Of a stretch of DNA of 64,000 nucleotides, positions 1 to 64,000 are shown one piece after another. This DNA comes from a virus. Location of the stretch: IMG/VR virus record IMGVR_UViG_3300047323_000304, positions 129,898 through 193,897 of that record. The stretch is one strand, 5' to 3'. Under the pieces are notes generated by a model that saw only the letters and a list, made by a program, of their open reading frames with translations, did not search any database and was not told where the DNA came from. Each line of letters begins with the position of its first letter. Positions within the stretch are counted from its first letter, which is position 1. The position numbers and the translations under genes are program-made.

Positions 1-29
1 CGTATAATTCTCCATCTATAACTACCATA

Positions 30-509
30 TTAATTTACCCCACTTTCAATATAATTCTTAATATTAAATTTATAATGATCTTTAAAATATAATACATCTC
101 TAAGATCTATATTATCACCACAATTAAAGAACTCTCTTCTATACCATTTAATCTCATAATTATCATCTATAATTAATAAGTCTCCATATTTCCAGCCACT
201 ATCCCATGCAATTACATTATATATTTTACCTTTAATTAAATATCTATCATCAATACATTTTAATTTTAAATGATTAACTTTCTCTAATAACTTATCAACT
301 ATATTTTTATTATCATTTAACCATTTTTCATCATCTCTATGTAAAAATACTCTTAACTCTTTACAAATACCATAGTAATCTTTACCTACAATAATAATTC
401 CATGTAATGTTGAATCAACTGCCATTGTGTTATCAAACCTTGTTTTCAACTCATCTATTAAATCTACTAGATTAAAACTATCATAACTTATCCATTGTCC
501 TCTGCTCAT
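30..509 (-). CDS. hypothetical phage protein
   Basis: 159-aa ORF co-oriented with neighbours; AGGAG-like RBS upstream. Confidence 0.7.
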   Translation of the reverse strand: MSRGQWISYDSFNLVDLIDELKTRFDNTMAVDSTLHGIIIVGKDYYGICKELRVFLHRDDEKWLNDNKNIVDKLLEKVNHLKLKCIDDRYLIKGKIYNVIAWDSGWKYGDLLIIDDNYEIKWYRREFFNCGDNIDLRDVLYFKDHYKFNIKNYIESGVN

Positions 510-594
510 CTTTTATTTCTCCTTTATAATTAAATTTATATTATTTTTTAATTTATTTACTCTCGTTAAAATCGACTTTTTATGACAAATTATT

Positions 595-828
595 TTATAT
601 CCATTTATCTATTTCTTTCCAATATTTATAATTAACCCATTGAAAATTTTCTATTCCTATCTCACAAAGTAATTCATATTGAATAAAGTATCGTTCTAAC
701 CAAATAATAGTTGTTGAATTAATCTTGACTGGAAATATTGCAAACTTATTAATTATTTTCTTATCTCCAATTTTAGGTTTTATTTTTTCTTTAATATTAA
801 ACACCATAAACTTACCTCCTACCTTCAT
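595..828 (-). CDS. hypothetical phage protein
   Basis: short ORF in the minus-strand operon; start uncertain. Confidence 0.6.
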   Translation of the reverse strand: MKVGGKFMVFNIKEKIKPKIGDKKIINKFAIFPVKINSTTIIWLERYFIQYELLCEIGIENFQWVNYKYWKEIDKWI

Positions 829-869
829 TTATAATATCACTCTTATTTATAATTTATCTAAACATCACC

Positions 870-1658
870 TTACCCAACAATATTTATTGGTATCCAATAT
901 TCTCCTTTCTCTATTAGCCACAAATAACTTATATATCCATCAACTATAATATATTTCTTTCCTCGTTGTTCTACTTCTATCGCTTTTTCTATGCCATTAT
1001 TTGCTTTATATTTATTATATTTGTTTAATCTTTTACTCTCTTTGGGTCTACTATTAACCATTACATGTGGGATTATTAACTTATTATATTGAATATACTT
1101 CTCCATATCTATTGGTTGCTTAGTTAATATTTTCCTAGCATCAACATCTTTAGGCTTCTTCCTTTTCTTAGACTTATTATTCATTCCATTTAATTCATTA
1201 GTTAACATTCTAGCTGTTTTTCTTGCTAATTTATCTACAACATTATTATGTATGCTATATTCTGAGGGATTTTTAGAGTTATGAGCTTTTATCCATTTAA
1301 GTGATATTTTCAATCCTACCGTTTTTATTAAACCAAGAACCTCATCGTATATTTCCCTAACTTTAGCTTTAATCTTTCCTTCAGTTATAAAATCATTTAT
1401 AATATTTACTACACTTTGACAATCAGATAAAATAATAACTTGTACATCTTCTAAATCATTTTTTAAGTTGTTTAAATGTAATAATAATTGTTTTATAGCT
1501 TCAATCTCCATTAAATTGCTTGTTGTTTCTATTTGCGTACCACAATTAATATAACTATCCTCATTTATAATTATTTTATAAGCCCATGCACCAACTCCAA
1601 CTTTTTTATATTTTTCTTCTTGCAGACAACTTCCATCAGTAAAACATTTGATTTCCAT
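870..1658 (-). CDS. rnhA: ribonuclease HI with C-terminal ParB-like extension
   Basis: FTDGSC, TSNLMEIEA, ILSDCQSV, WIKAH, NNVVDKLA motifs; C-terminal IVDGYISYL segment. Confidence 0.88.
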   Translation of the reverse strand: MEIKCFTDGSCLQEEKYKKVGVGAWAYKIIINEDSYINCGTQIETTSNLMEIEAIKQLLLHLNNLKNDLEDVQVIILSDCQSVVNIINDFITEGKIKAKVREIYDEVLGLIKTVGLKISLKWIKAHNSKNPSEYSIHNNVVDKLARKTARMLTNELNGMNNKSKKRKKPKDVDARKILTKQPIDMEKYIQYNKLIIPHVMVNSRPKESKRLNKYNKYKANNGIEKAIEVEQRGKKYIIVDGYISYLWLIEKGEYWIPINIVG

Positions 1659-1863
1659 TTATTATCCTCCTACTTATTTTATTACAACTATAATTTATTT
1701 ACCTTAGCTGTTAAATTAAGTATATATCTTCCACAAATCAAAGTCAATACTTTTTAAGTATTCTTTTTAATTTATTTTATATAATTCTTATATGACAATA
1801 TTTTACAATAAAATGCAAATTTTAAATGGTTTTTGATACCTTATAATCAAGAAAAGGATGACT

Positions 1864-2574
1864 TTAATCATCCTTTAACTTTCTATTTTTCTTGAATTCA
1901 TTATTATACCATTTAAGAAAATTCCCATGTAATTTTAGTTCTGCTTCTTCTCTTGCTTTGGTAGCTTCTTCTTTTGTAAAATGTCTACCTAAATTATAAG
2001 TTTTCTTTTGAAATTGAATGGTAGCCCTATATTTACCTTTTTCAAAAATAACACCTCTAATACCTGTTTTACTATTTTTAAAAGCTTTATTATTATTTAT
2101 AGTATCCATTCTTGTATTAGCAATATATTTATTATTTATAAATTTAGAGATGTTTTTAGGGGCATTTCCTTTTGCAATTTCACTATTTCTACAACCACAA
2201 CTCAAGGTATTTCCTGTGGTTAAATTAGTTAAACTTACATATACATCATCTTTACCACAATCACATTTGCATAGCCACATTATATGACCATTATCTCGTT
2301 TACTAGTAGATTTTATGGCAGTAAGTTTACCAAATTTTTGTCCAGAAATATTTCTTGCTTTTAACTTTCCTATATTGGCTAATTTCTCATCACGCAAACA
2401 ACCGCAACTTAAAGTTTGCCCTGCATTAAGTGTGTTACCTGCAACAAAAGTTTCATTTCCACATATACATTTACATTTCCATATAACTGAACCTTGTGAT
2501 GATCTTTTTACTGTTGGTTCAGTAGCAGTTAATTTAGCAAATGTTTTTCCAGTTAAATCTTTAATTCTACCCAA
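1864..2574 (-). CDS. AP2-domain DNA-binding protein of homing-endonuclease type
   Basis: two F(A/G)KLT..W.CKC.CG..SCGC repeats plus NSKTGIRGV..KYRATI..YNLG AP2 motif; no clear HNH core. Confidence 0.75.
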   Translation of the reverse strand: MGRIKDLTGKTFAKLTATEPTVKRSSQGSVIWKCKCICGNETFVAGNTLNAGQTLSCGCLRDEKLANIGKLKARNISGQKFGKLTAIKSTSKRDNGHIMWLCKCDCGKDDVYVSLTNLTTGNTLSCGCRNSEIAKGNAPKNISKFINNKYIANTRMDTINNNKAFKNSKTGIRGVIFEKGKYRATIQFQKKTYNLGRHFTKEEATKAREEAELKLHGNFLKWYNNEFKKNRKLKDD

Positions 2575-2680
2575 AGTAATACTCCTTATGATAAATAAAC
2601 TTTATTCTTATTGTTAATTGCTATTATACCATATTATTTAATTTTATAAATGACAAAAATTTATTTTGATTAATAAAACC

Positions 2681-2727
2681 TGTGGATAACTTTGATTACA
2701 TTTAAAAATTATGTTGACTTATCCACA
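2681..2727. promoter_or_regulatory. pair of inverted consensus DnaA boxes
   Basis: TGTGGATAA at 2681-2689 and TTATCCACA at 2719-2727. Confidence 0.65.
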
Positions 2728-2742
2728 ATTTTTCATTAAAAT
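2714..2742 (+). promoter_or_regulatory. sigma-A promoter overlapping a DnaA box
   Basis: TTGACT-N17-TAAAAT. Confidence 0.6.
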
Positions 2743-2762
2743 AAATACATAGGAAAAATTCA

Positions 2763-2868
2763 AAAATAAAAAGTCCTTTCAACACTTATTCAGAATCCCC
2801 ATTCTGGACAAGCTAGGAACTTAAATGGTACGTCAATACCAAGAAAGTAACGAAAGAACTTATTTAAT
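2763..2868 (-). ncRNA. putative ~100-nt structured small RNA or attenuator leader
   Basis: closing stem AAGTTCTTTC/GAAAGGACTT followed by a U-tract; internal hairpins TGGTA-TTGACG-TACCA and CAGAAT-GGGG-ATTCTG; promoter immediately upstream. Confidence 0.5.
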
Positions 2869-2874
2869 ATCTTA

Positions 2875-2903
2875 ATTATATATTATAATTTTATCATTGT
2901 AAA
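2875..2903 (-). promoter_or_regulatory. sigma-A promoter for the small RNA
   Basis: TTTACA-N17-TATAAT on the minus strand. Confidence 0.6.
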
Positions 2904-3184
2904 TATATAATTTAAGAAACATAAGTAAGATTTTTACAAGCTTTATTGGTATTAAATACTGATAAAGCTTTTTATTTTTTTGTAAATTTGGGTAAATAAA
3001 AAAAGAAAGTTACTATCAATAACTTTCCAACATTTAACCTACCTATAAAAAACTTTATATAGAATTATTATTCTTATATACTTCCGTTTAATATAAGTAA
3101 AATTTATCTCGCAAATTTATTTTACCACAGATTTTTTAAAAATGGAAGTGTTTAGGCTTAATAAAGTCAACCTTTTTTAGAGTA

Positions 3185-3760
3185 ATATTGAGGATTCCCA
3201 TATTTACAGGGATGAGCAGTACAAATATACTTTAATTAATAGATAAATATACAATTATTCTAAAATACTAAAGGTGGCTTCAAAGTGTTGAAAAGGCTAA
3301 TCACATTAAAATAACCTGCCGTAAAAGGTGCTACGTCCTCACGCATTGAAAAAAGTATGCAAAGAGCGAGGTATAATTCTATACTTTTTGACTATATACA
3401 AGAAGTATAAATCCCCTGTGTTCATAGTAAGGTGAAACTCCGTACAGGGTTATCAAAAATGTGAGGCGATAAGAATGACCAACTCTTATCATTTTGGAAG
3501 TCCTAACGTAGAAATACGTGGCAATATCATAGTAATACTTTTATAGTAGTTGTGTTAGGGTAGGAATGACATAATTAAAACTATGATTCTTATATAGATG
3601 TGAAGATACAATTCCCGAAAACAAAGCATAATATTCACATAATATCTCTTATTGCTTCTCAGCATTAAGGGGTTTTATGTTCAAACGTGTCCACCCTCCT
3701 CAAAGCATATCCTTTGGCATATATCAAAGTCAAGTAGTAAATTCAATTAAGTATGCAAGT
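3185..3760 (+). ncRNA. candidate large structured non-coding RNA (ROOL/GOLLD/OLE size class; family and strand unverified)
   Basis: ORF-free and GC-enriched; nested pairings TTGAGGA 3188/TCCTCAA 3697, CCTCAC 3337/GTGAGG 3461, CCCTGT 3414/ACAGGG 3444, GATAAGA 3468/TCTTATC 3484; ACGTA-GAAA-TACGT GNRA hairpin at 3506-3519. Confidence 0.45.
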
Positions 3761-3763
3761 TTG

Positions 3764-3813
3764 ATTATAACTAGAGTGATAACTCAAAGTAAGCAATACA
3801 CTCTAGTTATAAT
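3764..3813. terminator. inverted repeat, probable terminator
   Basis: 15-bp arms ATTATAACTAGAGTG/CACTCTAGTTATAAT just after the 3820 ORF stop. Confidence 0.6.
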
Positions 3814-3819
3814 ATTTAA

Positions 3820-4140
3820 TTAGGATATCTTAGCAGAAACTTCAACATTTAAATTATATTTATTGATTAAATATTTAGCACATTCTAAATCAGTTTCAAA
3901 TACTTCAAAATCATTACCATCTGAACTACATTCTTTAGTTTTTGGATTTCTATAATCATATCCTGCTATACCATCATTATCAATATAATAAAAAGTTTCA
4001 TATTCTGCATTTTCTTTTTCACAAATGTTTTCTTCTAAATCTTGATACACAATCCTTGTCACATCATAAATTTTGTTTTTAGTTACACCTTGTACCATTT
4101 CATTTAATATTAATATTTTCATAATAAATCTCTCCTCCAT
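3820..4140 (-). CDS. hypothetical phage protein
   Basis: ORF with RBS and an upstream TTGACA-N17-TATGAT promoter. Confidence 0.7.
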   Translation of the reverse strand: MEERFIMKILILNEMVQGVTKNKIYDVTRIVYQDLEENICEKENAEYETFYYIDNDGIAGYDYRNPKTKECSSDGNDFEVFETDLECAKYLINKYNLNVEVSAKIS

Positions 4141-4286
4141 ATTTTATTTTATGTATTCCTTGTTGATATAACTATCATATCATTTATAATTTTAGTTGTC
4201 AATATTATTTTTAATTTATTTATCTATTACTAAAATGTGAATTTTATTAACTGTTAAAAAGGAACAAAATCAATTGTTCCTCATAA

Positions 4287-4865
4287 TTATCTTGTATTGT
4301 ATAAATTCTTGACCAAAAATTGTAACTCTTCAGTAGAGTCTATACTACTAATACTTATTATTCCACTAATTAAATCATTCCACTTATCTATATATACCTT
4401 TATAAAGTCGTTAGGAGTATTGATGCCATTAGGATATATATTTTCTAGTATTGAGTATCCCCTATCCTCAGAACCCCCATCTGTACCTTTTAGTAATATT
4501 AATAGGTATTTAGATAACTCTGATTCAAGTCTTAACGTTACTCCCCATTCTAAAAATGACAAAGGAATTGCAAAACATACCTCATTTAAATTTGCATAAT
4601 GGAAACCATTTACTTTAATAGATGTTATTATTATATTGCTTATTACTGTCATTATCCCTTTTTCATTAGTTTTACACTGATACTGTAACCAGTCAGTAAA
4701 ATATTTTATATTTTCTACCTCAAAACATTTATCTTCATTATTATAGCACTTTTCAAATAATTCAATATTCAATGTATTTAATAATTCATCTCTGAAATTA
4801 TCTTGTATATCCCACGGATGATCTCCACCCATTGGTTTATTTAACCAATATCCCATATTTATCAT
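4287..4865 (-). CDS. hypothetical phage protein
   Basis: 192-aa ORF with a downstream terminator hairpin. Confidence 0.7.
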   Translation of the reverse strand: MINMGYWLNKPMGGDHPWDIQDNFRDELLNTLNIELFEKCYNNEDKCFEVENIKYFTDWLQYQCKTNEKGIMTVISNIIITSIKVNGFHYANLNEVCFAIPLSFLEWGVTLRLESELSKYLLILLKGTDGGSEDRGYSILENIYPNGINTPNDFIKVYIDKWNDLISGIISISSIDSTEELQFLVKNLYNTR

Positions 4866-4999
4866 AACCTTTCAATAATATTATACTAATATTATATCCG
4901 TGATTTAAAAATCATATACGTATTTTTTAAGTATTTGTTTATAATTTATTTAATCGTAAATACTAAAACATTTCTGTAATAATATTTACGATTACCAAT

Positions 5000-5359
5000 T
5001 TATTGTTGTATAAAATTAACTTCACAATTTTTAAATTTAGTCATAACCATTTCATTCCAAAACCCTTTCTTAAATGTTTGTATTAGTACAAAATGCCTCT
5101 CTAATGAATCTTCTCTAGACATTACGTCTGAAACAATACTTTCAAAGTTTTCTTTAAAGCTTTCTTCTGTAAGAACGTCATATAATTCTTTTACACTATC
5201 ATATATAAAAGTTAAACAATCTGTTTCTTCGGTTTCTTGTACTAAACAAAAATAATTAATTGCTTTCAAATTCTTATCGTAAAATACTTTATATATCATA
5301 TCTTCTATTTTTATTGTTTTAATAAACTCCATACTAATTATCTCCTTTCTTTTATGCAA
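5000..5359 (-). CDS. hypothetical phage protein
   Basis: ORF overlapping the stop of the upstream gene. Confidence 0.7.
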   Translation of the reverse strand: MHKRKEIISMEFIKTIKIEDMIYKVFYDKNLKAINYFCLVQETEETDCLTFIYDSVKELYDVLTEESFKENFESIVSDVMSREDSLERHFVLIQTFKKGFWNEMVMTKFKNCEVNFIQQ

Positions 5360-6158
5360 ATCTTCTTCTTCCTTGATTTCCTACTTTATAATAATTCCCA
5401 TCATTATAACTTATTATAACGTTTCTAACTTTACTAGTGTAAAAATCTACTAATTGTCCACAACATTGTTCTAAATCACCTTTTTCCATCAATGCTATTT
5501 CTTTTGGAGCATTCTTAGCTCTTTCTCTTATATACTCACTATCATAAAAATCAGAAACATATAATTTTAAAAATGCTCTAACAAATGCTTGACTTCTAAA
5601 GTTTTCATTTTCCTTAAATAAGTATAAATCATGTAAAAAATTTATTATTTCCAATTCATTTTCTATATTCAATTTTCCTTGTTTAAATAATTTTAATCTT
5701 CCTGATTGTCCTAATTGCTCTTTTGATAATTCATCCATTACTACAATCAAATCACTAATATTTAATTTATATTTTTTTATCATATTATTTAATGTTACAT
5801 ACATTGGTAATTGTCTACTAACACCAGATGATAAATAATCCTCTAGTTTCCAAGTATTAGCCTCACTATTCATTAAAAGCATTTCGTTAAATCCTGCTCC
5901 TTCTTGTATGTAATATCTAATAGGTTTACCAGAAGCTTTCCATGCTGAAAATCTATGTTGTCCGTCTATTATTTCACCTTTTTCATTTATCATAATCATT
6001 GGTAACATTTCATTCCCTGATAATATGTAATTAATTATTTCTTGAACATGACATAAATCTATTGGTCTATTTCCCTCTATTAATTTGAAATTTTCATAAT
6101 CTGTTGAATAACAATTTACACCTAATACTCCATCACATCTAATAACTTTATTTTCCAT
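5352..6158 (-). CDS. ParB/Srx N-terminal-domain protein
   Basis: NRPID..HV, PMIMINEKGEIIDGQHRF motif. Confidence 0.75.
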   Translation of the reverse strand: MENKVIRCDGVLGVNCYSTDYENFKLIEGNRPIDLCHVQEIINYILSGNEMLPMIMINEKGEIIDGQHRFSAWKASGKPIRYYIQEGAGFNEMLLMNSEANTWKLEDYLSSGVSRQLPMYVTLNNMIKKYKLNISDLIVVMDELSKEQLGQSGRLKLFKQGKLNIENELEIINFLHDLYLFKENENFRSQAFVRAFLKLYVSDFYDSEYIRERAKNAPKEIALMEKGDLEQCCGQLVDFYTSKVRNVIISYNDGNYYKVGNQGRRRFA

Positions 6159-6159
6159 T

Positions 6160-6660
6160 TTACTCTTCTCCTTTTATTATAAATTTTCTATCTAAATTTT
6201 TGTTTAAACATTTTTTACATTTATTTGATAATCCGTCTTTTGTACTAACATTAATTATAAACATTGATACGTCTAATTTTTCTCCACAACATTCACATAC
6301 TTTTAGTTTGTTGATATTATTGTCTTTAATTTGTTTTTTCTTTTTATCTCGTTCTATTTTTATTTTCTTTTGTGCGATTCTGCATTCATCTTGATACCCA
6401 CTAGGCTTGTTTTTATTTAAATTAAATGCATCTAACGGATGAAATTTATTACAATGCCAACACCATTTCCTACCATCATCTGTTATAAGTTGTCTGTTTG
6501 ATGTTTGTCTTTGTTTTTTAAAACCACATTCTGATCTCACTTTTTTTACTTCTGCCTCTTTTAATCCTAATTCTTCTGACATTTCTTTATCACTTTTAAA
6601 TCTAAAATTATTTTCTATGTAATCAACTTGTTCTACTGTTAACTCTTCATATTTGCTCAT
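6160..6660 (-). CDS. HTH plus zinc-finger repeat protein
   Basis: N-terminal SDKEMSEELG helix-turn-helix-like segment; two CxxC..F..K..G....C..C repeats. Confidence 0.6.
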   Translation of the reverse strand: MSKYEELTVEQVDYIENNFRFKSDKEMSEELGLKEAEVKKVRSECGFKKQRQTSNRQLITDDGRKWCWHCNKFHPLDAFNLNKNKPSGYQDECRIAQKKIKIERDKKKKQIKDNNINKLKVCECCGEKLDVSMFIINVSTKDGLSNKCKKCLNKNLDRKFIIKGEE

Positions 6661-6842
6661 TTTCGTCTCCTCCTATCATGTTTCTTTACTTTACATACAT
6701 ATATCGAATCCAATCTCAGTTTTCTGCTTTCATATTCCAAGTCTTTTGTTTTTCTAAATTCTAAATAACTTTCACAAATACTGTGACATCCTAATTCTCT
6801 ATTGGTACAATTCTTACAACTCACTTTGTTTTCTCCTTTCAT
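6657..6842 (-). CDS. small Cys-rich phage protein
   Basis: CKNC..R..GCH..CESY motif; overlaps next gene by ATGA. Confidence 0.6.
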   Translation of the reverse strand: MKGENKVSCKNCTNRELGCHSICESYLEFRKTKDLEYESRKLRLDSIYVCKVKKHDRRRRK

Positions 6843-6932
6843 TTTCTTTTATATATTATCTTTAATTTATTAACTTGTCTACATTTACTATTATATTCTT
6901 ATCTTTCCATTATGTCAAACATTATTTTTAAT

Positions 6933-7391
6933 TTATTTAACATATTTAAATTCTTTCAATCTATCTAACAACCATTCTTGACCTTCTTTAGTTATACTTA
7001 TTCTTATAGTTTGTATTCCTGCATCTTTGTCTTTGATTGGCATAAAATTGCTTTCAGTAAAATAACCTTTATCTAAAAATTGTTGTTTAATTCTCTTTTT
7101 ATTTAATGTTTCATCTAAATAAGTTACTCCATGATCAAATAATATTTTATGAATTTTATTTCCACCTATATTTTCATAATCCTCAACAACATCTTTTAAG
7201 CTTCTTATATAAGCTGAAATACTTATATGTTTCTTTGAACTATAATTATATTTAAAATCTTCTAATATATCATCCACTTCAAAATTATCCATATACTCTT
7301 TTAGATGCTTCATATATGCATCTGTTCCACTAATATAATCCCTTAACTTACCTTGATATTCTAAATCTTCTATATCTTTTAATTTCATCAT
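6933..7391 (-). CDS. phage antirepressor KilAC-domain protein
   Basis: C-terminal QQFLDKGYF..TIRISITKEGQEWL; own TTGACA-N17-TATAAT promoter. Confidence 0.65.
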   Translation of the reverse strand: MMKLKDIEDLEYQGKLRDYISGTDAYMKHLKEYMDNFEVDDILEDFKYNYSSKKHISISAYIRSLKDVVEDYENIGGNKIHKILFDHGVTYLDETLNKKRIKQQFLDKGYFTESNFMPIKDKDAGIQTIRISITKEGQEWLLDRLKEFKYVK

Positions 7392-7484
7392 TCTTTCTCC
7401 TATCTTTAATTATATTTTATCTATATTAATATTAATTATTTTCAATTTTAGGGAAGCTATATAACTTCCCAGTATTGATATCTT

Positions 7485-7925
7485 TTATATGTTTATTTTT
7501 AACTTTTCTAAATTTGCTTTCACAATTTTAAATCTATCATATTTTAAATTATTCTTTTTATGATATTGTTCATTTCTATTATCTATAAGCCACCTAGAAT
7601 AAGTATTTAAACCATGTGTAAAGTATCCTTCATGCTCATAAATTACTTTATCTTCTTTATAATATCCTAATGGTGTGAGTAACCCTTCATAAAAATGAAT
7701 AAGTTTTTGTCTTTTAATCTCTTTATATTCAGCAGAGAACCACTTTAGATATTTATTGTATTCTTTTTTATCTAATTCACTATACTCGTTATCACAATCT
7801 AGTAAACTTGCATCATATAACTTATTGCACTTAGCACAATAATAAAGTCCTATAATATCATCATCAACATTTAAAATACTGTTATCCTCATATTGAAGAT
7901 TATTTCCACACATACAGTTACTCAT
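7485..7925 (-). CDS. hypothetical phage protein
   Basis: 146-aa ORF with Cys pairs. Confidence 0.65.
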   Translation of the reverse strand: MSNCMCGNNLQYEDNSILNVDDDIIGLYYCAKCNKLYDASLLDCDNEYSELDKKEYNKYLKWFSAEYKEIKRQKLIHFYEGLLTPLGYYKEDKVIYEHEGYFTHGLNTYSRWLIDNRNEQYHKKNNLKYDRFKIVKANLEKLKINI

Positions 7926-7972
7926 TTTAAATCACCTCATTTCTTTACATTATTTTTAATTTGTTATATGTA

Positions 7973-8527
7973 TTATAAATTTCTACGAGTTCCTTGTCGT
8001 ATCTTCTTTAGTGGTGGTAGTCCCAGATGTCTCCAATCAGCACCAGTAGCTATACGAGATATTGCTGAAGGTTCTGTATTATATAATTTACCTATATCTT
8101 TATATTTCATAGTTCCACTTTTACACAAATTATATATTTCAATAACTATTTCATTAGTTAGTTTATTATGATAGTTGTTTTCTCCACCTCTTTTCTTCAA
8201 TATTAAAGCTTCGTGGTCTTGATTTTCCTTTTTAGTACACCATTCCAAATTTTCAACATAGTTATGTGTCTTGATCCCATCAATATGATTTACTTCAGGT
8301 AGATTATTTGGGTTAGGTATAAATACATGAGCAACCGCCCTGTGAGCATTTCTAGCAATAAAACCGTCATCAAACTCCAAATGTGCTGACACATATCCAT
8401 GTTTAGTAAGTTTTCCTTTAAATAATTTTCCAAGCTTAGTGATTATCCTACCTTTATTAGATATCTCATATCCACTATCTTTAATCCATACTTCACCTTC
8501 TAAATCTTCTATTATTTCTTTTCGCAT
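7973..8527 (-). CDS. NUMOD4-HNH homing endonuclease
   Basis: YEISNKGR, HRAVAHVFIPNP, VNHIDGIKTHNYVENLEW. Confidence 0.88.
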   Translation of the reverse strand: MRKEIIEDLEGEVWIKDSGYEISNKGRIITKLGKLFKGKLTKHGYVSAHLEFDDGFIARNAHRAVAHVFIPNPNNLPEVNHIDGIKTHNYVENLEWCTKKENQDHEALILKKRGGENNYHNKLTNEIVIEIYNLCKSGTMKYKDIGKLYNTEPSAISRIATGADWRHLGLPPLKKIRQGTRRNL

Positions 8528-8648
8528 TATAATTTATCCTTTCCTATATTTTTCAATTTTAAAAATTGTCGTAAAATAGCCATTTTATACCAATTATTAA
8601 GAGCTACAAGCTAGTCGTAGCCCTATTTTAAATTAAACTAATTTACTT

Positions 8649-9053
8649 TTAAGCCATAATAAATTCATCTTGTTGAGCCTTTATTAAATCTTCGTGCCAC
8701 TTAAGGGCTTCTTCGTATGTATCAAACAACTTTCCATCGTACTTTTCGATATTATCTTCAGTAATTTCCATATCTTTTTCTTTTAATTTTTTGATTATTA
8801 AATCTCTTTCCCATTGTTTTTTAATTTCTATTGCTTTTAAATCATTTCTAAATTCTACGCAATCATGACCAATATCAAATCTTGCTTGGAACTCATCATC
8901 TGTTATATATGGTCTAAAATCACCACCAAAGGTTAATCCTTTAGAATCTAGCCATTCTTTAAAATCTACTAATAACTTATCTCTATCTATTTTATCTTTG
9001 TGATTACATATAAATTCACCTTTTATTTTTAATACATCATCTAAATGTGCCAT
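8649..9053 (-). CDS. hypothetical phage protein
   Basis: operonic ORF. Confidence 0.7.
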   Translation of the reverse strand: MAHLDDVLKIKGEFICNHKDKIDRDKLLVDFKEWLDSKGLTFGGDFRPYITDDEFQARFDIGHDCVEFRNDLKAIEIKKQWERDLIIKKLKEKDMEITEDNIEKYDGKLFDTYEEALKWHEDLIKAQQDEFIMA

Positions 9054-9055
9054 AT

Positions 9056-9385
9056 TTACTCAATTCCTTTCTTCTTTTTAATATCATTAATTAACCATTC
9101 TAATTTACCATCTGTAATATATCCTTTATCTTTAGATTCCTTATTATACTTATCTATTGTTGTTTTAGCATAACATATATCATCTTCAGTAAGCTCTATT
9201 ACTTCCATAATCCCAGCTAATACATTGTCACAGCTTGGACATATAATGTGTTTAATATGTCTACCATAACCATCTCTAGGATTAACCCATGTTGTCAGTT
9301 CTCTTTCTTGTTTAGGATTCTCAAATTTAAAATTCTCTTCATACTTCCCACATTTGGGGCAATAAAATATATTTTTCATTATCAT
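9056..9385 (-). CDS. hypothetical zinc-ribbon protein
   Basis: CPKC...CPSC. Confidence 0.7.
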   Translation of the reverse strand: MIMKNIFYCPKCGKYEENFKFENPKQERELTTWVNPRDGYGRHIKHIICPSCDNVLAGIMEVIELTEDDICYAKTTIDKYNKESKDKGYITDGKLEWLINDIKKKKGIE

Positions 9386-9452
9386 ACATCACCTCTTTTT
9401 ACTATTTATTAAAGTTCTTATAAAAGTCCTCTTTTACCTTATTATCTATAAT

Positions 9453-9671
9453 TTATTTGTTTGTGTCTTTTAATGGAGTAAAACGAATGTCACCATCGGA
9501 ATTTCTTAATATCATTTCTTCTATAAATTCACCATTTTCTTTACTTATAACCACTTTTACACTTTTAGCAGTGATATTTGCTTTACTGATATCACTCAAA
9601 TTATTTATTTCTAATCTATTTCTATTTTCGTCATAAAAATTTACATCTACTTTCATTTTATCAATCTCCAT
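9453..9671 (-). CDS. hypothetical phage protein
   Basis: short co-oriented ORF. Confidence 0.6.
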   Translation of the reverse strand: MEIDKMKVDVNFYDENRNRLEINNLSDISKANITAKSVKVVISKENGEFIEEMILRNSDGDIRFTPLKDTNK

Positions 9672-9935
9672 TCTTTTATTATTTTTATTTTATTTATTAC
9701 TAACTGTTTGCCAAACTTGTCCATTAAATTTAGCTACTATTGGTTTAGATTGTTTTGTATTGCCTAATGTGTAATAAATTTCTACTGTATTTTCATCTAT
9801 GTATACTGGTTCTTCAAAGTGAACCTTTATTGATAATTTACTTGTATCCATCATTCTCACCTCCTTCTATTATAGAATACTTTTTATTTTATCTAATGTC
9901 AATACTTTCTTTGGATTATTTTAGTAAATATTTAT

Positions 9936-10343
9936 TTACTTAGTTTGATTATTTATATTTAATAAAAAGATTCTCTCAATTTCTTCTATGTCTTTTTTAA
10001 GTTGTTCATCATCATAAATATCTCCACTATTACATATGTTTATTAAAGGAGCTATGTCTCCTTCTTTATCATTAGTATTTTCATAAAACAAATCTGAATT
10101 TAATCCATACTCATTTTTAAGCATATCGTCAAATTCTTCAGTTAATTCACATACTTTTCTTGCAGTATTGTTAATTTGTATTAATTTTCTCTTTAATTTT
10201 GTGGGCAATTTCTTTGTTATTATGATATCCACCTTCTTTTTAGTTCCATTATTTGTATCATTAATCTTAATCTTTTTCACACCGAATGACTCTAAAATCC
10301 TTATAGCAATCTGAACACTCATAAAAGTCATTAGATTCACCAC
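9936..10343 (-). CDS. hypothetical phage protein
   Basis: ORF; true start probably downstream of 10270 to avoid overlap. Confidence 0.55.
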   Translation of the reverse strand: MVNLMTFMSVQIAIRILESFGVKKIKINDTNNGTKKKVDIIITKKLPTKLKRKLIQINNTARKVCELTEEFDDMLKNEYGLNSDLFYENTNDKEGDIAPLINICNSGDIYDDEQLKKDIEEIERIFLLNINNQTK

Positions 10344-10452
10344 TGGGTTTCAAATTATATAGTACTTTTCCACAGTAAGGGCAACTATTTTCAGTTTCAT
10401 CATAATACATATAAAAATATCTAATATCCTCCATTAATTTCCCTCCAATCAT
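10267..10452 (-). CDS. small zinc-ribbon protein
   Basis: CPYC...CSDC; GGAGG-like RBS. Confidence 0.6.
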   Translation of the reverse strand: MIGGKLMEDIRYFYMYYDETENSCPYCGKVLYNLKPSGESNDFYECSDCYKDFRVIRCEKD

Positions 10453-10631
10453 TAATTATCACTCATATGAATCATTCCAGAAATAGTCGCTATAGCTGAA
10501 TCTGCATCATATTCTACTTTAAAATCATCCTCACAACCCCAACAAGTAACATGTTTTTTAAAATGTTTATCATTAATATTTATCTCATGTTTTTTACCAC
10601 AATATGGACAACATACAAAAATTACACCCAT
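10452..10631 (-). CDS. small zinc-ribbon protein (59 aa, below the ORF-track cutoff)
   Basis: hand translation MGVIFVCCPYCGKKH...TCWGCEDDF; GGGGG RBS. Confidence 0.6.
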   Translation of the reverse strand: MGVIFVCCPYCGKKHEININDKHFKKHVTCWGCEDDFKVEYDADSAIATISGMIHMSDN

Positions 10632-10781
10632 ACTATTTCCCCCTAAAATTATATTTATTAATATTATACCATAATTTAGGAACTATATACATTTATTTAT
10701 TGATTTTTTGGATTTAAAAACCCAATAAAATTTCCCATTTAAGACATTATGCTATATTTTATTATTAGAGAACTAAGTATA

Positions 10782-11378
10782 TTAATTCTCTTTTGTTTTC
10801 TTTACATTATAAACAAATTCTAAATAATGCTTTCTACAATAGCCTTTAGCATAATATTTTCTATTACAATTTTCAGTTATGCAACTATTGGCTTTCATAT
10901 ATAAAGGATCGCTGTATATATGAAACTTTCTATAATGACTTTCACAATATCCATTAGAATATGATTTGTCATTACATTCATCTACTTGACAAACTTTCGG
11001 ATATTGTATCCTTTTTTCTACTTGCGTTACTTCTCCATATCTTTGTATTTGTGCATAATGTCTTTTACAATATCCCTTTGCTATAACCAAATCATTGCAA
11101 CCATCCACCTTACAAATAGAAATATCTTTTAAGCCTAATTTAAGATCCTTTTCTATTTTCAGTTTTCTTTGTGAAGTCCAATGAGACTTACATAAATTTT
11201 TAGCATAAGTAATTTTATCACAGCCATCTACTGAACATATTGTTTTTTCTCTTCCTAATTCTCTTTCTGGAGTCAATCTACCATGACGTATTATTTGGGT
11301 ATGGTGTTTACTTCAATATCCATCATTTGTATGCCTTTCTTTATTACAACCTTCAACTTTACATGTATCATTTGTCAT
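10782..11378 (-). pseudogene. C-x4-C..C-x2-H repeat protein with an in-frame TGA at codon 22
   Basis: ATG at 11378 with GAGGTGA RBS; frame continues through TGA (11313-11315) into the track ORF; repeats CxVxGC...GYCxxH. Confidence 0.65.
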
Positions 11379-11437
11379 TTATATCTCACCTCGCAATTAT
11401 ATTATTTGCTTAGTGTTTCAATTTTATACATACTATT

Positions 11438-11620
11438 TTATCCTAACTTTTTACCAATATAATAACCTATTACCAAAATTATAATACCCAATACAACCAA
11501 CTTAATCATCCTAATTATATAGTATGTCCAAAAATATATCTTAAACATAAATGATGATACTATTCCACATACTATTAATATTAAGAATAATAATAGTGAC
11601 CCCTTAATTATGTACTTCAA
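11438..11620 (-). CDS. small membrane protein
   Basis: two hydrophobic stretches; AGGAGG RBS. Confidence 0.65.
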   Translation of the reverse strand: MKYIIKGSLLLFLILIVCGIVSSFMFKIYFWTYYIIRMIKLVVLGIIILVIGYYIGKKLG

Positions 11621-12142
11621 TTGATTTCTCCTCCTTTTTATCTTTTCTTATAAGCTAATTTAAAGTCACTGGCATAATGTCCTTAAATTAACCCACAATG
11701 GGCATTAGCATTTGTTTATTATTAATTTTATCACATCTTTCTATGTATTAGTTATTGTTTTGCAATTCGTCCAATCTTTTTAACATATAATCAATCTCTT
11801 CTTGGGTTATAACTGTAGAAGAATAATTTTCTTCATTTGTTTGATCGTTATTTGAAAATATATCTTTAAATTTGTTTTTTATATTGGCTAAAAACATTTT
11901 TATATCACCTCCCTTCAATAACTCTTTAAATCCTCAATTTAAATTAAACTTATTCTCTTTATTTTATTATTTTTAATGCTTCTTGAATTTCTATATCAAT
12001 ATAATCCGATTGCGTATGTATTCCTGTTAGCTTATTTAATATAATTAGACTTACTGCAAATATTATTACTTTTATCATTAAATTCACCTCTTTATTTTAG
12101 TTTATTTATAATTAATTTTATATTGTTTCTAAGTTTATTTTT

Positions 12143-12174
12143 AAAGAGTAGACAAAATTATATGTCTACTCTTT
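12143..12174 (-). terminator. terminator after the peptide gene
   Basis: 12-bp arms AAAGAGTAGACA/TGTCTACTCTTT. Confidence 0.65.
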
Positions 12175-12192
12175 CTTTGTCTTATGTATTTA

Positions 12193-12285
12193 TTACCCTC
12201 TAGTTGATGTTCCAGCCATTGCTACAACACTTGATAAAATCATAGTTGCAGTAATGATGAACATAATTAATGTTGCTTTTTTCAT
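12193..12285 (-). CDS. secreted signalling pro-peptide (AimP/Phr-like), MKKATLIMFIITATMILSSVVAMAGTSTRG
   Basis: 30-aa ORF absent from the track; GAGGTGA RBS; basic N-terminus, hydrophobic core, A-M-A cleavage-like site, polar tail GTSTRG. Confidence 0.75.
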   Translation of the reverse strand: MKKATLIMFIITATMILSSVVAMAGTSTRG

Positions 12286-12290
12286 TCGTT

Positions 12291-12368
12291 TCACCTCTTT
12301 CATATATGTATTATTAATATAGAGTTTTTTAATTATATCTATATTAACTTATACATATATGAAAGTGA
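12291..12368 (-). promoter_or_regulatory. long hairpin abutting the peptide RBS
   Basis: perfect 15-bp arms at 12297-12311/12351-12365 plus inner 9-bp arms at 12314-12322/12339-12347. Confidence 0.55.
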
Positions 12369-12373
12369 TTTTA

Positions 12374-13015
12374 CTATATAGCTTGTATTATATTACTTTG
12401 TTTTAATAACAATACCTTATTATATAATAATTCATTGACCGTTTTTATTTCTTTTATCAACTCATTAAATTTTTTTTCATATTCAGTATTGTTATTATGT
12501 AAAATGTCCTCAAGTATCTCAAGGACTATGCTAAAATTTTCTTTTGCTAAATTTAGATCAAACTTTGCTACTAACTTATTTAAATATCCATTATCATTTT
12601 TATCTTCAATATTTTCATAAATATGATAGCAAAATTCATAACCTTCTATTATTTCTTTTCTCGTCAATTCTTTCTTATGACTTTCAATATAATTAATTAA
12701 TACCCTAGCATATAAACAAGCATTATCCCCTTCTTTATAGCCTATTTCATTATCCATATCATTCTTTAATATTGATGTATAAAATTTTACTTGGCTCATT
12801 TCGTATACTTCTAATCCGTTTTTTCGTCCTATTTCTATCTCTGCTACAATCAAATTATGAAGTATCAATCTTCTTTCTTCTATATAAGTTAACATATCAT
12901 ATTCACTAAAATACATTTTTTTCAATTTATCTCTTGCCACTTCCACACCTTTATTATCCCAGTCATCAAAAATTTCTCCCAATACTCTTTTTTTTATAGT
13001 TTTCTTTTTTACCAT
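12374..13015 (-). CDS. all-helical TPR-like protein, candidate RRNPP-type peptide receptor without HTH
   Basis: amphipathic helical repeats carrying Asn (ILHNLIVAE, VLINY, FDLNLAKEN); directly upstream of the pro-peptide; ATG start at 13015 preferred. Confidence 0.5.
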   Translation of the reverse strand: MVKKKTIKKRVLGEIFDDWDNKGVEVARDKLKKMYFSEYDMLTYIEERRLILHNLIVAEIEIGRKNGLEVYEMSQVKFYTSILKNDMDNEIGYKEGDNACLYARVLINYIESHKKELTRKEIIEGYEFCYHIYENIEDKNDNGYLNKLVAKFDLNLAKENFSIVLEILEDILHNNNTEYEKKFNELIKEIKTVNELLYNKVLLLKQSNIIQAI

Positions 13016-13042
13016 CCTAAATTCACCCACTTCATAATTTAT

Positions 13043-13816
13043 TTACATAGCTATTTTTTCCTCTTTCTTTTCATACATTTTATAGTAATCTCTATAATTT
13101 AATTTATTATCTTCACAAAACTTTTGTAGTGACCATAAAAACGCTTCTCTTTGTTCAAGTAGATTCTTTATTAAACTTTTATTTTTTGCTTTACTTAAAG
13201 CCTTTTCGTATGTGTATATATCATCTAGTATTTCCTCTATATTATCTTGCATATATTTTGGTAATCTCTCTAATGGAGTCTTTGGTTTTAATCTACCATT
13301 TTGTATTCTAATTGCTTGCTCAACTTGCTCCATTATATCCTCAGTCACAGTACCTATTTTATATTTAAATTGTGTTTTTTTATCTATTGGACATAACGTT
13401 TCTGCTAAAATAACTGATTTTTTCTTTAATCCACATTCTTCAAAATTATCTATTTCCACATGTATAGGTAACTTTGATTTACCTAATTGAGACGTAATTG
13501 CACATCCACTAATATTTGGACTATATCGGTTGTTTAATTCGTTCGAGGTAACTAAAAAAGGTCTAATTCCACCCTGAATAGAATGTCTTCCTGCTCCCAA
13601 ATCAACTTGCCATATTTCATATTGTTTTATTTCTAAAGGTCTATTTACACTTTCCTTATAATTTATTTCCATAGTAACTTGAACTTTATCATTTTCAAGT
13701 TTATTACTATGTACATTAATTGTCATCTTATCGTTATTTAATTTATTATCCACTTTAACCTCTTGTTCTTTTAACATTTGTAAAGCGTTCATACTTTTTT
13801 CATTTAAATCTAACAC
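13043..13816 (-). CDS. mazF: PemK/MazF-family endoribonuclease with N- and C-terminal extensions
   Basis: EIWQVDLG..SIQGGIRPFLV.SN..N.YSP..AITSQ..KLPIHVEI..SVIL.E..IDK aligns by eye to B. subtilis NdoA with catalytic R and T retained. Confidence 0.85.
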   Translation of the reverse strand: MLDLNEKSMNALQMLKEQEVKVDNKLNNDKMTINVHSNKLENDKVQVTMEINYKESVNRPLEIKQYEIWQVDLGAGRHSIQGGIRPFLVTSNELNNRYSPNISGCAITSQLGKSKLPIHVEIDNFEECGLKKKSVILAETLCPIDKKTQFKYKIGTVTEDIMEQVEQAIRIQNGRLKPKTPLERLPKYMQDNIEEILDDIYTYEKALSKAKNKSLIKNLLEQREAFLWSLQKFCEDNKLNYRDYYKMYEKKEEKIAM

Positions 13817-14073
13817 AGGTTTACCTCCTATAATTTAACTAGTTATTATTTTTATTTTGTTTCATCTGATAATCTAATATTACCATGTCATTCCATTGTT
13901 GTCAATAACTTTTTAAATTATTTCTTTCATTATTTTTAATTTATTTGTTTCTTCCAATGAGTTAATAATACTATATATGGATTTATAAGTCAATACTTTT
14001 TGTTAAATATTTTTAATTCTTTTTATTTTATTATACACAGACAAAAAAGAAAGGGTTAGATATATTCTAAACC

Positions 14074-15321
14074 CTAGTTATTATATAATGTTTCATCTAA
14101 TTCTACTATTGTATTATCTTGGGTAGGTGGACTTGCTTCTTTCAATATGACTCCATCTGAATCGACTTTCATACCATCGACTTCTTGTATTTCTTTATTT
14201 TCAAACTTTTCTTCCCCATTAATAAATTCTTGATATCCAATTGCTTCAATAATGTCTTCAACTACCTGTTTTGAAGCTGGATCTTTTAAAGGTTCTAATA
14301 ATCTTCTAGCATTATTTCGATATACAATTTTATCTTTAGTTAATGATTGATAAAATTCTACTAAAGCAATCGTAATTTGTGGAGTATGAACTCCTTTAAA
14401 ATTTAATTGCACCCATTGAATATCATCAATAGATAATTTTCTTTCTTTTCTCATATCAAGTAAATAATCCATATATCTAGATTTTAATAAATCTCCAATT
14501 GCAATTCTTGGTACTTCCGCACCTTCACAAGCAAGGTATATTCTTGTATCAATTGTATGTCTACTAATAAGTAAACTACTATCATTTTGATTTTTCTTAG
14601 GTTTCTTTAATACATATCCAAAATCTTCTTCGTCAGTATCTAAACTAAGTTTATATTTATCTATCTGTTTAATAAACCTATCATCCACATCTAATATTCT
14701 TGGAGCTTTACCACTTTCTACAATACTTACTTGTTTCTTTTCATAATTTATATCATCCCATTGTAAACTTCTCATTTCAATTAATTCTTTACCTATTATT
14801 CCGTATCTAGCTAATAATAAAGGTATTGTATGACTTAGCTGTGACGTTTGTTCTATTTTAACTAATAGATTATAAAACTCTCCTAGTCCCCAAACTTTAT
14901 TAATTAATACGTTAACCATACTTTTAGTTGTGCTTTTTCTATCCATAGCTTTCACAGAATTATGTTTTATTTGTTTATTACTGACTCCCCAGTTTTTATA
15001 TTGACTAATGAAATTTATTATTTGATCTTTCATTGCAGGAGAATATTTAAATTTAGTTGCAATAACTTCATCAACTTCTATATTACTAAAAAACATTGCT
15101 TCTTTTCCTAATTGTATTTCATGCTCATTAATATGATTATTATAACATGACCACATGCTTTTTACTGTTACTTCATTATCATACAATTCATTTAAGAATT
15201 TAAGTTTATTGCCTTTTGTTTTATCATAATCTTTTAAAAAGTTTTCATAATCATGTTTTGATTCAGTAGTGAGAATTTTTGAATTATCAAGTTCATCAAC
15301 AATAAAATATTTATTCTTCAT
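14074..15321 (-). CDS. catalytically degenerate tyrosine-recombinase-fold protein, SPbeta YopR/MrpR-like repressor candidate
   Basis: LLLARYGI.GKEL..LQWDDI box-I-like segment lacking the catalytic Arg; no HxxR; size and position after the DGQHR-type gene. Confidence 0.6.
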   Translation of the reverse strand: MKNKYFIVDELDNSKILTTESKHDYENFLKDYDKTKGNKLKFLNELYDNEVTVKSMWSCYNNHINEHEIQLGKEAMFFSNIEVDEVIATKFKYSPAMKDQIINFISQYKNWGVSNKQIKHNSVKAMDRKSTTKSMVNVLINKVWGLGEFYNLLVKIEQTSQLSHTIPLLLARYGIIGKELIEMRSLQWDDINYEKKQVSIVESGKAPRILDVDDRFIKQIDKYKLSLDTDEEDFGYVLKKPKKNQNDSSLLISRHTIDTRIYLACEGAEVPRIAIGDLLKSRYMDYLLDMRKERKLSIDDIQWVQLNFKGVHTPQITIALVEFYQSLTKDKIVYRNNARRLLEPLKDPASKQVVEDIIEAIGYQEFINGEEKFENKEIQEVDGMKVDSDGVILKEASPPTQDNTIVELDETLYNN

Positions 15322-16732
15322 TAGAAACCACTTCCTTTGCTATTTTTTCAAAGAAATTATACACATTCTTTACACTAACACCTTTATTAATTAATTTCAA
15401 TGGAATTAGTTCTTCTTCAGTTAATGATATTATTTTATTAGAAATTTTCATTAATACATCATCATAATTTTTTAGTTCATGTAGTATATTCGCAACTGCT
15501 AAATAGCCTATGAAAATGTTAATATCGGCTAAATGTGTTTTATTTATTAAATTATGCATTGTTCCATACTTCATTATAAATGATTCAAACAAATCATCAA
15601 TTACCATTGCCATTTTCCCAGCAGTCATTCGTCTGTTTAATCTGTTGTTAACTTGAATATTAGTACACATTTTTTCTATTGTTTCACTCAAAATAGCTGA
15701 ATAAGTTAAATGCCCTTGGTTAGCAAAATAAGATTCATAACTTTTTGATACCTTCTCTTTCAATGTTTCTGATTGTTCAATTAATGCTTCAATAAACATA
15801 TTGTAATCACTATTTTCCAATTGACTTAACCAATCTGCTGAAGTGTCTGTTCTTTTAAATATTTGATTTACAATATTCTTACTACCTTGTAAATCTCTTA
15901 TAGTTAATTTCAAAGGAAATCCTTTTTTATCAAGTGTTTTGCCCATTTTATAAGCTTCTTCATAAGCTAAAACTCCAGCTAAGGTTCTATGCATACCATC
16001 TAATGGATTTACTACAGTATAATTATTAGAAGTTCTATCATAGTTTGGCGTAACTTCTACATCACAAATAGTCTCAGTACCATATTTTAGTGTTTCTCTT
16101 ACTTGTAAAACATTTTTAGAATTCTCTTGATTTAAAACATTATATATTAACATATCTTCTTCATATGTTCCAGCAATAATAGATTTTGCTATTTCCATTT
16201 TAGCTTTATCATTTATTGAATAAGTTTCAAAGGTTATTTTTTTATCTCCAGTTCCAATAGTTTGATAAACTGGCTCTCTTTGTGCTTCAAAATTATAGAT
16301 TAATAATGTGTTACTATACCAATTATATATGTCAGATATTGGAGCGTAGCCCAAGTAATTATAATCATCAATTTTTATTGCATCTTTTATGAATATAGAA
16401 TTGACTTCTTTTATTTCTTTAACTGCACTATCATATCTAACTAATACGTCATCAGAGAACCATTTGTTAATATCTAATATCTCCATATCAGGAAGTCCAT
16501 CATGTGCTCCATCAACAAAAGCAATTTTTTCATATTCAGATAAGGTTTGCCATTGCTTTTCGCCACCAAATAACGAAGACATTAATCTTATGTTAAGATT
16601 CTTTTCTCTAAATTTCTTAGTAATTGCATCTGAGAGTTTTTTATTTTTATATTGTTCTTTTAATATTTCATTTATAACCTCGAATTGTTTTTCTTCAGGT
16701 ACTAAGTCTTTTATATTTTTAATTTCATTCAT
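15311..16732 (-). CDS. DGQHR/ParB-like domain protein, SPbeta YopQ-like
   Basis: NPLDGMHRTLA motif; 473 aa; overlaps the start of the YopR-like gene. Confidence 0.6.
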   Translation of the reverse strand: MNEIKNIKDLVPEEKQFEVINEILKEQYKNKKLSDAITKKFREKNLNIRLMSSLFGGEKQWQTLSEYEKIAFVDGAHDGLPDMEILDINKWFSDDVLVRYDSAVKEIKEVNSIFIKDAIKIDDYNYLGYAPISDIYNWYSNTLLIYNFEAQREPVYQTIGTGDKKITFETYSINDKAKMEIAKSIIAGTYEEDMLIYNVLNQENSKNVLQVRETLKYGTETICDVEVTPNYDRTSNNYTVVNPLDGMHRTLAGVLAYEEAYKMGKTLDKKGFPLKLTIRDLQGSKNIVNQIFKRTDTSADWLSQLENSDYNMFIEALIEQSETLKEKVSKSYESYFANQGHLTYSAILSETIEKMCTNIQVNNRLNRRMTAGKMAMVIDDLFESFIMKYGTMHNLINKTHLADINIFIGYLAVANILHELKNYDDVLMKISNKIISLTEEELIPLKLINKGVSVKNVYNFFEKIAKEVVSNEE

Positions 16733-16857
16733 AATTCTTCACCTCATAATTATATTATTAACTTAATTTATTAAATTATAACACAAAATAAAATTAAACG
16801 CAATAAAAAAGTAGGAAAATTTACCTCCTACTTAAAATATTTTTATTTATATATATT

Positions 16858-17118
16858 TTATTCACGATACAACACATTATAATCACCATTTGTATATAGG
16901 ACTTTAACTGTAATCATATTTTCTATGTAATAAATTTCTTTAATTTCAGACTCATTTAATTCGTTTAGTATTTCATCATAAGGAACATCTCTTCTTATAA
17001 ATCCTTTTGAATCAACAACTTTTAAACCTTCAATACTTTGTTTTAGAAAATTGTTTTCAAAATCACTCCTTGTTATTTCTTGTCCTATTTCTTTAAACTC
17101 ATGTTTTTGCATCTCCAT
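16858..17118 (-). CDS. hypothetical protein
   Basis: ORF with GGAG RBS. Confidence 0.6.
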   Translation of the reverse strand: MEMQKHEFKEIGQEITRSDFENNFLKQSIEGLKVVDSKGFIRRDVPYDEILNELNESEIKEIYYIENMITVKVLYTNGDYNVLYRE

Positions 17119-17264
17119 AATATTCTCTCCTCATTTTTTAATATTTGTAATAAATTAAAAATAATCAACTCATTACATTTTCAGTATATAATAAAATAAA
17201 AATAATATCAATCTATTTTTATATTTATTTTCCATAATTTTAATATGAATAATCATTCTTACCT

Positions 17265-17310
17265 ATCCCGTCTTAATCCGAATATCGGATATTTTAAACT
17301 AAAATCGGAT
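17265..17310. promoter_or_regulatory. putative operator between divergent genes
   Basis: palindrome ATCCG-AATAT-CGGAT at 17276-17290 with extra half-sites. Confidence 0.4.
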
Positions 17311-17369
17311 TCACTTTTTAAATATTGTGTCAAGATTATCCAATATAGTTTAAAATAGAGACAAAGGAG

Positions 17370-17588
17370 TTGAAAATTGCACAAATGGTTAAAATGAAAC
17401 TACACATGTTGCTTGCTGAACATGGCATCACACAAAAACAACTATCTACTGCTACAGGTATACGACAAGGAACTATAAGTTCATACGCATCAAATAATTT
17501 TAAGCATCTAGTAAGAAATCATATTAATATACTTTGTACATATTTTAACTGTGATGTTTCAGACTTAATACAATTTAAGAAAGATTAA
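17370..17588 (+). CDS. XRE/Cro-like HTH regulator
   Basis: LLAEHGITQKQLSTATGIRQGTISSY...LCTYFNCDVSDLI. Confidence 0.85.
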   Translation: MKIAQMVKMKLHMLLAEHGITQKQLSTATGIRQGTISSYASNNFKHLVRNHINILCTYFNCDVSDLIQFKKD

Positions 17589-17642
17589 AGATTGGATATT
17601 TAATAGTAATGTCTAGTCTTTTTTATTTTCCATATTTTAGTA

Positions 17643-17697
17643 CGAATGTTTGTTCTGCCTATAGTTATATTCTACTACCAAATGTTTGTTTGGTCAA
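17643..17697 (-). promoter_or_regulatory. sigma-A promoter with two SOS-box-like sites
   Basis: TTGACC-N17-TAGAAT on the minus strand; GAAC-AAAC-ATTC at 17644-17655 and AAAC-AAAC-ATTT at 17680-17691. Confidence 0.55.
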
Positions 17698-17896
17698 TAG
17701 CTTTTTATCGGTTTTAATGATATTTTTATATTAGCTATTGGTGTTTTAATTTTCATGTTTATATTGTTCAACTCTGATATTCATTATTATACATCTATTA
17801 TCACCTTATAAGAAACACAATGGGTAAAGATTTTCTTTATATTTTTTAAGTTTTCCATATTTTATGTGTTGATTTGACATCCACACGCTTGATATA

Positions 17897-18277
17897 ATGT
17901 ACATACGTGCATTTTTTGTCGAAAGAAGGGTGATAATTATAAACAAAAGAATATTAAAAGAACCAGAGCGTGGACAATATGAAATACTTTTTAAACATTT
18001 TAGAAATTTTAGACATATGACACAAGAAGAACTGGCTTTTTTAGTTAAAATTGCTCCTAGTTATCTTTCAATGTTTGAACAGAATAATACTACTAGAACT
18101 CGTTCTCCTAAATTGAATTTAATTAGAGATGTTGCTTTTGCCCTGAATGTTTGTCCAAATGATATAATATATTTTCCTTGCAAAACCTGTGAAATGAAGG
18201 ATAGTTGTGTAAGAAAAAAACAGGTCATTGATGATGACCATAACTTTGAAAATATTATTAATTACTACCTTGAATAA
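17897..18277 (+). CDS. XRE-family HTH regulator with a C-terminal Cys cluster
   Basis: RHMTQEELAFLV.IAPSYLSMFEQ..SPKLNLIRDVAFALNVCP; CKTC..C. Confidence 0.8.
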   Translation: MYIRAFFVERRVIIINKRILKEPERGQYEILFKHFRNFRHMTQEELAFLVKIAPSYLSMFEQNNTTRTRSPKLNLIRDVAFALNVCPNDIIYFPCKTCEMKDSCVRKKQVIDDDHNFENIINYYLE

Positions 18278-18574
18278 GTATTAAAAAAAGAAATGAATGA
18301 TTCTTAAAATTACAAAAATAAAGGATTATTCATTTCTTTTTTTAATACTTTAAAATATTCATTTGATTAGAATTATTATTTCTCGTACAAATCACTAATA
18401 TAAGCATTAACTAATCCTGTTCTATCTTCGTTCACCCTTATAATCGCTACATCTCCAAATCCCACTATATGTTCTACCTTGCCTTGAATCTCATTCCCTT
18501 TAAAATCCACACCTTGAACTAGGCTATCTTCTCGTATCATTAAAAACACCTCACATTAATATTATTTTAATATT

Positions 18575-18829
18575 TTAGCATATTTTAAATGATATTTCTC
18601 TAGTTTCTTTATTAGAACCACAGAATATAATATCAAACATGCTATCACATATGGTAGATAACAGTATTTTCTCATTCTTTTTATATGTCTTCTTGAATTT
18701 AAATAAGTCTTCTAAATGTTCTTGCAATTCATATCTATTAACTCCAACTATGTTTCCTTTGTCAACCTTAACATTAATTCCATTTTTCATTTTAATTATA
18801 TCTATCATTATTACATATCCTTCTTTCAC
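18575..18829 (-). CDS. hypothetical phage protein
   Basis: short ORF. Confidence 0.55.
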   Translation of the reverse strand: MKEGYVIMIDIIKMKNGINVKVDKGNIVGVNRYELQEHLEDLFKFKKTYKKNEKILLSTICDSMFDIIFCGSNKETREISFKIC

Positions 18830-19096
18830 ATAATTGTTTTTATTTTATTATTCTTATGTATTCTATTAGAATAAAAGAAGTTCATCTAAAAGTAACATTT
18901 TAAGCAAACACTACTCTCTATACTCTTTTAACAATCCTAATTTATAATTTAACTCATATAATTTTTCTTGTTTTAGGACTATTTCTTCTTCTAGTTCTAT
19001 GATATCTTCTTGAATATCATATATTTCTTCTTCAGTTTCATTAATCATATCTTCTTTACTCATTTTAATACCTCCTAACTTTATAAATCTAAGATT

Positions 19097-19348
19097 TTAA
19101 GAACCTTCTGTTTGAAATTCTTTTTTCCATTTTTTAAAACACTTTTGGCAAATTGTATCAGGTCTTTCATAAGCTACACATGATTCTTCAACTGAATTAA
19201 TAATATATCCATTATACTTATTATTACAAAGACTTATTGAATCCACAAAACAATGTAGCTTATTTGTTCTTATGTTTTTAGGTAATGCCCATTTTGGAGT
19301 TATTCGTTCCATTATAAATTTTTCATCCCATTCAGGAAAACCACTCAT
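19097..19348 (-). CDS. hypothetical Cys-containing phage protein
   Basis: KLHCF..SLC..CQKC. Confidence 0.65.
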   Translation of the reverse strand: MSGFPEWDEKFIMERITPKWALPKNIRTNKLHCFVDSISLCNNKYNGYIINSVEESCVAYERPDTICQKCFKKWKKEFQTEGS

Positions 19349-19413
19349 TATTCTCTCTTCCTTTCAATTAATAATTATTTTCAATAATACAGTAAAATCA
19401 GATTTTTAAACTA

Positions 19414-19761
19414 TTATTTAGCACTATGCATATTTAACAATTTAAGTAATTCATCATAGGTTAATGTATTAGCATATTTTATACATTCAACTGATTTTTT
19501 CACCGCTTCATCAGTTAATTTTATTAGAATCTTATTAATTCTTTCTTGGTCTATTATCATACCAGAACCTTCTTCATCATATATAAATATATTCCCTTTA
19601 TCCTCATCATACATAATAGTATTCTTTTTATATACACCACAATCTAATATATTTAATATTTCTTGTAAATTAAATTTAAAATCTTTTGAGCTTAATTTTT
19701 TCATCATTATTTTAGTATTTTCTGATATATCTTTATCAGTTCTATTTAATATTTTTAACAT
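19414..19761 (-). CDS. hypothetical phage protein
   Basis: operonic ORF. Confidence 0.65.
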   Translation of the reverse strand: MLKILNRTDKDISENTKIMMKKLSSKDFKFNLQEILNILDCGVYKKNTIMYDEDKGNIFIYDEEGSGMIIDQERINKILIKLTDEAVKKSVECIKYANTLTYDELLKLLNMHSAK

Positions 19762-19794
19762 TAATATTCCTCCTATCCTGTTAAAGTTCCTATT

Positions 19795-20151
19795 TTACTT
19801 AAATATTTCCTCATTCTTTTTCTTTTCATTTTTCATAAAGTTTTTTAATATTCTTTCTCCGCTTCCTTCTGTCAAATCTTCACCATAATCAAATAAAAAA
19901 TCTACAAATTCTTCAACACTAGTTTTTCCAACTACATATATTTCTGAAAAAGTTTTCTCCAATTGTTGTTCCTTTAACCACTCTTTTAATTTCTCAACTA
20001 AATTATTTTCATCAATCCAGTCTTTGAAATTAATTTTATTAATTAAATTACTATCTATTTTTAATAGTTTTTTAAAGTCTTTCATTTCAAATTTTTTATC
20101 ATTAGTATTCTCATATATAAACATTTTTCTTATTAATTCTATATCAAACAT
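19795..20151 (-). CDS. hypothetical phage protein
   Basis: operonic ORF. Confidence 0.65.
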   Translation of the reverse strand: MFDIELIRKMFIYENTNDKKFEMKDFKKLLKIDSNLINKINFKDWIDENNLVEKLKEWLKEQQLEKTFSEIYVVGKTSVEEFVDFLFDYGEDLTEGSGERILKNFMKNEKKKNEEIFK

Positions 20152-20156
20152 TATAA

Positions 20157-20399
20157 TTACTCCTTAATTATATTTTTAATTTTATTAATTTCTCTAGAGT
20201 TATTGTTATTTATGTTAATTGCAGTATTTATTAATGCATTGTTTTCCTTATTTATATCTGATAACTGTTTACATGATTCAGATATATCTTTAAATATATT
20301 ACTCATTCTGTCTAAAACTTCTAAAACCTTATCCATATTAATCACTCCCCTATTTGTTATTATATCATAATTTTTATTTCCTAATCTATCTAAGAACAT
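20157..20399 (-). CDS. hypothetical coiled-coil protein
   Basis: operonic ORF. Confidence 0.6.
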   Translation of the reverse strand: MFLDRLGNKNYDIITNRGVINMDKVLEVLDRMSNIFKDISESCKQLSDINKENNALINTAININNNNSREINKIKNIIKE

Positions 20400-20411
20400 A
20401 AAAGATTTATT

Positions 20412-21359
20412 TTACAATCTGTTCAATGGATTATTGATAGCCATATCTCTTAATTCTTCCTCATCAACTCTTAAATAACGTTCTGTAGTTTTTATTGAAC
20501 TATGACCTAATGCACGTTGTATTTGTCTTATATTCGCACCTGCATTATGATTCAATGTAGCAAATGTTCCTCTTAGTTTGTGTGGTGTATATTTTTCGTC
20601 TGTTAATTCTGCTATATTTAAATACTTTTTAACCATTGTTCTAATAGAATCTGTACTTATTTTTGTTTTATAAGTACGTGATAAAAATAAGTATTGTTTT
20701 ACATTCTCAGGATAATCTTCATCAAACCTATAGTTTAAATTATCTTCTATAACTTTTTTGCAAGTATCATCAAGATATACAAATCTTTCTTTTGCTCCTT
20801 TTCCCCATATTTTAATTTTATTATCTTTTATATCTTTTATTTTTATATTTGCAAGTTCTGATATTCTTAAACCACAATGTAGAAATATATTTAAAATACA
20901 TTTATCTCTATAATAGTTAATAGAACCTTTATCTAATGATTCAAGCAATTTTATAGATTGATTTAAGTTTAATGTTATTGGTTCAGTTTTAGGTTGCTTA
21001 GGACTTTCTAACTCATAAGCTGGATTAAAAGTAATTAATCTTTCTTTGTTTTGTAGATAGTCAAAATAGGCTTTTAAAGTTGCAACTTTCCTACATCTTG
21101 TACTTGCTTTATTATCACATTCTTTTATTAAATAATTCATAAAATTATGTAGGTGTTTCAACTTAATAGTTTTTATATATTTATCATTAATAGCGTGTCT
21201 ATCTTTTCCTCTATTATCTTTAAGGAATTTTACGAACATCTTTAGATCATTCTCATATCCTAATGCAGTTTTTTCTGAAAGACCTTTAATATTTCTGCAA
21301 TAGTTTAAAAAATTTATAACACTTTCAGGTAATTCTATATTAATTTTCTCTCTTACCAT
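20412..21359 (-). CDS. XerC/D-like tyrosine recombinase
   Basis: CGLRISEL, GKGAKER, HKLRGT, LGHSSIKTTERY: full catalytic set. Confidence 0.92.
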   Translation of the reverse strand: MVREKINIELPESVINFLNYCRNIKGLSEKTALGYENDLKMFVKFLKDNRGKDRHAINDKYIKTIKLKHLHNFMNYLIKECDNKASTRCRKVATLKAYFDYLQNKERLITFNPAYELESPKQPKTEPITLNLNQSIKLLESLDKGSINYYRDKCILNIFLHCGLRISELANIKIKDIKDNKIKIWGKGAKERFVYLDDTCKKVIEDNLNYRFDEDYPENVKQYLFLSRTYKTKISTDSIRTMVKKYLNIAELTDEKYTPHKLRGTFATLNHNAGANIRQIQRALGHSSIKTTERYLRVDEEELRDMAINNPLNRL

Positions 21360-21481
21360 TCTTAATCACTCCTTAATTCGTTTAATCATTGTTTTTAATT
21401 TATCTTATATATCCATTATAATACTACTTTATGAAGATTACAAGTAAAATATTCCTGTAATCTCTAAAAATATTATTTAAT

Positions 21482-21700
21482 TTATTTAGCTTCAATTTTA
21501 TCTAATTTTAGTCTTTCTGTTCGTTGCTTGAATAATAATTCTTCTTCAACTGTATTATTTACCACATAAGCTATTTCTTCAATTGTCATTCCTTCATTAT
21601 AGTATTTCAATAATACGTCTTTAATATTTTTATTAATATCATCACTTAGTTCTTTTGCTTGTTCTGTCCATCCACCTAATTTTTTATTAAATACTCCCAT
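21482..21700 (-). CDS. hypothetical phage protein
   Basis: operonic ORF. Confidence 0.6.
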   Translation of the reverse strand: MGVFNKKLGGWTEQAKELSDDINKNIKDVLLKYYNEGMTIEEIAYVVNNTVEEELLFKQRTERLKLDKIEAK

Positions 21701-21943
21701 TTAACATTGCTCCTTTATATAATTGTCTATTGAATCATAAAATTTCTTTCTAGTAAGATTCAGTAATTCTAAGTAAGTTAATCCTAATGCTTCTTCCTTA
21801 GTTGGCATTAGATTGTTTATATGATAGTGAAATGTATGTACCTTTCCAGTCTTCATAATAACATCAAAATGTTTATAATCATACTTTGTTGGTGGTTCAT
21901 TGTTAAATCTAATGTCTACAATTGTATTTTTCATCAATAACAC
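21701..21943 (-). CDS. hypothetical phage protein
   Basis: operonic ORF. Confidence 0.6.
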   Translation of the reverse strand: MLLMKNTIVDIRFNNEPPTKYDYKHFDVIMKTGKVHTFHYHINNLMPTKEEALGLTYLELLNLTRKKFYDSIDNYIKEQC

Positions 21944-21980
21944 TCCTTATAATTTATTTACTCTTTTTAAAATGATAGGT

Positions 21981-22463
21981 TTACTCATTTATTTTAATTG
22001 TTTTATTTTCTCCAAAAAACATTAGTTGCATTTCTTCAGTATTACTAAATTGTTTTTCTAAATAATCGTATTTAAATTGTCTATATTCCATTTCTATAGA
22101 ATAATCATTATTATAATAATCAAACTTTATCCTTCTATTCCATTCAACAGGTAATAGTCGTCCAGTTATATTGCTAATTTTAAAAATGTTTTCCATGCTT
22201 AATTTATGTTTAATACATTTTGTCCTAATAAACATTTCAATATATTCTAATTCTTGGATACAAGTATCATTTGGTTTCTGTCTTTTATTGTTTATATTAA
22301 ATATTGTTATTTTAGATAATTCTACATTAATTTCCCTATATTTATTTATATACCAATGCAATAATTTCAAATCTTCTTCACTAACTATTTCATTCTCTTT
22401 ATAATTTATACACTCTGTATAGTTATTATACTCTGAAACGTAGTCTTCTGTTTTTTCGTTCAT
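21981..22463 (-). CDS. hypothetical phage protein
   Basis: ORF with AGGAG RBS. Confidence 0.65.
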   Translation of the reverse strand: MNEKTEDYVSEYNNYTECINYKENEIVSEEDLKLLHWYINKYREINVELSKITIFNINNKRQKPNDTCIQELEYIEMFIRTKCIKHKLSMENIFKISNITGRLLPVEWNRRIKFDYYNNDYSIEMEYRQFKYDYLEKQFSNTEEMQLMFFGENKTIKINE

Positions 22464-22519
22464 AATACTACTCCTTTATACTTAATTTCTATTTTATTAA
22501 TTAACATAAATCAATGTTT

Positions 22520-22855
22520 TTAACAACTTTTTATTTCTTCTAAAATATCTTCTAATAATTCTTTTTCAATACCATATCTTACAATATCGTAATCAATAAA
22601 TGAATTATTCCATTTTTCTTCAGCTATATTTAATCTTCTCTTTATTATTTCAACGTAATTATTATTTATAGTATTTTTAATTTCTCTTTGAATTATTTCT
22701 ACTGTTGTCATCATACCTATTAATTTAGTTCTCAATTCTGTAGCTCTACAAGAGCCAATTTTGCCATTAAGTTCATCTTTTAATATCTCATCTTTTTTAT
22801 TTAAATATTCATTGCAAATTATTGTTCTTATATCTTCTAATGTTTGTTTATCCAT
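22520..22855 (-). CDS. hypothetical phage protein
   Basis: ORF with GAGGT RBS. Confidence 0.65.
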   Translation of the reverse strand: MDKQTLEDIRTIICNEYLNKKDEILKDELNGKIGSCRATELRTKLIGMMTTVEIIQREIKNTINNNYVEIIKRRLNIAEEKWNNSFIDYDIVRYGIEKELLEDILEEIKSC

Positions 22856-22901
22856 TTTTATTACCTCACCCTTCTTAATAAATTTATGAATTTATCAACT
22901 T

Positions 22902-23186
22902 TTATAAATTTTCTTCTATAAAGTTTTTTATCTCTCTTAATTCATACATGTTGCAACCACTATCCCAGCATATTAAATTATCTATGTTACTCTTAGCATT
23001 ACTCTTATTGTTTTTGTATATTTTAATATTAGTATCCCACCCTAATTTATAAGCCATCAATGATATTATATTACTTTTTAATAAACTTATTTCTCTTTCT
23101 ACATGAATGGTCAATTCATTATCTTCACCTAAATTGTTAATTGTACTTTTTATATTAATCCATTTTTCATTCATATATTGTATCAT
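22902..23186 (-). CDS. hypothetical phage protein
   Basis: ORF with RBS. Confidence 0.6.
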   Translation of the reverse strand: MIQYMNEKWINIKSTINNLGEDNELTIHVEREISLLKSNIISLMAYKLGWDTNIKIYKNNKSNAKSNIDNLICWDSGCNMYELREIKNFIEENL

Positions 23187-23233
23187 CTCCTTTTTTCAAT
23201 TATAACATAGTTCCAATAAGATCAATATTTTAA

Positions 23234-23473
23234 TTACACTTCTTCTAACCAGCCTAAACCAATTTCTATCATATTTCCAACTTTCCATGTATTCATATGA
23301 TAATTAAATCTTTTACTAAAATCACAACTCGTTTCTATTAATTTTATTGTCACAACATTATCTTTATTTATATCTAATACTTCACCATCTAAAATTTTTT
23401 CATGATATAGTGGTTCATACATTTTATTCTTATACTCTTCTGTAGTTTTGACATGACTTCCTATTTGTATCAT
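23234..23473 (-). CDS. hypothetical phage protein
   Basis: ORF with RBS. Confidence 0.6.
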   Translation of the reverse strand: MIQIGSHVKTTEEYKNKMYEPLYHEKILDGEVLDINKDNVVTIKLIETSCDFSKRFNYHMNTWKVGNMIEIGLGWLEEV

Positions 23474-24095
23474 TTCATACCCTCCTTTTACTATCTAATT
23501 TATTTCTACTTGTTCAACATCATTTATATCCAATCTCAATCTTCTTCCGTATGTAAAAAGTTCAACCACATTTCCTTTTATAAATCCAATAAATATACCT
23601 TTTAATTTATCATCATTCTTGACTTTAAATACTCCCATAATCATCGTTTCCTCCTAATAATATAATCTTAAATCTAAATTTCTATTTTTAACTTCATTCC
23701 ATAAATTATTAAATAAGTGTTCTTTACTATTGTCCGACAGTATTATAAATAACATTCTAATAGATTTATATTCTCTCATTAAATCATTATTACTTAGTTT
23801 TTGGATATTCATAACTATCACTCCTCTTATTTAATTTATTTGTTTTATTGATTATTATATGTATTTGCTATAAGTTGGAATAGCAATCTTTAGTTGTGCC
23901 GATTGGCTTAGAAAATGTATCTTCTATAGTTATTATTTTACTACTGTTATTACTTAAAGTCAATAATTATTTAATAAAATAAAAAGAATATCTTAGTAAT
24001 TATATTTTCATAATCCATAAAAATATGTATCATATTATTTACATAAGTGTTATAATATACATACACTCTTGCCAAGCAAAAAGGAGAGTGAAAAG

Positions 24096-24170
24096 ATGAA
24101 GATTAAGAAATTAAAATTCATGTTAAATATCATAGCTTTTCTTAAGTTATCACTAGAAATAGAAAGATAA
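24096..24170 (+). CDS. 24-aa peptide MKIKKLKFMLNIIAFLKLSLEIER, type I toxin-like
   Basis: extended -10 TGTTATAAT at 24048-24056; RBS paired in the CACTCT/AGAGTG hairpin; own terminator. Confidence 0.45.
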   Translation: MKIKKLKFMLNIIAFLKLSLEIER

Positions 24171-24186
24171 TTTAAGTCTTGGTAAG

Positions 24187-24224
24187 AAAAAGGGAAGTAA
24201 TGACGGTATATACTTCCCTTTTTT
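24187..24224. terminator. bidirectional terminator
   Basis: AAAAAGGGAAGTA/TACTTCCCTTTTT arms. Confidence 0.7.
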
Positions 24225-24307
24225 AATCGTATTAAATTACCGAATTTATCAACTTGTACAAAACAAAAGAGTATAAATTACAAATATACTCTTTTAAGCT
24301 TTTTTAT

Positions 24308-24613
24308 TTAATTTTCTTCTTCGATATTAGAATATATAAATGTTCCTTTATTCCATATGCTAACATAATAAAAATCTTTATAATCAATAAACTCATCTAC
24401 TCTTTCTTTTGCCTCAGCTATATCTGTATAAACTTCTATCAATAGTCGTTCTGCATTAATGGCCTCATCATTACATATCAATTCTAAGTCTTCAATATCT
24501 TTTCTAGGACTTCCTACTCCACTTGGTTGTATAAATACTGAAATTTCTTTTATTGTCTCACTTATTGTTGATAATATATTGTCATTGGAAAATATTACAC
24601 TATGTTCTAACAT
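24308..24613 (-). CDS. hypothetical phage protein
   Basis: ORF; start uncertain. Confidence 0.55.
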   Translation of the reverse strand: MLEHSVIFSNDNILSTISETIKEISVFIQPSGVGSPRKDIEDLELICNDEAINAERLLIEVYTDIAEAKERVDEFIDYKDFYYVSIWNKGTFIYSNIEEEN

Positions 24614-24798
24614 TTTTTCTCCTCCTCACTATTTAAAAGTTGTAATCCACCTAAAGCGGAAAGCAAATTATTTTTAACTGTTTCTAATATTTTAATATTC
24701 GATTCATTTTTATAATCATCTTTTATATTATCTACTAATTTAATTGTACTCATTATATTTTCCTCAATTAATTTCATATTAATATTCCTCCTATTCAT
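24607..24798 (-). CDS. hypothetical phage protein
   Basis: short ORF. Confidence 0.55.
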   Translation of the reverse strand: MNRRNINMKLIEENIMSTIKLVDNIKDDYKNESNIKILETVKNNLLSALGGLQLLNSEEEKKC

Positions 24799-24828
24799 TT
24801 AAATTAACTCTTTTAAGCAGATATTAAT

Positions 24829-25143
24829 CTACCATATAACTTTTATAGAATCTGGAGTTCCATAATCAAGTAATTCTCTTGAATCTCCTAATTCACCCTT
24901 TACAAATTCTACAGTATAACCCATTTCTTCAGTTTCTAATTCTATTTTTATATTTTGAAAAATTTTATCTTTATAAAGAGCCATATTATTCTCAAATTCA
25001 ACTTTTACAAAATTTTTATCCTTAGCTTTTCTTATTTGGGTGTCAATTTTATCAATCATTATTTTTACATACTCTTGTATTTTTTCATCTTTTGCTACAT
25101 TATTTAATTCCCTTGCTTCACTTGCTTTTATCATATTACACAT
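24829..25143 (-). CDS. hypothetical phage protein
   Basis: ends GYTVEF...IKVIW; resembles the 29130 ORF. Confidence 0.65.
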   Translation of the reverse strand: MCNMIKASEARELNNVAKDEKIQEYVKIMIDKIDTQIRKAKDKNFVKVEFENNMALYKDKIFQNIKIELETEEMGYTVEFVKGELGDSRELLDYGTPDSIKVIW

Positions 25144-25174
25144 CTCCTAACTTTTTCTAAAATAACTTTTTATA

Positions 25175-25357
25175 TTAATCATATCTGTCATTTTCTCCAA
25201 GCACCCATAATAAAGTGGCTATAGTTGAAGAACAATCTAGAATTTGGCTTTTCATAACATCTCTTGGTATCTCACTATTTTTATAAGCATTTCTATAATT
25301 TTCTATGGTCTTTTTGGTTGCTTCTATTTCGTGTCTTATTTCTTTCTCTGTTTTCAA
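25175..25357 (-). CDS. hypothetical phage protein
   Basis: MKTEKEIR..LLWVLGEND. Confidence 0.6.
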   Translation of the reverse strand: MKTEKEIRHEIEATKKTIENYRNAYKNSEIPRDVMKSQILDCSSTIATLLWVLGENDRYD

Positions 25358-25427
25358 TAATTCACCTTCTTTTTTTAATTGATAATCACTTTCAATAAGC
25401 TTTTAAAACTCTTGATTTACTTGGTTA

Positions 25428-25988
25428 TTAATGGAAATCTACTGCACCATGTTGTGACGCATATTCAAAAGCTTCTTTCCAATCTTGATATTTTACAAAC
25501 CAATATCCATCATCCTTTAAATTTTTTGAGAATTCTTCTGCTTTTTCTTCATTGTCTACAAAATCTTTATATAATTTTTTAGCTACAATATATCCTATTA
25601 CACCTTCATTGTCAGCAAAATTAATCAATTCTTCAAATAAGTTTTTATTATTTACACCTACTAGACCTACATTTCCATTGCTATCACATTCAAATTTAAT
25701 TGGTAATATTGTTTTTGCAAATGCTTCTAACGTATTTCTCCATGCTCCATATCCCGAATAACTTCCTGCTCTGAATCCAATACTATCTTCCCAAGTATAA
25801 ACTGTATTTGGATTGATTCCTTCCCCTCTACCTTTAAAATGCTTTTCTGACCATTCCATACTTACTCCAGCTTTCCATTCTGTTTCCCAGTTTATCAATT
25901 CTCCTTCTTCATCAATTTGTGGATTTTCAACCACCTTTAAATTTTTATATGCTGTTATATCTAATCCCATTGTACTTCTCTCCTTCAT
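25428..25988 (-). CDS. conserved-looking hypothetical phage protein
   Basis: MGLDITAY...FRAGSYSGYGAWR...FADNEGVIG. Confidence 0.75.
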   Translation of the reverse strand: MKERSTMGLDITAYKNLKVVENPQIDEEGELINWETEWKAGVSMEWSEKHFKGRGEGINPNTVYTWEDSIGFRAGSYSGYGAWRNTLEAFAKTILPIKFECDSNGNVGLVGVNNKNLFEELINFADNEGVIGYIVAKKLYKDFVDNEEKAEEFSKNLKDDGYWFVKYQDWKEAFEYASQHGAVDFH

Positions 25989-26051
25989 TAATTTTTTTAT
26001 TTATAATGTTTACTTTATTTTCTAGGTAAAAGAACTATTTTGTTTAAACTT

Positions 26052-26405
26052 TTATTCTTCTAAGTCGTCTATAAAAAATTTATTATCTAATCCAAAATCT
26101 TTGAATTTATTTTGTGTGCCATTAAGAACAATTTTATTCCTTTGATTTAATACAATAGATATCATATCAAATTGAATTCTATATTGGTTTTTCAAACCAT
26201 ATAATAAACCTAACTTATTTTTACTATCTTCAGTTAACTCATTCCATTTTGTGTGGTCTGGATTAATTATATTAATCTCACTATCAATCATTTTCATTTT
26301 TTCTATTAATTCTCTACCTAACTTTTTTATAACCGTTATACTTCTAATGTCATCTTTTAACGTTTCTTCCATAACATCATAAATATCCATAGCTTTCATA
26401 TCCAT
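26052..26405 (-). CDS. hypothetical phage protein
   Basis: ORF behind a TAGACA-N17-TATAAT promoter. Confidence 0.65.
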   Translation of the reverse strand: MDMKAMDIYDVMEETLKDDIRSITVIKKLGRELIEKMKMIDSEINIINPDHTKWNELTEDSKNKLGLLYGLKNQYRIQFDMISIVLNQRNKIVLNGTQNKFKDFGLDNKFFIDDLEE

Positions 26406-26681
26406 TTTAACACCATCCTCTATTTATATATGTATTTTTCTTAACTCTTATCTTAATTACATTATATATCATTTACCAAACATTGTCTATATGTTTTTAA
26501 TATTCTTTTTAATTTATTTTTAAACCAAACAATCTAAATTATTTAATATCCATTCCAATGAAGTACCACGCTTTAATAATTCCTGTACTTTTCCCACAAA
26601 ACTTAAATTAATATTGATATTTTCCTTTGTGCATTGCTTAACTATTTTACTATAAATATTATAACTCATTATGTATTCCTC

Positions 26682-27056
26682 CTATTCTAAAATCTCAATC
26701 TCTTCTAACGTTAACCATTTATAACCATCCAAATACTTATCTTCTTCATCAATAAAATTACAGTATATTTGTGTTACTTCATCATTATTAGAATTTTTAT
26801 ACCTTACTATTGGATTGTTTATATAAATAGGATTTTGTCCAAAATGATCCCACTTAAAATCATCTATTATTTCTTTTTGAAACTGTTCTTCAGATAATAA
26901 TTCATTATCTTCATTCTCTAATGTTATTTCATTCATATATTGTCTTTCTAATTTATTTCTTTTATCTAATATAGTCTTATGGTTAATTGAAATTATTTCT
27001 GTTGTATTGCTATTGCCGTTTTCACCAATTGTTAATTTATATCCTATCATTGTCAT
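26682..27056 (-). CDS. hypothetical phage protein
   Basis: ORF with RBS. Confidence 0.65.
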   Translation of the reverse strand: MTMIGYKLTIGENGNSNTTEIISINHKTILDKRNKLERQYMNEITLENEDNELLSEEQFQKEIIDDFKWDHFGQNPIYINNPIVRYKNSNNDEVTQIYCNFIDEEDKYLDGYKWLTLEEIEILE

Positions 27057-27103
27057 TCCTCCACTTTTAATAAAATTTGATTTTTATCTTAATTATAATT
27101 TAT

Positions 27104-27649
27104 TTAATATTCATCTGTAAAATCATTATTTCTCAGATAGTTCATAAAACTATATAGTGAATATATTTGTAATTTAATTAGCATGTCATAAGCACCCTCA
27201 TATGAATTTCCATCGTTATCAATTAATATATAATTGTGCGTTAGTGAATCTGACATTCCCTTGAACCATGTTTGCTTAAAAGAATGAAAAATTTTATTAT
27301 ATTGAGGAACTTTATAACTACATTCATATACAAAACTTTCATCAATTATATTACTATATTTTTCTTTATTATTATTTATATATTTCTCTAATTCTTCTAC
27401 GTTATCCCTGTTGATTTTACATTTATGCTTTATATCAATTCCTAAAGAAGTATTAAGTAAAAAGTGATTACTTTTAGTTTCTAATATCAATTTAACAAAA
27501 GATGAAACATTATCAAATCCACTATTGTTTAATTTTTCTATACTTTCTTTTGATATGTATTTCAATAAAAAATTTCTTTGTTTATCTGTCATATTATTAC
27601 CTTCTTTCAATTTATTAACAATTAATATAATACTTTTATAAACATTCAT
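27104..27649 (-). CDS. hypothetical phage protein
   Basis: ORF; likely start at MTDKQ. Confidence 0.6.
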   Translation of the reverse strand: MNVYKSIILIVNKLKEGNNMTDKQRNFLLKYISKESIEKLNNSGFDNVSSFVKLILETKSNHFLLNTSLGIDIKHKCKINRDNVEELEKYINNNKEKYSNIIDESFVYECSYKVPQYNKIFHSFKQTWFKGMSDSLTHNYILIDNDGNSYEGAYDMLIKLQIYSLYSFMNYLRNNDFTDEY

Positions 27650-27682
27650 TTACTGAAATAAGATCATATTATCCAATTAATA

Positions 27683-28030
27683 TCACCTTCTTATTAATCT
27701 ATTATTACTTAATTCAATAAACATATTTTCAATATCACTTTCAATAATGTTGTCTGATATAAATACTGTCATAATATTATCTTCTTTAGATTTAATTATA
27801 GCAATTAATTTTATTACCAAGTTATCTAAAGCATATTCAGAAAAATCTTCTATTAATTGTATTGGTCTTTCTTGATATCCTACATCTTGAAAATAAATCC
27901 CATCTCTTTGTAACGCAATTCTCGCACCTGTTTCAATTTGTCTAATAATTAGGCAAGTCCAGTTAAAAACTTTGTCTTCTTCAATTATCCACTTCATTCC
28001 TATAGATTTAAAAATTCTCATATTTAACAC
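27683..28030 (-). CDS. hypothetical phage protein
   Basis: ORF. Confidence 0.6.
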   Translation of the reverse strand: MLNMRIFKSIGMKWIIEEDKVFNWTCLIIRQIETGARIALQRDGIYFQDVGYQERPIQLIEDFSEYALDNLVIKLIAIIKSKEDNIMTVFISDNIIESDIENMFIELSNNRLIRR

Positions 28031-28159
28031 CCATCTTTCATAACAATTTATATATATTATACATATAGAATAATCAAAAAGAAATAAAATATTTTAATTA
28101 ATAAAAAATATCACTGTAAAATGCAAGATTGATTGTCTTTTTAATTTCTCTATTATGTA

Positions 28160-28984
28160 TTAACAAGCTATATTACTTAATTCTTCTATTACTTGTTCTA
28201 ATGGTTTATTAAATACTTTTCCATCTTTAACTAGTTTCTTATATATGTATGTAATTCCTTTAGGTCTTATTAGCGTTTTATAGTCTGTTCTATGAGTATA
28301 CTTATTAACTACTGGAATAACTTTAAAATAATCAATATACGCTTGATATGGTACATTATTATCCATTAGTATTTTACTATCTCTTAACCATGTGAACAAT
28401 CTAGTTCTTCCTAATTCTTTAGACTCTAGTATTTTTGCATATGTACCTACATCATAACAACCATTTGCATTAATAAACTTGTCCATTAAACTTACAATAG
28501 GTTTCATCTCAGCATTTTCATCTTTTAGTAATAAATTTTCTTCTTTTAATCTTGTGACTTTATTTTGTAAAATAGTCATGGCTTGAAGAACAAATTCGTC
28601 ATCTGACATCTCACCACTTACAACTTTTTCTTCTCCGTTTATGTATGCTCCATCTTTTCTAATTGCAGGTATAACTACTCCTGTAATCCATTTTTTAAAA
28701 TCTTTCGCTATCTTATATCTTTCTGGATTTCTTTTAGTTATAGACAATACTGAATTATATAATCCACTTTCATTAATTACTAGACATTCTTGTTCTCCTC
28801 CAAGGGTAAGCAAAGTTTGCGTATCCTTCTCATCATCATCTAAATTCCTTGTCATATCAGTAGCTTTATCATATTGCAATACTTTTGCCACGTCTGAACC
28901 CATAAACCAAATTACATTATTAATTTCAATTGCTCTTACTCCACCAAACCTTTCATTTAAAAATTCTTGTACCTTATTACTCAT
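28160..28984 (-). CDS. BRO-N / KilAC phage antirepressor
   Basis: FGGVRAI..WFMGSDVAKVL..INESGLY..FKKWIT..VIPAIRKDGAY; C-terminal LFTWLR..PYQAY..TLIRPKG. Confidence 0.88.
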   Translation of the reverse strand: MSNKVQEFLNERFGGVRAIEINNVIWFMGSDVAKVLQYDKATDMTRNLDDDEKDTQTLLTLGGEQECLVINESGLYNSVLSITKRNPERYKIAKDFKKWITGVVIPAIRKDGAYINGEEKVVSGEMSDDEFVLQAMTILQNKVTRLKEENLLLKDENAEMKPIVSLMDKFINANGCYDVGTYAKILESKELGRTRLFTWLRDSKILMDNNVPYQAYIDYFKVIPVVNKYTHRTDYKTLIRPKGITYIYKKLVKDGKVFNKPLEQVIEELSNIAC

Positions 28985-29129
28985 TAAACATCTCTCCCTT
29001 TTATTTTTTTATTTTGGCATTTAATATGCTTACATAAAGATACCTATTAGATATCTTTAAATTTGCATACTGTTTATATTCTCTTTAATTTATTACTATA
29101 GATAAAGTGAGTATTTGATTGGAACTTAA

Positions 29130-29444
29130 CTACCAACTAATATTAACAAATTCGCCTTGTTGTGCATCTGAATATGAAAATTTATATCCTAAACTCTCTA
29201 GTTCTGTTTTAACTTTATCTCTTAAATATTTTACATTAATCCAATAACAACCTTGTTTTGTTTCTGATAACTTATCATTGTATTTTATTGTAATACTGTT
29301 ACATCTGCATTGTGCTTGCCTTTTTAATCCTTCAAATAAAGTTTCTTTAAACTCTTCCCAAAACTCATTAGCTCCTTTAATTTCTGATTCCTCAGTGATC
29401 TTTCTCATTTCTTCTGCTTTCATTTTAATACATCCTTCTTTCAT
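29130..29444 (-). CDS. hypothetical phage protein
   Basis: MKAEEMRK...LESLGYKF...ISW. Confidence 0.65.
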   Translation of the reverse strand: MKEGCIKMKAEEMRKITEESEIKGANEFWEEFKETLFEGLKRQAQCRCNSITIKYNDKLSETKQGCYWINVKYLRDKVKTELESLGYKFSYSDAQQGEFVNISW

Positions 29445-29598
29445 TAATTATTTTTATTTTCCAGTTCTTGTAAAATTCATGTTTTATAACCTTTTTAATT
29501 TATTTAAAATATAAGTTTTATAAACTCTTTAATATAGTAATTAATACTTTATTATAATAAAAACAGGTGTTTTTAAGTCACCTGTTTTATAAGGGTGT

Positions 29599-30291
29599 TT
29601 ACCTAACTTCAACAACATAAAATCCTTCAGCATTAGCTTTATCTATCAATTCAATGTTATCTATGTGCATACAATAAACTCTTTCTCTAAACTCTCTAGG
29701 AACTAACTCACAAAGTTTTCTTAATGATGTATGAACATTTCCATCATAATCAGCTAAACAACAATCAGTATATACAATTCCATTTGCATCAAGAACTGTT
29801 TTCATATTTCTATTTCCTGTTGTATCTCCTGTATATAATGTTGGTATATTATTTTTTGTTAAAACGTATGAGTACGATGGTATTTCTTTAACATGAAGTG
29901 TTTTTAAAGATGTAATGCCAATTTCATACTTATCTTTAAATATTCTTAAATCTAAAATATTGTATAGTTCACCTAATTTACATCCAGTACAATCTAAAAA
30001 TGTTCTTAATTGATATTCTTCAGGATAGTATACATTGGCTTTAATCCCCTTACAATAGAAACAATACATTATAAGACTACTCAGACTTCCACAATGGTCA
30101 CTATGAAAATGAGTTATTAATACATTAACTTCCTTAACATCATCAAGTAATTTCTTTTCTAATATCCTTTGAAATACTGACTCGCCACAATCAATAAGTA
30201 ATAACATATCATCTTGTTTTAAGTAAGCACTTGTATTCCCTTCTTTAACATTAAATGCACTTCCACGACCTAAAAATTTTAATTTATTCAT
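29599..30291 (-). CDS. metallo-beta-lactamase-fold hydrolase (RNase Z-like)
   Basis: FLGRGSA, LLIDCG, THFHSDH, YTGDT, H.S, CMH. Confidence 0.88.
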   Translation of the reverse strand: MNKLKFLGRGSAFNVKEGNTSAYLKQDDMLLLIDCGESVFQRILEKKLLDDVKEVNVLITHFHSDHCGSLSSLIMYCFYCKGIKANVYYPEEYQLRTFLDCTGCKLGELYNILDLRIFKDKYEIGITSLKTLHVKEIPSYSYVLTKNNIPTLYTGDTTGNRNMKTVLDANGIVYTDCCLADYDGNVHTSLRKLCELVPREFRERVYCMHIDNIELIDKANAEGFYVVEVR

Positions 30292-30338
30292 TATATTTTA
30301 TCTCCTCTATAATTTATTTTTTATTCTATTAATATGTA

Positions 30339-31235
30339 TTATAATTTTAAAACTGCTTCAACATCATATCCGAACTCAGCACACCAATTTCTAACCATTA
30401 ATTCCATCTGTCTTAATTCTTCATTGTCTAAAGTATCAATTAAATACTCATACTTTTTCTTTACTCTATTTTTAACGTTAATATGTAATTTGTAATTTGC
30501 AATCGTCCACACATATTTCCAACAAGCCTTGAAATTTTGATGATATCTTTTATCAGCCATAAATCTAACTATTCTATTTATAACTAATCTAGTATCTTGA
30601 ATAGTTACCGCATTAGTAGTAATAGTCTTATTAATATTCTCTAATTCTTTTATTCTTCTAGTCCTCATTCCAATGAGTTCAGTTTTTAATTGACTTTCTT
30701 TTGGATAATCTCCATCATACATAGCCTGTGCCATTTCTTGCATAATCATTTGTTCGTTTCTTATTTCATTCACTACATTATTTATAATTTGTGGTTGTTG
30801 CTTTTCTACATCTTGTATAATATCTAAAAGCCTTGTCCTAATTTCTTTTGCAACTTCTGAATCTCTCAATAACATACCCATTCTTAAGATAGATCGCTTA
30901 GAGAATAATATATTATTTCTATTTGCAAACCTTTGTCCTTCAGCCATGAAATAACCTTTAAAGTTAGTAAGTAAAATTGAATTACTTACTAAAAATTCTT
31001 TTGTTTCTTTACCTGATAAATTCATCATACCATCTTTTTCAAATTCATCTCTATTATTATGTAATTGCATTTTAATAGTTCCTAATTCTACTTTGAAATA
31101 ATTTGCAACTTGTTCTGTAGTAGCATGATTAGTGCTTGGTAATAGCAATAATGTTCCAACCCTATCTAGTATGTCTATTCTGTCAATCATTTCTTCTCGT
31201 CTCTCCTTGTTTTCTAATAGTTCTAATTCAATCAT
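30339..31235 (-). CDS. phage DNA-binding/antirepressor-like protein
   Basis: TTEQVANYFKV..LFSKRSILRMGMLLRDSEVAKEIR. Confidence 0.6.
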   Translation of the reverse strand: MIELELLENKERREEMIDRIDILDRVGTLLLLPSTNHATTEQVANYFKVELGTIKMQLHNNRDEFEKDGMMNLSGKETKEFLVSNSILLTNFKGYFMAEGQRFANRNNILFSKRSILRMGMLLRDSEVAKEIRTRLLDIIQDVEKQQPQIINNVVNEIRNEQMIMQEMAQAMYDGDYPKESQLKTELIGMRTRRIKELENINKTITTNAVTIQDTRLVINRIVRFMADKRYHQNFKACWKYVWTIANYKLHINVKNRVKKKYEYLIDTLDNEELRQMELMVRNWCAEFGYDVEAVLKL

Positions 31236-31593
31236 TTTATATTCTCAATCCCTCTTTCATATAATTATTTTTTTATTTTAGTGGTCTGTTATAATGGTGT
31301 CACTTAACCAAGTTTAATACTTTATAATTTATCTTCCTTGTAAAATAGGTTTTTTACAAAGAAAAGAATATATATTCCTCCATGCTCTCAATCACTAATC
31401 AAAATTAAATTCTTCAGCACAACCTTGACATAATACATTTTTTCATTTTCCTCCATTATAATCTTACAAGTTTATACTTTTCTGCTTTGGAGTTTCTTTT
31501 TAATTTGCTATTTTATATCACTCTATTTATTTACAAATAAAATCTAAAACTTTATTTGTAAATAAATAGAGAAACAATAGTCTATAAATATTA

Positions 31594-32247
31594 TTATTTA
31601 TATCTAAACTCCTTACTTTTATCATTATTTTCATAATCCATCAATCCAAATATTATTTTATCATAATTATCTTTACTATATTTATTGCTTATTTCATCTT
31701 TTGTCATATTTTTTAAATCTTCATAATTATCTTCTATGATTGGGTCTAACATAAATTTATCTTTAATAATATTGTTTATATTATAATAACGTTTTTCAAT
31801 ACTCTCAAGCAATCTTCTTAGTTTATACTGCCATAAAACATTATGATAATCTCTTCTGTTATCTTTTAATTTATAGATATCACTAGGTATAGTAGTTCCT
31901 GAAGGATTATAAAAAATATCTAATTTAAACCATGAAGATAATCCAGTTTCTCCATATGACATACCTAAATAATCTTTAGCTAAATCATATTTACTATGAG
32001 AAATACGACCTAGTTCATCATATTTATCCCATAAACAGTATATATCTTCAATAACAGATTTATTCCATAAATCGTACAAACTCATATCTTCATTCTCAAA
32101 TTCTTCTCTAGTAAAGGTGGCTGTTGCATATACAAATGGAATTTTATTGGCTGATGTTGTAGTTGGAACAAATCTCATTGTATAAATTCCATCTCCATAT
32201 ATTTCACTACTTAAATAACCTTCTTTATTTATTGTTACTTTATTCAT
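31594..32247 (-). CDS. hypothetical phage protein
   Basis: 217-aa ORF behind a strong promoter. Confidence 0.7.
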   Translation of the reverse strand: MNKVTINKEGYLSSEIYGDGIYTMRFVPTTTSANKIPFVYATATFTREEFENEDMSLYDLWNKSVIEDIYCLWDKYDELGRISHSKYDLAKDYLGMSYGETGLSSWFKLDIFYNPSGTTIPSDIYKLKDNRRDYHNVLWQYKLRRLLESIEKRYYNINNIIKDKFMLDPIIEDNYEDLKNMTKDEISNKYSKDNYDKIIFGLMDYENNDKSKEFRYK

Positions 32248-32352
32248 AATATAAACCCCACCTTTAATTTATTAATTATTACTATATATTAACAATATTA
32301 TACACCTTATAATACTTGAAAGTCAATAATTTCTTAATTATATATTTTTAAT

Positions 32353-32547
32353 TTATTTTTCCATCATTTCTAAAAATGAATCTGATTGAATAGATAAGAA
32401 TGCTTCATCACCAATACTAAAAATAGTTGCTAATTGATTCCAATTTTTATCATAGTACTCATAACCATTCTTAATGTGTTTTCTTGTAACATTACCTTCT
32501 ATAATCATTTTATCTAATATTTTTTCTGCTTTGATATAAGATTCCAT
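32353..32547 (-). CDS. hypothetical phage protein
   Basis: short ORF with AGGAG RBS. Confidence 0.6.
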   Translation of the reverse strand: MESYIKAEKILDKMIIEGNVTRKHIKNGYEYYDKNWNQLATIFSIGDEAFLSIQSDSFLEMMEK

Positions 32548-32739
32548 TGTTTTTACTCCTTCCGCAATTGATAATTATTTTATTCTCTGTCGGTATGTAT
32601 TTCTTATCCTTTATCTTGATATAAGTATACCATGAAAGACAATACATTGCAATAAAATAAAAAGAATATTCACTAAATAATTCGACAAAACATGATAAAA
32701 TAAATTTATAATAAAATAGGCTAGTTAATTATTTCTAGC

Positions 32740-33557
32740 CTATTCTTCATACTCATCTAAAAACTTCCATTCCAATCGTTCTCCATTTTTAGAATTCGTA
32801 GTATATCCAATGCCTTTTTTACAACAACGTAACACGTTATCAGGCGTTGTGCCATAATAATTTCCAGCTTTTGTTATACTATCAAATTCTTTACCAGTTG
32901 TTATACAAATAACTTTTCTTTGTATAGAATATCCTATATTGGGTTTAAATAAATCACTTTCGTTTTCAGAGTCTACTATATATAAATTTGCTATAGAATT
33001 GTTAAGTATATCATTATCCTTATATCCTATTATTGTATCTATAGTCATTTGTGTATATGGATTAAAAGCTCTGTATAATACATGAGATAATAAGAATGTC
33101 TTATTTTTCCCATTTCCATCACTTAACGTAACTCTAATAAGACCATCTTTTGCAGACCTTTTATTTATAAACTTAAATGGAGTTTTTGTTATTGGTTTAT
33201 TAGTATTTATATTTATATATCTTTACAAAGATACTACATCACCTTTATTAGAAACCTTATATCTGCCCTCATAACCTATAATATCTTTCCATACTCTATC
33301 TTTTAGTAAATATTTTTCGTTTGCTTTTTCTATGGAATCTAAAGATTGCTCAATATCATCACCAAAAAATACTATTTTCTCTTTACATTTATTACAATTA
33401 AATAATGTTAGTTTCTTTTTTAAAATACGAATTCTTCTAAATCTTCATTTTTATACTTTGAATTACAATGAATACATTTATCAGGATAAGTATTATTTGA
33501 TTTTATATTTACTGCTTCTAGTAGTCTAATCACTTCTTGTCTTTCTTTTTTCTGCAT
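32740..33557 (-). pseudogene. disrupted NUMOD4/NUMOD1 endonuclease-type gene
   Basis: WKDIIGYEGRYKVSNKG (NUMOD4) and KVICITTGKEFDSI (NUMOD1); frameshift and stop at 33420-33422; in-frame TAA at 33223-33225. Confidence 0.75.
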
Positions 33558-33765
33558 ATTATTTCTCCTTAATTATATTGTAATATTTTTATTAACATAT
33601 AAACATTATACTTGTTATTAGTAGTATGTTCAAAATACTTTTAATTATATCCAACAAAAGATGATAAAAGAAGCCTTTTATGTTAACTCATTATATAGTA
33701 TTGATTAACTTATACTTATAAATAAAAAGAACTGATCTTCACCAGTTCAACTTTAAGTATACAAT

Positions 33766-34128
33766 TTATGAGAAATTTTCTATCAATCCTTTATCCAAAC
33801 AACTTGCAAAGCATTTTGTTGTGTAACTTGCTTCCTGAATTTCATTAGTACTATTTTCTTCCTCATATCTATAATCTACAACATTTATATCTATAGCCAT
33901 TTGAAAATCAAAATCTCCTGCAACAAAACTTTGAATATAATATCTTTTATCATTAATATCTGCATATGTTATTAAATCATCTATGAAATTATATTTACTA
34001 CCATACTTTCTCATTATATTTTTTACTTTTGTTTTATAACTCTTGTATTTTATTTCACCTTTTTCTAATTGTGAATACACTTGCTTTACTTCTATTAAGG
34101 CATACCTTTTAGCAGTTTTATAGTCCAT
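33766..34128 (-). CDS. hypothetical phage protein
   Basis: ORF with GAGGT RBS. Confidence 0.65.
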   Translation of the reverse strand: MDYKTAKRYALIEVKQVYSQLEKGEIKYKSYKTKVKNIMRKYGSKYNFIDDLITYADINDKRYYIQSFVAGDFDFQMAIDINVVDYRYEEENSTNEIQEASYTTKCFASCLDKGLIENFS

Positions 34129-34287
34129 AATTTAAACCTCACACATATTTATTTATACTTTATTATATGATATATTTAATAAAATATTACCCCTTTTGAT
34201 AAAATAAAAACAATATGAGAAAGTAAAATTATAGTTTTAATAACTGTTATTATAAGACCAAGAACTATTGATTTAGTTCTTGCTTAA

Positions 34288-35091
34288 CTACATTACTTTT
34301 GATTCTTCTTTAACTTTTATTTTATATTCTATTGATTCTTTAAAATCATTACTAGATATATACTTTAATATATCCTCAGTACCCTTATTTGTGTTAGGTA
34401 GTTTTATACCAGTTATATGATAGAACACTTTTCTTGAAGCTGAATTATGAGTTCCTAACCATTCTATTAATTTATTTTTGCATTTATCATTATCGATATT
34501 ATCTATTAGAGTCAAAATCATTTTACATGACCTTTCTGGATAATCTCCAAACATATCAATATAAATAAGTTTTGCAGTTTCTAAATTTTCAGAATTACTA
34601 TATAATTTCCATTCTGATTCTATCCAAATTTTAAAATCATTTTCTTCTTTTTCTTTTCTTAATTTCTCTTGATATTCATTTTCTGCTTTTTCAGCTTCAA
34701 GTGCTTTAATATTTTTTATTTTATTATCTTCTAATGCTTCTAATTCTCTTACTTTTTCAATTGTAGTTATATCATTATTAATTAACCATGTAGCAAAATC
34801 ATATTCAATTTTTATAATTTCATAATAAGAATCGTCTTCTGATTTTAATTTATATAATGTTTTTGGTTTTGTATATCCATCTATTTTACTACTATAATAA
34901 CTATAGTTTTCTTCTAATTCTAGTTTTAATCCTTCTACTATTCTATTGATTATGAATTCATATCTATGTAATATAACTCCGTCATATCTGTATTGTTTAT
35001 CTAAAGTATTAATAAGCTTAGCTTTTCTCATTTCGCTTAGTTCATTTCCATAACCTAAGATATTTTTAACTTTTATCATTTTAAAAACCAC
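34288..35091 (-). CDS. hypothetical phage protein
   Basis: 267-aa ORF. Confidence 0.7.
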   Translation of the reverse strand: MVFKMIKVKNILGYGNELSEMRKAKLINTLDKQYRYDGVILHRYEFIINRIVEGLKLELEENYSYYSSKIDGYTKPKTLYKLKSEDDSYYEIIKIEYDFATWLINNDITTIEKVRELEALEDNKIKNIKALEAEKAENEYQEKLRKEKEENDFKIWIESEWKLYSNSENLETAKLIYIDMFGDYPERSCKMILTLIDNIDNDKCKNKLIEWLGTHNSASRKVFYHITGIKLPNTNKGTEDILKYISSNDFKESIEYKIKVKEESKVM

Positions 35092-35289
35092 CTCTATATT
35101 AATTATATTTTATTTAATGCTCTGTTTTTATGTTTTTCATTAACCTATGATTTAATTATATACTATCATAATTTGTTTGTCTATAGTTTTAGCAATAAAA
35201 TAAAAATAATATTACAAGCAATTAAAAGATTAATTTTATTTAAAGTCAAAAAAAGGAACTGAAATAGTTCCTTTAATTTTGTTTCTATA

Positions 35290-37320
35290 TTACCATAGAA
35301 ATCCTATATTATCTAGTTTTTGAACTCTTTCTTTTTTCATATCTCCTTTTTTATAACTTTTTCTTTGTGTTATTGTCCAAGTTCCTAGTTTTATAGAATT
35401 AAATATACAATTTTTAGATATTTTAATTGTATTATATTGTTCTTTATATTTAATCAAACAATCATACATGATATCCCATTGATAATCTCTAATATCCCAC
35501 ACAAAACCTATTTCATTTAGTTTTTTAATTCTCTCATCTTTGTTATTGATATCTTTATTAATTACTTTTCTTTGCCAACCTACCCAATTACCTAATTTTT
35601 CATCTTTATAGATGTATTTATCTGGTACATTACAATCACCATATTCTTTCTTATATTCTTTTAATAATTCATACATAGTATTCCACTTATCATCTTTTTC
35701 ACCTAATGAAAAATTTATCTTTTTTAGTTTTTCTAATCGTTCATCATCTAATTTGTTATTTTTAAAATCCAACCTTTGTCCTGATATCCATGAATATAAT
35801 TTTTGATTCTCTTTAGTCGACACATTACAATGCTTATATTTTTTATAATACTCAGTAAGGTATTCATACATTTGATTCCAATTCTCTTCTAACATATTCC
35901 ATATGAAATTAAGCTTATTTAACTTTTCAATTCTTTCTTTACTTAATATACCTTTATTATATTGTACTCGTTGATTTCTTACCCATATATAAAGTTTATT
36001 ACTATAATCACTGGTTATATTGCTATGATTATTTTTATTATAAAATTGACTAATTTCGTCATACATAGAATCCCAATTATCAATTAATTTTTCTTCTATA
36101 TTCTCAAACAAAGTTTTTGCTTCTTGTATTTCATCAAATATCATAAATTCATAAATATCTATGTTCTTAGTTGTTGATTTTTCAATATCATTCTCATCTT
36201 TTTCAATTATGGAATATTCTTTTAAATCATTAATAAATTTTTTCGCCCCAATATTATCAAAATTATTAACAAAATCAAATATTACTGGACTAATATCTTT
36301 TCCTACTTGTATTGCTCTCCCTATTTGTTGATAATAAATTATAGGAGATATTGTAGGTCTTAATAGAATTACTCCAGTTATATCTTTTATATGAATTCCT
36401 TCATTAAACATATCTATACTAAATAATATTTTAACTGTATTTATAGTATTGTCCATACGAAACTCTTCAACTTCATTATCAGTATTTATATACCCTGTGT
36501 ATGCTTTATAAATCTTAATGTCTTTAGATATTTGGGCATTTTTAAACCAGTCCACAACAATATTTATCATTTCATTGAGATGTTCTGCATTTTTACAAAA
36601 TACTATGAATTTATAATCATTATTATTTAAATGTTTCTTTAATATATTTGGTATGCCTTTGCTTAATTCAAGTTTATTTTTCATTTTTTCAATCTCTTTT
36701 AAAATTTCTTCCTTTTCATTTTCACTATTCTTACTATTTTCTACTTTATTTTTCAAACCATTAATTTCATCATTAAATGTATATAAAGCTGATACATATT
36801 TAGGCATTGGTAAAATATCTTTAATTATTGCTTCTGTTAAACTTAAATTAGTTACTATGTTGCCATTAAATAATTCTTCTGCCATATCTCTATTATTATC
36901 TAAAAATCTAATATTAGTTGCTGAAGTTCCTAATATTTTAGCATTGGGAAAGCTTTTAATTAAAGTATCAACTCCATTTCCCCATGATTCAGCACCACAT
37001 CTGTGAAATTCATCTAATATAATCATTGATGGATTTAAACTTTCAATTTCTTCATTTGTCATATATGATAATCTTGAGTATGTTAATAAATCAGTATTAT
37101 CTAGCTCTCCACCTTCACGTTCTAACTGTTCTAATATGTAAGTAGATGGAGCAATTACAACTTTCTTTTTATTAATAAAATCATATAGACACTTTAATAT
37201 TATATATGATTTTCCAGTTCCTGTGGCTTGAACTACTGCGACTTTGTTTGTAATTTTCCATGATTCTATAACTTTTTCATAAGTTTCGTAATTATGTTTA
37301 TATAATTTTATTTCTTTCAT
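35290..37320 (-). CDS. SF2 DEAD/DEAH-like helicase with C-terminal helicase-associated (HA) repeats
   Basis: ATGTGKS, DEFH, TSAT, LFSIDMFNEG, QQIGRA; four W..MY..L..Y...G.W...QR repeats. Confidence 0.88.
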   Translation of the reverse strand: MKEIKLYKHNYETYEKVIESWKITNKVAVVQATGTGKSYIILKCLYDFINKKKVVIAPSTYILEQLEREGGELDNTDLLTYSRLSYMTNEEIESLNPSMIILDEFHRCGAESWGNGVDTLIKSFPNAKILGTSATNIRFLDNNRDMAEELFNGNIVTNLSLTEAIIKDILPMPKYVSALYTFNDEINGLKNKVENSKNSENEKEEILKEIEKMKNKLELSKGIPNILKKHLNNNDYKFIVFCKNAEHLNEMINIVVDWFKNAQISKDIKIYKAYTGYINTDNEVEEFRMDNTINTVKILFSIDMFNEGIHIKDITGVILLRPTISPIIYYQQIGRAIQVGKDISPVIFDFVNNFDNIGAKKFINDLKEYSIIEKDENDIEKSTTKNIDIYEFMIFDEIQEAKTLFENIEEKLIDNWDSMYDEISQFYNKNNHSNITSDYSNKLYIWVRNQRVQYNKGILSKERIEKLNKLNFIWNMLEENWNQMYEYLTEYYKKYKHCNVSTKENQKLYSWISGQRLDFKNNKLDDERLEKLKKINFSLGEKDDKWNTMYELLKEYKKEYGDCNVPDKYIYKDEKLGNWVGWQRKVINKDINNKDERIKKLNEIGFVWDIRDYQWDIMYDCLIKYKEQYNTIKISKNCIFNSIKLGTWTITQRKSYKKGDMKKERVQKLDNIGFLW

Positions 37321-37593
37321 ATTTATTCACCCCTATATTGTTATATAATTATAATATCCAAATTTATCAATATTTATACTAAGCTCCAGTATATAGGTTT
37401 TATGTATCTTTGTTCTATAATAATATTAACATACTTTTTATTTTGTTACAATAGAATTTTTGAAATTATTTTTTATTCTCTATATTTTATTTAAACTATT
37501 AAGGATTATTTCACTTTAAATAAAACAATCCATTTACTGGGTTTTTATAAATGACTTATAATAACTCCATTTATAAGTACATAACACTCATTA

Positions 37594-38814
37594 CTAAGCA
37601 TTAACTCTTATTGGATGAAAATGTACACCCGCTATCCCATTGTCAAAAACGTTTGGGAATACTTTTTTAATTATATTATATGCTCCGTTGACATCGCTAT
37701 TAACTAAAATTCCATCATTAGATTTAAACAATCCTCTTACGATTCTTCTAGCTTTATTATAATTATCTTTTCCAATAGTCTCATTATCAATAAAACTGCA
37801 ACCACTTGTATAAGATTCCTCATTAGTTATTACACTGATCCCTATACTTTCTGCTTTATATTTAATCATACTTATAAACTTATCATAAGGTATTGAAATA
37901 AAGTTTTGATTGACACGTTTAATTAATTTACTTTCTTGTTTCCATGTTTTATTAAGTCCTATAACTATTGTTGTTATATCTAAACTTTCACAGTAATTAA
38001 TAATTGATTTACTTGCACAATGTAAATAATAGTCTATTTTGTTATCTCTATCTCTTTGTAGCTTATCCAATTTATTACTCCAGTCTTTACCATGTCTCTT
38101 CTTTAAATCAGCTTGAAGTTTTGATCTATTCTTATTATAGTATTGATTTATAGACTTAATAACTTTACCATTTATAACAATAGGTTTAACACCTATGTTA
38201 TTAACACATGTAGCTAAATTATCAACGCCTAAATCAATTCCTAGTATCTTATTATTAAATTCTTTTGGTTCTAGAATGTTGGTATCATAAACTATTTCTA
38301 ATACGTAGCTATTACCTTTTGGTATAACCCTAGTTTGAAGTAATTTATCAGTAACATTAGTTTTAAATAAATTATTTAATCCTTTAAGTGGAGTAAATGC
38401 AAAATATAAATAACCATCTTTAATGTGAGTTTGCATATTAGTTAACATAAATACATGTCTACCTTGTTTGTCTTTATATTTAGGTAATTTAGGTTTACCA
38501 AGATATTTACTAGGATTCTTTGACCAATCCTTAATTGCAACAAAAAATGATTTCCAATCCTTACACAATAATCTTAGTGTCATTTGTGCTGAATTACTTC
38601 CTATATCTTTGAATGCATCAGTATGTTTTAATTGTTTAGATAAATCTTCATATTTTAATATTGGTTCTTTATTAATAAATAATTGTCTTTGTGTGTAATT
38701 TGCTAAATTATAAATATTTTTAGCTTTGAAACAATATTCATCGAATAGCTTATAAGCTTTGTGATTTTTATTGATTGTATGTCTTTCAGTTCTTTGTGCT
38801 TTCATTAATTTCAC
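37594..38814 (-). CDS. tnpB: TnpB RNA-guided nuclease (IS200/IS605 family), no adjacent TnpA
   Basis: GIDLGVDNLA, IVIG.NKTWKQ, EESYTS, NSDVNGAYNI. Confidence 0.9.
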   Translation of the reverse strand: MKLMKAQRTERHTINKNHKAYKLFDEYCFKAKNIYNLANYTQRQLFINKEPILKYEDLSKQLKHTDAFKDIGSNSAQMTLRLLCKDWKSFFVAIKDWSKNPSKYLGKPKLPKYKDKQGRHVFMLTNMQTHIKDGYLYFAFTPLKGLNNLFKTNVTDKLLQTRVIPKGNSYVLEIVYDTNILEPKEFNNKILGIDLGVDNLATCVNNIGVKPIVINGKVIKSINQYYNKNRSKLQADLKKRHGKDWSNKLDKLQRDRDNKIDYYLHCASKSIINYCESLDITTIVIGLNKTWKQESKLIKRVNQNFISIPYDKFISMIKYKAESIGISVITNEESYTSGCSFIDNETIGKDNYNKARRIVRGLFKSNDGILVNSDVNGAYNIIKKVFPNVFDNGIAGVHFHPIRVNA

Positions 38815-38842
38815 CTCCCCACAATAATTCTTTATTTATTAT

Positions 38843-39475
38843 TTAAGCCGTCTTTTTATTTAATATTTCATAGGTATTAATAAACCATTCATGCTCTGTT
38901 TTACACCAGTCGTTTTTTAAATTTTCACTTGTATTTTTTATTTGATTATTAAAGTATCTAAGCATTCTATCTCTATCATCAAATGTTAAAAATAACTGCC
39001 AATTACCTAGTTTCTTACATGAGGTATAAGTATAAACATCATATGAGTTATTGTATTCTATAACTTTCCACCCATTTATTATTTCATTATCAACTTCAAA
39101 ATAAGTTTCACATAATTTATTATTTATTTTATCTTGTTCATTTGATTTATTATCTGAAATTTCTTCTTGATTTTCCCAAGCTGGTTTCCATCCATTTGCA
39201 AGTTCTTTTACTGTAACTCTGCAATCTCCTTCTTTACTTTGAGTAACATCAATAGTAGCAATTTTTTCTGTATTACTTAATTTTTCAAAAATCATATTTT
39301 TACATTTTAATATTATGATTCCAGTTTTGTTTTCAATTGATTTACTTAATGTTTTATAATCCACGTTTTCAGCTAAACCTTGAACTGGTTTTCCTTCTAT
39401 CTCCATAACTGCATAATACTTATTTTCACTATTTTTTACTACTTTACAAAACCATCTATTCATATTAATTACCAC
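38843..39475 (-). CDS. hypothetical phage protein
   Basis: 210-aa ORF behind a promoter. Confidence 0.65.
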   Translation of the reverse strand: MVINMNRWFCKVVKNSENKYYAVMEIEGKPVQGLAENVDYKTLSKSIENKTGIIILKCKNMIFEKLSNTEKIATIDVTQSKEGDCRVTVKELANGWKPAWENQEEISDNKSNEQDKINNKLCETYFEVDNEIINGWKVIEYNNSYDVYTYTSCKKLGNWQLFLTFDDRDRMLRYFNNQIKNTSENLKNDWCKTEHEWFINTYEILNKKTA

Positions 39476-39724
39476 CTTTTATTATATTTAATTTATTTAT
39501 TAAGTTCTTTTTATTATGTATGTCTTCCATATATTTATAATAACATTATTTATAATTTATTGCAATACCTTTTTCAAAATTCTTTTTAATTTATTTTATA
39601 CACGCTATAAATATACTCTTAAATGGCTTAAATACTAGCTTAAACTTACGATAAAAGTTGACTTTTATTTGGTTATTTTTGGAAGTCAAAGGCTAGATAT
39701 TAATTCAGCCTTTGACTATTATAT

Positions 39725-40279
39725 TTAACTTGCTTTTAACGATTCAAATGTTTCAATCATTTCTTTGTATGAATCTTCTAATTGTTTCTCTTTAAACATA
39801 ATCATATTTAATTTTGCATCATTTAACGCTTCTTCTTCTGTTGATCCATGAGCAATTGAAATTCCTGATTTCAAATCTATTATAAACCATTTATCTTGTT
39901 TTTCATATGTATCCTCATTATTCTCATATATTCCGAATATCATACTTTCTATTTTAACTTCTTTTCCTTTTACAGTTTCTAAGTACATTCCTTTTTTATA
40001 TTTAACAACTTCAATTTTAATTTCTTTTACAGTTTCGTCTTCTATTATATTAATTCCTTGGATAATGAAATGTTTATTTAGGTAATACTTTTGTAATTCG
40101 TCCAAACTTCCAAAAATCTCTTGAGATATTTTTTCACCGTCTTTTATTTTATTGATTATATATTCAAACCATTCACCTTCAAATTGATTTTTTAAAATAT
40201 CAGAAAAATTAATTCCTGCTTCGATACATTCTTTTTCTATTTCACTTACATATTGTTGTTTAGTTTTCATTTTAATCAT
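39725..40279 (-). CDS. hypothetical phage protein
   Basis: 184-aa ORF with terminator. Confidence 0.7.
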   Translation of the reverse strand: MIKMKTKQQYVSEIEKECIEAGINFSDILKNQFEGEWFEYIINKIKDGEKISQEIFGSLDELQKYYLNKHFIIQGINIIEDETVKEIKIEVVKYKKGMYLETVKGKEVKIESMIFGIYENNEDTYEKQDKWFIIDLKSGISIAHGSTEEEALNDAKLNMIMFKEKQLEDSYKEMIETFESLKAS

Positions 40280-40439
40280 TCTCCTTATTCTTTATATTTT
40301 ATTATATGTATTCCATGTATTAAATATAACATAGGTAATTATATATTTCAAGTATTATTTTTAATTTATCTTAATTCTATGAACCATAATGTTAAAAAGT
40401 CTTAAATCTATGAACTTTATTTCTTCTCAATACAAGTCA

Positions 40440-40690
40440 TATACACACTTTTCACACCAACTTACATATTAGTATTACTTCAGTTCCGTATAGTGTTAGA
40501 TAGGTTGTAAAGTGTGTTAAAATTAATTAGTTAGTATAATATAAAAAAATAGTAAATTAGTTAAAGGTTTAAAAAGAAAAAAGTTAAGTAAAGATTTATT
40601 TGTATGACAACTTGCTTGGCATACAAGACCGAGGAGAACGGCACGTTCGGGCTGGTCTAAGCCTACTCTCCTATAGTCTTGTTATGTATT
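40440..40690. other. candidate replication origin downstream of the rep-like gene
   Basis: ACACACTTT/AAAGTGTGT inverted repeat (40443/40509), AT-rich tract with AGTTA repeats, GC-rich hairpins at 40599-40682. Confidence 0.4.
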
Positions 40691-41618
40691 AAAGTTTAAA
40701 TAAATTGATTAAGTAGTTTAATTCCTCTATTCTGTTACCTTTATAATATATTAATGGATTAATTATAAAGAATTTCTTTCCATAGTCCTCTATTAATAAA
40801 GTAGTTTTCTTTCCTCCAATGAATATATTTAATAATTGTTTCTTTAAAGTAGTTGTATTTTTATTTGTGTATTGATTAAAACTTTCTGATAACTCTTTTA
40901 GTGTTAGTGGTTCTATGTCCTCCATTAATGAGCAACTTGGATTTTTACAAATAACATTATATTTAAAATGTATATATGGCAATAGTTCAATAAATAAAGA
41001 TAGCTTTTTATGTTCCCTTGGAGTAGATCCTAAATATAATTCTTTTATAGTTTCTTTAAATATTCTTGTGTAGTCTTGTTTATAGTTTCCTTTTGAAATT
41101 TTCCCAATAAAGCTAACATTATTATTAACTATAATATTTTTATCACTATCAATAGATATTAAATTATTTTCTAATAAGATATTTTTTGTTTTGTAACATT
41201 CAACTTTTTTAAGTTTTAATAGTTCCATTAAATCACCCTCTTTAATAAGTTTGTATCTATTGTTTTCTTGTTGAACTTGTATTCTATTATCATTATACTT
41301 TAGATAGCAACATAAATATATAAATCTAAATTTGTATTGTCGGTCAATGTCAGAAGGAATATTATTATAAAAGTTAAAATAGAATCTCCCTAACTTTTCT
41401 TTTAAGGCTTGTTCAAATTCTGATATCTCCTTTCTAATTTCAATTCCTTTTTTACTTTGCTCAGCTTGTTCTGTATTAGCTTTTGCGTTGGTCTTTAGTA
41501 TTTGTTCTTTAATGGTATTTAAAGCGTCCTCATGAATCTCTACCACTTCACCATCTTTAGTTATTGCATTTGATTGTATAATCGTTTCTATAGCCTGTAA
41601 ATTGTCTTTAATGTTAAT
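40689..41618 (-). CDS. putative replication initiator (Firmicute phage/plasmid Rep-like, wHTH)
   Basis: YTRIF..LY..LLPYIHFKYNVIC.NP..FFIINPLIYY; frame stays open upstream of the GTG at 41546 to an ATT at 41618 with a GAAGGT RBS. Confidence 0.6.
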   Translation of the reverse strand: MNIKDNLQAIETIIQSNAITKDGEVVEIHEDALNTIKEQILKTNAKANTEQAEQSKKGIEIRKEISEFEQALKEKLGRFYFNFYNNIPSDIDRQYKFRFIYLCCYLKYNDNRIQVQQENNRYKLIKEGDLMELLKLKKVECYKTKNILLENNLISIDSDKNIIVNNNVSFIGKISKGNYKQDYTRIFKETIKELYLGSTPREHKKLSLFIELLPYIHFKYNVICKNPSCSLMEDIEPLTLKELSESFNQYTNKNTTTLKKQLLNIFIGGKKTTLLIEDYGKKFFIINPLIYYKGNRIEELNYLINLFKL

Positions 41619-41655
41619 TGTTATTACCTTCTTTCTGTATTATATTCTCTTTAAT

Positions 41656-42342
41656 TTATTTATATTCATATTGTTTTCTGTCTTCATTATTCAGATAACA
41701 TAAATTTTTACTTATATTCTTTAAATATATATCACCAGATTTAGTAGCATATAAATATTCTATTAATGGGTTTCTGTTATAAGTTGCAATCATACAAAAT
41801 TTATCCCATAATCTTATATAATAATCTTTAGTAGTAAAATAAGCTTCATATTCTAATATTACTTGAATAACTTTGTTATATTGAATCCAACTATAATGTT
41901 TACTATTCATTCTATTTAAGTAAGTTTGTGATATCTCGATATTATCTTTATATATATTGTAGAGTTCCATATAATTATTAAAATATATATCTTGTTTTAG
42001 TACCTTTTGTTTCTTTGTTAAATTTTTATAATTAAAATAGATAATACTATCAACCATACTGCAATTATAACCATTATAAAAACTATCATATTTATCTATG
42101 TAACATTGTTCTCTTTCATGTAACATTTTAGAATCCTGTACTATTTCAAGAATATTATATGTAAATATAGTTTTATCCTTTGTCTTATTGAATGAGCGTT
42201 GAATTTTAATAGAATGATGTTTATTATGTCTTAGCATTCTATCGTGTTCTATCCATCTCCTATCTATATCAGAACTACTGCCAATATATCTCTTATTTGT
42301 ATTTATGTTTAGTATTTCGTAAATTCCTTGTTGCTTTATCAT
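41656..42342 (-). CDS. GIY-YIG endonuclease
   Basis: GIYEILN...YIGSS.DIDRRWIEH...EREQCYID...GYN. Confidence 0.9.
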   Translation of the reverse strand: MIKQQGIYEILNINTNKRYIGSSSDIDRRWIEHDRMLRHNKHHSIKIQRSFNKTKDKTIFTYNILEIVQDSKMLHEREQCYIDKYDSFYNGYNCSMVDSIIYFNYKNLTKKQKVLKQDIYFNNYMELYNIYKDNIEISQTYLNRMNSKHYSWIQYNKVIQVILEYEAYFTTKDYYIRLWDKFCMIATYNRNPLIEYLYATKSGDIYLKNISKNLCYLNNEDRKQYEYK

Positions 42343-42562
42343 TATTTCATTCTCCTTTTATTCTATTTGTAATTATTCTCTTTAATTTATCATTTATTCC
42401 CTCAGCACCTTATCACAACCCCTCAAATTATTTTACTAGCCACTTAAAGAGTTACAACTCCAATATTTTTTGAAGTCATAACTCTATCTATATAAACCGT
42501 ATAAACGGATTGTACTATATTTATCTATATAAAATAGATTTAAAATCTATGTATGTGTTAAT

Positions 42563-42832
42563 TTAATAAACTACTCCTTCAAGTATCAATATTAAATCAG
42601 ATAATTCTTTTCTTTGTTCCTTGCTTGAATTTGTATCATTATAACAAGTTAACATACTTTTATAATATCCTAAAATTTCTGAAAATCCTTCTTTGTCTAT
42701 AACTTTCATTAAGTCGTTTTTAAACTCTTCTTTGTCTTTGTAGCCATGTTGTAAAGCTCCATTGAATTTAGTTTCAAAGTCTATTATTTCTTTTGCATAA
42801 GATTTAACATTTATCATATCATTACACCTCAT
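42563..42832 (-). CDS. hypothetical phage protein
   Basis: ORF. Confidence 0.6.
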   Translation of the reverse strand: MRCNDMINVKSYAKEIIDFETKFNGALQHGYKDKEEFKNDLMKVIDKEGFSEILGYYKSMLTCYNDTNSSKEQRKELSDLILILEGVVY

Positions 42833-42914
42833 TCATAATTTTTAACATCTTTTTGAAATAGAAGATTATAACTATTGATTGGTCAAGCGTTTTACCACTT
42901 CAAACCATTTTATT

Positions 42915-43112
42915 TTATTCCCAACACATTATTGCTTGATATATTTCCTTTTGTTCTTGCTCTGTAAATTCTCCATTGATTTTATACTCACCATTTAACC
43001 ATTGAGTCATTTTAAAAGTTTTCCCTTTGTATTCTCCTTCTAATATTCCCATGTTTGGTGATTCCCATTTTTCAGTATAATCAATTTTACTCATTTTAAT
43101 ACACTCCTTCAT
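42915..43112 (-). CDS. hypothetical phage protein
   Basis: ORF with AGGAG RBS. Confidence 0.6.
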   Translation of the reverse strand: MKECIKMSKIDYTEKWESPNMGILEGEYKGKTFKMTQWLNGEYKINGEFTEQEQKEIYQAIMCWE

Positions 43113-43217
43113 TTAGCTATTAACTAGCTTTTTATTTTATTTGTTCCCTTGCCTATATATTACTACTATAGGTTTATATTGTCAAGAATTATTTTGTATC
43201 CTGTTTATTTTATTTAA

Positions 43218-44627
43218 TTATACTGCTACTCTTTCAATTCTTTTAATTCTATCTTTAATAACTTTTATTCTTGCGTTACTATTTTTCAATACATAAGACG
43301 ATAATTTTTCTTTACCTTCTTTTCTAGCTTTAATATTATAATCCTTATAACCTTTGTGTTCTTCTTCAGCAAGTCTTAATTTCTCTTTTAATTTTTCTAA
43401 TGCTTTAGGATCACTTGATTTAATAATTTTGTCACCATTTATTATCTTATCTATTTTAGATGATATATCCTTTATATCGTTGTATTCTTCCCATAACTTA
43501 CCTTCTTTAGATACAAATTTATTATGCTTATTCATATTGTAGTTTCCTGCCCCTGATATCATTTGTGAAACGTGACTCGCACCATTTGCATTATGTTTAT
43601 TAGTCCATGTTGCATATGCTCTTTTATACCAGTTTAAAAGGTTATCCAATTTTATTTGTGAATCTGCTGACACTTTTGTTTTTGCTTCTTCTATTTCTTT
43701 TGAGACTTCTTCAATGACTTGATTATACTCTGCTGTTGCTGAACCTTCTTTGTAATCATTAAATGACATATTTTGTTTTGATATTCTTGCTAAGTCTTCA
43801 TTGATAACTATTTGTGGTTGTTCTATTTTTTGAACTTCTTTGACTTGTTCAGTTTGTTCAATAGTTTCATTTACTATATTATTAAATTCTTTTTGAAGTA
43901 GTTTTGTTGGTTCTTCTGAGAATATAAACCCTTTTTTAAATCTGCTATAATATCCACCTATTGACTTGATTTTTAATTCAATGTTTTTAAATTCTGCATA
44001 TTCAATTTTATTAATTAATTTTGCAACAAATATTGTAGCTCCAGTTTTTGTATGAACGTCTTTAACAACTGTAAAATCTGTTGTATTATTATTTTGAGTT
44101 ATTTCTGTTGTGTTTTCAATTTGTTGTTGTGGTTCTTCTATATCTTTAATCTCTTTTGATTCTTCAATGGCTGTTTTAATTTCTACTTCTTCATATACTG
44201 TTAACCCTTGATTATTTTCTAATGATTTAATACTTTCTTTTATGTAGTTCATAATTTCTTCAGATACGTTAGATTGTTTAGCTTCATATATTAAATTTTC
44301 ACCTAGTCCACATTGAATATTATAATTTTCTTTTCTTAATTGTTTGTACCAAAACATTTTATTATTAGCTACTTCTATAATTTCACTTTCTAATACTTCA
44401 TAACATTCTCCAGCACTTGAATAAACTAATTCTTGTGAGTATTCATCATAATATGATTTTCCAGAATTTCTTTTAATATAACCTTCAGCACCTCTTTTAG
44501 TTTTGAATATTCCATTTATATAAGTTGTTGCTACTACATAGCATTTGCCATGAAATAATGAATTTCTAACTTCCTTTACTTGGTAAGCTGATTCATTGAT
44601 TTTATTTAATAATTCTTGTTTGTTCAT
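43218..44627 (-). CDS. large multidomain hypothetical protein
   Basis: 469 aa; GGYYSRFKKGF and SHVSQMISGAGNY segments; TTGACA-N17-TATAAT promoter. Confidence 0.75.
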   Translation of the reverse strand: MNKQELLNKINESAYQVKEVRNSLFHGKCYVVATTYINGIFKTKRGAEGYIKRNSGKSYYDEYSQELVYSSAGECYEVLESEIIEVANNKMFWYKQLRKENYNIQCGLGENLIYEAKQSNVSEEIMNYIKESIKSLENNQGLTVYEEVEIKTAIEESKEIKDIEEPQQQIENTTEITQNNNTTDFTVVKDVHTKTGATIFVAKLINKIEYAEFKNIELKIKSIGGYYSRFKKGFIFSEEPTKLLQKEFNNIVNETIEQTEQVKEVQKIEQPQIVINEDLARISKQNMSFNDYKEGSATAEYNQVIEEVSKEIEEAKTKVSADSQIKLDNLLNWYKRAYATWTNKHNANGASHVSQMISGAGNYNMNKHNKFVSKEGKLWEEYNDIKDISSKIDKIINGDKIIKSSDPKALEKLKEKLRLAEEEHKGYKDYNIKARKEGKEKLSSYVLKNSNARIKVIKDRIKRIERVAV

Positions 44628-44799
44628 ATTAACAACCTCACTTTATTATATTTATTTTATTCCTTTATGTAAGTTACAAGCTGTAACTACTTCCTATACT
44701 TAGTATTATACGCTTATATTTGTTATCTGTCAATAAAATAAAAAGAATATTATTAATATATTTTATAATTAGTTTATGTATGGATTGCACGAAGCAACC

Positions 44800-44877
44800 C
44801 TATTTGAAATATATTGCTATTAATAAAATTACTATAATTACATCAAATATTAAATTAGCTATTTGCAACTTATTCAT
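44800..44877 (-). CDS. 25-aa hydrophobic peptide MNKLQIANLIFDVIIVILLIAIYFK
   Basis: hand translation; GAGGTGA RBS; hairpin GGTTGC-TTCGT-GCAATC after the stop. Confidence 0.55.
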   Translation of the reverse strand: MNKLQIANLIFDVIIVILLIAIYFK

Positions 44878-44976
44878 ATCAATTCACCTCTTTACATACA
44901 TTTATATTAGTGTTATTATTCTTGTAAGAGAAGTCTTAGAATACAGAAGGCATTTAGCCTTCCATATTTGATTTAG

Positions 44977-45096
44977 TTACTTTTTAAAATAGTTTAGAAA
45001 TAAAAATGTGGTTGCAACAATTTTTAAAACTAAATCTATTATCTTGTAACGTTTGTCAAAGTCTGTATTGTTAGACTTCTTTTCATGTTTTGACAT
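44977..45096 (-). CDS. 39-aa basic/hydrophobic peptide MSKHEKKSNNTDFDKRYKIIDLVLKIVATTFLFLNYFKK
   Basis: hand translation; GGAGG RBS; TTTACA-N17-TATAAT promoter; convergent plus-strand promoter at 44891-44919. Confidence 0.55.
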   Translation of the reverse strand: MSKHEKKSNNTDFDKRYKIIDLVLKIVATTFLFLNYFKK

Positions 45097-45497
45097 TCCC
45101 TCAACCTCCCTTACAAATATAATTATATCATATAATAGTATATATGTAAATAAAATAAAAAGAATACTTAGATAACTTTTATAATCATATTAGATTGGTT
45201 TTGGTTTATATCAAACAGTTATATAATAGTTTGTGTTAACTCTAATGGTTCATTTAAGCGTTGTTATAGTTTTAAAGTATTAGTTTATTGAATTGGTTTA
45301 AAGTCGCTGGAATAAGTGTTATTTATTACAGTAGATTATATTAATTAGTTTCTACTTATATTTACTATATATAATGTAGATATCTTTTATTAATTCCATT
45401 TATAAAAATAATTTAAAAAATATTAGATAAATTATAAAGAATACTCTTGACTTGTATCTGTATTAATGTTAAAATAAATTATAGAGTTAATTAAGAC

Positions 45498-45719
45498 GTG
45501 AACAACGTTAATAAATTAAAAAGGATGTATGTAAAAATGAGCAAAGTGTTATTTAAAGATGGAAATGAAAAATTAGTAGACGAAAAAACATTACAATTTT
45601 TATTAGATATTAAAAATGCTAAGAAGGATCAAATATTTACATATATAAACGAAAAACATTTAGATAAAATAAAATATATATGGTCTAATAAATCAGAAGA
45701 ATGGTTATGTATGGCTTAA
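45498..45719 (+). CDS. hypothetical protein (likely start 45537)
   Basis: ORF behind TTGACT-N17-TAAAAT. Confidence 0.55.
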   Translation: MNNVNKLKRMYVKMSKVLFKDGNEKLVDEKTLQFLLDIKNAKKDQIFTYINEKHLDKIKYIWSNKSEEWLCMA

Positions 45720-45764
45720 CATAAATTAAATAAGATTAAATAAATTATAAAGGATGGATTTAAA

Positions 45765-46541
45765 ATGAAAAATATTAAAACTTTATCAAATGTAGAATTA
45801 GTGAAAGTATACCAAGAAGCAAAGGTGAATTTCAGAAATGCAGTTGAAGGAACTCCTGAAGAATTAGAAGCTGATAGAATATATACTGAATTATTTAATG
45901 AGCTTAATGATAGAAATATTGATTTAAGAGATTATCAAGAAACAAAACAAACTATAGAGAACAAAGTAACTAATTCAAATAACACAATTAAACAAGTTAA
46001 GACATTTGTAAAATCATTAGTTATAGCAACTACAATATTATTAACAACATCTATTCTTGCTTTTGCAGATACTACACAACCAATTCAAGATAAAAAGATT
46101 GTAGATTATTATACAATGCAAAATAATGATGTTAAAACAATCTATGAAGATAATAGTTTCTATATTAATTCAGATGTAAATATTTATTCTATAGATAAAT
46201 TAAATAATACTATTGCATTTAATAAAGAAGGTCAATTATATAGCTTTTATGTAGATAAAGATATTATTGATAGTTATTACTTAAATGAAGCTATTAATGT
46301 TACTATGGATAATAACAATGAAGTAGTTGATTGTATAGTGGATACTCAACCAGTTGTATATAAGAATGTAAGTGTTGTCTATTCAGATGATAAAGTATGT
46401 TGTGTTAGAATCAATGATAATGTATATGACTTTGTTAATGAAGATAGTGAAGACGGTTGGAAAGTTGGAGATAAATGTAATGTGATTATTCAAGATGATA
46501 TGGTATTAGAAGTTAGACCTGTACCATTATGTGATAGATAG
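45765..46541 (+). CDS. hypothetical protein with an internal signal/TM segment
   Basis: SLVIATTILLTTSILAFA followed by a beta-rich domain. Confidence 0.7.
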   Translation: MKNIKTLSNVELVKVYQEAKVNFRNAVEGTPEELEADRIYTELFNELNDRNIDLRDYQETKQTIENKVTNSNNTIKQVKTFVKSLVIATTILLTTSILAFADTTQPIQDKKIVDYYTMQNNDVKTIYEDNSFYINSDVNIYSIDKLNNTIAFNKEGQLYSFYVDKDIIDSYYLNEAINVTMDNNNEVVDCIVDTQPVVYKNVSVVYSDDKVCCVRINDNVYDFVNEDSEDGWKVGDKCNVIIQDDMVLEVRPVPLCDR

Positions 46542-46979
46542 TTATTTAGTGATAAATTAAAGATAATAATCTCATATAGTTATATATAGATTCAGGAGTT
46601 GTAAGTGTTTGCTTATGGCTCTTTTATTATATCCTAATATATCTTATAGTAGTTATTAGAGTTATCATATATATTATAGATATTAGATTGATTGTAAATG
46701 TACTGTTATAATAGACTTATACAGTATTCTCGTTTATGTTGTGCTTTGTATTGACTTATAGTTAGTTTATATTAATGTTAGCAAAGTGTTTATACCTGTT
46801 AATTTATAAGCGTTGTATGAGGTTGTTATTTGGTTATAATTGATGTAATAGTATTTGATTATTAGTCAAATAAAATAAAAAGAATATGATTGATATATTG
46901 TTCATACTATGATAAAATAAGGTTGAGGTTAAATATATAAAATAATCTCAATAATAAAATATAAAGGAGAAATGTTTAT

Positions 46980-47957
46980 ATGAAAGAAAAACAAATTTGT
47001 AAAAACTGTGGAAAGGAGAAAATTATTCATGCTCGTAGATTGTGTAAATCATGTTATGATAATCTATATTATAATGGATTAATTGATGGTGTAGTTGCCC
47101 ATAAATGTAAAGTAGATGGATGTGAAAAATCTGCTCGTGCTGATGGTTATTGTCAAAGACATTACACACAAGTGTGGAAATATGGAAAGATATCAGAAGG
47201 TAATACTAATAGAAGTAAAATGGAGCGTAATGAAATTATAAAAGATATTGAAAATAATATTGCTTACATAATTTTATATAATTCAAAACAAGAAGAAAAA
47301 GAAAGAACTATTATAGATTTAGAAGACATTGATAAAATAAAAAGTTATAAATGGAATTGTAATAAAAGTAGTAAATTTCATGTAAGTACTATTACAAAAG
47401 ACGGAAATTTAATGTTGCATAGATTAATAATGAATTGTACTGATGATAGTTTAGTTGTGGATCATATTAATCATAACCCATTAGATAATAGAAAATGTAA
47501 TTTAAGAATATGTACAAATGAAGAAAATAGAAAGAACAATAGTTTATATAATACAAATACAACTGGCATCATTGGAATATACTATATTAAAAAGAGAAAT
47601 ATATGGCAATCCAGTATAACTGTCAATACTAAGTTATTATTGTTAGGTGAATTTAATAATAAAGAAGATGCAATAAGAGAAAGATTGAAAGGAGAAGTAT
47701 ATTATATGAAAGAGTTCGCACCTCAACAACATCTATATGAAGAGTATGGAATTGATAAGAATGCAGAATATGAAGTTAAACAGTATAAGCCAAGAAAGAA
47801 AGGTAATGAATATGGTATTAAAGGTGTATTTAAAGGAAGTGGAAACAATAAAGATAAATGGAAAGTAGAATTTAAAGTTGATGGTAAGAATATATTCTTA
47901 GGTCATTATGATATATTAGAAGAAGCTATTGCAATTAGACAAGCTTATAAAGGATAA
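46980..47957 (+). CDS. HNH homing endonuclease with Cys repeats and AP2 domains
   Basis: MLHRLIM..VVDHINHNPLDNRKCNLR; TTGIIGI and YGIKGV AP2 motifs. Confidence 0.88.
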   Translation: MKEKQICKNCGKEKIIHARRLCKSCYDNLYYNGLIDGVVAHKCKVDGCEKSARADGYCQRHYTQVWKYGKISEGNTNRSKMERNEIIKDIENNIAYIILYNSKQEEKERTIIDLEDIDKIKSYKWNCNKSSKFHVSTITKDGNLMLHRLIMNCTDDSLVVDHINHNPLDNRKCNLRICTNEENRKNNSLYNTNTTGIIGIYYIKKRNIWQSSITVNTKLLLLGEFNNKEDAIRERLKGEVYYMKEFAPQQHLYEEYGIDKNAEYEVKQYKPRKKGNEYGIKGVFKGSGNNKDKWKVEFKVDGKNIFLGHYDILEEAIAIRQAYKG

Positions 47958-47959
47958 TT

Positions 47960-49350
47960 ATATATAATAAAATATAAACTGTACATATTAAGAGTAGTAA
48001 TTTAATGTTGCTACTCTATTCTTATATAGATAGTTATGTATGTGTTAATAGTATGGAGATGTATAGTCGTTGTGTATTAGTATGTTTATAAGAGTTGTTA
48101 TTGTATCATATAGATATATTTATATATGATAATATATACTTGTTATAAAGTTAGTTATCATTGGTAATTTAGTTGTCATATATAAATAGCTGTCAATGTA
48201 TCAGTGTACTAGTTCATATAGAACACATTATATAGTAGACAAATCTTATCCACGATTATTAAAGCCACTTATAATATAAGCATTCGTATTTTTAAAAATT
48301 ATCCAATTCCATCCAATCAAGTAATGAGCTGATAAAAGTAAAATTTTAACTGTATATGTAGTTGTTGATACCTTATAATGTACTATTTCAGTATTGTTAT
48401 TACTGGTATTAATTGGATAACTTTATCTATTAAATATACATTTAGTGAAGTTGAGTTGAAACCGTTGGTATCACTAGGTTGTAGCGTTTGGAAGTGTGTT
48501 TTTAAAGGTATTTTGTATTGTTGATATATGTTATCATTACTAAATGGCTCGTATACTGGTATGGGGGCTATAAATACATATTAATTGATAATCATTATCA
48601 ACAGATAGCCACTATCTCTTCTAGTCGTCTATACGGTAACATTTGTTACGATTGGTATAAAAACACGAACATTAACCATGAGTGGCGTTCGTCCTATGCT
48701 TCGTGAAACCTCCCTATCCACCCCATTCCTATCTAAAATTTACCATCAAAAATCGCTCAAAATAACCCTATTTATAACTACTAAAACCCTCAAACCTACT
48801 GATAGCAATACCTAAGACGATTAACCCTATACATCACTCAATACCTACTAATCGTCAATCAATACTCAACATCGCTAAAACCTAGTAATAGACTAACTTA
48901 CAACCTATTTTAAGCTACTCCAAATTACCTCATCACGAGTCATAGTTATCGTCACTCATCTATCATTAAAAATTCAACATTAATTTAAACTACCCTCACA
49001 TCAATTCTCCCACTCTAAAATTCAACGCAACTACTATTACCTAATTTTCTTCACACCCTATTTAAAATCCATCTCTAAGCTTGTCTAAATTACAAATATC
49101 AATAAATCTCCAAACAAAAAGAAACTATCTCAAACCAATAAAAGTTCAAAACAGTTTCTTAAATAAGGATATAGTGGTTGATAGATATTGAAAATAAAAA
49201 GTAAATATAATACTTATCCACACAATTAAATTATATACAACAAATCCAATTCTTTCTACATGTAAATAATACCAACTAGAATAAACTATATAGACATAGG
49301 GAGGGGGTATATTTTAAATATAGAATATAAGTACCTATATATAGTACCCT
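47960..49350. other. long non-coding region with an abrupt G-rich to C-rich strand switch
   Basis: G/T-rich plus strand to about 48.7 kb, then A/C-rich; palindrome GTAACA-TT-TGTTAC at 48636-48649; DnaA box at 49214-49222. Confidence 0.5.
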
Positions 49351-49384
49351 AGCTTATATAAAATGTTGTAAACAATATCTTTTT

Positions 49385-49795
49385 CTAAATTACAATCAAA
49401 CTAACAATATATAGTCCTATAAAAACTAAACCACAAATTCCAATTAGTTTATCAAATAACATTCCAGTAGTAAACCATCTAAGACCATATCTTCCACTCA
49501 AAGGATAAAATAATGGAACTCCACTCTTAGTCATACTATCAAGGAATAAATGGCTTGCATATGATATAAACCATATTAAAGCAATATTCTTATTAAATAC
49601 ACTAATTCCTAAACTACTAAACATTAGAAAGAATAATCCATGTGTAAAAGTTCTATGGAATTGCTTTCCTAATACTAAATCTAAATCTGGAGCTATTGAT
49701 CCTAGAATACCAAAAATTCCAACAACACCAGTAACGCTTCCCATAATAGGTAAACTCACTAATGTCCCAATAGCCAAATGTGTTTTCTTTGTCAT
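49385..49795 (-). CDS. YdjM-like membrane metal-dependent hydrolase
   Basis: THLAIG, GSIAPDLD, HRTFTH, SHLFLDSMT.SGVPLFYP; ATG start at 49795 preferred. Confidence 0.85.
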   Translation of the reverse strand: MTKKTHLAIGTLVSLPIMGSVTGVVGIFGILGSIAPDLDLVLGKQFHRTFTHGLFFLMFSSLGISVFNKNIALIWFISYASHLFLDSMTKSGVPLFYPLSGRYGLRWFTTGMLFDKLIGICGLVFIGLYIVSLIVI

Positions 49796-50215
49796 AAAAT
49801 TCACGTCCTTCCAAACTCGCCACAGAAGTCCAGCCACTCCAAACCACTTCTTATCGGAAAAATTTTTTCCTTAATTTATGCGGTTTTAACCTATCCTATG
49901 TGTGCGTCCTTTCTGTGTTTATTAAAGTATATACCTTACTGTTGTACCAATAACTTACTTAATAATATACTTATTTATTCTATTATTAGTCTTACCACTT
50001 GAATATGTATGTATTCATTTTAAACAAAAAAAATAAGAGCCTACATAAAATTAAATGTAGTATAATGATAATAGGTTATTTAGTATATTATGTATATTAG
50101 ATAACCTATTATTTTAATATACTATAATTACTAAATGGATGTTAAATAATTAGTATAGTATGTATATAGTGTAATATAGTAGATATAAGAATAGACAAGA
50201 GAGGAGGATAAGTTA

Positions 50216-51346
50216 TTGAAAGTGCAAGAAGTGAAGTTGGGAAACAACGTAAAAAGATATATGTTGTTAGATCATAGAGGATTACCAGTTATTCCAGTTG
50301 TGAAATATTTAAAGTATCTTGATAATGGAGAAAAGAGTTATAATACGCAAAAGACTTATTGTTATTCTTTAAAACTATATTTTGAGTATCTAAAAGAGAT
50401 TGATGTAGATTATAGAAAAGTTAATATAAATATCTTATCTAATTTTATTGGGTGGCTTAGAAATCCATATGAGAATATTAAGACTATAGGAATAAAACCA
50501 ATAAAGGCTAAGAGAACTGAAAAAACAGTAAATTTATCAGTAACAGTTGTAACTAATTTCTATGACTATTTATTTAGAACGGAAGAAATAGAAAATGATA
50601 TGATTGAAAAATTAATGAAACAAGTATTTACGGGTGGTCACACTTCGTATAAAGACTTCTTACATCATGTTAATAAAGATAAACCTTCTAATAGGAATAT
50701 ACTAAAGATTAAAGAACCACGAAAAAAAATAAAAGTTCTAACTAAGGAAGAAACCGAAAAAATTTATAGAGCGACAACTAATATACGAGATGAATTTCTT
50801 ATTAAATTGCTATTTGAAACTGGATTGAGGATTGGTGAAGTTTTGTCTTTATTCATTGAAGATTTTAAATACGATCATAATAAAGGTCATAAGATAAAAT
50901 TAACAGACCGTGGCGAATTACCCAATGGTGCTAAGTTGAAAACTGGTGAACGTGAAATATATGCATCACAAGAGTTAATGGATTTATTTGATGATTATGA
51001 ATATGAAATCTTAGATGAATTAGAAATAGATACAAATTTTGTATTTGTTAAATTAAGGGGTAAGAATAAAGGACAACCACTTGAATATCAAGATGTAAGC
51101 GCGTTATTTAAAAGACTCAAACAAAAGACTGGAATTGATGTTCACGCTCACTTGCTAAGGCATACACATGCTACTATATATTATCGTCAAACAAAGGATA
51201 TAAAGCAGGTACAAGAACGATTAGGACATTCACAAATACAAACTACTATGAATATGTATTTACATCCTTCAGATGAAGATATAAGAGAAAGCTGGGAAAT
51301 AGCACAACCAGCATTTACATTAAATAAAGGAGACAAGAAAATATGA
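50216..51346 (+). CDS. Tn554 TnpA-like tyrosine recombinase
   Basis: TGLRIGEV, HLLRHT, LGHSQIQTTMNMY. Confidence 0.9.
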   Translation: MKVQEVKLGNNVKRYMLLDHRGLPVIPVVKYLKYLDNGEKSYNTQKTYCYSLKLYFEYLKEIDVDYRKVNINILSNFIGWLRNPYENIKTIGIKPIKAKRTEKTVNLSVTVVTNFYDYLFRTEEIENDMIEKLMKQVFTGGHTSYKDFLHHVNKDKPSNRNILKIKEPRKKIKVLTKEETEKIYRATTNIRDEFLIKLLFETGLRIGEVLSLFIEDFKYDHNKGHKIKLTDRGELPNGAKLKTGEREIYASQELMDLFDDYEYEILDELEIDTNFVFVKLRGKNKGQPLEYQDVSALFKRLKQKTGIDVHAHLLRHTHATIYYRQTKDIKQVQERLGHSQIQTTMNMYLHPSDEDIRESWEIAQPAFTLNKGDKKI

Positions 51347-53448
51347 AAAGTATTTTAAATACTTTAGGATACGAAAGTATAGATGATTATGACAATAAAA
51401 TAATCACTACTTTATCAAGTTATATAGAGAAAACACCTAACAATGATGGATTAGTAGATTATAAAGATATTAAAACTACATATTTTTTAGAAAATGACAA
51501 ATGGCACATAGGATTTTTTAACGGTATAGAACAATTTAAAAAACAAATTGAAAACTACAAATATTCAAATAAAAATATATCTTTCTCCTTTAACAATGTG
51601 AATATAAAAAATGAAACTAAATTTATAGTTTATAATAAATTATTTTCGGATGAATGGAGTTTTTACTCAGTTATAAATGGACAAATGCAATTCATAAGAA
51701 GGTTAATGGAATTTATAAATGAAAAGCATCATGATTTAAATTCATTACTTGACTTGGATTTAAATAAAACAAATATTCAATGGATAGACTGGCTTAATAG
51801 TCGCAATATTAAAACCATAACAACTACAAAACTTATAGAGAAAGAGTATCAGAATAAAACTGCTATTTCCAACTTTTTAGAAATTACATATAAAACCTTA
51901 TTTAATCTAACAGATGAGCGAGAAGAATGGGAAAAAGATATTTGGAATGTAAGAAATTTAGAGCGATATGGAATAACTTATAATAAATCAATAACGATAT
52001 ATATTATTGATTTTACTAAAATCAATAATATCAAAATTAGGAGTGAAGTTAAGAAATATATTAAACAAAGATTAATTTCTAACAATAAATTTTCTTGGTC
52101 TTCAGCAAGGAATTACATGTTTCATTTGCCAAACTTTATAAATTTTATCTGTGAATTAGAGCCTACTTGGGATGATTTAAAAGGATTAGAAAGGTATCAT
52201 ATAGAAAAATATTTAGAATGGTTGAACATTTATGTAAAAAAATTAATTCAAAAAAATGCTAATCCTCAACAATATATAAGAATGGCATTATCTTATATAC
52301 AAAAGTTTTTATCTGATATTCAAATTAGAGAATATGATATTTCTCCTATAAAAAATATTAGAATATTAATATTTCCATCAGATAAACCTATTATTAAGAA
52401 AAAGCCATACGACCAAATAGACTATGTTCCAGATATAGTTTTAGAACAGTTATTTAAAAATATAAATAATCTTCATAAAGAAGTTGTTCCCGTTGTTTGG
52501 ACTATGTACAAAACAGGGCTTAGAATATCTGATGTATTAGGGCTGAAACAAGATTGTTTAGTCAAATTGAATAATAAGTTTTGGATAGAAACTGATATAG
52601 AAAAAACTTATGTTCAAGGTCATAGAATACCTATTGATGATGAACTTGCTAATATGTTAGCAGTTTTAATTGATAATGCTAAGAGAAATAGCAATCAAGA
52701 TAATAACACTGAAAATTATATCTTCGTAAGATACAAAGGTAGTAGAAAAGGAAAACCTTATGGTAGTTATTGGAGCCAAACAAAACTTAATATATTAGCA
52801 AAAGATTACGATATTACAGATGAACTTGGAAATAGATATCATTTTAAAAATCACGCTTTCAGACATACCTATGCTATCAAAATGCTTAATGGTGGTGCCG
52901 ATATATTTACGGTTCAAGAATTGTTAGCACATGCTTCCCCTGAAATGACTATGAGATATGCAAGATTACTTGATGATACTAAAAGAAAAGTGTTTGATAA
53001 TGCAATAAAACAAGGTGTATTTAGTTTTGATGAAGGTGACAAGTTAAAGGAAGAAAATAATGGAGAAATACCTTCTGATGTTCTTGACATGCTTTGGACT
53101 AATCATAAGTTAAATGCTATTGATACTCCTTATGGAACTTGTTTACAAAGAACTAATGGTAAGTGTCAATTTGCAAAGCAACCACCTTGTCTAACCTGTA
53201 ATAGCGGTAATCCTTGTAGAGATTTATGTGTTGGAGCATTTGAAGGTGATATTAAAAAATATGAAATACTAATAAATTCAACAAAATCTCTTATAGGAAG
53301 TGCTAAAGTTTATAATAGAACAGAAATGTCTAAAGAAAATGAAGAATTGCTTAATTTATATGAAGATATTCACTCTAAAATAATGGAAGGAAATATAATT
53401 TATAGTAGATTAGATAGGTTAAAGAAAACGGGTGATAAAAATGACTAA
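51343..53448 (+). CDS. Tn554 TnpB-like large tyrosine recombinase
   Basis: TGLRISDV, HAFRHT, LLAHASPEMTMRYA; C-terminal Cys cluster. Confidence 0.9.
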   Translation: MKSILNTLGYESIDDYDNKIITTLSSYIEKTPNNDGLVDYKDIKTTYFLENDKWHIGFFNGIEQFKKQIENYKYSNKNISFSFNNVNIKNETKFIVYNKLFSDEWSFYSVINGQMQFIRRLMEFINEKHHDLNSLLDLDLNKTNIQWIDWLNSRNIKTITTTKLIEKEYQNKTAISNFLEITYKTLFNLTDEREEWEKDIWNVRNLERYGITYNKSITIYIIDFTKINNIKIRSEVKKYIKQRLISNNKFSWSSARNYMFHLPNFINFICELEPTWDDLKGLERYHIEKYLEWLNIYVKKLIQKNANPQQYIRMALSYIQKFLSDIQIREYDISPIKNIRILIFPSDKPIIKKKPYDQIDYVPDIVLEQLFKNINNLHKEVVPVVWTMYKTGLRISDVLGLKQDCLVKLNNKFWIETDIEKTYVQGHRIPIDDELANMLAVLIDNAKRNSNQDNNTENYIFVRYKGSRKGKPYGSYWSQTKLNILAKDYDITDELGNRYHFKNHAFRHTYAIKMLNGGADIFTVQELLAHASPEMTMRYARLLDDTKRKVFDNAIKQGVFSFDEGDKLKEENNGEIPSDVLDMLWTNHKLNAIDTPYGTCLQRTNGKCQFAKQPPCLTCNSGNPCRDLCVGAFEGDIKKYEILINSTKSLIGSAKVYNRTEMSKENEELLNLYEDIHSKIMEGNIIYSRLDRLKKTGDKND

Positions 53449-53821
53449 TTTTAATCGTAAAGAGCAATTAAAACAACTTCATGAAGAACGTAAAGTTAAG
53501 ACACAACAAAAGGTAGATGAAGCAATTAAACGTCTTATTAAATATCAAAAGCCTATTAATTTTAATAGTGTTGCTAATGAGAGTGGTGTTACAAAGGCTA
53601 CTCTTTATAATAATCCAAATATCAAAGAAAGAATTGAAGGACTTAGATTACAACAATCTAAAGTTCCTACTCCATCTCAAGTAAAAAGAGAAATGGATGA
53701 GAATAATAAAGATGCTATTATTGCAAGTTTAAAGAGAAGAATTAAAAAATTAGAAGAAGAAAATAAAGAACTTAAAGAACAAGTTAAAATAAGTTATGCG
53801 GATATATATAAACAAATATAA
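53432..53821 (+). CDS. Tn554 TnpC-like protein
   Basis: AIKRL..PINFNSVANESGVTKATLY...ERIEGLR; coiled-coil tail. Confidence 0.85.
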   Translation: MIKMTNFNRKEQLKQLHEERKVKTQQKVDEAIKRLIKYQKPINFNSVANESGVTKATLYNNPNIKERIEGLRLQQSKVPTPSQVKREMDENNKDAIIASLKRRIKKLEEENKELKEQVKISYADIYKQI

Positions 53822-54109
53822 TTTTATAGAAAATAATGGTATAATTTATACATGAATTGTTTCGTACTCGTAATCTTTAATGCAACTTTTGGCTGATAAT
53901 ATTCCTTGATTTTATGACGAATAGTGAAAAAAATGCGTCTTAGCTATTGGAATGGAAAACACGAATCATGATCTTCGGAAATTTAATAATGCGGTGTAAA
54001 AAAACAAAAGCATATACTATATTTTACAAGAAAAGTCACTAGTGAAGAAAAGTGGTACGTATATATGTAAAGATGCTATAATCATTATTAGTTAATTCAA
54101 AGTGCTAGA

Positions 54110-54922
54110 ATGTTTCTAGTGAATAACGAGGGGGCAATTAAAATGAGAATACCAATTTATCAGATTGATGCATTTACAAATGAACAATTTAAAGGTAATC
54201 CTGCCGCAGTATGTCCATTAGAAGAATGGATAAAAGATGATTTAATGCAGAAGATTGCTGCAGAGAATAATTTATCTGAAACTGCCTTTTTTGTAAAAAA
54301 TGGTGATGAATATGAGTTGAGATGGTTTACTCCAAAAGGGGAAATAGACTTGTGTGGACACGCTACATTAGCAACCGCTTATGTAATATTTACTTATCTA
54401 GATAAATCTATAATGAATATAAAATTTAATACCAAAAGTGGAATTTTAGAAGTATCTAAGGAAGGAGGCTTATTAGCAATGATTTTTCCTTCTAGAGAAG
54501 GAGAAAAGTGTAATATTCCAGAGTCACTTATTAAAGGTTTAGGAAAGCGACCAAAAGAGGTATACAAATCAAGAGACTATATGGCGGTGTTCGAAACTGA
54601 ACAAGATATAATTAATCTTGAATTAAATATGGATGATCTAAAAAAACTAGATGGATTTGGCGTAATAGTAACAGCAAAAGGAAATGAAGTAGATTTTGTA
54701 TCAAGAGCATTTGGACCAAAAGCAGGAATAGATGAGGATCCAGTTACTGGTTCAGCTCATTGTACATTAGTACCATATTGGAAAAATGTATTAGGTAAAA
54801 ATGAATTTGTTGCATTACAATTATCAGAAAGAGGTGGAAAACTTTTTTGTACTGATTTAGGTGAAATGGTAAAAATCTCCGGAGAAGTGGCATCTTATTT
54901 AGAAGGATATATAAATGTTTAG
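54110..54922 (+). CDS. PhzF-family isomerase/epimerase
   Basis: QIDAFT..GNPAAV, NLSETAF, DLCGHATLA, EDPVTGSAHC; likely start at MRIP. Confidence 0.92.
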   Translation: MFLVNNEGAIKMRIPIYQIDAFTNEQFKGNPAAVCPLEEWIKDDLMQKIAAENNLSETAFFVKNGDEYELRWFTPKGEIDLCGHATLATAYVIFTYLDKSIMNIKFNTKSGILEVSKEGGLLAMIFPSREGEKCNIPESLIKGLGKRPKEVYKSRDYMAVFETEQDIINLELNMDDLKKLDGFGVIVTAKGNEVDFVSRAFGPKAGIDEDPVTGSAHCTLVPYWKNVLGKNEFVALQLSERGGKLFCTDLGEMVKISGEVASYLEGYINV

Positions 54923-55253
54923 ACATATGTAGTCTTTTTAATAATTTAGTTTACAATCTGAAGATTTAAGCGTCACAACTATAAAACCGAATAATAACCA
55001 CAAATGCCGTATTATTCACTAGTGAGTTTTACAGCATTTTTACGTCGCATTTCAAACTATGTGTCTATCTATTGTAAATTTACGATAGATAGACTTTCTT
55101 CTTATATTACGAAACAAAACCAGCAAATTATTTGCTGGTTTTTATATTGCTTACAAATTATACATATATAGTTTGTATAAATAAAGTAATATTAATATTT
55201 TTTTCAATTAGGTCTTGATAATTTTATGTAGACTCCCAAATAAGTATATGATT

Positions 55254-56759
55254 TTAAATATATTGAAATGTATATCCTTTATATTGCTTTCTTTTACCTA
55301 GACAAACAGTTGATATCATACTTTGAATTAACTTCGTTCCAAATCTTTTTATAGACTGTCTTTCTAATTCTGTGGCAGAAGGGAATATACCAAGACTAAT
55401 TCCATCTTTAAATATTTCTACTTGTTTAGAACATCTCTCTTGATTTCTAATTCCATTATTCTTATTATTCTTTTGTTTTTCTTCGTCGGAATCATAATGA
55501 CACCAACCAAGTTTGTTTCCTGATTTGAGCCATTCAATAATTGTACTTCTATCTATTCCCTTTTCTTCTACTATTGTCGTAGTTGTTAATTCTGGATTAT
55601 TATTTTTCATCTCACATATTTCTTTAGCCAAATTTGATAAAGCGAATTCATTACACCTATTCCAATCAATTTTATTTAAATCAAATAATTTATTTAGTGT
55701 TTTATTAGTTACTATATTTTGTTTAATGAATTCAAATCTTTTGTGTGTTCTATAATCACAATCAATTCTAATAACCTTAATACCATGTAATCTTGCTTGT
55801 TCATCTTTGTAATTATCTATAGCCTTTGATTCTTCTTTAGTTTGTCCACTCATTTTGTTATCATTATTGTGAAATTGTCCGTCCATTTCTATAATATACT
55901 TTTTATTGTTATATATAAAATAATTATCATAAGACATTTTTTCTATCCAATCTGGGGAATATTCATGTTCTATATAATAAAAATTATATATATTATCTAA
56001 TTGATTCAATAACTCATAAGAAAACTTATTAGGATATTTTATACCATCAGAACATGTACAACCTATTGAATGTCTTCTATAAATATCTCCTATAATCATC
56101 GGTTTATTTTTAATTATTGAACAACTTGGACAAATAGGGTATATTTTTCTATGACTATTATAGGTATACATTTTAGCTTCGTCATATCCATTTTGGAAAT
56201 ATGGAATCATCCAAGGAGAAGTAGATACGATTGAATTTATGTTTTCTACAACAACTTTATTGTCACAACAGGAGCATCCCCCATGATTGTTTAAATGAGA
56301 TTCATCAATCCATAATTCATCTTGATATAAATCACCCTTATAATGCTCACCACAATCAAAACCACATTTTTTGCACTTGTACTTATAATATTTTCTAGTT
56401 ATAACACTTTTGTCTTTTATTTTCTTTCTATCAGTTATTGTGATATCTCTTTTATCATCTTGAAATCTAGTGCCTATCTCTATTTTAAAAGCTGAAGTTT
56501 TTGTACCAATTATGTTACCAACTTTACTCTTCAAAAAGCAACTAGTTTTAATTTTATACTCTTCATATTCATATAATACTACTAATATTTGTCCTTTTGT
56601 AATATAATTTATTATCTCAATCCACCCTTCAATATTATCATAGACAAATTTAATTTTAGAACTTATACACTCTTTCCAATTAATTTTACCTTTGCATCTT
56701 CCTTCTGTATATTTAGGTAACTCCTCTAGAAATACTTTCCTAACTTTCTTCTCTTCCAT
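55254..56759 (-). CDS. Zn-ribbon / PD-(D/E)xK (DUF559-like) endonuclease with HTH and NUMOD1 tail
   Basis: CKKCGFDCG, CSCC, ICPSC, CTCSDG..YPNKF, IIEMDGQFH..D..K..GIKVIRI, C-terminal KQVEIF..YKGYTFQY. Confidence 0.75.
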   Translation of the reverse strand: MEEKKVRKVFLEELPKYTEGRCKGKINWKECISSKIKFVYDNIEGWIEIINYITKGQILVVLYEYEEYKIKTSCFLKSKVGNIIGTKTSAFKIEIGTRFQDDKRDITITDRKKIKDKSVITRKYYKYKCKKCGFDCGEHYKGDLYQDELWIDESHLNNHGGCSCCDNKVVVENINSIVSTSPWMIPYFQNGYDEAKMYTYNSHRKIYPICPSCSIIKNKPMIIGDIYRRHSIGCTCSDGIKYPNKFSYELLNQLDNIYNFYYIEHEYSPDWIEKMSYDNYFIYNNKKYIIEMDGQFHNNDNKMSGQTKEESKAIDNYKDEQARLHGIKVIRIDCDYRTHKRFEFIKQNIVTNKTLNKLFDLNKIDWNRCNEFALSNLAKEICEMKNNNPELTTTTIVEEKGIDRSTIIEWLKSGNKLGWCHYDSDEEKQKNNKNNGIRNQERCSKQVEIFKDGISLGIFPSATELERQSIKRFGTKLIQSMISTVCLGKRKQYKGYTFQYI

Positions 56760-56885
56760 TAATAATCAATCCTTTCAATATGTATTATAATTTATTTATC
56801 AATCCTAAAAATAGTAGGGAAGTAGCGATTGATTTTCTACTTGTCATTTGGTTAATTACTCCAAACTATCCATATTGATAGTATA
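56757..56885 (-). repeat. 129-bp leader repeat, copy 1
   Basis: exact reverse complement of 60811-60939; runs from the -10 box (TATACT) to the ATG. Confidence 0.9.
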
Positions 56886-57101
56886 TCACTTACCAAGTTA
56901 CTTGTCAAGTGTATTCTTTTTATTTTATTTAATTATAAAAACACGCTATTTTTATACCATTTTTAAGCGAAAAATCATTAAAAATTATGTAAAATTGAGT
57001 GTTTTTCAGTAAAATTTATCAATATATTTGATTTAATTGGTATCATTTTAATACATATCGAATAGTATAGACTATAAGATACTTCAAAAGGAGTAAAGAA
57101 A

Positions 57102-57275
57102 ATGCCACAAATATTAAGTGTATTAGAAATATTTTTAGTATCAAATCTAATTGCATATACTGTTCATTGTATAAAAGGACATAGTAGTAAAGAAAAAATT
57201 GAAATAATGTCAGTAAGAAGTGAATTACGAAAATTTAAAAAATTAGACGAATCCGACAAAAAATCTATATTTTAA
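57102..57275 (+). CDS. small membrane-anchored protein (57 aa, below the track cutoff)
   Basis: AGGAG RBS; hydrophobic N-terminus MPQILSVLEIFLVSNLIAY. Confidence 0.55.
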   Translation: MPQILSVLEIFLVSNLIAYTVHCIKGHSSKEKIEIMSVRSELRKFKKLDESDKKSIF

Positions 57276-57346
57276 AAAATAGTAGTAACACATTAATAGT
57301 TTAGCACATAGTATATATTATAAGAATTTAAGAAAGGAGAAATAAA

Positions 57347-58750
57347 ATGCTTCTATATGAGGAAATTAAACTAGTTTGTAAAATGATTAGCAATAATAAA
57401 CCTTGCCTACCTAAACAAAAAGCAGTAATAAATAAATTTAAACGTGATTGGAAAAGAATTATGGCTTTCTCTGGACTTTATAATGCTATGAAATTTACTT
57501 ATAGTCCTAATAGGATAAAAATAACTAATTATGGGCTAGAGACATCTATATATATAGTTCCTCCTTTAACTTTTAGTAAAATCAATGAATTAAGAGATAT
57601 GTTACAAGAGAATTTAGGATGTATGATTTTGTTTAATCACTCTAAAGTATCCCCTTTTATAAATGCAAAATTTATATTTAATCCACATGATGAAGATACT
57701 TATAAAGTAGTTAAACAAAAGTATCCTTGGGAAATCTATATTGGTAACAATTATGCAGGAGAACCTATACTTGTAGATATAAATAAATATGTTCATATAG
57801 GAGAATATGGAGGGACACGTTCGGGAAAATCAGTACAACAATCAGTTATACTAACAAACTTAATAGCGAATATATCACCTAAAGATGTAAATCTATATTT
57901 ATGTCAGGCTAGTAAGTCAGATTTAATACTGTTTAAGGCATGTGAACATACTAAGGCATTTGCGCAGACTTTAGAAGAAATATGGACTATATTGGATTAT
58001 TTAGTTAACACAGAAATGCCAAGAAGATCAAATTTAATAGAACCTTACAGAGAATGTGCTAAAGCAAGTAATTATAAAGATTATAATAAACTTAAGAAAA
58101 CTGAAAAAATGGTAATGACTTATGTAGTATTCGACGAAACTTCTTCTTTATTCCAAGAGCAAAATAAAGAAACTAAAACAATAAAAAGTGAAATAGAATT
58201 TTTCATGGAAGAAATAGCTAGAACAGGGGCTAGTCTTGGTATCGTACTTCTTGTATCTTTGCAAAGACCAACAAAAGAAAACATGAATACCACAATTAAA
58301 AGTCAGTGTACTACTACAATATCATTCAGACAAAATAATTCGGTTTCTAGTAATGTTGCAATAGATGATTCCAGTATTGCGATGGGATTAGAGATGCGTG
58401 AATTTGTTTATAGATTGGCTTCAAAAGATGTAGAATATGGTATTGTTCCATGGGTTAAAGATATAGAACTTCAAGAAATAATAAAACCATATAAGAAGCC
58501 ACACAGAACCCTATTTGATGACTTAGAAAAATTATCACATAGAAATGGTGTTAAAAAGAATAAAGAAAGTCTAGTAGAAATAGGAACTCATATGAAAACC
58601 GAAAAGGAAATACTTGAAGAGAATAAAGCCAAAAATCCTAATTGGGTAGATTGGCAAAACCCCACAGGAATGACTATTATAAATGATACTAAACTATCAT
58701 CCAATAAAACAGATAAACCAATAAATAATGGGAGGGAAAAAATATGCTGA
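57347..58750 (+). CDS. FtsK/SpoIIIE-family ATPase
   Basis: HIGEYGGTRSGKS Walker A, YVVFDE Walker B, LLVSLQRP. Confidence 0.88.
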   Translation: MLLYEEIKLVCKMISNNKPCLPKQKAVINKFKRDWKRIMAFSGLYNAMKFTYSPNRIKITNYGLETSIYIVPPLTFSKINELRDMLQENLGCMILFNHSKVSPFINAKFIFNPHDEDTYKVVKQKYPWEIYIGNNYAGEPILVDINKYVHIGEYGGTRSGKSVQQSVILTNLIANISPKDVNLYLCQASKSDLILFKACEHTKAFAQTLEEIWTILDYLVNTEMPRRSNLIEPYRECAKASNYKDYNKLKKTEKMVMTYVVFDETSSLFQEQNKETKTIKSEIEFFMEEIARTGASLGIVLLVSLQRPTKENMNTTIKSQCTTTISFRQNNSVSSNVAIDDSSIAMGLEMREFVYRLASKDVEYGIVPWVKDIELQEIIKPYKKPHRTLFDDLEKLSHRNGVKKNKESLVEIGTHMKTEKEILEENKAKNPNWVDWQNPTGMTIINDTKLSSNKTDKPINNGREKIC

Positions 58751-59343
58751 CTCCAAGAGATAGGGAGATTATAAACTTTATAGATGATATAGGTTATTCT
58801 ACCATACAAAACATTGCAGATTTGTTTTTTAGTCAAAATAGATTCTCATATGATCTTAGTCGTAAAAGACTTAAAAAGATAAAAGAAATGGGAAATTATA
58901 TAAGATGTTTCACTAATACTGAAACTACAGAAACAGTGTATATACCTTATGAATCTAATAAAAAGAAAGTATCAATCCATGATGTAATGGTATTAAACTA
59001 TATATGCAAATTAAAATTAATAGGATGTAATATAGAAAAAACTGAAATAGAACCAATGTTTAATAATACTGTAAAACCTGACGCACTTGTACAATTTGTA
59101 TTTAATGGATATAGATTTTATCAATTAATAGAGATGCAGATTAGACATAATTTAATAGATTTAGATAGATATAATAAAAAAGGTGTCATGAATTCTATAC
59201 TAGACAAGACTAATAACACTATACCCAAGCTAATAATAATTCAAGATACTAAGATAAACTATGCAGATAACAATCCAACTCAATTAGATATTATTCAAAT
59301 GGATACATCTATTGAGGACATAGCCAAAGTAATTATGGATTAG
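58744..59343 (+). CDS. replication-relaxation family protein
   Basis: LTPRDREII..IDD..STIQ...RKRL..H..VKPDA..LIEMQ; overlaps the FtsK stop. Confidence 0.65.
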   Translation: MLTPRDREIINFIDDIGYSTIQNIADLFFSQNRFSYDLSRKRLKKIKEMGNYIRCFTNTETTETVYIPYESNKKKVSIHDVMVLNYICKLKLIGCNIEKTEIEPMFNNTVKPDALVQFVFNGYRFYQLIEMQIRHNLIDLDRYNKKGVMNSILDKTNNTIPKLIIIQDTKINYADNNPTQLDIIQMDTSIEDIAKVIMD

Positions 59344-59684
59344 AATTACTCCCTCCTATAAGGGAATTACATATCAAAAGATGAAGATTATTCTGATTGC
59401 AAAAGATAGATATATGTCGTAAGTCTAAAGGCTAATATTTGATTGCTTGATTTATAATATGTGTTGATGGAGCATTTATAATTATATAGTGGCTTATATA
59501 CTAGGTATTGAGTTGTAGTGAAGTTTATATACTTAGTCTTAGCTAGTATATAGTATATGAAGTTACTATATAATTATAGATATTATCATTAACATGGTGT
59601 TATAAATTATAGGCAATTATGATATTAACTTGATAAACTTCTGATTAAATAATCTTATTTCTTAAGAGATATGAAATTAACTTT

Positions 59685-59987
59685 ATGAAGGAGGTATTCT
59701 TTATGATAGAATACATAATACACTTGTTGTTAAAAACAATACTAATACTTGGACTTGCCAATATAGCATTAGCTTTTGTTCCATCTCCAATAAGAAAAAC
59801 AATTATAGGAACATTTAAATTTGCATATAAGATTACTAATTTTGTAGTAACTCAACTTAAAAAAGTTGTCAAGAATATTTATGCAAACTACAAAGAAATT
59901 GAACAACCTAAAAAAAGAAAGTATACTCCACGTAAAAGGAATACTAACTCTAAGGTTATCCAATTTCCAAAGAAAAACATACAATAA
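59685..59987 (+). CDS. small membrane protein
   Basis: N-terminal TM segment, basic tail ending VIQFPK. Confidence 0.6.
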   Translation: MKEVFFMIEYIIHLLLKTILILGLANIALAFVPSPIRKTIIGTFKFAYKITNFVVTQLKKVVKNIYANYKEIEQPKKRKYTPRKRNTNSKVIQFPKKNIQ

Positions 59988-60289
59988 TATTATTTTTAAG
60001 AAGATTGATTAATTTCTTTCTTCTCTTCCTATAATAGTATTATTGACAAATATAAAATTAATATACATTAAGGAGAAATAATTTTATGAAAATAGTTAAA
60101 TTTAAATATTTTAAGAAAGACTATAGAAAATATTATAATGAAGATAGCAATTGTATTTCAATAAGAACTGAAGATAAAATGCAAGAAACTTTGTTTGATA
60201 TTTATGATACAGATGATTTTGAAATAGACTATGAGAAGGAAATAATAGAATTGTATTAAATTTTAATAATAATTAGGAGAGAATGTATT

Positions 60290-60475
60290 ATGACATCAAC
60301 AATAATAGCTGGACTTACTGGACTAGGAGTAGCAAGTATAATAGGAGAAAAGATATTAAATAATATGGGTAAAATTGAAATGGGAAGTTTCGTAGGATTG
60401 GCAGGATACTCACAATTAGCAATTTCTGCAATTTCAGGTGTTGTAAAATTAATTTCAGTAATAGCTAAGATATAA
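60290..60475 (+). CDS. SpoIIIAC-like two-helix membrane protein
   Basis: G.GV...EKIL..MGK.E...VGLAG pattern. Confidence 0.5.
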   Translation: MTSTIIAGLTGLGVASIIGEKILNNMGKIEMGSFVGLAGYSQLAISAISGVVKLISVIAKI

Positions 60476-60488
60476 GGTAGGTAATATT

Positions 60489-60713
60489 ATGGGAACAATG
60501 TTATCTAATGTAATTGGTGTAGGATGTGCTGGTTTTATATCATCTAAAGTATTTAAATGCTTAGGGAAACCTGAATTCAGTGAATTAATGATGCTTTGTG
60601 CATGGGTAGGAATAGGAATATATTTTTTTACATGGTTAAATGGAGTTAGTTTTACTGTAAGTAATAGTTGGTTTGGAGATTTGGTTAAGTGGTGTGCTAG
60701 TTTAACAAATTAA
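60489..60713 (+). CDS. SpoIIIAC/AD-like membrane protein
   Basis: IGVG...KVF..LGK.E..LM...VG pattern, paralogous in layout to the 60290 ORF. Confidence 0.45.
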   Translation: MGTMLSNVIGVGCAGFISSKVFKCLGKPEFSELMMLCAWVGIGIYFFTWLNGVSFTVSNSWFGDLVKWCASLTN

Positions 60714-60810
60714 TGACACTTATTTTAAGGGTTGTATTATTGCAACCCTTTTTAATTTTTTGTATAAACAAAATAAAAATAATATAGTTTACAAACAATA
60801 TGGTAAATAG

Positions 60811-60939
60811 TATACTATCAATATGGATAGTTTGGAGTAATTAACCAAATGACAAGTAGAAAATCAATCGCTACTTCCCTACTATTTTTAGGATTGATAA
60901 ATAAATTATAATACATATTGAAAGGATTGATTATTAATG
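60811..60939 (+). repeat. 129-bp leader repeat, copy 2
   Basis: identical to the reverse complement of 56757-56885. Confidence 0.9.
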
Positions 60940-62475
60940 TTAAGACAAAAGAAATTTAAAAAGATATTTTTAGAAAACTTAATCACATATGGCTCTAGTT
61001 CCAACAAAGGAAAAATTAATTGGCGAGAAAATATTGGAAAATCAATACATTTTATTTATGATAATATTGAAGATGATTTGATTTTAATAGAAGTAATCAC
61101 TACTCCAACAAAGAAAACAAATTTAATTTTTTCTTATAATAATAAAATTTTAAATCCAATTGCTACAGGAAATTTTATAAGATGTCAACTTGGTAATATA
61201 CTAGAAGTGTTTACGCCAGAATTCAAATATGAAATAGGACAAAGGATAATTGATTATAATGAGAATGGCACTATTAAAAGAGATTTTATAATTACAGATT
61301 GTACAAAAATAAAAGCTCAAAATGATCAATGGTTAAAATATTATAAATATAAATGCAATTTATGTGGATTTGATTGTGGAGAATATTATTCATCTAAAAA
61401 TGAACAATATTATGATGAATATTGGGTTTTAGAAAGTGGAATAAAGAAAAATAGTTGTTCTTGTTGTTGTGAAAGTTCTAATATAGTAGTGGAAAATATA
61501 AATTCAATTATAACTACAGCTCCTTGGTTAATACCCTATTTCCCTAATGGCTATACTGACGCTAAAAAGTATACTAAAACTAGTAACAAAAGTATAATTC
61601 CTATTTGCCCAGATTGTGAATGTAAAAAATCTAAAAAAACAATTATCGGAAGTATTTATAGATGTAATTCTATCGCTTGTACATGTTCAGATGGTGTGAG
61701 TTATCCAAATAAGTTCGCTTTTAAAATGCTTAAAGAATTAAATATTGATTTCATTAATGAGTATTCTCCAGATTGGATAAAACCTAAAGCATATGATTTT
61801 TATATTCCTTCATTAAATGTGATAATAGAAATGGATGGAGCACTCGGACATGGAAATAAAGTACATAATAAAGATACAAAAACTATTGAAGAGTCAAAAG
61901 CAATAGATAACTATAAAGATGAACAGGCACAACTACATGGAATTGAAGTAATTAGAATAGATTCTAAGGTTTCTGAATTAGATTATATAAAGAAAAATAT
62001 ATTATTAAAATTAAGTAAATTGTTTAATTTTACTAATATTGATTGGTTAGAATTAGAAAAGTATTCACTATCTAATTTAGTTAAAATCGCTTGCAAATAT
62101 AAACAAGACAATCTTAATATAACTAGCACTAAAATAGGTGAAATAATGGGATATAGTGATATGTCAATTCGTAGATGGCTAAAAAGAGGAACAGAAGTTG
62201 GTTGGTGTGAGTATGATGCTACTTTAGAGAAAAGTAAATCTATAACAAACAATAAAAAATTAAATAGTATGCCTTTGATTTGTTTAAATACTTTAGATAT
62301 ATTTGAATCAACTAGAGATTGTGAAAGACGTTGTGAAAAAATTTTAGGAGTTAAATTTTATGCAAGTTCAATAGGAGAATCATGTAGAAAGAATGGAAAA
62401 CCTTCTAAAGGATTTAGTTTTAAATATATTTCAGATTTAACAGATGAAGAAAAACAAAAATATAATATTGCATAA
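60937..62475 (+). CDS. Zn-ribbon / PD-(D/E)xK (DUF559-like) endonuclease, paralog of the 55254 gene
   Basis: CNLCGFDCG, CSCC, ICPDC, CTCSDG.SYPNKF, IIEMDGALGH..GIEVIRI. Confidence 0.75.
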   Translation: MLRQKKFKKIFLENLITYGSSSNKGKINWRENIGKSIHFIYDNIEDDLILIEVITTPTKKTNLIFSYNNKILNPIATGNFIRCQLGNILEVFTPEFKYEIGQRIIDYNENGTIKRDFIITDCTKIKAQNDQWLKYYKYKCNLCGFDCGEYYSSKNEQYYDEYWVLESGIKKNSCSCCCESSNIVVENINSIITTAPWLIPYFPNGYTDAKKYTKTSNKSIIPICPDCECKKSKKTIIGSIYRCNSIACTCSDGVSYPNKFAFKMLKELNIDFINEYSPDWIKPKAYDFYIPSLNVIIEMDGALGHGNKVHNKDTKTIEESKAIDNYKDEQAQLHGIEVIRIDSKVSELDYIKKNILLKLSKLFNFTNIDWLELEKYSLSNLVKIACKYKQDNLNITSTKIGEIMGYSDMSIRRWLKRGTEVGWCEYDATLEKSKSITNNKKLNSMPLICLNTLDIFESTRDCERRCEKILGVKFYASSIGESCRKNGKPSKGFSFKYISDLTDEEKQKYNIA

Positions 62476-62579
62476 ATCAATAAGCCTAGAATTTAATCTA
62501 GGCTTATTGATTTTTTGATTAAAAACGCATAAAAATAGCACCTACTCAATTTAAGTAAGTGCTTGGACTAGATATTATT

Positions 62580-63656
62580 TTAATCCCAAAAACTATCGTC
62601 TTCAAACATATCATTAAGTTCATTGCTTGAAACCTTAGATGAAGTATTTTCAGTATTATTGCTATTTGTATTTTTCTTATCTGTTCTGATTTTTAAATCA
62701 TCATAATCTTCATTAATCTTATTTTTCTTTCTAGACTCTAAATCGTTTTTAGCTTCTTGTATAAGTTCTATTGCTTCTTTTGGCATACTGCAATTACCAA
62801 ATACAAGTACACTATTTCCATTTTTATTTTCATTGATCTTTTCAAAGTCATAACCTTTATAGTTTTTATTAACATCATCCTTAGTAAAAGTCTCAGTATT
62901 TATAGTTCCTACTAATACATCACAATTTAACTTTTCTGGAATATAGAACATACTCTTCCCTATAGCTACATCTACTGCCTTTTTAAAGTCTTTAATATCG
63001 TTATCTAAATTTAAAATAACTTTATATCCTTTAGTCGTATGAACTCTCTTTGAATCAGTAGTATCTGTGTTATATTCAGATATGTTGAATCCCATATCTA
63101 ATTCTTTCATAGCTTTAATATTAATTTCTTTTTCATCAAGAGATTGATTGTTATCTATAAATTGAATTGAATCTATAATACCTTTATTTTTTAAATCTAT
63201 TAGTTCGTTCCAAAAATCAATTGCATTAGAAAAAGAAATTAATCCTTCCCCTATGTTAGGTAATGTTGCAACTATATTGATAGATTTTTCAGGACATACA
63301 TGTTTAGATTTTATTAATTTTGCTAACATTATCATTGCTTTACTACCTGTTCCGCCATCACCAGACCCAAAAAATAATATTGTACTTTGATTTGTAAATT
63401 TTTTAATCATCTCAACAAACTTAGGAGCTTCTTCTTTGATATATATTTCACATAAATCTCTATTTTTCCCACACCCATCAGCGTTAGGAATATAAAAACA
63501 ACGCCTTTCTCGGTTAAAATGGTCAAGTGTTTCCATTTCAGATAGATTTGTATTCATAAAAATCCCAGTATATCGTTTATCTAATCCTAAAAATACAGAC
63601 AATTGTGCGTTTCCACAACCACCACAACCAATAGCTAAAATATCACTTTTTTTCAT
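62580..63656 (-). CDS. tubZ: TubZ tubulin/FtsZ-family partition GTPase
   Basis: AIGCGGCGN, NTN..E, DGCGKNR, DGGTGS signature; acidic tail; lies downstream of a small wHTH gene. Confidence 0.85.
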   Translation of the reverse strand: MKKSDILAIGCGGCGNAQLSVFLGLDKRYTGIFMNTNLSEMETLDHFNRERRCFYIPNADGCGKNRDLCEIYIKEEAPKFVEMIKKFTNQSTILFFGSGDGGTGSKAMIMLAKLIKSKHVCPEKSINIVATLPNIGEGLISFSNAIDFWNELIDLKNKGIIDSIQFIDNNQSLDEKEINIKAMKELDMGFNISEYNTDTTDSKRVHTTKGYKVILNLDNDIKDFKKAVDVAIGKSMFYIPEKLNCDVLVGTINTETFTKDDVNKNYKGYDFEKINENKNGNSVLVFGNCSMPKEAIELIQEAKNDLESRKKNKINEDYDDLKIRTDKKNTNSNNTENTSSKVSSNELNDMFEDDSFWD

Positions 63657-63661
63657 GATTA

Positions 63662-63961
63662 TTACACCTCACCAAATATATTTTTTCTAATATTATTCAA
63701 TTCTCTAAATCCTTGCTCTGTTAATATATAAGTCTTTTCTTTTCCATTTTTTAAACCTTCAGTTATAAAGCCTTCTTTTATAAATTTATCTCTAGTTTCC
63801 CTTATTTTTTTATCAGATAGAGTAGTTTTAGTAATTAATTCTTTAATTGTAGTTCCATTACTCATACATAATCCTTTTTTTCTGTCATTTCTATCTATAA
63901 TTGCTTTCAGTATTTGATAATCTTTAGTAGTAAACATGGATATATTACACCTCACTCCCAA
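63662..63961 (-). CDS. tubR: TubR-like winged-helix centromere-binding protein
   Basis: T.KDYQILKAI..TTIKELITKT.LS..KIR..F...GFI.EG..GK.KTY.LT..G. Confidence 0.7.
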   Translation of the reverse strand: MGVRCNISMFTTKDYQILKAIIDRNDRKKGLCMSNGTTIKELITKTTLSDKKIRETRDKFIKEGFITEGLKNGKEKTYILTEQGFRELNNIRKNIFGEV

Positions 63962-64000
63962 CTTTTTCTAATAAATTAATATTAGTATATCATATAAATA

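Follow-up and report, generated by a model that had tools for sequence, protein, structure and literature searches.

A candidate phage peptide-communication cassette encoding a tailed MazF, a TPR-fold protein and a short pro-peptide

Genes and signals of the cassette

The DNA analysed here (the window) comprises 64,000 nucleotides of the virus record IMGVR_UViG_3300047323_000304 (positions 129,898–193,897) and carries on its minus strand a short array in which a promoter-like site is followed by mazF, the gene of a TPR-fold protein, a 30-aa ORF and a terminator hairpin (Table 1). The same elements, including a ribosome-binding site for the 30-aa ORF, had been listed in a first-pass annotation made from the sequence alone, and all of them were found on that strand. 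The promoter-like site at 13905–13877, in which TG precedes the -10 element, lies 5' of mazF, and a second match, TTGACT-N17-TATTAT, stands at 13993–13965. mazF begins with GTG, 7 nt downstream of AGGAGG, ends with the stop codon at 13043–13045 and is separated by 27 nt from the TPR gene; the ORF of the latter spans 12374–13030, and its start was placed at the ATG at 13015 (213 aa) because homologues show it there. The gap between the TPR and peptide genes is 88 nt in the window. A homologous hairpin, GAGTAGACA...TGTCTACTC, occurs 3' of the peptide gene in related loci, and the next ORF past the terminator is an unrelated, conserved membrane-type ORF of 39–42 aa.

Table 1. Features of the cassette and of the genes upstream of it (positions in the window)
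Feature	Position	Strand	Basis
YopQ/SroE-like DGxHR protein gene	15311–16732	-	PHROG, SPbeta YopQ pairwise
MrpR/YopR/SroF-like recombinase-fold protein gene	14074–15321	-	PHROG, PF22822
SPbeta-type lysogeny pair (context)	14074–16732	-	phrog_5732 E 3.4e-25, phrog_5830 E 7e-13
Sigma-70-type promoter-like site, TTGACA-N17-TAATAT	13877–13905	-	10/12 consensus match, consensus scan
MazF/PemK endoribonuclease gene, 257 aa	13043–13816	-	PF02452 E 2.4e-20, aa 64–171
MazF C-terminal tail, aa 176–257, helical hairpin	13046–13291	-	AF2 model
213-aa TPR-fold protein gene, candidate cytoplasmic peptide receptor ('headless Rap')	12374–13015	-	AF2, structural matches
Conserved two-stem RNA hairpin, TPR stop to peptide start	12293–12369	-	RNAalifold
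Shine-Dalgarno GAGGTG of the pro-peptide gene	12292–12297	-	sequence; start 6 nt downstream
30-aa pro-peptide gene	12193–12285	-	ORF; equivalents in 13/14 loci
Terminator-like hairpin, 12-bp stem, operon end	12143–12174	-	sequence

The gap between the TPR and peptide genes holds a two-stem hairpin, and the GAAAGAG(G) segment in the Shine-Dalgarno region of the peptide gene is paired with the hairpin's 3' arm. RNAalifold predicted 29 pairs, 18 of them with compensatory changes, and 91.7% of the alignment cells were paired, against 82.0% in shuffles (0/500 reached the observed value) and no more than 63% in slid controls. Frequent G-U pairs on the sense strand favour an RNA structure over a DNA operator. 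A reading of the palindrome as a repeated operator was rejected on this ground and since its arm was not enriched elsewhere in the window (five matches against 1.4 expected, a count of five being reached in 3/100 shuffles).

Directly 5' of the cassette promoter, the yopQ-yopR pair ends in a bulged hairpin and a T-run. The YopQ-like protein aligned with SPbeta YopQ at E 6e-6, and matches to YopQ and YopR of the Clostridium phage c-st were obtained at E 6e-4 and 3e-9, respectively. PF22822 (MrpR_N_CB) was matched at E 2.7e-5 in the window and MrpR_C_cat in homologous loci; direct BLASTP of the window's YopR-like protein against SPbeta YopR was not significant. The order YopQ-like, MrpR/YopR-like, tailed MazF and TPR protein was found in every locus with upstream sequence, and the TPR gene was followed by a small ORF, or by the contig end, in 14/14 distinct loci, which are related and hence not independent samples. 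This order was preserved even for family members at 25–30% identity. Between the window and locus L003, the YopQ-like proteins are 34%, the MrpR-like proteins 29% and the TPR proteins 69% identical. The connection with SPbeta drawn in the first-pass annotation is thus real, the two genes lying directly 5' in all loci with upstream sequence, and the carrier is probably a temperate jumbo phage with SPbeta-like regulation and a clostridial host. Neither the literature nor the databases searched yielded a system that matches the cassette. A search for the host or other isolates by TPR or MazF patterns gave no match among 185,579 species genomes, and searches of plasmid and phage DNA gave empty or trivial results.

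The TPR-fold protein and the pro-peptide

The AF2 model of the 213-aa protein (pLDDT 91, pTM 0.86) is a TPR solenoid of ten helices, in which neither profile searches nor the model revealed a significant HTH or any other effector domain. The earlier description of an all-helical protein without HTH was therefore borne out, while TPR-like helix pairs with invariant Asn, Tyr and Arg residues is a more accurate description of its 'Asn-bearing repeats'. The invariant positions comprise W24, D25, R33, R54, N59, N113, Y114, N158, H178 and N179. RRNPP/Rap receptors head the list of structural matches, in line with the RRNPP-like character suggested at the outset: the top match was phi3T Rap (8rsv_A, residues 132–372, VIA Z 13.4), followed by RapF (12.9), RapI (12.8), pLS20 Rap (12.3), NprR (12.2) and PlcR (12.1), with KLC-type and generic TPR proteins tying with Rap at Z differences below 1. 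The peptide-binding domains of Rap, NprR and PlcR align along the whole protein. Foldseek against PDB returned generic TPR matches alone, at E values of at least 7e-3.

The family of this protein (12 close homologues, 46 representative clusters) is made up almost entirely of members of about 170–230 aa, plus a few shorter fragments. No sequence homology to solved structures, AimR, Pfam, PHROG, NCBIfam or PADLOC was detected; no TPR or RRNPP Pfam model matched the protein at E<=1, and PF13424 was matchless across the genome, so that the TPR character of RRNPP receptors is seen here at the level of the fold and is absent at the level of HMMs. Alignment of the family with SPbeta AimR by hhalign gave a probability of 0.3, tblastn against phages returned nothing, and there is no AimR-like ORF in the record. 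A lead to DUF6707 from an atlas feature search was dropped, as its HMM gave no match; the sole paper mentioning this domain concerns Salmonella T6SS effectors. The RRNPP_detector signature allows receptors of 250–500 aa, and validated receptors have 285–473 aa (PMC10075063), whereas the present protein is shorter than any of these. Of the RRNPP-like receptor initially suggested, the fold thus stands, and membership of AimR or any RRNPP family by sequence, as well as the length, does not. A receptor class with fewer than 250 aa and no TPR HMM match is invisible to current detectors. From the model we infer that the protein resembles a Rap-type RRNPP receptor reduced to its peptide-binding domain, devoid of an effector or DNA-binding domain, and is a putative peptide binder.

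An equivalent small ORF follows the TPR gene in 13/14 distinct loci, directly adjacent as in RRNPP systems, and in the fourteenth the contig ends 81 nt past the receptor gene; the 30-aa ORF is therefore not a chance occurrence, and its conservation beside homologues, named in the first-pass annotation as a point to be checked, was confirmed, the peptides diversifying in the manner of a pheromone. The GAGGTG motif, spacer and ATG are kept in ten loci. In the window, the product has a K-rich N-terminus (KK), a hydrophobic core and A-M-A, followed by GTSTRG, the predicted mature hexapeptide (codons 12196–12213). The products have 30–40 aa in the 13 loci, within the 10–100 aa of RRNPP_detector, and in 11 loci a K/R-rich N-region and a hydrophobic core of 15–20 residues, judged by eye, lead to (A/V/C)-x-A and then to xxxxR(G/S), with xxxxRG in ten and xxxxRS in one. 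The hexapeptides are GTSTRG, TTSSRG, GTTSRG, GSIGRG, TGSSRG, GTSPRG, GTMGRG, SGSPRG, TGSPRG, SGSPRS and ISSGRG; exactly six residues follow A-x-A (-3/-1), the first four variable and the last two conserved. These features point to a pro-peptide with a Sec-type signal, predicted to be cleaved after A-x-A to yield the hexapeptide.

Closely related phages differ in both partners. Loci L003 and L004 share 98% (YopQ), 88% (MrpR) and 91% (MazF) identity, their TPR proteins are 67% identical, and their peptides are TTSSRG and GTTSRG; in L006 and L010 the MazF cores are 100% and the TPR proteins 71% identical, with the peptides GSIGRG and GTMGRG. Different peptides and diverged receptors in near-identical phages suggest a pherotype-like diversification. 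Across the loci, TPR distance correlated with peptide Hamming distance (rho 0.40, Mantel p 0.014), a relation that is weak and confounded by phylogeny.

MazF, its tail and UACAU sites

MazF consists of a disordered N-extension (aa 1–59), a PemK core (aa 62–175; 13292–13633) and the C-terminal tail. It also matches phrog_1936/35650, aligns with B. subtilis EndoA (1ne8) at E 1.7e-18 and gave structural Z scores of 18.1 with MazF-mt1 and 17.3 with S. aureus MazF. The catalytic Arg (GGIRP, R85) and T108 align to EndoA R25 and T48, and R85 and T108/S109 are invariant across 11 MazF sequences. With its PemK fold and its catalytic Arg and Thr/Ser residues intact, this is, judged by sequence, a canonical MazF core of catalytically competent appearance. 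It is the single PemK protein in the 194-kb record, and the earlier description of an orphan MazF holds: no hit to MazE (PF04014) was obtained across the 193,897-bp record, for which CheckV estimates 78% completeness, and no AbrB- or RHH-type antitoxin ORF was seen beside mazF in any locus examined. A tblastn alignment covering both the toxin and the gene 5' of mazF in the NatCom gut phages gave rise to the idea that the N-extension is a fused antitoxin equivalent to that gene. The idea was rejected (BLASTP E 1.3), and the extension is disordered, variable in length and missing in locus L015, which also speaks against it.

The extra helical tail of about 80 aa noticed at first inspection has 82 aa and is helical in the AF2 model (helices 187–209, 213–236 and 241–247, pLDDT about 85–90), closing with a conserved hydrophobic-A/V/T-hydrophobic C-terminus; it occurs solely fused to PemK cores. 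Its divergence follows that of the TPR protein (Spearman 0.86, Mantel p 2e-4) and does not follow that of the RNase core (Spearman 0.12). Tail and TPR protein fall into five identical clusters, whereas the core groups into three different ones, which implies at least 3–4 swaps of the RNase core. On the sequence comparison, then, MazF tail and TPR protein have one common evolutionary history, within which the core was exchanged several times, and we propose the tail as an adaptor for the TPR protein. The common history could also have arisen because the two segments recombine as one block, with no physical interaction involved, and the TPR protein is able to diverge without the tail, as L003 and L004 show (tail 92%, TPR 67% identical). 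A co-fold of two MazF(55–257) chains with the TPR protein scored 0.00, carrying no verdict either way.

A tailed MazF, 29% identical over core and tail, is likewise encoded by Clostridium phage c-st (CST027–CST030) near YopQ- and YopR-like genes, although in the order mazF, CST028, yopQ, yopR. As the tailed MazF of c-st occurs without the cassette's TPR protein or peptide, the tail can exist without the receptor. CST028 (218 aa) was considered as a diverged TPR homologue and rejected (BLASTP E 1.6, hhalign probability 0.2), and there is no peptide ORF 3' of it.

The MazF enzymes of B. subtilis, S. aureus and C. difficile cleave at UACAU. In ten loci, this pentamer occurs on the sense strand at 0.51 per kb in yopQ and yopR, against 2.50 per kb in downstream genes and 2.16 per kb in mazF and the TPR gene, an approximately five-fold depletion confined to the repressor genes, about half of which, relative to the neighbouring genes, is accounted for by amino-acid and codon composition. 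Under synonymous-codon shuffling of the pooled loci, 13 sites were observed in yopQ and yopR where 26.4 +/- 4.0 were expected; UACAU showed the largest fold depletion among 481 pentamers, and its reverse complement was undepleted. The depletion is significant in the pooled loci only; it is not significant in the window by itself, nor in the single 194-kb genome (yopR, 0 observed against 2.4 expected; yopQ, 1 against 2.8). UACAU as the cutting site of the cassette MazF is an assumption borrowed by analogy from other Firmicute enzymes. A preprint reports degradation of most phage mRNAs by MazF, with the sroF-containing operon spared (bioRxiv 10.1101/2025.11.27.690993).

Relation to known systems and proposed mode of action

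The closest parallel in logic is arbitrium, with which the cassette shares a phage-encoded pre-peptide, predicted to be secreted and to give a hexapeptide that varies at its N-terminal residues and is conserved at its C-terminal end, a putative cognate intracellular TPR receptor encoded directly 5' of the peptide, the vicinity of the yopQ-yopR (sroE-sroF) repressor genes and pherotype-like diversification among close phages. Lysogeny of phi3T is promoted by host MazF activity, through which arbitrium exerts its output (PMC10769878). However, the cassette receptor has 213 aa, as opposed to 386 aa in AimR, and no HTH or DNA-binding domain; there is no aimX, the terminator following the peptide gene directly; MazF is phage-encoded and bears a unique tail, whereas arbitrium uses the host MazEF; the cassette lies downstream and arbitrium upstream of yopQ-yopR; and the hexapeptide abuts the signal-peptidase site, with no pro-segment. 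The resemblance of xxxxRG to arbitrium hexapeptides is one of design and not of homology, and the initial suggestion of an arbitrium compressed into one operon is apt as an analogy only.

Rap-Phr pairs (phi3T Rap, PDB 8rsv; plasmid pLS20 Rap) provide the best structural match, over the Rap TPR domain, and have in common with the cassette a receptor (in the cassette, a candidate one) without DNA-binding domain, a peptide gene just 3' of it and an export signal of Sec type, which in the cassette is predicted. Rap contacts Spo0F or ComA through a three-helix domain at its N-terminus, which is missing from the cassette protein (the alignment covers Rap residues ~130–372 only); the cassette protein is also about 160 aa shorter and matches no Rap or TPR HMM, and its presumed partner is a toxin instead of a response regulator. 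With MazEF (B. subtilis EndoA/EndoAI) the cassette shares the canonical MazF core, but its toxin has an additional disordered N-terminus of 60 aa and the 82-aa helical tail, its neighbour is a TPR protein and not an RHH or AbrB antitoxin, and its core has been swapped between lineages while tail and TPR protein stayed together. The extracellular death factor EDF (NNWNN; B. subtilis RGQQNE), reported to modulate MazF, embodies the same concept of a short extracellular peptide tuning MazF (PMC3668371). EDF originates from a housekeeping protein and reportedly binds to MazF itself, whereas in the cassette a signal-peptide gene and a TPR receptor, each dedicated to the purpose, are encoded alongside the toxin.

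The view of the locus as a peptide-communication cassette is well supported. That the whole is self-contained, with the TPR receptor acting on MazF and thereby biasing lysogeny, has in our estimation an even chance of being correct. Direct gating of MazF by the receptor, as proposed in the first-pass annotation, is inferred from indirect evidence, namely co-transcription, strict synteny and the common history of tail and TPR protein. The 30-aa pre-peptide would be exported and cleaved past A-x-A, freeing the xxxxRG hexapeptide (GTSTRG here), which would be re-imported and bound by the cytoplasmic TPR protein, as its modelled fold suggests. Since this receptor has no output domain, it would act through protein-protein contact, the likeliest partner being the C-terminal tail of the co-transcribed MazF. 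Because MazF activity favours lysogeny in phi3T, the likely sign is that the peptide-free receptor restrains MazF in the manner of an antitoxin and that the peptide-bound receptor frees it. Freed MazF, if it has the presumed specificity, would cut UACAU-containing phage and host mRNAs and spare the UACAU-poor yopQ-yopR transcript, so that, at high phage density, infection would be tipped to lysogeny. Signal production may in addition be controlled post-transcriptionally, by the hairpin that covers the ribosome-binding site of the peptide gene. We put forward this full scheme, in which an output-less TPR receptor holds MazF by an adaptor tail until the cognate hexapeptide releases it, and UACAU-rich transcripts are destroyed while the repressor operon is spared, as a tentative one with a distinctly smaller chance of being right in all its parts.

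If it were true, the lysis-lysogeny decision would be taken post-transcriptionally and without a transcription-factor receptor, the toxin core being an exchangeable cartridge. Phage peptide communication has so far been established mainly in Bacillus phages (arbitrium, phage Rap-Phr), and the route of the signal to the lysis-lysogeny machinery was traced only recently, to host MazF in phi3T; the cassette would extend such communication to large uncultured phages of clostridial type and suggests that some phages hold the whole circuit of signal, receptor and RNase effector. The 11 distinct natural hexapeptides and their receptors could be used for studies of specificity, and a peptide-switchable RNase would be a compact part for synthetic biology.

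The strong divergence of the TPR protein between L003 and L004, where MazF remains 91% identical, and the retention of a tailed MazF without TPR protein in c-st would also fit a somewhat unlikely alternative, namely that the TPR protein and the peptide form a genuine communication pair of which MazF, an independent co-transcribed gene, is not the target. The partner of the receptor could then be MrpR/YopR, YopQ or a small antirepressor, or else a regulator of the host such as a Spo0A-pathway protein, as with phage Rap-Phr systems, and MazF could serve, for example, in host shut-off, superinfection defence or addiction. Response regulators are indeed the targets of known HTH-less RRNPP receptors (Rap), and hijacking of sporulation has been proposed for the Rap-Phr pairs of phages (bioRxiv 10.1101/2021.07.15.452460); the present protein, however, has no counterpart of the N-terminal helical domain by which Rap engages its targets, and it follows the MazF tail and not YopQ or MrpR. 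Moreover, MazF, TPR protein and peptide are adjacent in each locus with enough sequence.

Gating of MazF by a peptide receptor is also to be weighed against a conventional toxin-antitoxin pair of two proteins, the antitoxin being non-canonical and encoded downstream; in this reading the small ORF would encode a membrane-active or secreted peptide with no signalling role, such as a small membrane protein or a type I-toxin-like peptide. Some antitoxin would be needed where MazE is absent, the arrangement, in which the partner gene follows the toxin gene after 27 nt, would suit such a pair, and small hydrophobic peptides are common in phage genomes. We nevertheless consider this improbable: the evolution of the hydrophobic part is that of a signal peptide, A-x-A (-3/-1) being kept, the part that is both conserved and diversifying is the six-residue tail, as in pheromones, TPR protein and hexapeptide change together between near-identical phages, and a TPR solenoid best matching peptide receptors would be an unusual antitoxin. 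Least probable by our reckoning is a defence or superinfection-exclusion module, with MazF triggered by another phage, the TPR protein as sensor and no part in the lysis-lysogeny choice of the phage itself; it would accord with the action of MazEF and other toxin-antitoxin systems in abortive infection, with the frequent location of prophage defence genes near the immunity region and with TPR domains being sensors in several defence systems, but PADLOC models matched none of the cassette proteins, known defence systems of the sensor type do not include a diversifying peptide that is secreted, and UACAU is avoided specifically in the repressor operon of the phage, which indicates that the transcripts on which MazF acts are the phage's own.

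The tailed MazF operon and its RNA hairpin

The cassette lies in the final 64 kb of a 193,897-bp IMG/VR virus record (G+C 26%; completeness estimate 78%). All elements listed in the first-pass annotation, a promoter-like site, a MazF ORF, an ORF for a helical protein, a 30-aa ORF and a hairpin, were confirmed; they occupy minus-strand positions 13,905 to 12,143. As the gene preceding the cassette is followed by a bulged hairpin and a T-run, the three cassette genes form their own transcription unit.

Features of the window and of compared loci
Feature	Position	Strand	Detail
Extended -10 promoter-like site	13905-13877	-	TTGACA-N17-TAATAT; sequence match
mazF, 257 aa		-	GTG start, seven bases 3' of AGGAGG; sequence
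TPR protein gene	start 13015	-	218-aa ORF after mazF; start corrected to ATG, giving 213 aa; homologue comparison
Peptide gene, 30 aa		-	start six bases 3' of GAGGTG; sequence
Hairpin ending the operon	12143-12174	-	12 bp; sequence
UACAU in intergenic hairpin	12299-12311		3' arm, just 5' of peptide Shine-Dalgarno; 7/10 loci
Post-terminator ORF	11959-12087	-	39-42 aa in most loci; also L025, a compared locus, 4699-4818
Cys-rich protein, 164 aa	10782-11276	-	three repeated Cys-rich modules
yopQ-yopR repressor genes	14074-16732	-	
Divergent XRE-type HTH genes	17370-17588; 17897-18277	+	flank yopQ-yopR operon
SPbeta (L020) yopQ-yopR	11875-14258		
Phage c-st (L001)	3977-8171		tailed MazF CST027 adjoins YopQ-like and YopR-like genes
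L018 (GCA_014836335.1, JACSRA010000056.1)	161-751		most distant TPR family member examined; profile E 2e-6
L017; L023 (distant cassettes)	4681-4797; 5318-5410		differing peptides

The 257-aa protein is a MazF, with matches to PF02452 (E 2.4e-20), to PHROG 'MazF-like growth inhibitor' families (E 3e-21 and 1e-19) and to B. subtilis EndoA (E 1.7e-18), and with structural matches to MazF-mt1 (Z 18.1) and S. aureus MazF (Z 17.3). Eleven orthologues all retain the catalytic Arg (GGIRP) and Thr, and the enzyme is thus probably active. Residues 1-59 are disordered, differ in length among orthologues and are missing in one of them (L015), while residues 176-257 form a confidently predicted helical hairpin, the extra tail of about 80 aa noticed earlier. 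This tail ends in a conserved hydrophobic-A/V/T-hydrophobic motif and was seen on PemK cores only in a search for its homologues. Neither a second PemK nor a MazE gene (PF04014) was found in the whole record, in agreement with the initial description of an orphan MazF.

Between the stop codon of the TPR gene and the peptide start lies a conserved two-stem hairpin of 29 pairs, 18 of them compensatory, in which 91.7% of cells were paired as against 82% in shuffles (0/500) and at most 63% in slid controls. Sense-strand G-U pairs point to a structure formed in RNA and not to an operator in DNA. The hairpin's 3' arm is complementary to GAAAGAG(G) of the peptide Shine-Dalgarno region, and translation of the peptide from the operon mRNA is thus probably regulated. 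The UACAU in this arm is likely there by chance, because the sequence is AT-rich; should this MazF cut UACAU, a site next to the peptide start could become accessible to it once the stem opens.

A candidate TPR receptor and its predicted peptides

The 213-aa protein has no sequence match in Pfam, PHROG, NCBIfam, PADLOC or PDB. Its AlphaFold2 model, computed from an alignment of 13 family members (pLDDT 91, pTM 0.86), consists of ten paired helices, and its Foldseek matches are TPR proteins exclusively. An exhaustive structural scan gave Z scores of about 12.5 for several TPR proteins, RapI among them, and a second-look alignment placed the phi3T Rap first (8rsv_A, Z 13.4; 196 residues against Rap 132-372), followed by RapF (12.9), RapI (12.8), pLS20 Rap (12.3), NprR (12.2) and PlcR (12.1); kinesin-light-chain-type TPRs score equally well to within one Z unit. 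The model thus portrays a stand-alone TPR solenoid of the size of the Rap peptide-binding domain, with no Rap N-terminal domain and, as first proposed, no HTH. The proposal of an RRNPP-like receptor finds support in the fold, with Rap, NprR and PlcR among the best structural matches, but not in the sequence, since profile comparison detected no homology to AimR. RRNPP_detector relies on receptors of 250-500 aa and on TPR HMMs (PMC10075063); being shorter and matching no TPR HMM, the protein would not be reported by that tool.

The family is small (12 close homologues with 41-70% identity; 46 representative clusters), and nearly all members have about 170-230 aa, besides a few shorter fragments. 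Fourteen distinct cassette loci were gathered from metagenomes and viral contigs, some of 116-249 kb. All loci with upstream sequence share one gene order: a divergent XRE gene, a small ORF, YopQ-like (~465 aa), MrpR/YopR-like (350-436 aa), tailed MazF and TPR. The predicted synteny extends to the peptide: an ORF of 30-40 aa with a signal-peptide-like N-terminus follows the TPR gene in 13 of the 14 loci, the remaining contig stopping 81 nt past that gene. A search starting from MazF returned three viral contigs, each of which again carried the TPR gene and the peptide gene. TPR and MazF pattern searches of 185,579 species genomes found no cultured host. The L018 family member lies with relaxase and MobC genes rather than in a phage lysogeny module, on a contig that stops 160 nt upstream of it.

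At 11 loci the pro-peptide ends in (A/V/C)-x-A plus exactly six residues: GTSTRG, TTSSRG, GTTSRG, GSIGRG, TGSSRG, GTSPRG, GTMGRG, SGSPRG, TGSPRG, SGSPRS and ISSGRG. The first four positions vary, while the terminal R-G (one R-S) and the cleavage-site rule are kept, the same pattern as in arbitrium and Phr pheromones. Two distant loci combine a signal peptide with other C-terminal types, so the receptor family may have several pheromone classes. In these (L017 and L023) the order YopQ, MrpR, tailed MazF, TPR is unchanged; one peptide is a signal peptide with a 17-residue tail and the other ends in GGGWG.

The cassettes diversify in a pherotype-like manner. Two related loci (L003 and L004) share 98% identity in YopQ, 88% in MrpR and 91% in MazF but only 67% in TPR, with unlike peptides; in another pair (L006 and L010) the MazF cores are identical, the TPRs 71% identical and the peptides again unlike. 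TPR and peptide distances correlate weakly (rho 0.40, p 0.014), and at one TPR position Glu gives way to Tyr/Ile in precisely those loci whose peptide has Ile/Met in place of Ser/Thr at position 3. Since the loci share ancestry, this covariation is suggestive only.

MazF tail, UACAU scarcity and a possible mechanism

In a comparison of 13 loci, identity between TPR proteins rises with identity between MazF tails (Spearman 0.86, Mantel p 2e-4) but shows no correlation with that between the cores (0.12, p 0.21). Tail and TPR fall into the same five clusters and the core into three different ones; one tail/TPR clade holds three core types, and two further tail/TPR pairs have unlike cores. By this mismatch tail, receptor and peptide moved jointly through at least three or four swaps of the RNase core, which places a module boundary inside mazF, between core and tail. 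This boundary is the strongest argument available that the tail may work together with the TPR protein, but genetic linkage alone may also account for the shared history. In c-st, CST027 is followed by CST028 (218 aa), which is unrelated to the TPR family and has no peptide ORF 3' of it; there CST028 may take the place of the TPR protein as partner of the tail.

The MazF enzymes of B. subtilis, S. aureus and C. difficile cleave at UACAU. For phi3T, lysogeny is favoured by the activity of the host's MazF, through which arbitrium works (PMC10769878), and most phage mRNAs are reportedly degraded by MazF, the sroF operon excepted (bioRxiv 10.1101/2025.11.27.690993); for this reason sense-strand UACAU was counted. 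Over ten clostridial-type loci, in all of which yopQ-yopR is poor in the motif, yopQ+yopR had 0.51 sites per kb, as against 2.16 for mazF+TPR and 2.50 for the genes downstream; no such contrast appeared for the reverse complement. In nine non-redundant loci yopQ-yopR held 13 sites against 26.4 +/- 4.0 expected from synonymous-codon shuffling (300 shuffles, lowest 17), the largest fold depletion among 481 pentamers; the overlapping ACAUA and CAUAA come next. For the window by itself the depletion is not significant. The yopQ-yopR genes of SPbeta (0.84/kb) and c-st (0.80/kb) have similarly low densities. The repressor operon appears to be selected to evade a UACAU-specific RNase, which fits a lysogeny-promoting MazF, its specificity presumed from other MazF enzymes. 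Such scarcity may mark escape from MazF in SPbeta-type repressor operons generally.

The candidate TPR receptor would restrain MazF via the tail under peptide control; by analogy with phi3T, the peptide-free receptor would inhibit MazF and the peptide would release it. As the receptor has no output domain, MazF restraint is the most economical output, and we hold this direct route tentatively, at somewhat less than an even chance. That the cassette is a peptide-communication system is well supported, and we consider it likely; the rival readings are a receptor acting on another target, an ordinary toxin-antitoxin pair next to a small peptide of no relation to it, and a defence module. Its logic resembles that of arbitrium and of Rap-Phr, but by sequence it belongs to neither. 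Phage peptide communication is an already known kind of system, from which the cassette differs in receptor, toxin and core exchange. No such cassette turned up in literature searches on phage MazF, MazF with arbitrium, and TPR with antitoxin and pheromone, and within that scope the minimal receptor, the phage-borne tailed MazF as presumptive output and the swappable toxin core are without precedent.

Related loci likewise carry HTH_26/HTH_3 genes upstream of yopQ-yopR, and the divergent XRE-type genes probably supply the second arm of the lysis-lysogeny switch. The modules of the Cys-rich protein, which has no obvious link to the cassette, match the HNH-endonuclease-associated PHROG 5351 (E 6e-35) and DUF5763. 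The conserved post-terminator ORF, of 39 aa in L003, L004, L006, L009, L010 and L011, encodes a single hydrophobic helix with a C-terminal ..E(A/E)LKIIK motif.

Follow-up and report, generated by a model that had tools for sequence, protein, structure and literature searches.

A covarying leader RNA upstream of phage homing-endonuclease-like genes, present as a perfect inverted pair around a flipped gene cassette

Two diverged, selfish homing-endonuclease-like genes in the genome of this large, AT-rich phage, here called nuclease A and nuclease B, are preceded by leaders that are identical letter for letter and inverted relative to each other. The window analysed is a stretch of 64,000 nucleotides, positions 129,898 to 193,897 of IMG/VR record IMGVR_UViG_3300047323_000304, and coordinates below refer to it. 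By comparative analysis the leader is a real structured RNA, with three stems that covary in 31 distinct homologues, and it belongs to a widespread family of such leaders not yet catalogued. Our joint reading, drawn from the sequences and held with moderate confidence, is that a promoter and a throttling leader may form a portable unit, and that recent recombination or gene conversion homogenised the two leaders and inverted the cassette between them.

Two diverged nuclease genes behind one leader

The two units consist of the following features.

55254-56759, minus strand: nuclease A, 501 aa, a free-standing homing-endonuclease-like gene (open reading frame; phrog_4538, E 2.7e-34)
56757-56885, minus strand: left copy of the 129-bp block, with -10 box, leader RNA of about 117 nt, Shine-Dalgarno sequence (SD) and ATG of nuclease A (repeat comparison)
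56903-56908, minus strand: left -35 box TTGACA, with a 17-nt spacer and a TG-extended -10 (promoter inspection)
60788-60816, plus strand: right promoter, TTTACA (60788-60793), 17-nt spacer, TATACT (promoter inspection)
60811-60939, plus strand: right copy of the 129-bp block, RNA part about 60823-60939 (repeat comparison and covariance model)
60937-62475, plus strand: nuclease B, 512 aa, free-standing (open reading frame, family alignment, predicted structure)

The perfect inverted repeat measures 129 bp (127 nt up to the A of the ATG, plus TG): its first base is that of the -10 hexamer TATACT, and its last is the G of the start codon. This is the complete identity from -10 box to start codon that the preliminary description had reported. 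Just two copies occur in the whole 193,897-bp contig, and the left leader matches the covariance model at 56757-56873 with 122.9 bits. As an inexact repeat the similarity reaches 184 bp at 91% identity, the 55 promoter-side bases being about 69% identical. Downstream of the ATG, nucleotide identity between the two genes drops to about 61%, and the proteins are 45% identical. Each unit carries its own sigma-70-type promoter; the -35 boxes, TTGACA and TTTACA, differ as first described, and so do the coding regions.

Nuclease B comprises a Zn-ribbon region, an EDxHD/Vsr-like nuclease domain (residues 255-364), a winged helix-turn-helix (wHTH, 379-426) and an I-HmuI-like tail (427-500). The AlphaFold2 model has a pLDDT of 86.6, and the best structural match to residues 255-364 is 3r3p_A, the catalytic domain of I-Bth0305I (Z 8.9, rmsd 3.1, 93/97 residues). 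Vsr scores Z 8.4 as 1cw0_A and Z 7.6 as 1vsr, and Foldseek assigns probability 0.99 to both 3r3p_B and 1vsr. Across 24 family members, and within the aligned range, residues E298, D300, H305, D324 and K327 do not vary. A search of PDB sequences with the family profile matched no chain, and Pfam and NCBIfam hold no family for either nuclease. From the structural model of B, the family of A and B is assigned to the EDxHD/Vsr-like homing endonucleases, with cleavage and homing as predicted activities. The initial call of a Zn-ribbon PD-(D/E)xK nuclease was roughly right: the long N-terminal region has four CxxC-type pairs, and the fold is EDxHD/Vsr-like and is joined to a wHTH and an I-HmuI-like tail.

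Homologues of the nuclease family can be detected in phages, metagenomes and Clostridia/Bacillota genomes and number more than 850. Phages may carry several copies, this genome carrying 4, and related phages differ in which intergenic sites hold a unit.

A covarying leader RNA family

A first covariance model, built from this leader alone, recovered homologues, and a second model brought the set to 31 distinct leaders. Of these, 28 stand directly before a gene of the same nuclease family and one before a GIY-YIG gene; the same leader is also found before ORF6N genes. The nuclease-free relatives L190 and L191 lack the leader at the site studied here; it thus travels with its gene. A candidate third copy at window positions 32368-32472 scored E 0.18 with the first model and was gone with the better one.

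The leader has no match in Rfam 15 at E up to 10, the surrounding 10 kb shows nothing relevant at E up to 1, and 16 other leader loci contain no Rfam family significant at E up to 5. The int-alpA motif (RF02996, gathering threshold 35.8 bits) has no match at E up to 10 across the whole 193.9-kb genome and is also missing from the Rfam match lists of the leader and the 16 other loci; the main text of PMC5737381 contains no description of it. A blastn search of the 184-bp repeat against 50,697 GenBank phages gave no match, and no exact leader 35-mer was found in IMG/VR. A pattern search with a leader 25-mer hit only the genome G001 and its twin.

The elements of the leader, given for the right copy, are as follows.

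60825-60887, plus strand: three-way junction of stems P0 (60825-60831/60881-60887), P1 (60832-60835/60845-60848) and P2 (60854-60859/60871-60876) (model and covariation, 31 leaders)
60836-60844, plus strand: P1 apical loop AGUAAUUAA, with the self-complementary hexamer UAAUUA at 60838-60843 (palindrome count)
60860-60870, plus strand: P2 loop AAAAUCAAUCG, anti-SD-like (complementarity)
60892-60898, plus strand: decoy site GAUUGAU, complementary to the P2 loop (matching of own loop with own decoy)
60899-60908, plus strand: conserved A/U box AAAUAAAUUA, between decoy and SD (leader comparison)
60921-60932, plus strand: SD AAAGGA, overlapping a second P2-loop target GAUUGAUU (matching of own loop with own SD)

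The alignment used to count covariation had been fitted to the covariance model; a MAFFT alignment of the leaders, in which the stems fell out of register, was excluded from counting. Over 17 stem pairs and 31 leaders, 92.6% of cells are paired, compared with 69% in shuffles, and 16 of the 17 pairs show changes on both sides. The covariation score of the stems, 0.646, contrasts with 0.228 for shuffled alignments (reached in 0 of 500) and with 0.07-0.15 for slid partners. P1 and P2 were recovered independently by RNAalifold; P0 was not, and its two inner pairs can alternatively lengthen P1. All three stems proposed in the preliminary description (ATAGT/ACTAT, TTGG/CCAA and AAGTAG/CTACTT) are present and covary. 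Its suggestion of a conserved cis-RNA is upheld by this covariation and by the existence of homologous leaders, nearly all before the same nuclease family. The single-sequence fold is no more stable than shuffles (z -0.25 and +0.52), so support for the structure comes from comparison with other leaders and not from folding energy.

Three other features of the leader were considered and rejected. A long-range stem from the minimum-free-energy fold, UCAAUAUG/CAUAUUGA, is not kept in L051. A possible leader peptide, the 20-codon frame MTSRKSIATSLLFLGLINKL, is broken by three 1-nt indels in L051. Translational bypass between two GGAUUGAU words would land in a frame that does not fit that of the nuclease.

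Origin of the identical inverted pair

Between the two leaders and next to nuclease B lie the following features.

57102-60713, plus strand: seven-gene cassette coding for proteins of 57 aa, 467 aa (FtsK/SpoIIIE-like), 199 aa (phrog_9996), 100 aa, 57 aa, 61 aa and 74 aa (open reading frames)
60727-60750, plus strand: terminator-like hairpin ending the cassette (sequence inspection)
56945-56981, plus strand: one copy of a stretch of about 37 bp, single-copy in L191, flanking the ancestral insertion site of unit B (comparison)
62504-62540, minus strand: second copy of this stretch, between the B stop codon and the terminator of a TubZ-like operon (comparison)

The cassette runs opposite to its orientation in the backbone of three related phages. 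In G001 and L191 a YdjM-like gene, the cassette and the TubZ-like operon are co-oriented; here the cassette alone is flipped. A single intergenic stretch in L191 joins sequences that here adjoin the stop codon of B and the promoter of A.

Conservation alone does not account for 100% identity, since the nearest other leader, that of G001, is 85% identical to the pair and the remaining leaders 43-72%. Leaders of nuclease A's closest relatives are only about 55-61% identical. A recent duplication of the gene, followed by rapid divergence of the coding sequences, was rejected: A (P0023) ranks just 23rd among the database homologues of B and is no closer to B than many unrelated ones. Because the cassette is inverted relative to three related phages, the pair is best explained by a recent exchange between the inverted leaders, through recombination or gene conversion, and the identity most likely arose, as far as these comparisons indicate, through recombination that flipped the 3.9-kb block between the copies. 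Two old, independently diverged units would have stood inverted on either side of the cassette, and homologous recombination or gene conversion across already similar leaders would have homogenised the 129 bp and inverted the cassette. Homologous conversion requires leaders that were similar beforehand, and this prior similarity is an assumption. The letter-perfect identity would then mark a recent event of its own. The earlier idea of a recently copied module is retained as recent recombination or conversion of old units, and abandoned as recent gene duplication or strong conservation.

The contig is a metagenome assembly from IMG/VR, the window reaches its end, and assembly may have contributed to both the identity and the cassette orientation. 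In that case two leaders highly similar but not identical in the real genome would have been merged by a de Bruijn graph assembler into a single consensus, placed at both sites, with the orientation of the segment between them set arbitrarily; in an assembly graph, a path can cross a segment flanked by inverted repeats in either direction. The perfect stretch of 129 bp is slightly above k=127, a value used by common metagenome assemblers and close to their largest k-mer. We nevertheless regard an assembly effect as unlikely, given that the contig continues past each copy into unique sequence on both sides and that identity on the promoter side decays gradually, as in real homologous units. The leaders would still have to be almost identical, and the 85% leader of G001 makes near-identity of two copies in one genome biologically plausible.

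Programmed inversion, with the leaders as crossover sites of a site-specific or regulated event that swaps the -35 and upstream regions and reverses the cassette, is a good deal less probable. Perfect inverted repeats do bracket a 3.9-kb cassette oriented opposite to that of G001 and L191, and the two promoters differ in -35 quality. Either orientation, however, gives each nuclease a complete promoter and leader, so inversion would switch little. To the left, at 3.4-6.5 kb, are two genes for tyrosine recombinases, but they are grouped with a DUF6262 gene in a trio that is absent from the relatives and that we take to resemble a Tn554-type transposition module. A repeat of 129 bp is also far longer than typical invertase sites. 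Recent recombination or conversion between the leaders thus stays the preferred account, and the shared leaders would have offered homologous recombination a foothold for rearranging phage genomes, in this case by reversing a DNA-translocase cassette.

Loop pairing, proposed control and known systems

A homing endonuclease needs enough expression to spread and not enough to harm phage or host. The word AAUCAAUC in the P2 loop, about 55 nt upstream of the SD, is complementary to GAUUGAUU. A match of at least 6 nt between a leader's own P2 loop and its own decoy window occurs in 29 of 31 leaders, compared with 3.6% of mismatched pairs; for the SD-side window the figures are 24 of 31 and 18%. Across the family, the loop word thus varies together with both of its targets. 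Loop-decoy and loop-SD duplexes have, on average, the same stability (-9.0 and -8.9 kcal/mol), and with two equally stable partners for its P2 loop the leader could hide or expose the ribosome-binding site. In the three-way-junction model the SD is unpaired.

The P1 tip reads AG-UAAUUA-A, a self-complementary hexamer within a 9-nt loop. Palindromes of at least 6 nt occur in the P1 loops of 27 of 31 leaders, in 10 different words, while across 2000 shuffles of the P1 loops the count averages 3.9 leaders and never exceeds 10. A 6-nt self-complementary word is missing from all 31 P2 loops. Judged by these words, two leaders can probably pair tip to tip through P1.

We propose that free-standing homing-endonuclease genes move together with a portable expression unit, made up of a promoter and a leader RNA of about 117 nt. 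The P2 loop AAUCAAUC would pair either with the decoy GAUUGAU or with the same word overlapping the SD region, and this pairing, with dimerisation taking part, may throttle translation of a potentially harmful nuclease. The leader thus probably limits nuclease production.

A further proposal, which we consider doubtful, is that P1 dimers form tip to tip under a code private to each unit (palindrome plus loop/SD word), so that A and B, sharing a code, would come under common cross-regulation. No other pair in this genome shares a loop code, and the two other units have different loop words. Cross-regulation of this kind could also favour keeping the leaders identical.

The conserved words might instead be protein-binding sites in the DNA, for example autorepression operators, as I-TevI binds its own promoter region. 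A palindromic P1 hexamer and directly repeated decoy and SD words are typical operator layouts. The elements lie downstream of the -10 box, however, within the transcript, and the stems covary without sequence conservation. Numerous pairs in the stems take the G-U form on the sense strand alone, as pair 4-113 does in 18 of 31 leaders, a pattern that suits RNA but not duplex DNA. The same leader also precedes different nuclease families, and we rate DNA-level sites as quite improbable.

The RNA partner of the nuclease put forward in the preliminary description, a cofactor or guide analogous to IscB or TnpB RNAs, is very improbable: tight linkage to nuclease genes and a loop word that varies between paralogues would suit it, but that word is complementary to two sites in its own transcript, one at the ribosome-binding site, with no outside target identified, the protein has its own homing-endonuclease-type DNA-binding domains, and GIY-YIG and ORF6N genes follow the same leader.

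As controls of homing endonucleases, only a few simple T-even hairpins at ribosome-binding sites have been studied. The throttling leader proposed here would add a portable RNA module, not in Rfam 15, that combines three features covarying independently: a junction, a loop with decoy and SD as targets, and a tip loop that is self-complementary. Such a module would offer a compact, natural case of a two-partner RNA switch, possibly with dimerisation of a phage mRNA.

In HIV-1 the kissing loop of the dimerisation initiation site (DIS) has 9 nt, with a self-complementary word of 6 nt between two bases on its 5' side and a single base on its 3' side; variants differ in the word, which is self-complementary in each. 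The P1 loop has the same 9-nt layout and a varying self-complementary word. The DIS belongs to a retroviral genome, whereas P1 is a junction arm in a phage mRNA leader, alongside an anti-SD loop, and its dimerisation is putative.

The nuclease domain of B is predicted to share its catalytic-domain fold with I-Bth0305I and Vsr. I-Bth0305I is intron-encoded, in a group I intron (PMC3239194), whereas A and B are free-standing, have a long CxxC N-terminal region and belong to units with several copies per phage.

RNA structures that sequester ribosome-binding sites are known at the T-even homing-endonuclease genes for I-TevI, I-TevII, I-TevIII, Aeh1 mobE and T4 segB; these are simple local hairpins, some opened by a late promoter inside the hairpin (PMC3014915). 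The leader described here is likewise a cis RNA 5' of a phage homing-endonuclease gene, with predicted pairing at the ribosome-binding site and low translation expected. It is not a local SD hairpin with an internal late promoter of the T4 type: its sole strong promoter sits 5' of the entire RNA structure. Unlike the T-even hairpins, it forms a three-way junction, carries its anti-SD word in a hairpin loop with an equally stable decoy nearby, and has a conserved palindromic tip loop.

The nuclease locus and its perfect inverted repeat

The window covers the last 64 kb of an IMG/VR viral contig (193,897 bp; G+C content 26%). It carries two genes for diverged nucleases, A and B, which face outward from a cassette of seven co-directional genes. 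A TubZ-like gene lies downstream of B. The features concerned are listed here by window position.

50216-54922, three co-directional genes and then a PhzF-like gene: tyrosine recombinase (376 aa), tyrosine recombinase (701 aa) and DUF6262 protein (129 aa)
54110-54922, PhzF-like gene, after the gene for the DUF6262 protein
55254-56759, minus strand, nuclease A (501 aa)
56757-56885, leader copy upstream of A
Between the leaders, the cassette: 57-aa ORF; FtsK/SpoIIIE-like ATPase (467 aa); phrog_9996 protein (199 aa); four small proteins, then a terminator-like hairpin
60811-60939, leader copy upstream of B
60937-62475, plus strand, nuclease B (512 aa)

The two leader copies form a perfect 129-bp inverted repeat that starts at the opening T of the -10 hexamer TATACT and ends on the G of the start codon ATG, and their -35 boxes are unlike (TTGACA vs TTTACA); the preliminary description was correct in all these details. 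On the promoter side the similarity extends over 55 more bases at about 69% identity, giving 91% for the whole 184 bp. Nucleotide identity just past the ATG drops to about 61%, and the two proteins are 45% identical. No further copy of the repeat occurs in the whole contig.

No family in Pfam or NCBIfam covers A or B. Assignment to PHROGs places both in phrog_4538, and B also in homing-endonuclease families. A database search returned 859 homologues, all at 48% identity or less and often several per contig; this genome has four members of the family. An AlphaFold2 model of B (pLDDT 86.6) was used for structure alignment, in which residues 255-364 matched best the catalytic domain of I-Bth0305I (3r3p_A; Z 8.9, rmsd 3.1, 93 of 97 residues), with Vsr next in rank (Z 8.4 and 7.6). 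Residues 379-426 align with winged-helix DNA-binding domains, and the segment that follows (427-500) with the tail by which I-HmuI binds DNA. Invariant across 24 members are E298, D300, H305, D324 and K327, together with four cysteine pairs. Both A and B are predicted to be homing endonucleases of a free-standing, EDxHD/Vsr-like type.

Two neighboring regions deserve mention. At 57102-63961, the FtsK/SpoIIIE-like ATPase cassette, with its small membrane proteins, adjoins the TubZ-like gene; this gene content suggests that the phage genome has a region for partition and DNA transfer of the plasmid-like sort, and possibly a phage-plasmid lifestyle. On the other side, the recombinase/recombinase/DUF6262 layout resembles that of a cargo-carrying TnpA/TnpB/TnpC module of the Tn554 type. 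This block (about 50.04-55.25 kb), whose end adjoins nuclease A, is missing from the related phages G001, L190 and L191.

A family of leaders with a covarying three-way junction

Upstream sequences of 300 nt from about 75 related nuclease genes were compared. One leader, from phage G001 (locus L051), is about 85% identical to that of A and B, with a nuclease only 35% identical. The other upstream regions differ in their letters and share one recurring layout, which opens rich in purines and continues with a hairpin, a linker resembling UGAUAAG, another hairpin and a CUUCCYUAUUUU stretch; a short word follows, then AAAUAAAUUA, and the word recurs at the Shine-Dalgarno (SD) site. This recurring word is complementary to the loop of the second hairpin. 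Because MAFFT set the stems out of register, a covariance model was built instead, starting from the single A/B leader and the three stems named in the preliminary description. It was run on 124 non-redundant loci, a second model was rebuilt from 21 matches, and the search was repeated. The outcome was 31 distinct leaders on viral, metagenomic and Clostridia/Bacillota genome contigs.

A nuclease-family gene lies directly downstream of 28 of the 31. Two others precede a GIY-YIG homing-endonuclease gene (leader L025:6776-6890, gene at L025:6888) and an ORF6N-domain, anti-repressor-like gene (leader L039:6716-6819, gene at L039:6808), so the leader is not bound to one protein family; for the remaining one, L167, the script did not locate the start of the downstream ORF. 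About half of the leaders have a recognizable sigma-70-type promoter, whose end lies 6-13 nt ahead of the RNA. This genome holds four copies and a weak fifth outside the window (G000:C1:103483-103570, minus strand; 26 bits, E 0.33).

Covariation was counted for 17 pairs on the 31-leader alignment. With an alignment fitted to the model, which favors the structure, 92.6% of cells were paired, against 69% with shuffled partners and 46-59% with partners slid by 1-3 columns. The covariation score was 0.646, compared with 0.228 for shuffled partners (0 of 500 reached the observed value) and 0.07-0.15 for slid ones, and 16 of 17 pairs showed changes on both sides. RNAalifold, given this alignment but not the stored structure, recovered stems P1 and P2, in which every pair shows compensatory changes; these two stems are therefore firm. 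It did not recover P0, returning instead a P1 longer by two pairs, and P0 is supported by the covariation less firmly than the other two. At its innermost two positions (alignment A8, columns 9-10 with 67-68 or 106-109) the P1 extension pairs equally well and both alternatives covary, and these pairs may alternate with the extension; the ambiguity could reflect either one more alternative pairing built into the RNA or a base triple where the stems join. G-U pairs are frequent on the sense strand, which fits RNA rather than duplex DNA.

The leader matched nothing in Rfam 15, and 16 other leader loci gave no significant match to any Rfam family at E values up to 5. Assignment to int-alpA (RF02996) was dropped, as its model found nothing in the whole genome at E up to 10 or on the 16 further loci. 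The leader family was not found in the searchable literature. The stems first proposed from sequence were right, and the reading of the leader as a cis-RNA is supported by homologues, linkage to nuclease genes and covariation. The suggested role as RNA partner of the nuclease found no support.

Identity of the two copies and the flipped cassette

Relatives of this phage differ in arrangement. L190 has the cassette and lacks the adjacent nuclease and leader. In L191, the TubZ-like operon directly abuts the 57-aa end of the cassette, in one direction throughout. G001 keeps this order, and a single leader-nuclease unit is inserted there between the operon and the 57-aa gene. In this contig, the YdjM-like gene and TubZ-like operon keep their directions, and the cassette between the leaders is inverted. 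A single intergenic stretch of L191 (6536-6752) matches both 62504-62579, near the B stop, and 56945-57101, near the A promoter; therefore, the present upstream region of A was formerly that of B. About 37 bp are common to both pieces (56945-56981 and 62504-62540) and single-copy in L191 (about 6576-6612), which is nuclease-free there. The two 37-bp copies, both also found in G001, flank the site where unit B was ancestrally inserted, a duplication not expected from simple double-strand-break-repair homing.

Crossing over within the leaders would invert the cassette and give exactly the observed arrangement, and accompanying gene conversion would equalize the leaders over a stretch already similar enough to pair. 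From these comparisons, the perfect identity most likely reflects local recombination and not unusual constraint. The contig is a metagenome assembly, an assembly graph allows a path in either direction through a segment flanked by inverted repeats, and 129 bp is near the largest k-mer of common assemblers; exact identity and orientation therefore need read-level confirmation. Conservation alone is not enough to explain 100% identity, because identity is 85% to the closest of the other leaders and 43-72% to the remainder. Recent duplication does not account for it either, A being only 23rd in the list of homologues of B. What is new is the identical inverted pair together with the flipped cassette.

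Leader-nuclease units sit at different intergenic sites in related phages. L191, without a nuclease at the cassette, has a leader (78.7 bits) and a shorter, 350-aa nuclease-like ORF at 1021-2186 (minus strand), about 3 kb beyond its TubZ-like operon.

Loop pairing and a candidate control element

Loop targets were scored leader by leader, independent of alignment columns, with each loop against the tail of another leader as control. Perfect complementarity of at least 6 nt to the leader's own P2 loop occurs within the first 24 nt past P0 (the decoy side) in 29 of 31 leaders, vs 3.6% of mismatched pairs, and in the SD-side window in 24 of 31, vs 18%. Mean duplex stability is equal, -9.0 kcal/mol on the decoy side and -8.9 on the SD side. 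In the A/B leader, the P2 loop AAUCAAUC is complementary to GAUUGAU (60892-60898) and also to GAUUGAUU (60925-60932), which overlaps the SD sequence AAAGGA.

The P1 loop contains a self-complementary word of at least 6 nt in 27 of 31 leaders, with ten different words, where shuffled loops gave a mean of 3.9 qualifying and a maximum of 10; none of the P2 loops qualifies. The two distant copies in this genome carry other words, UCAUGA with UUCCG/CGGAA and UUCGAA with UCGACC/GGUCGA. Most P1 loops have 9 nt, arranged as two bases, a hexamer and one base (AG-UAAUUA-A in the A/B leader). The HIV-1 DIS kissing loop has this same layout, and the P1 loop is alike in that respect.

These features fit a translational control element, whose junction would present the anti-SD-like P2 loop; with the loop on the decoy, the ribosome-binding site would be free, and with the loop on the SD region, blocked. 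The self-complementary tip could pair two leaders. Candidates for shifting the balance are co-transcriptional folding order, RNA concentration through dimerization, a protein, or a small molecule at the conserved junction. Sequestration of the ribosome-binding site is established at homing-endonuclease genes of T-even phages, but there it involves simple hairpins (PMC3014915).
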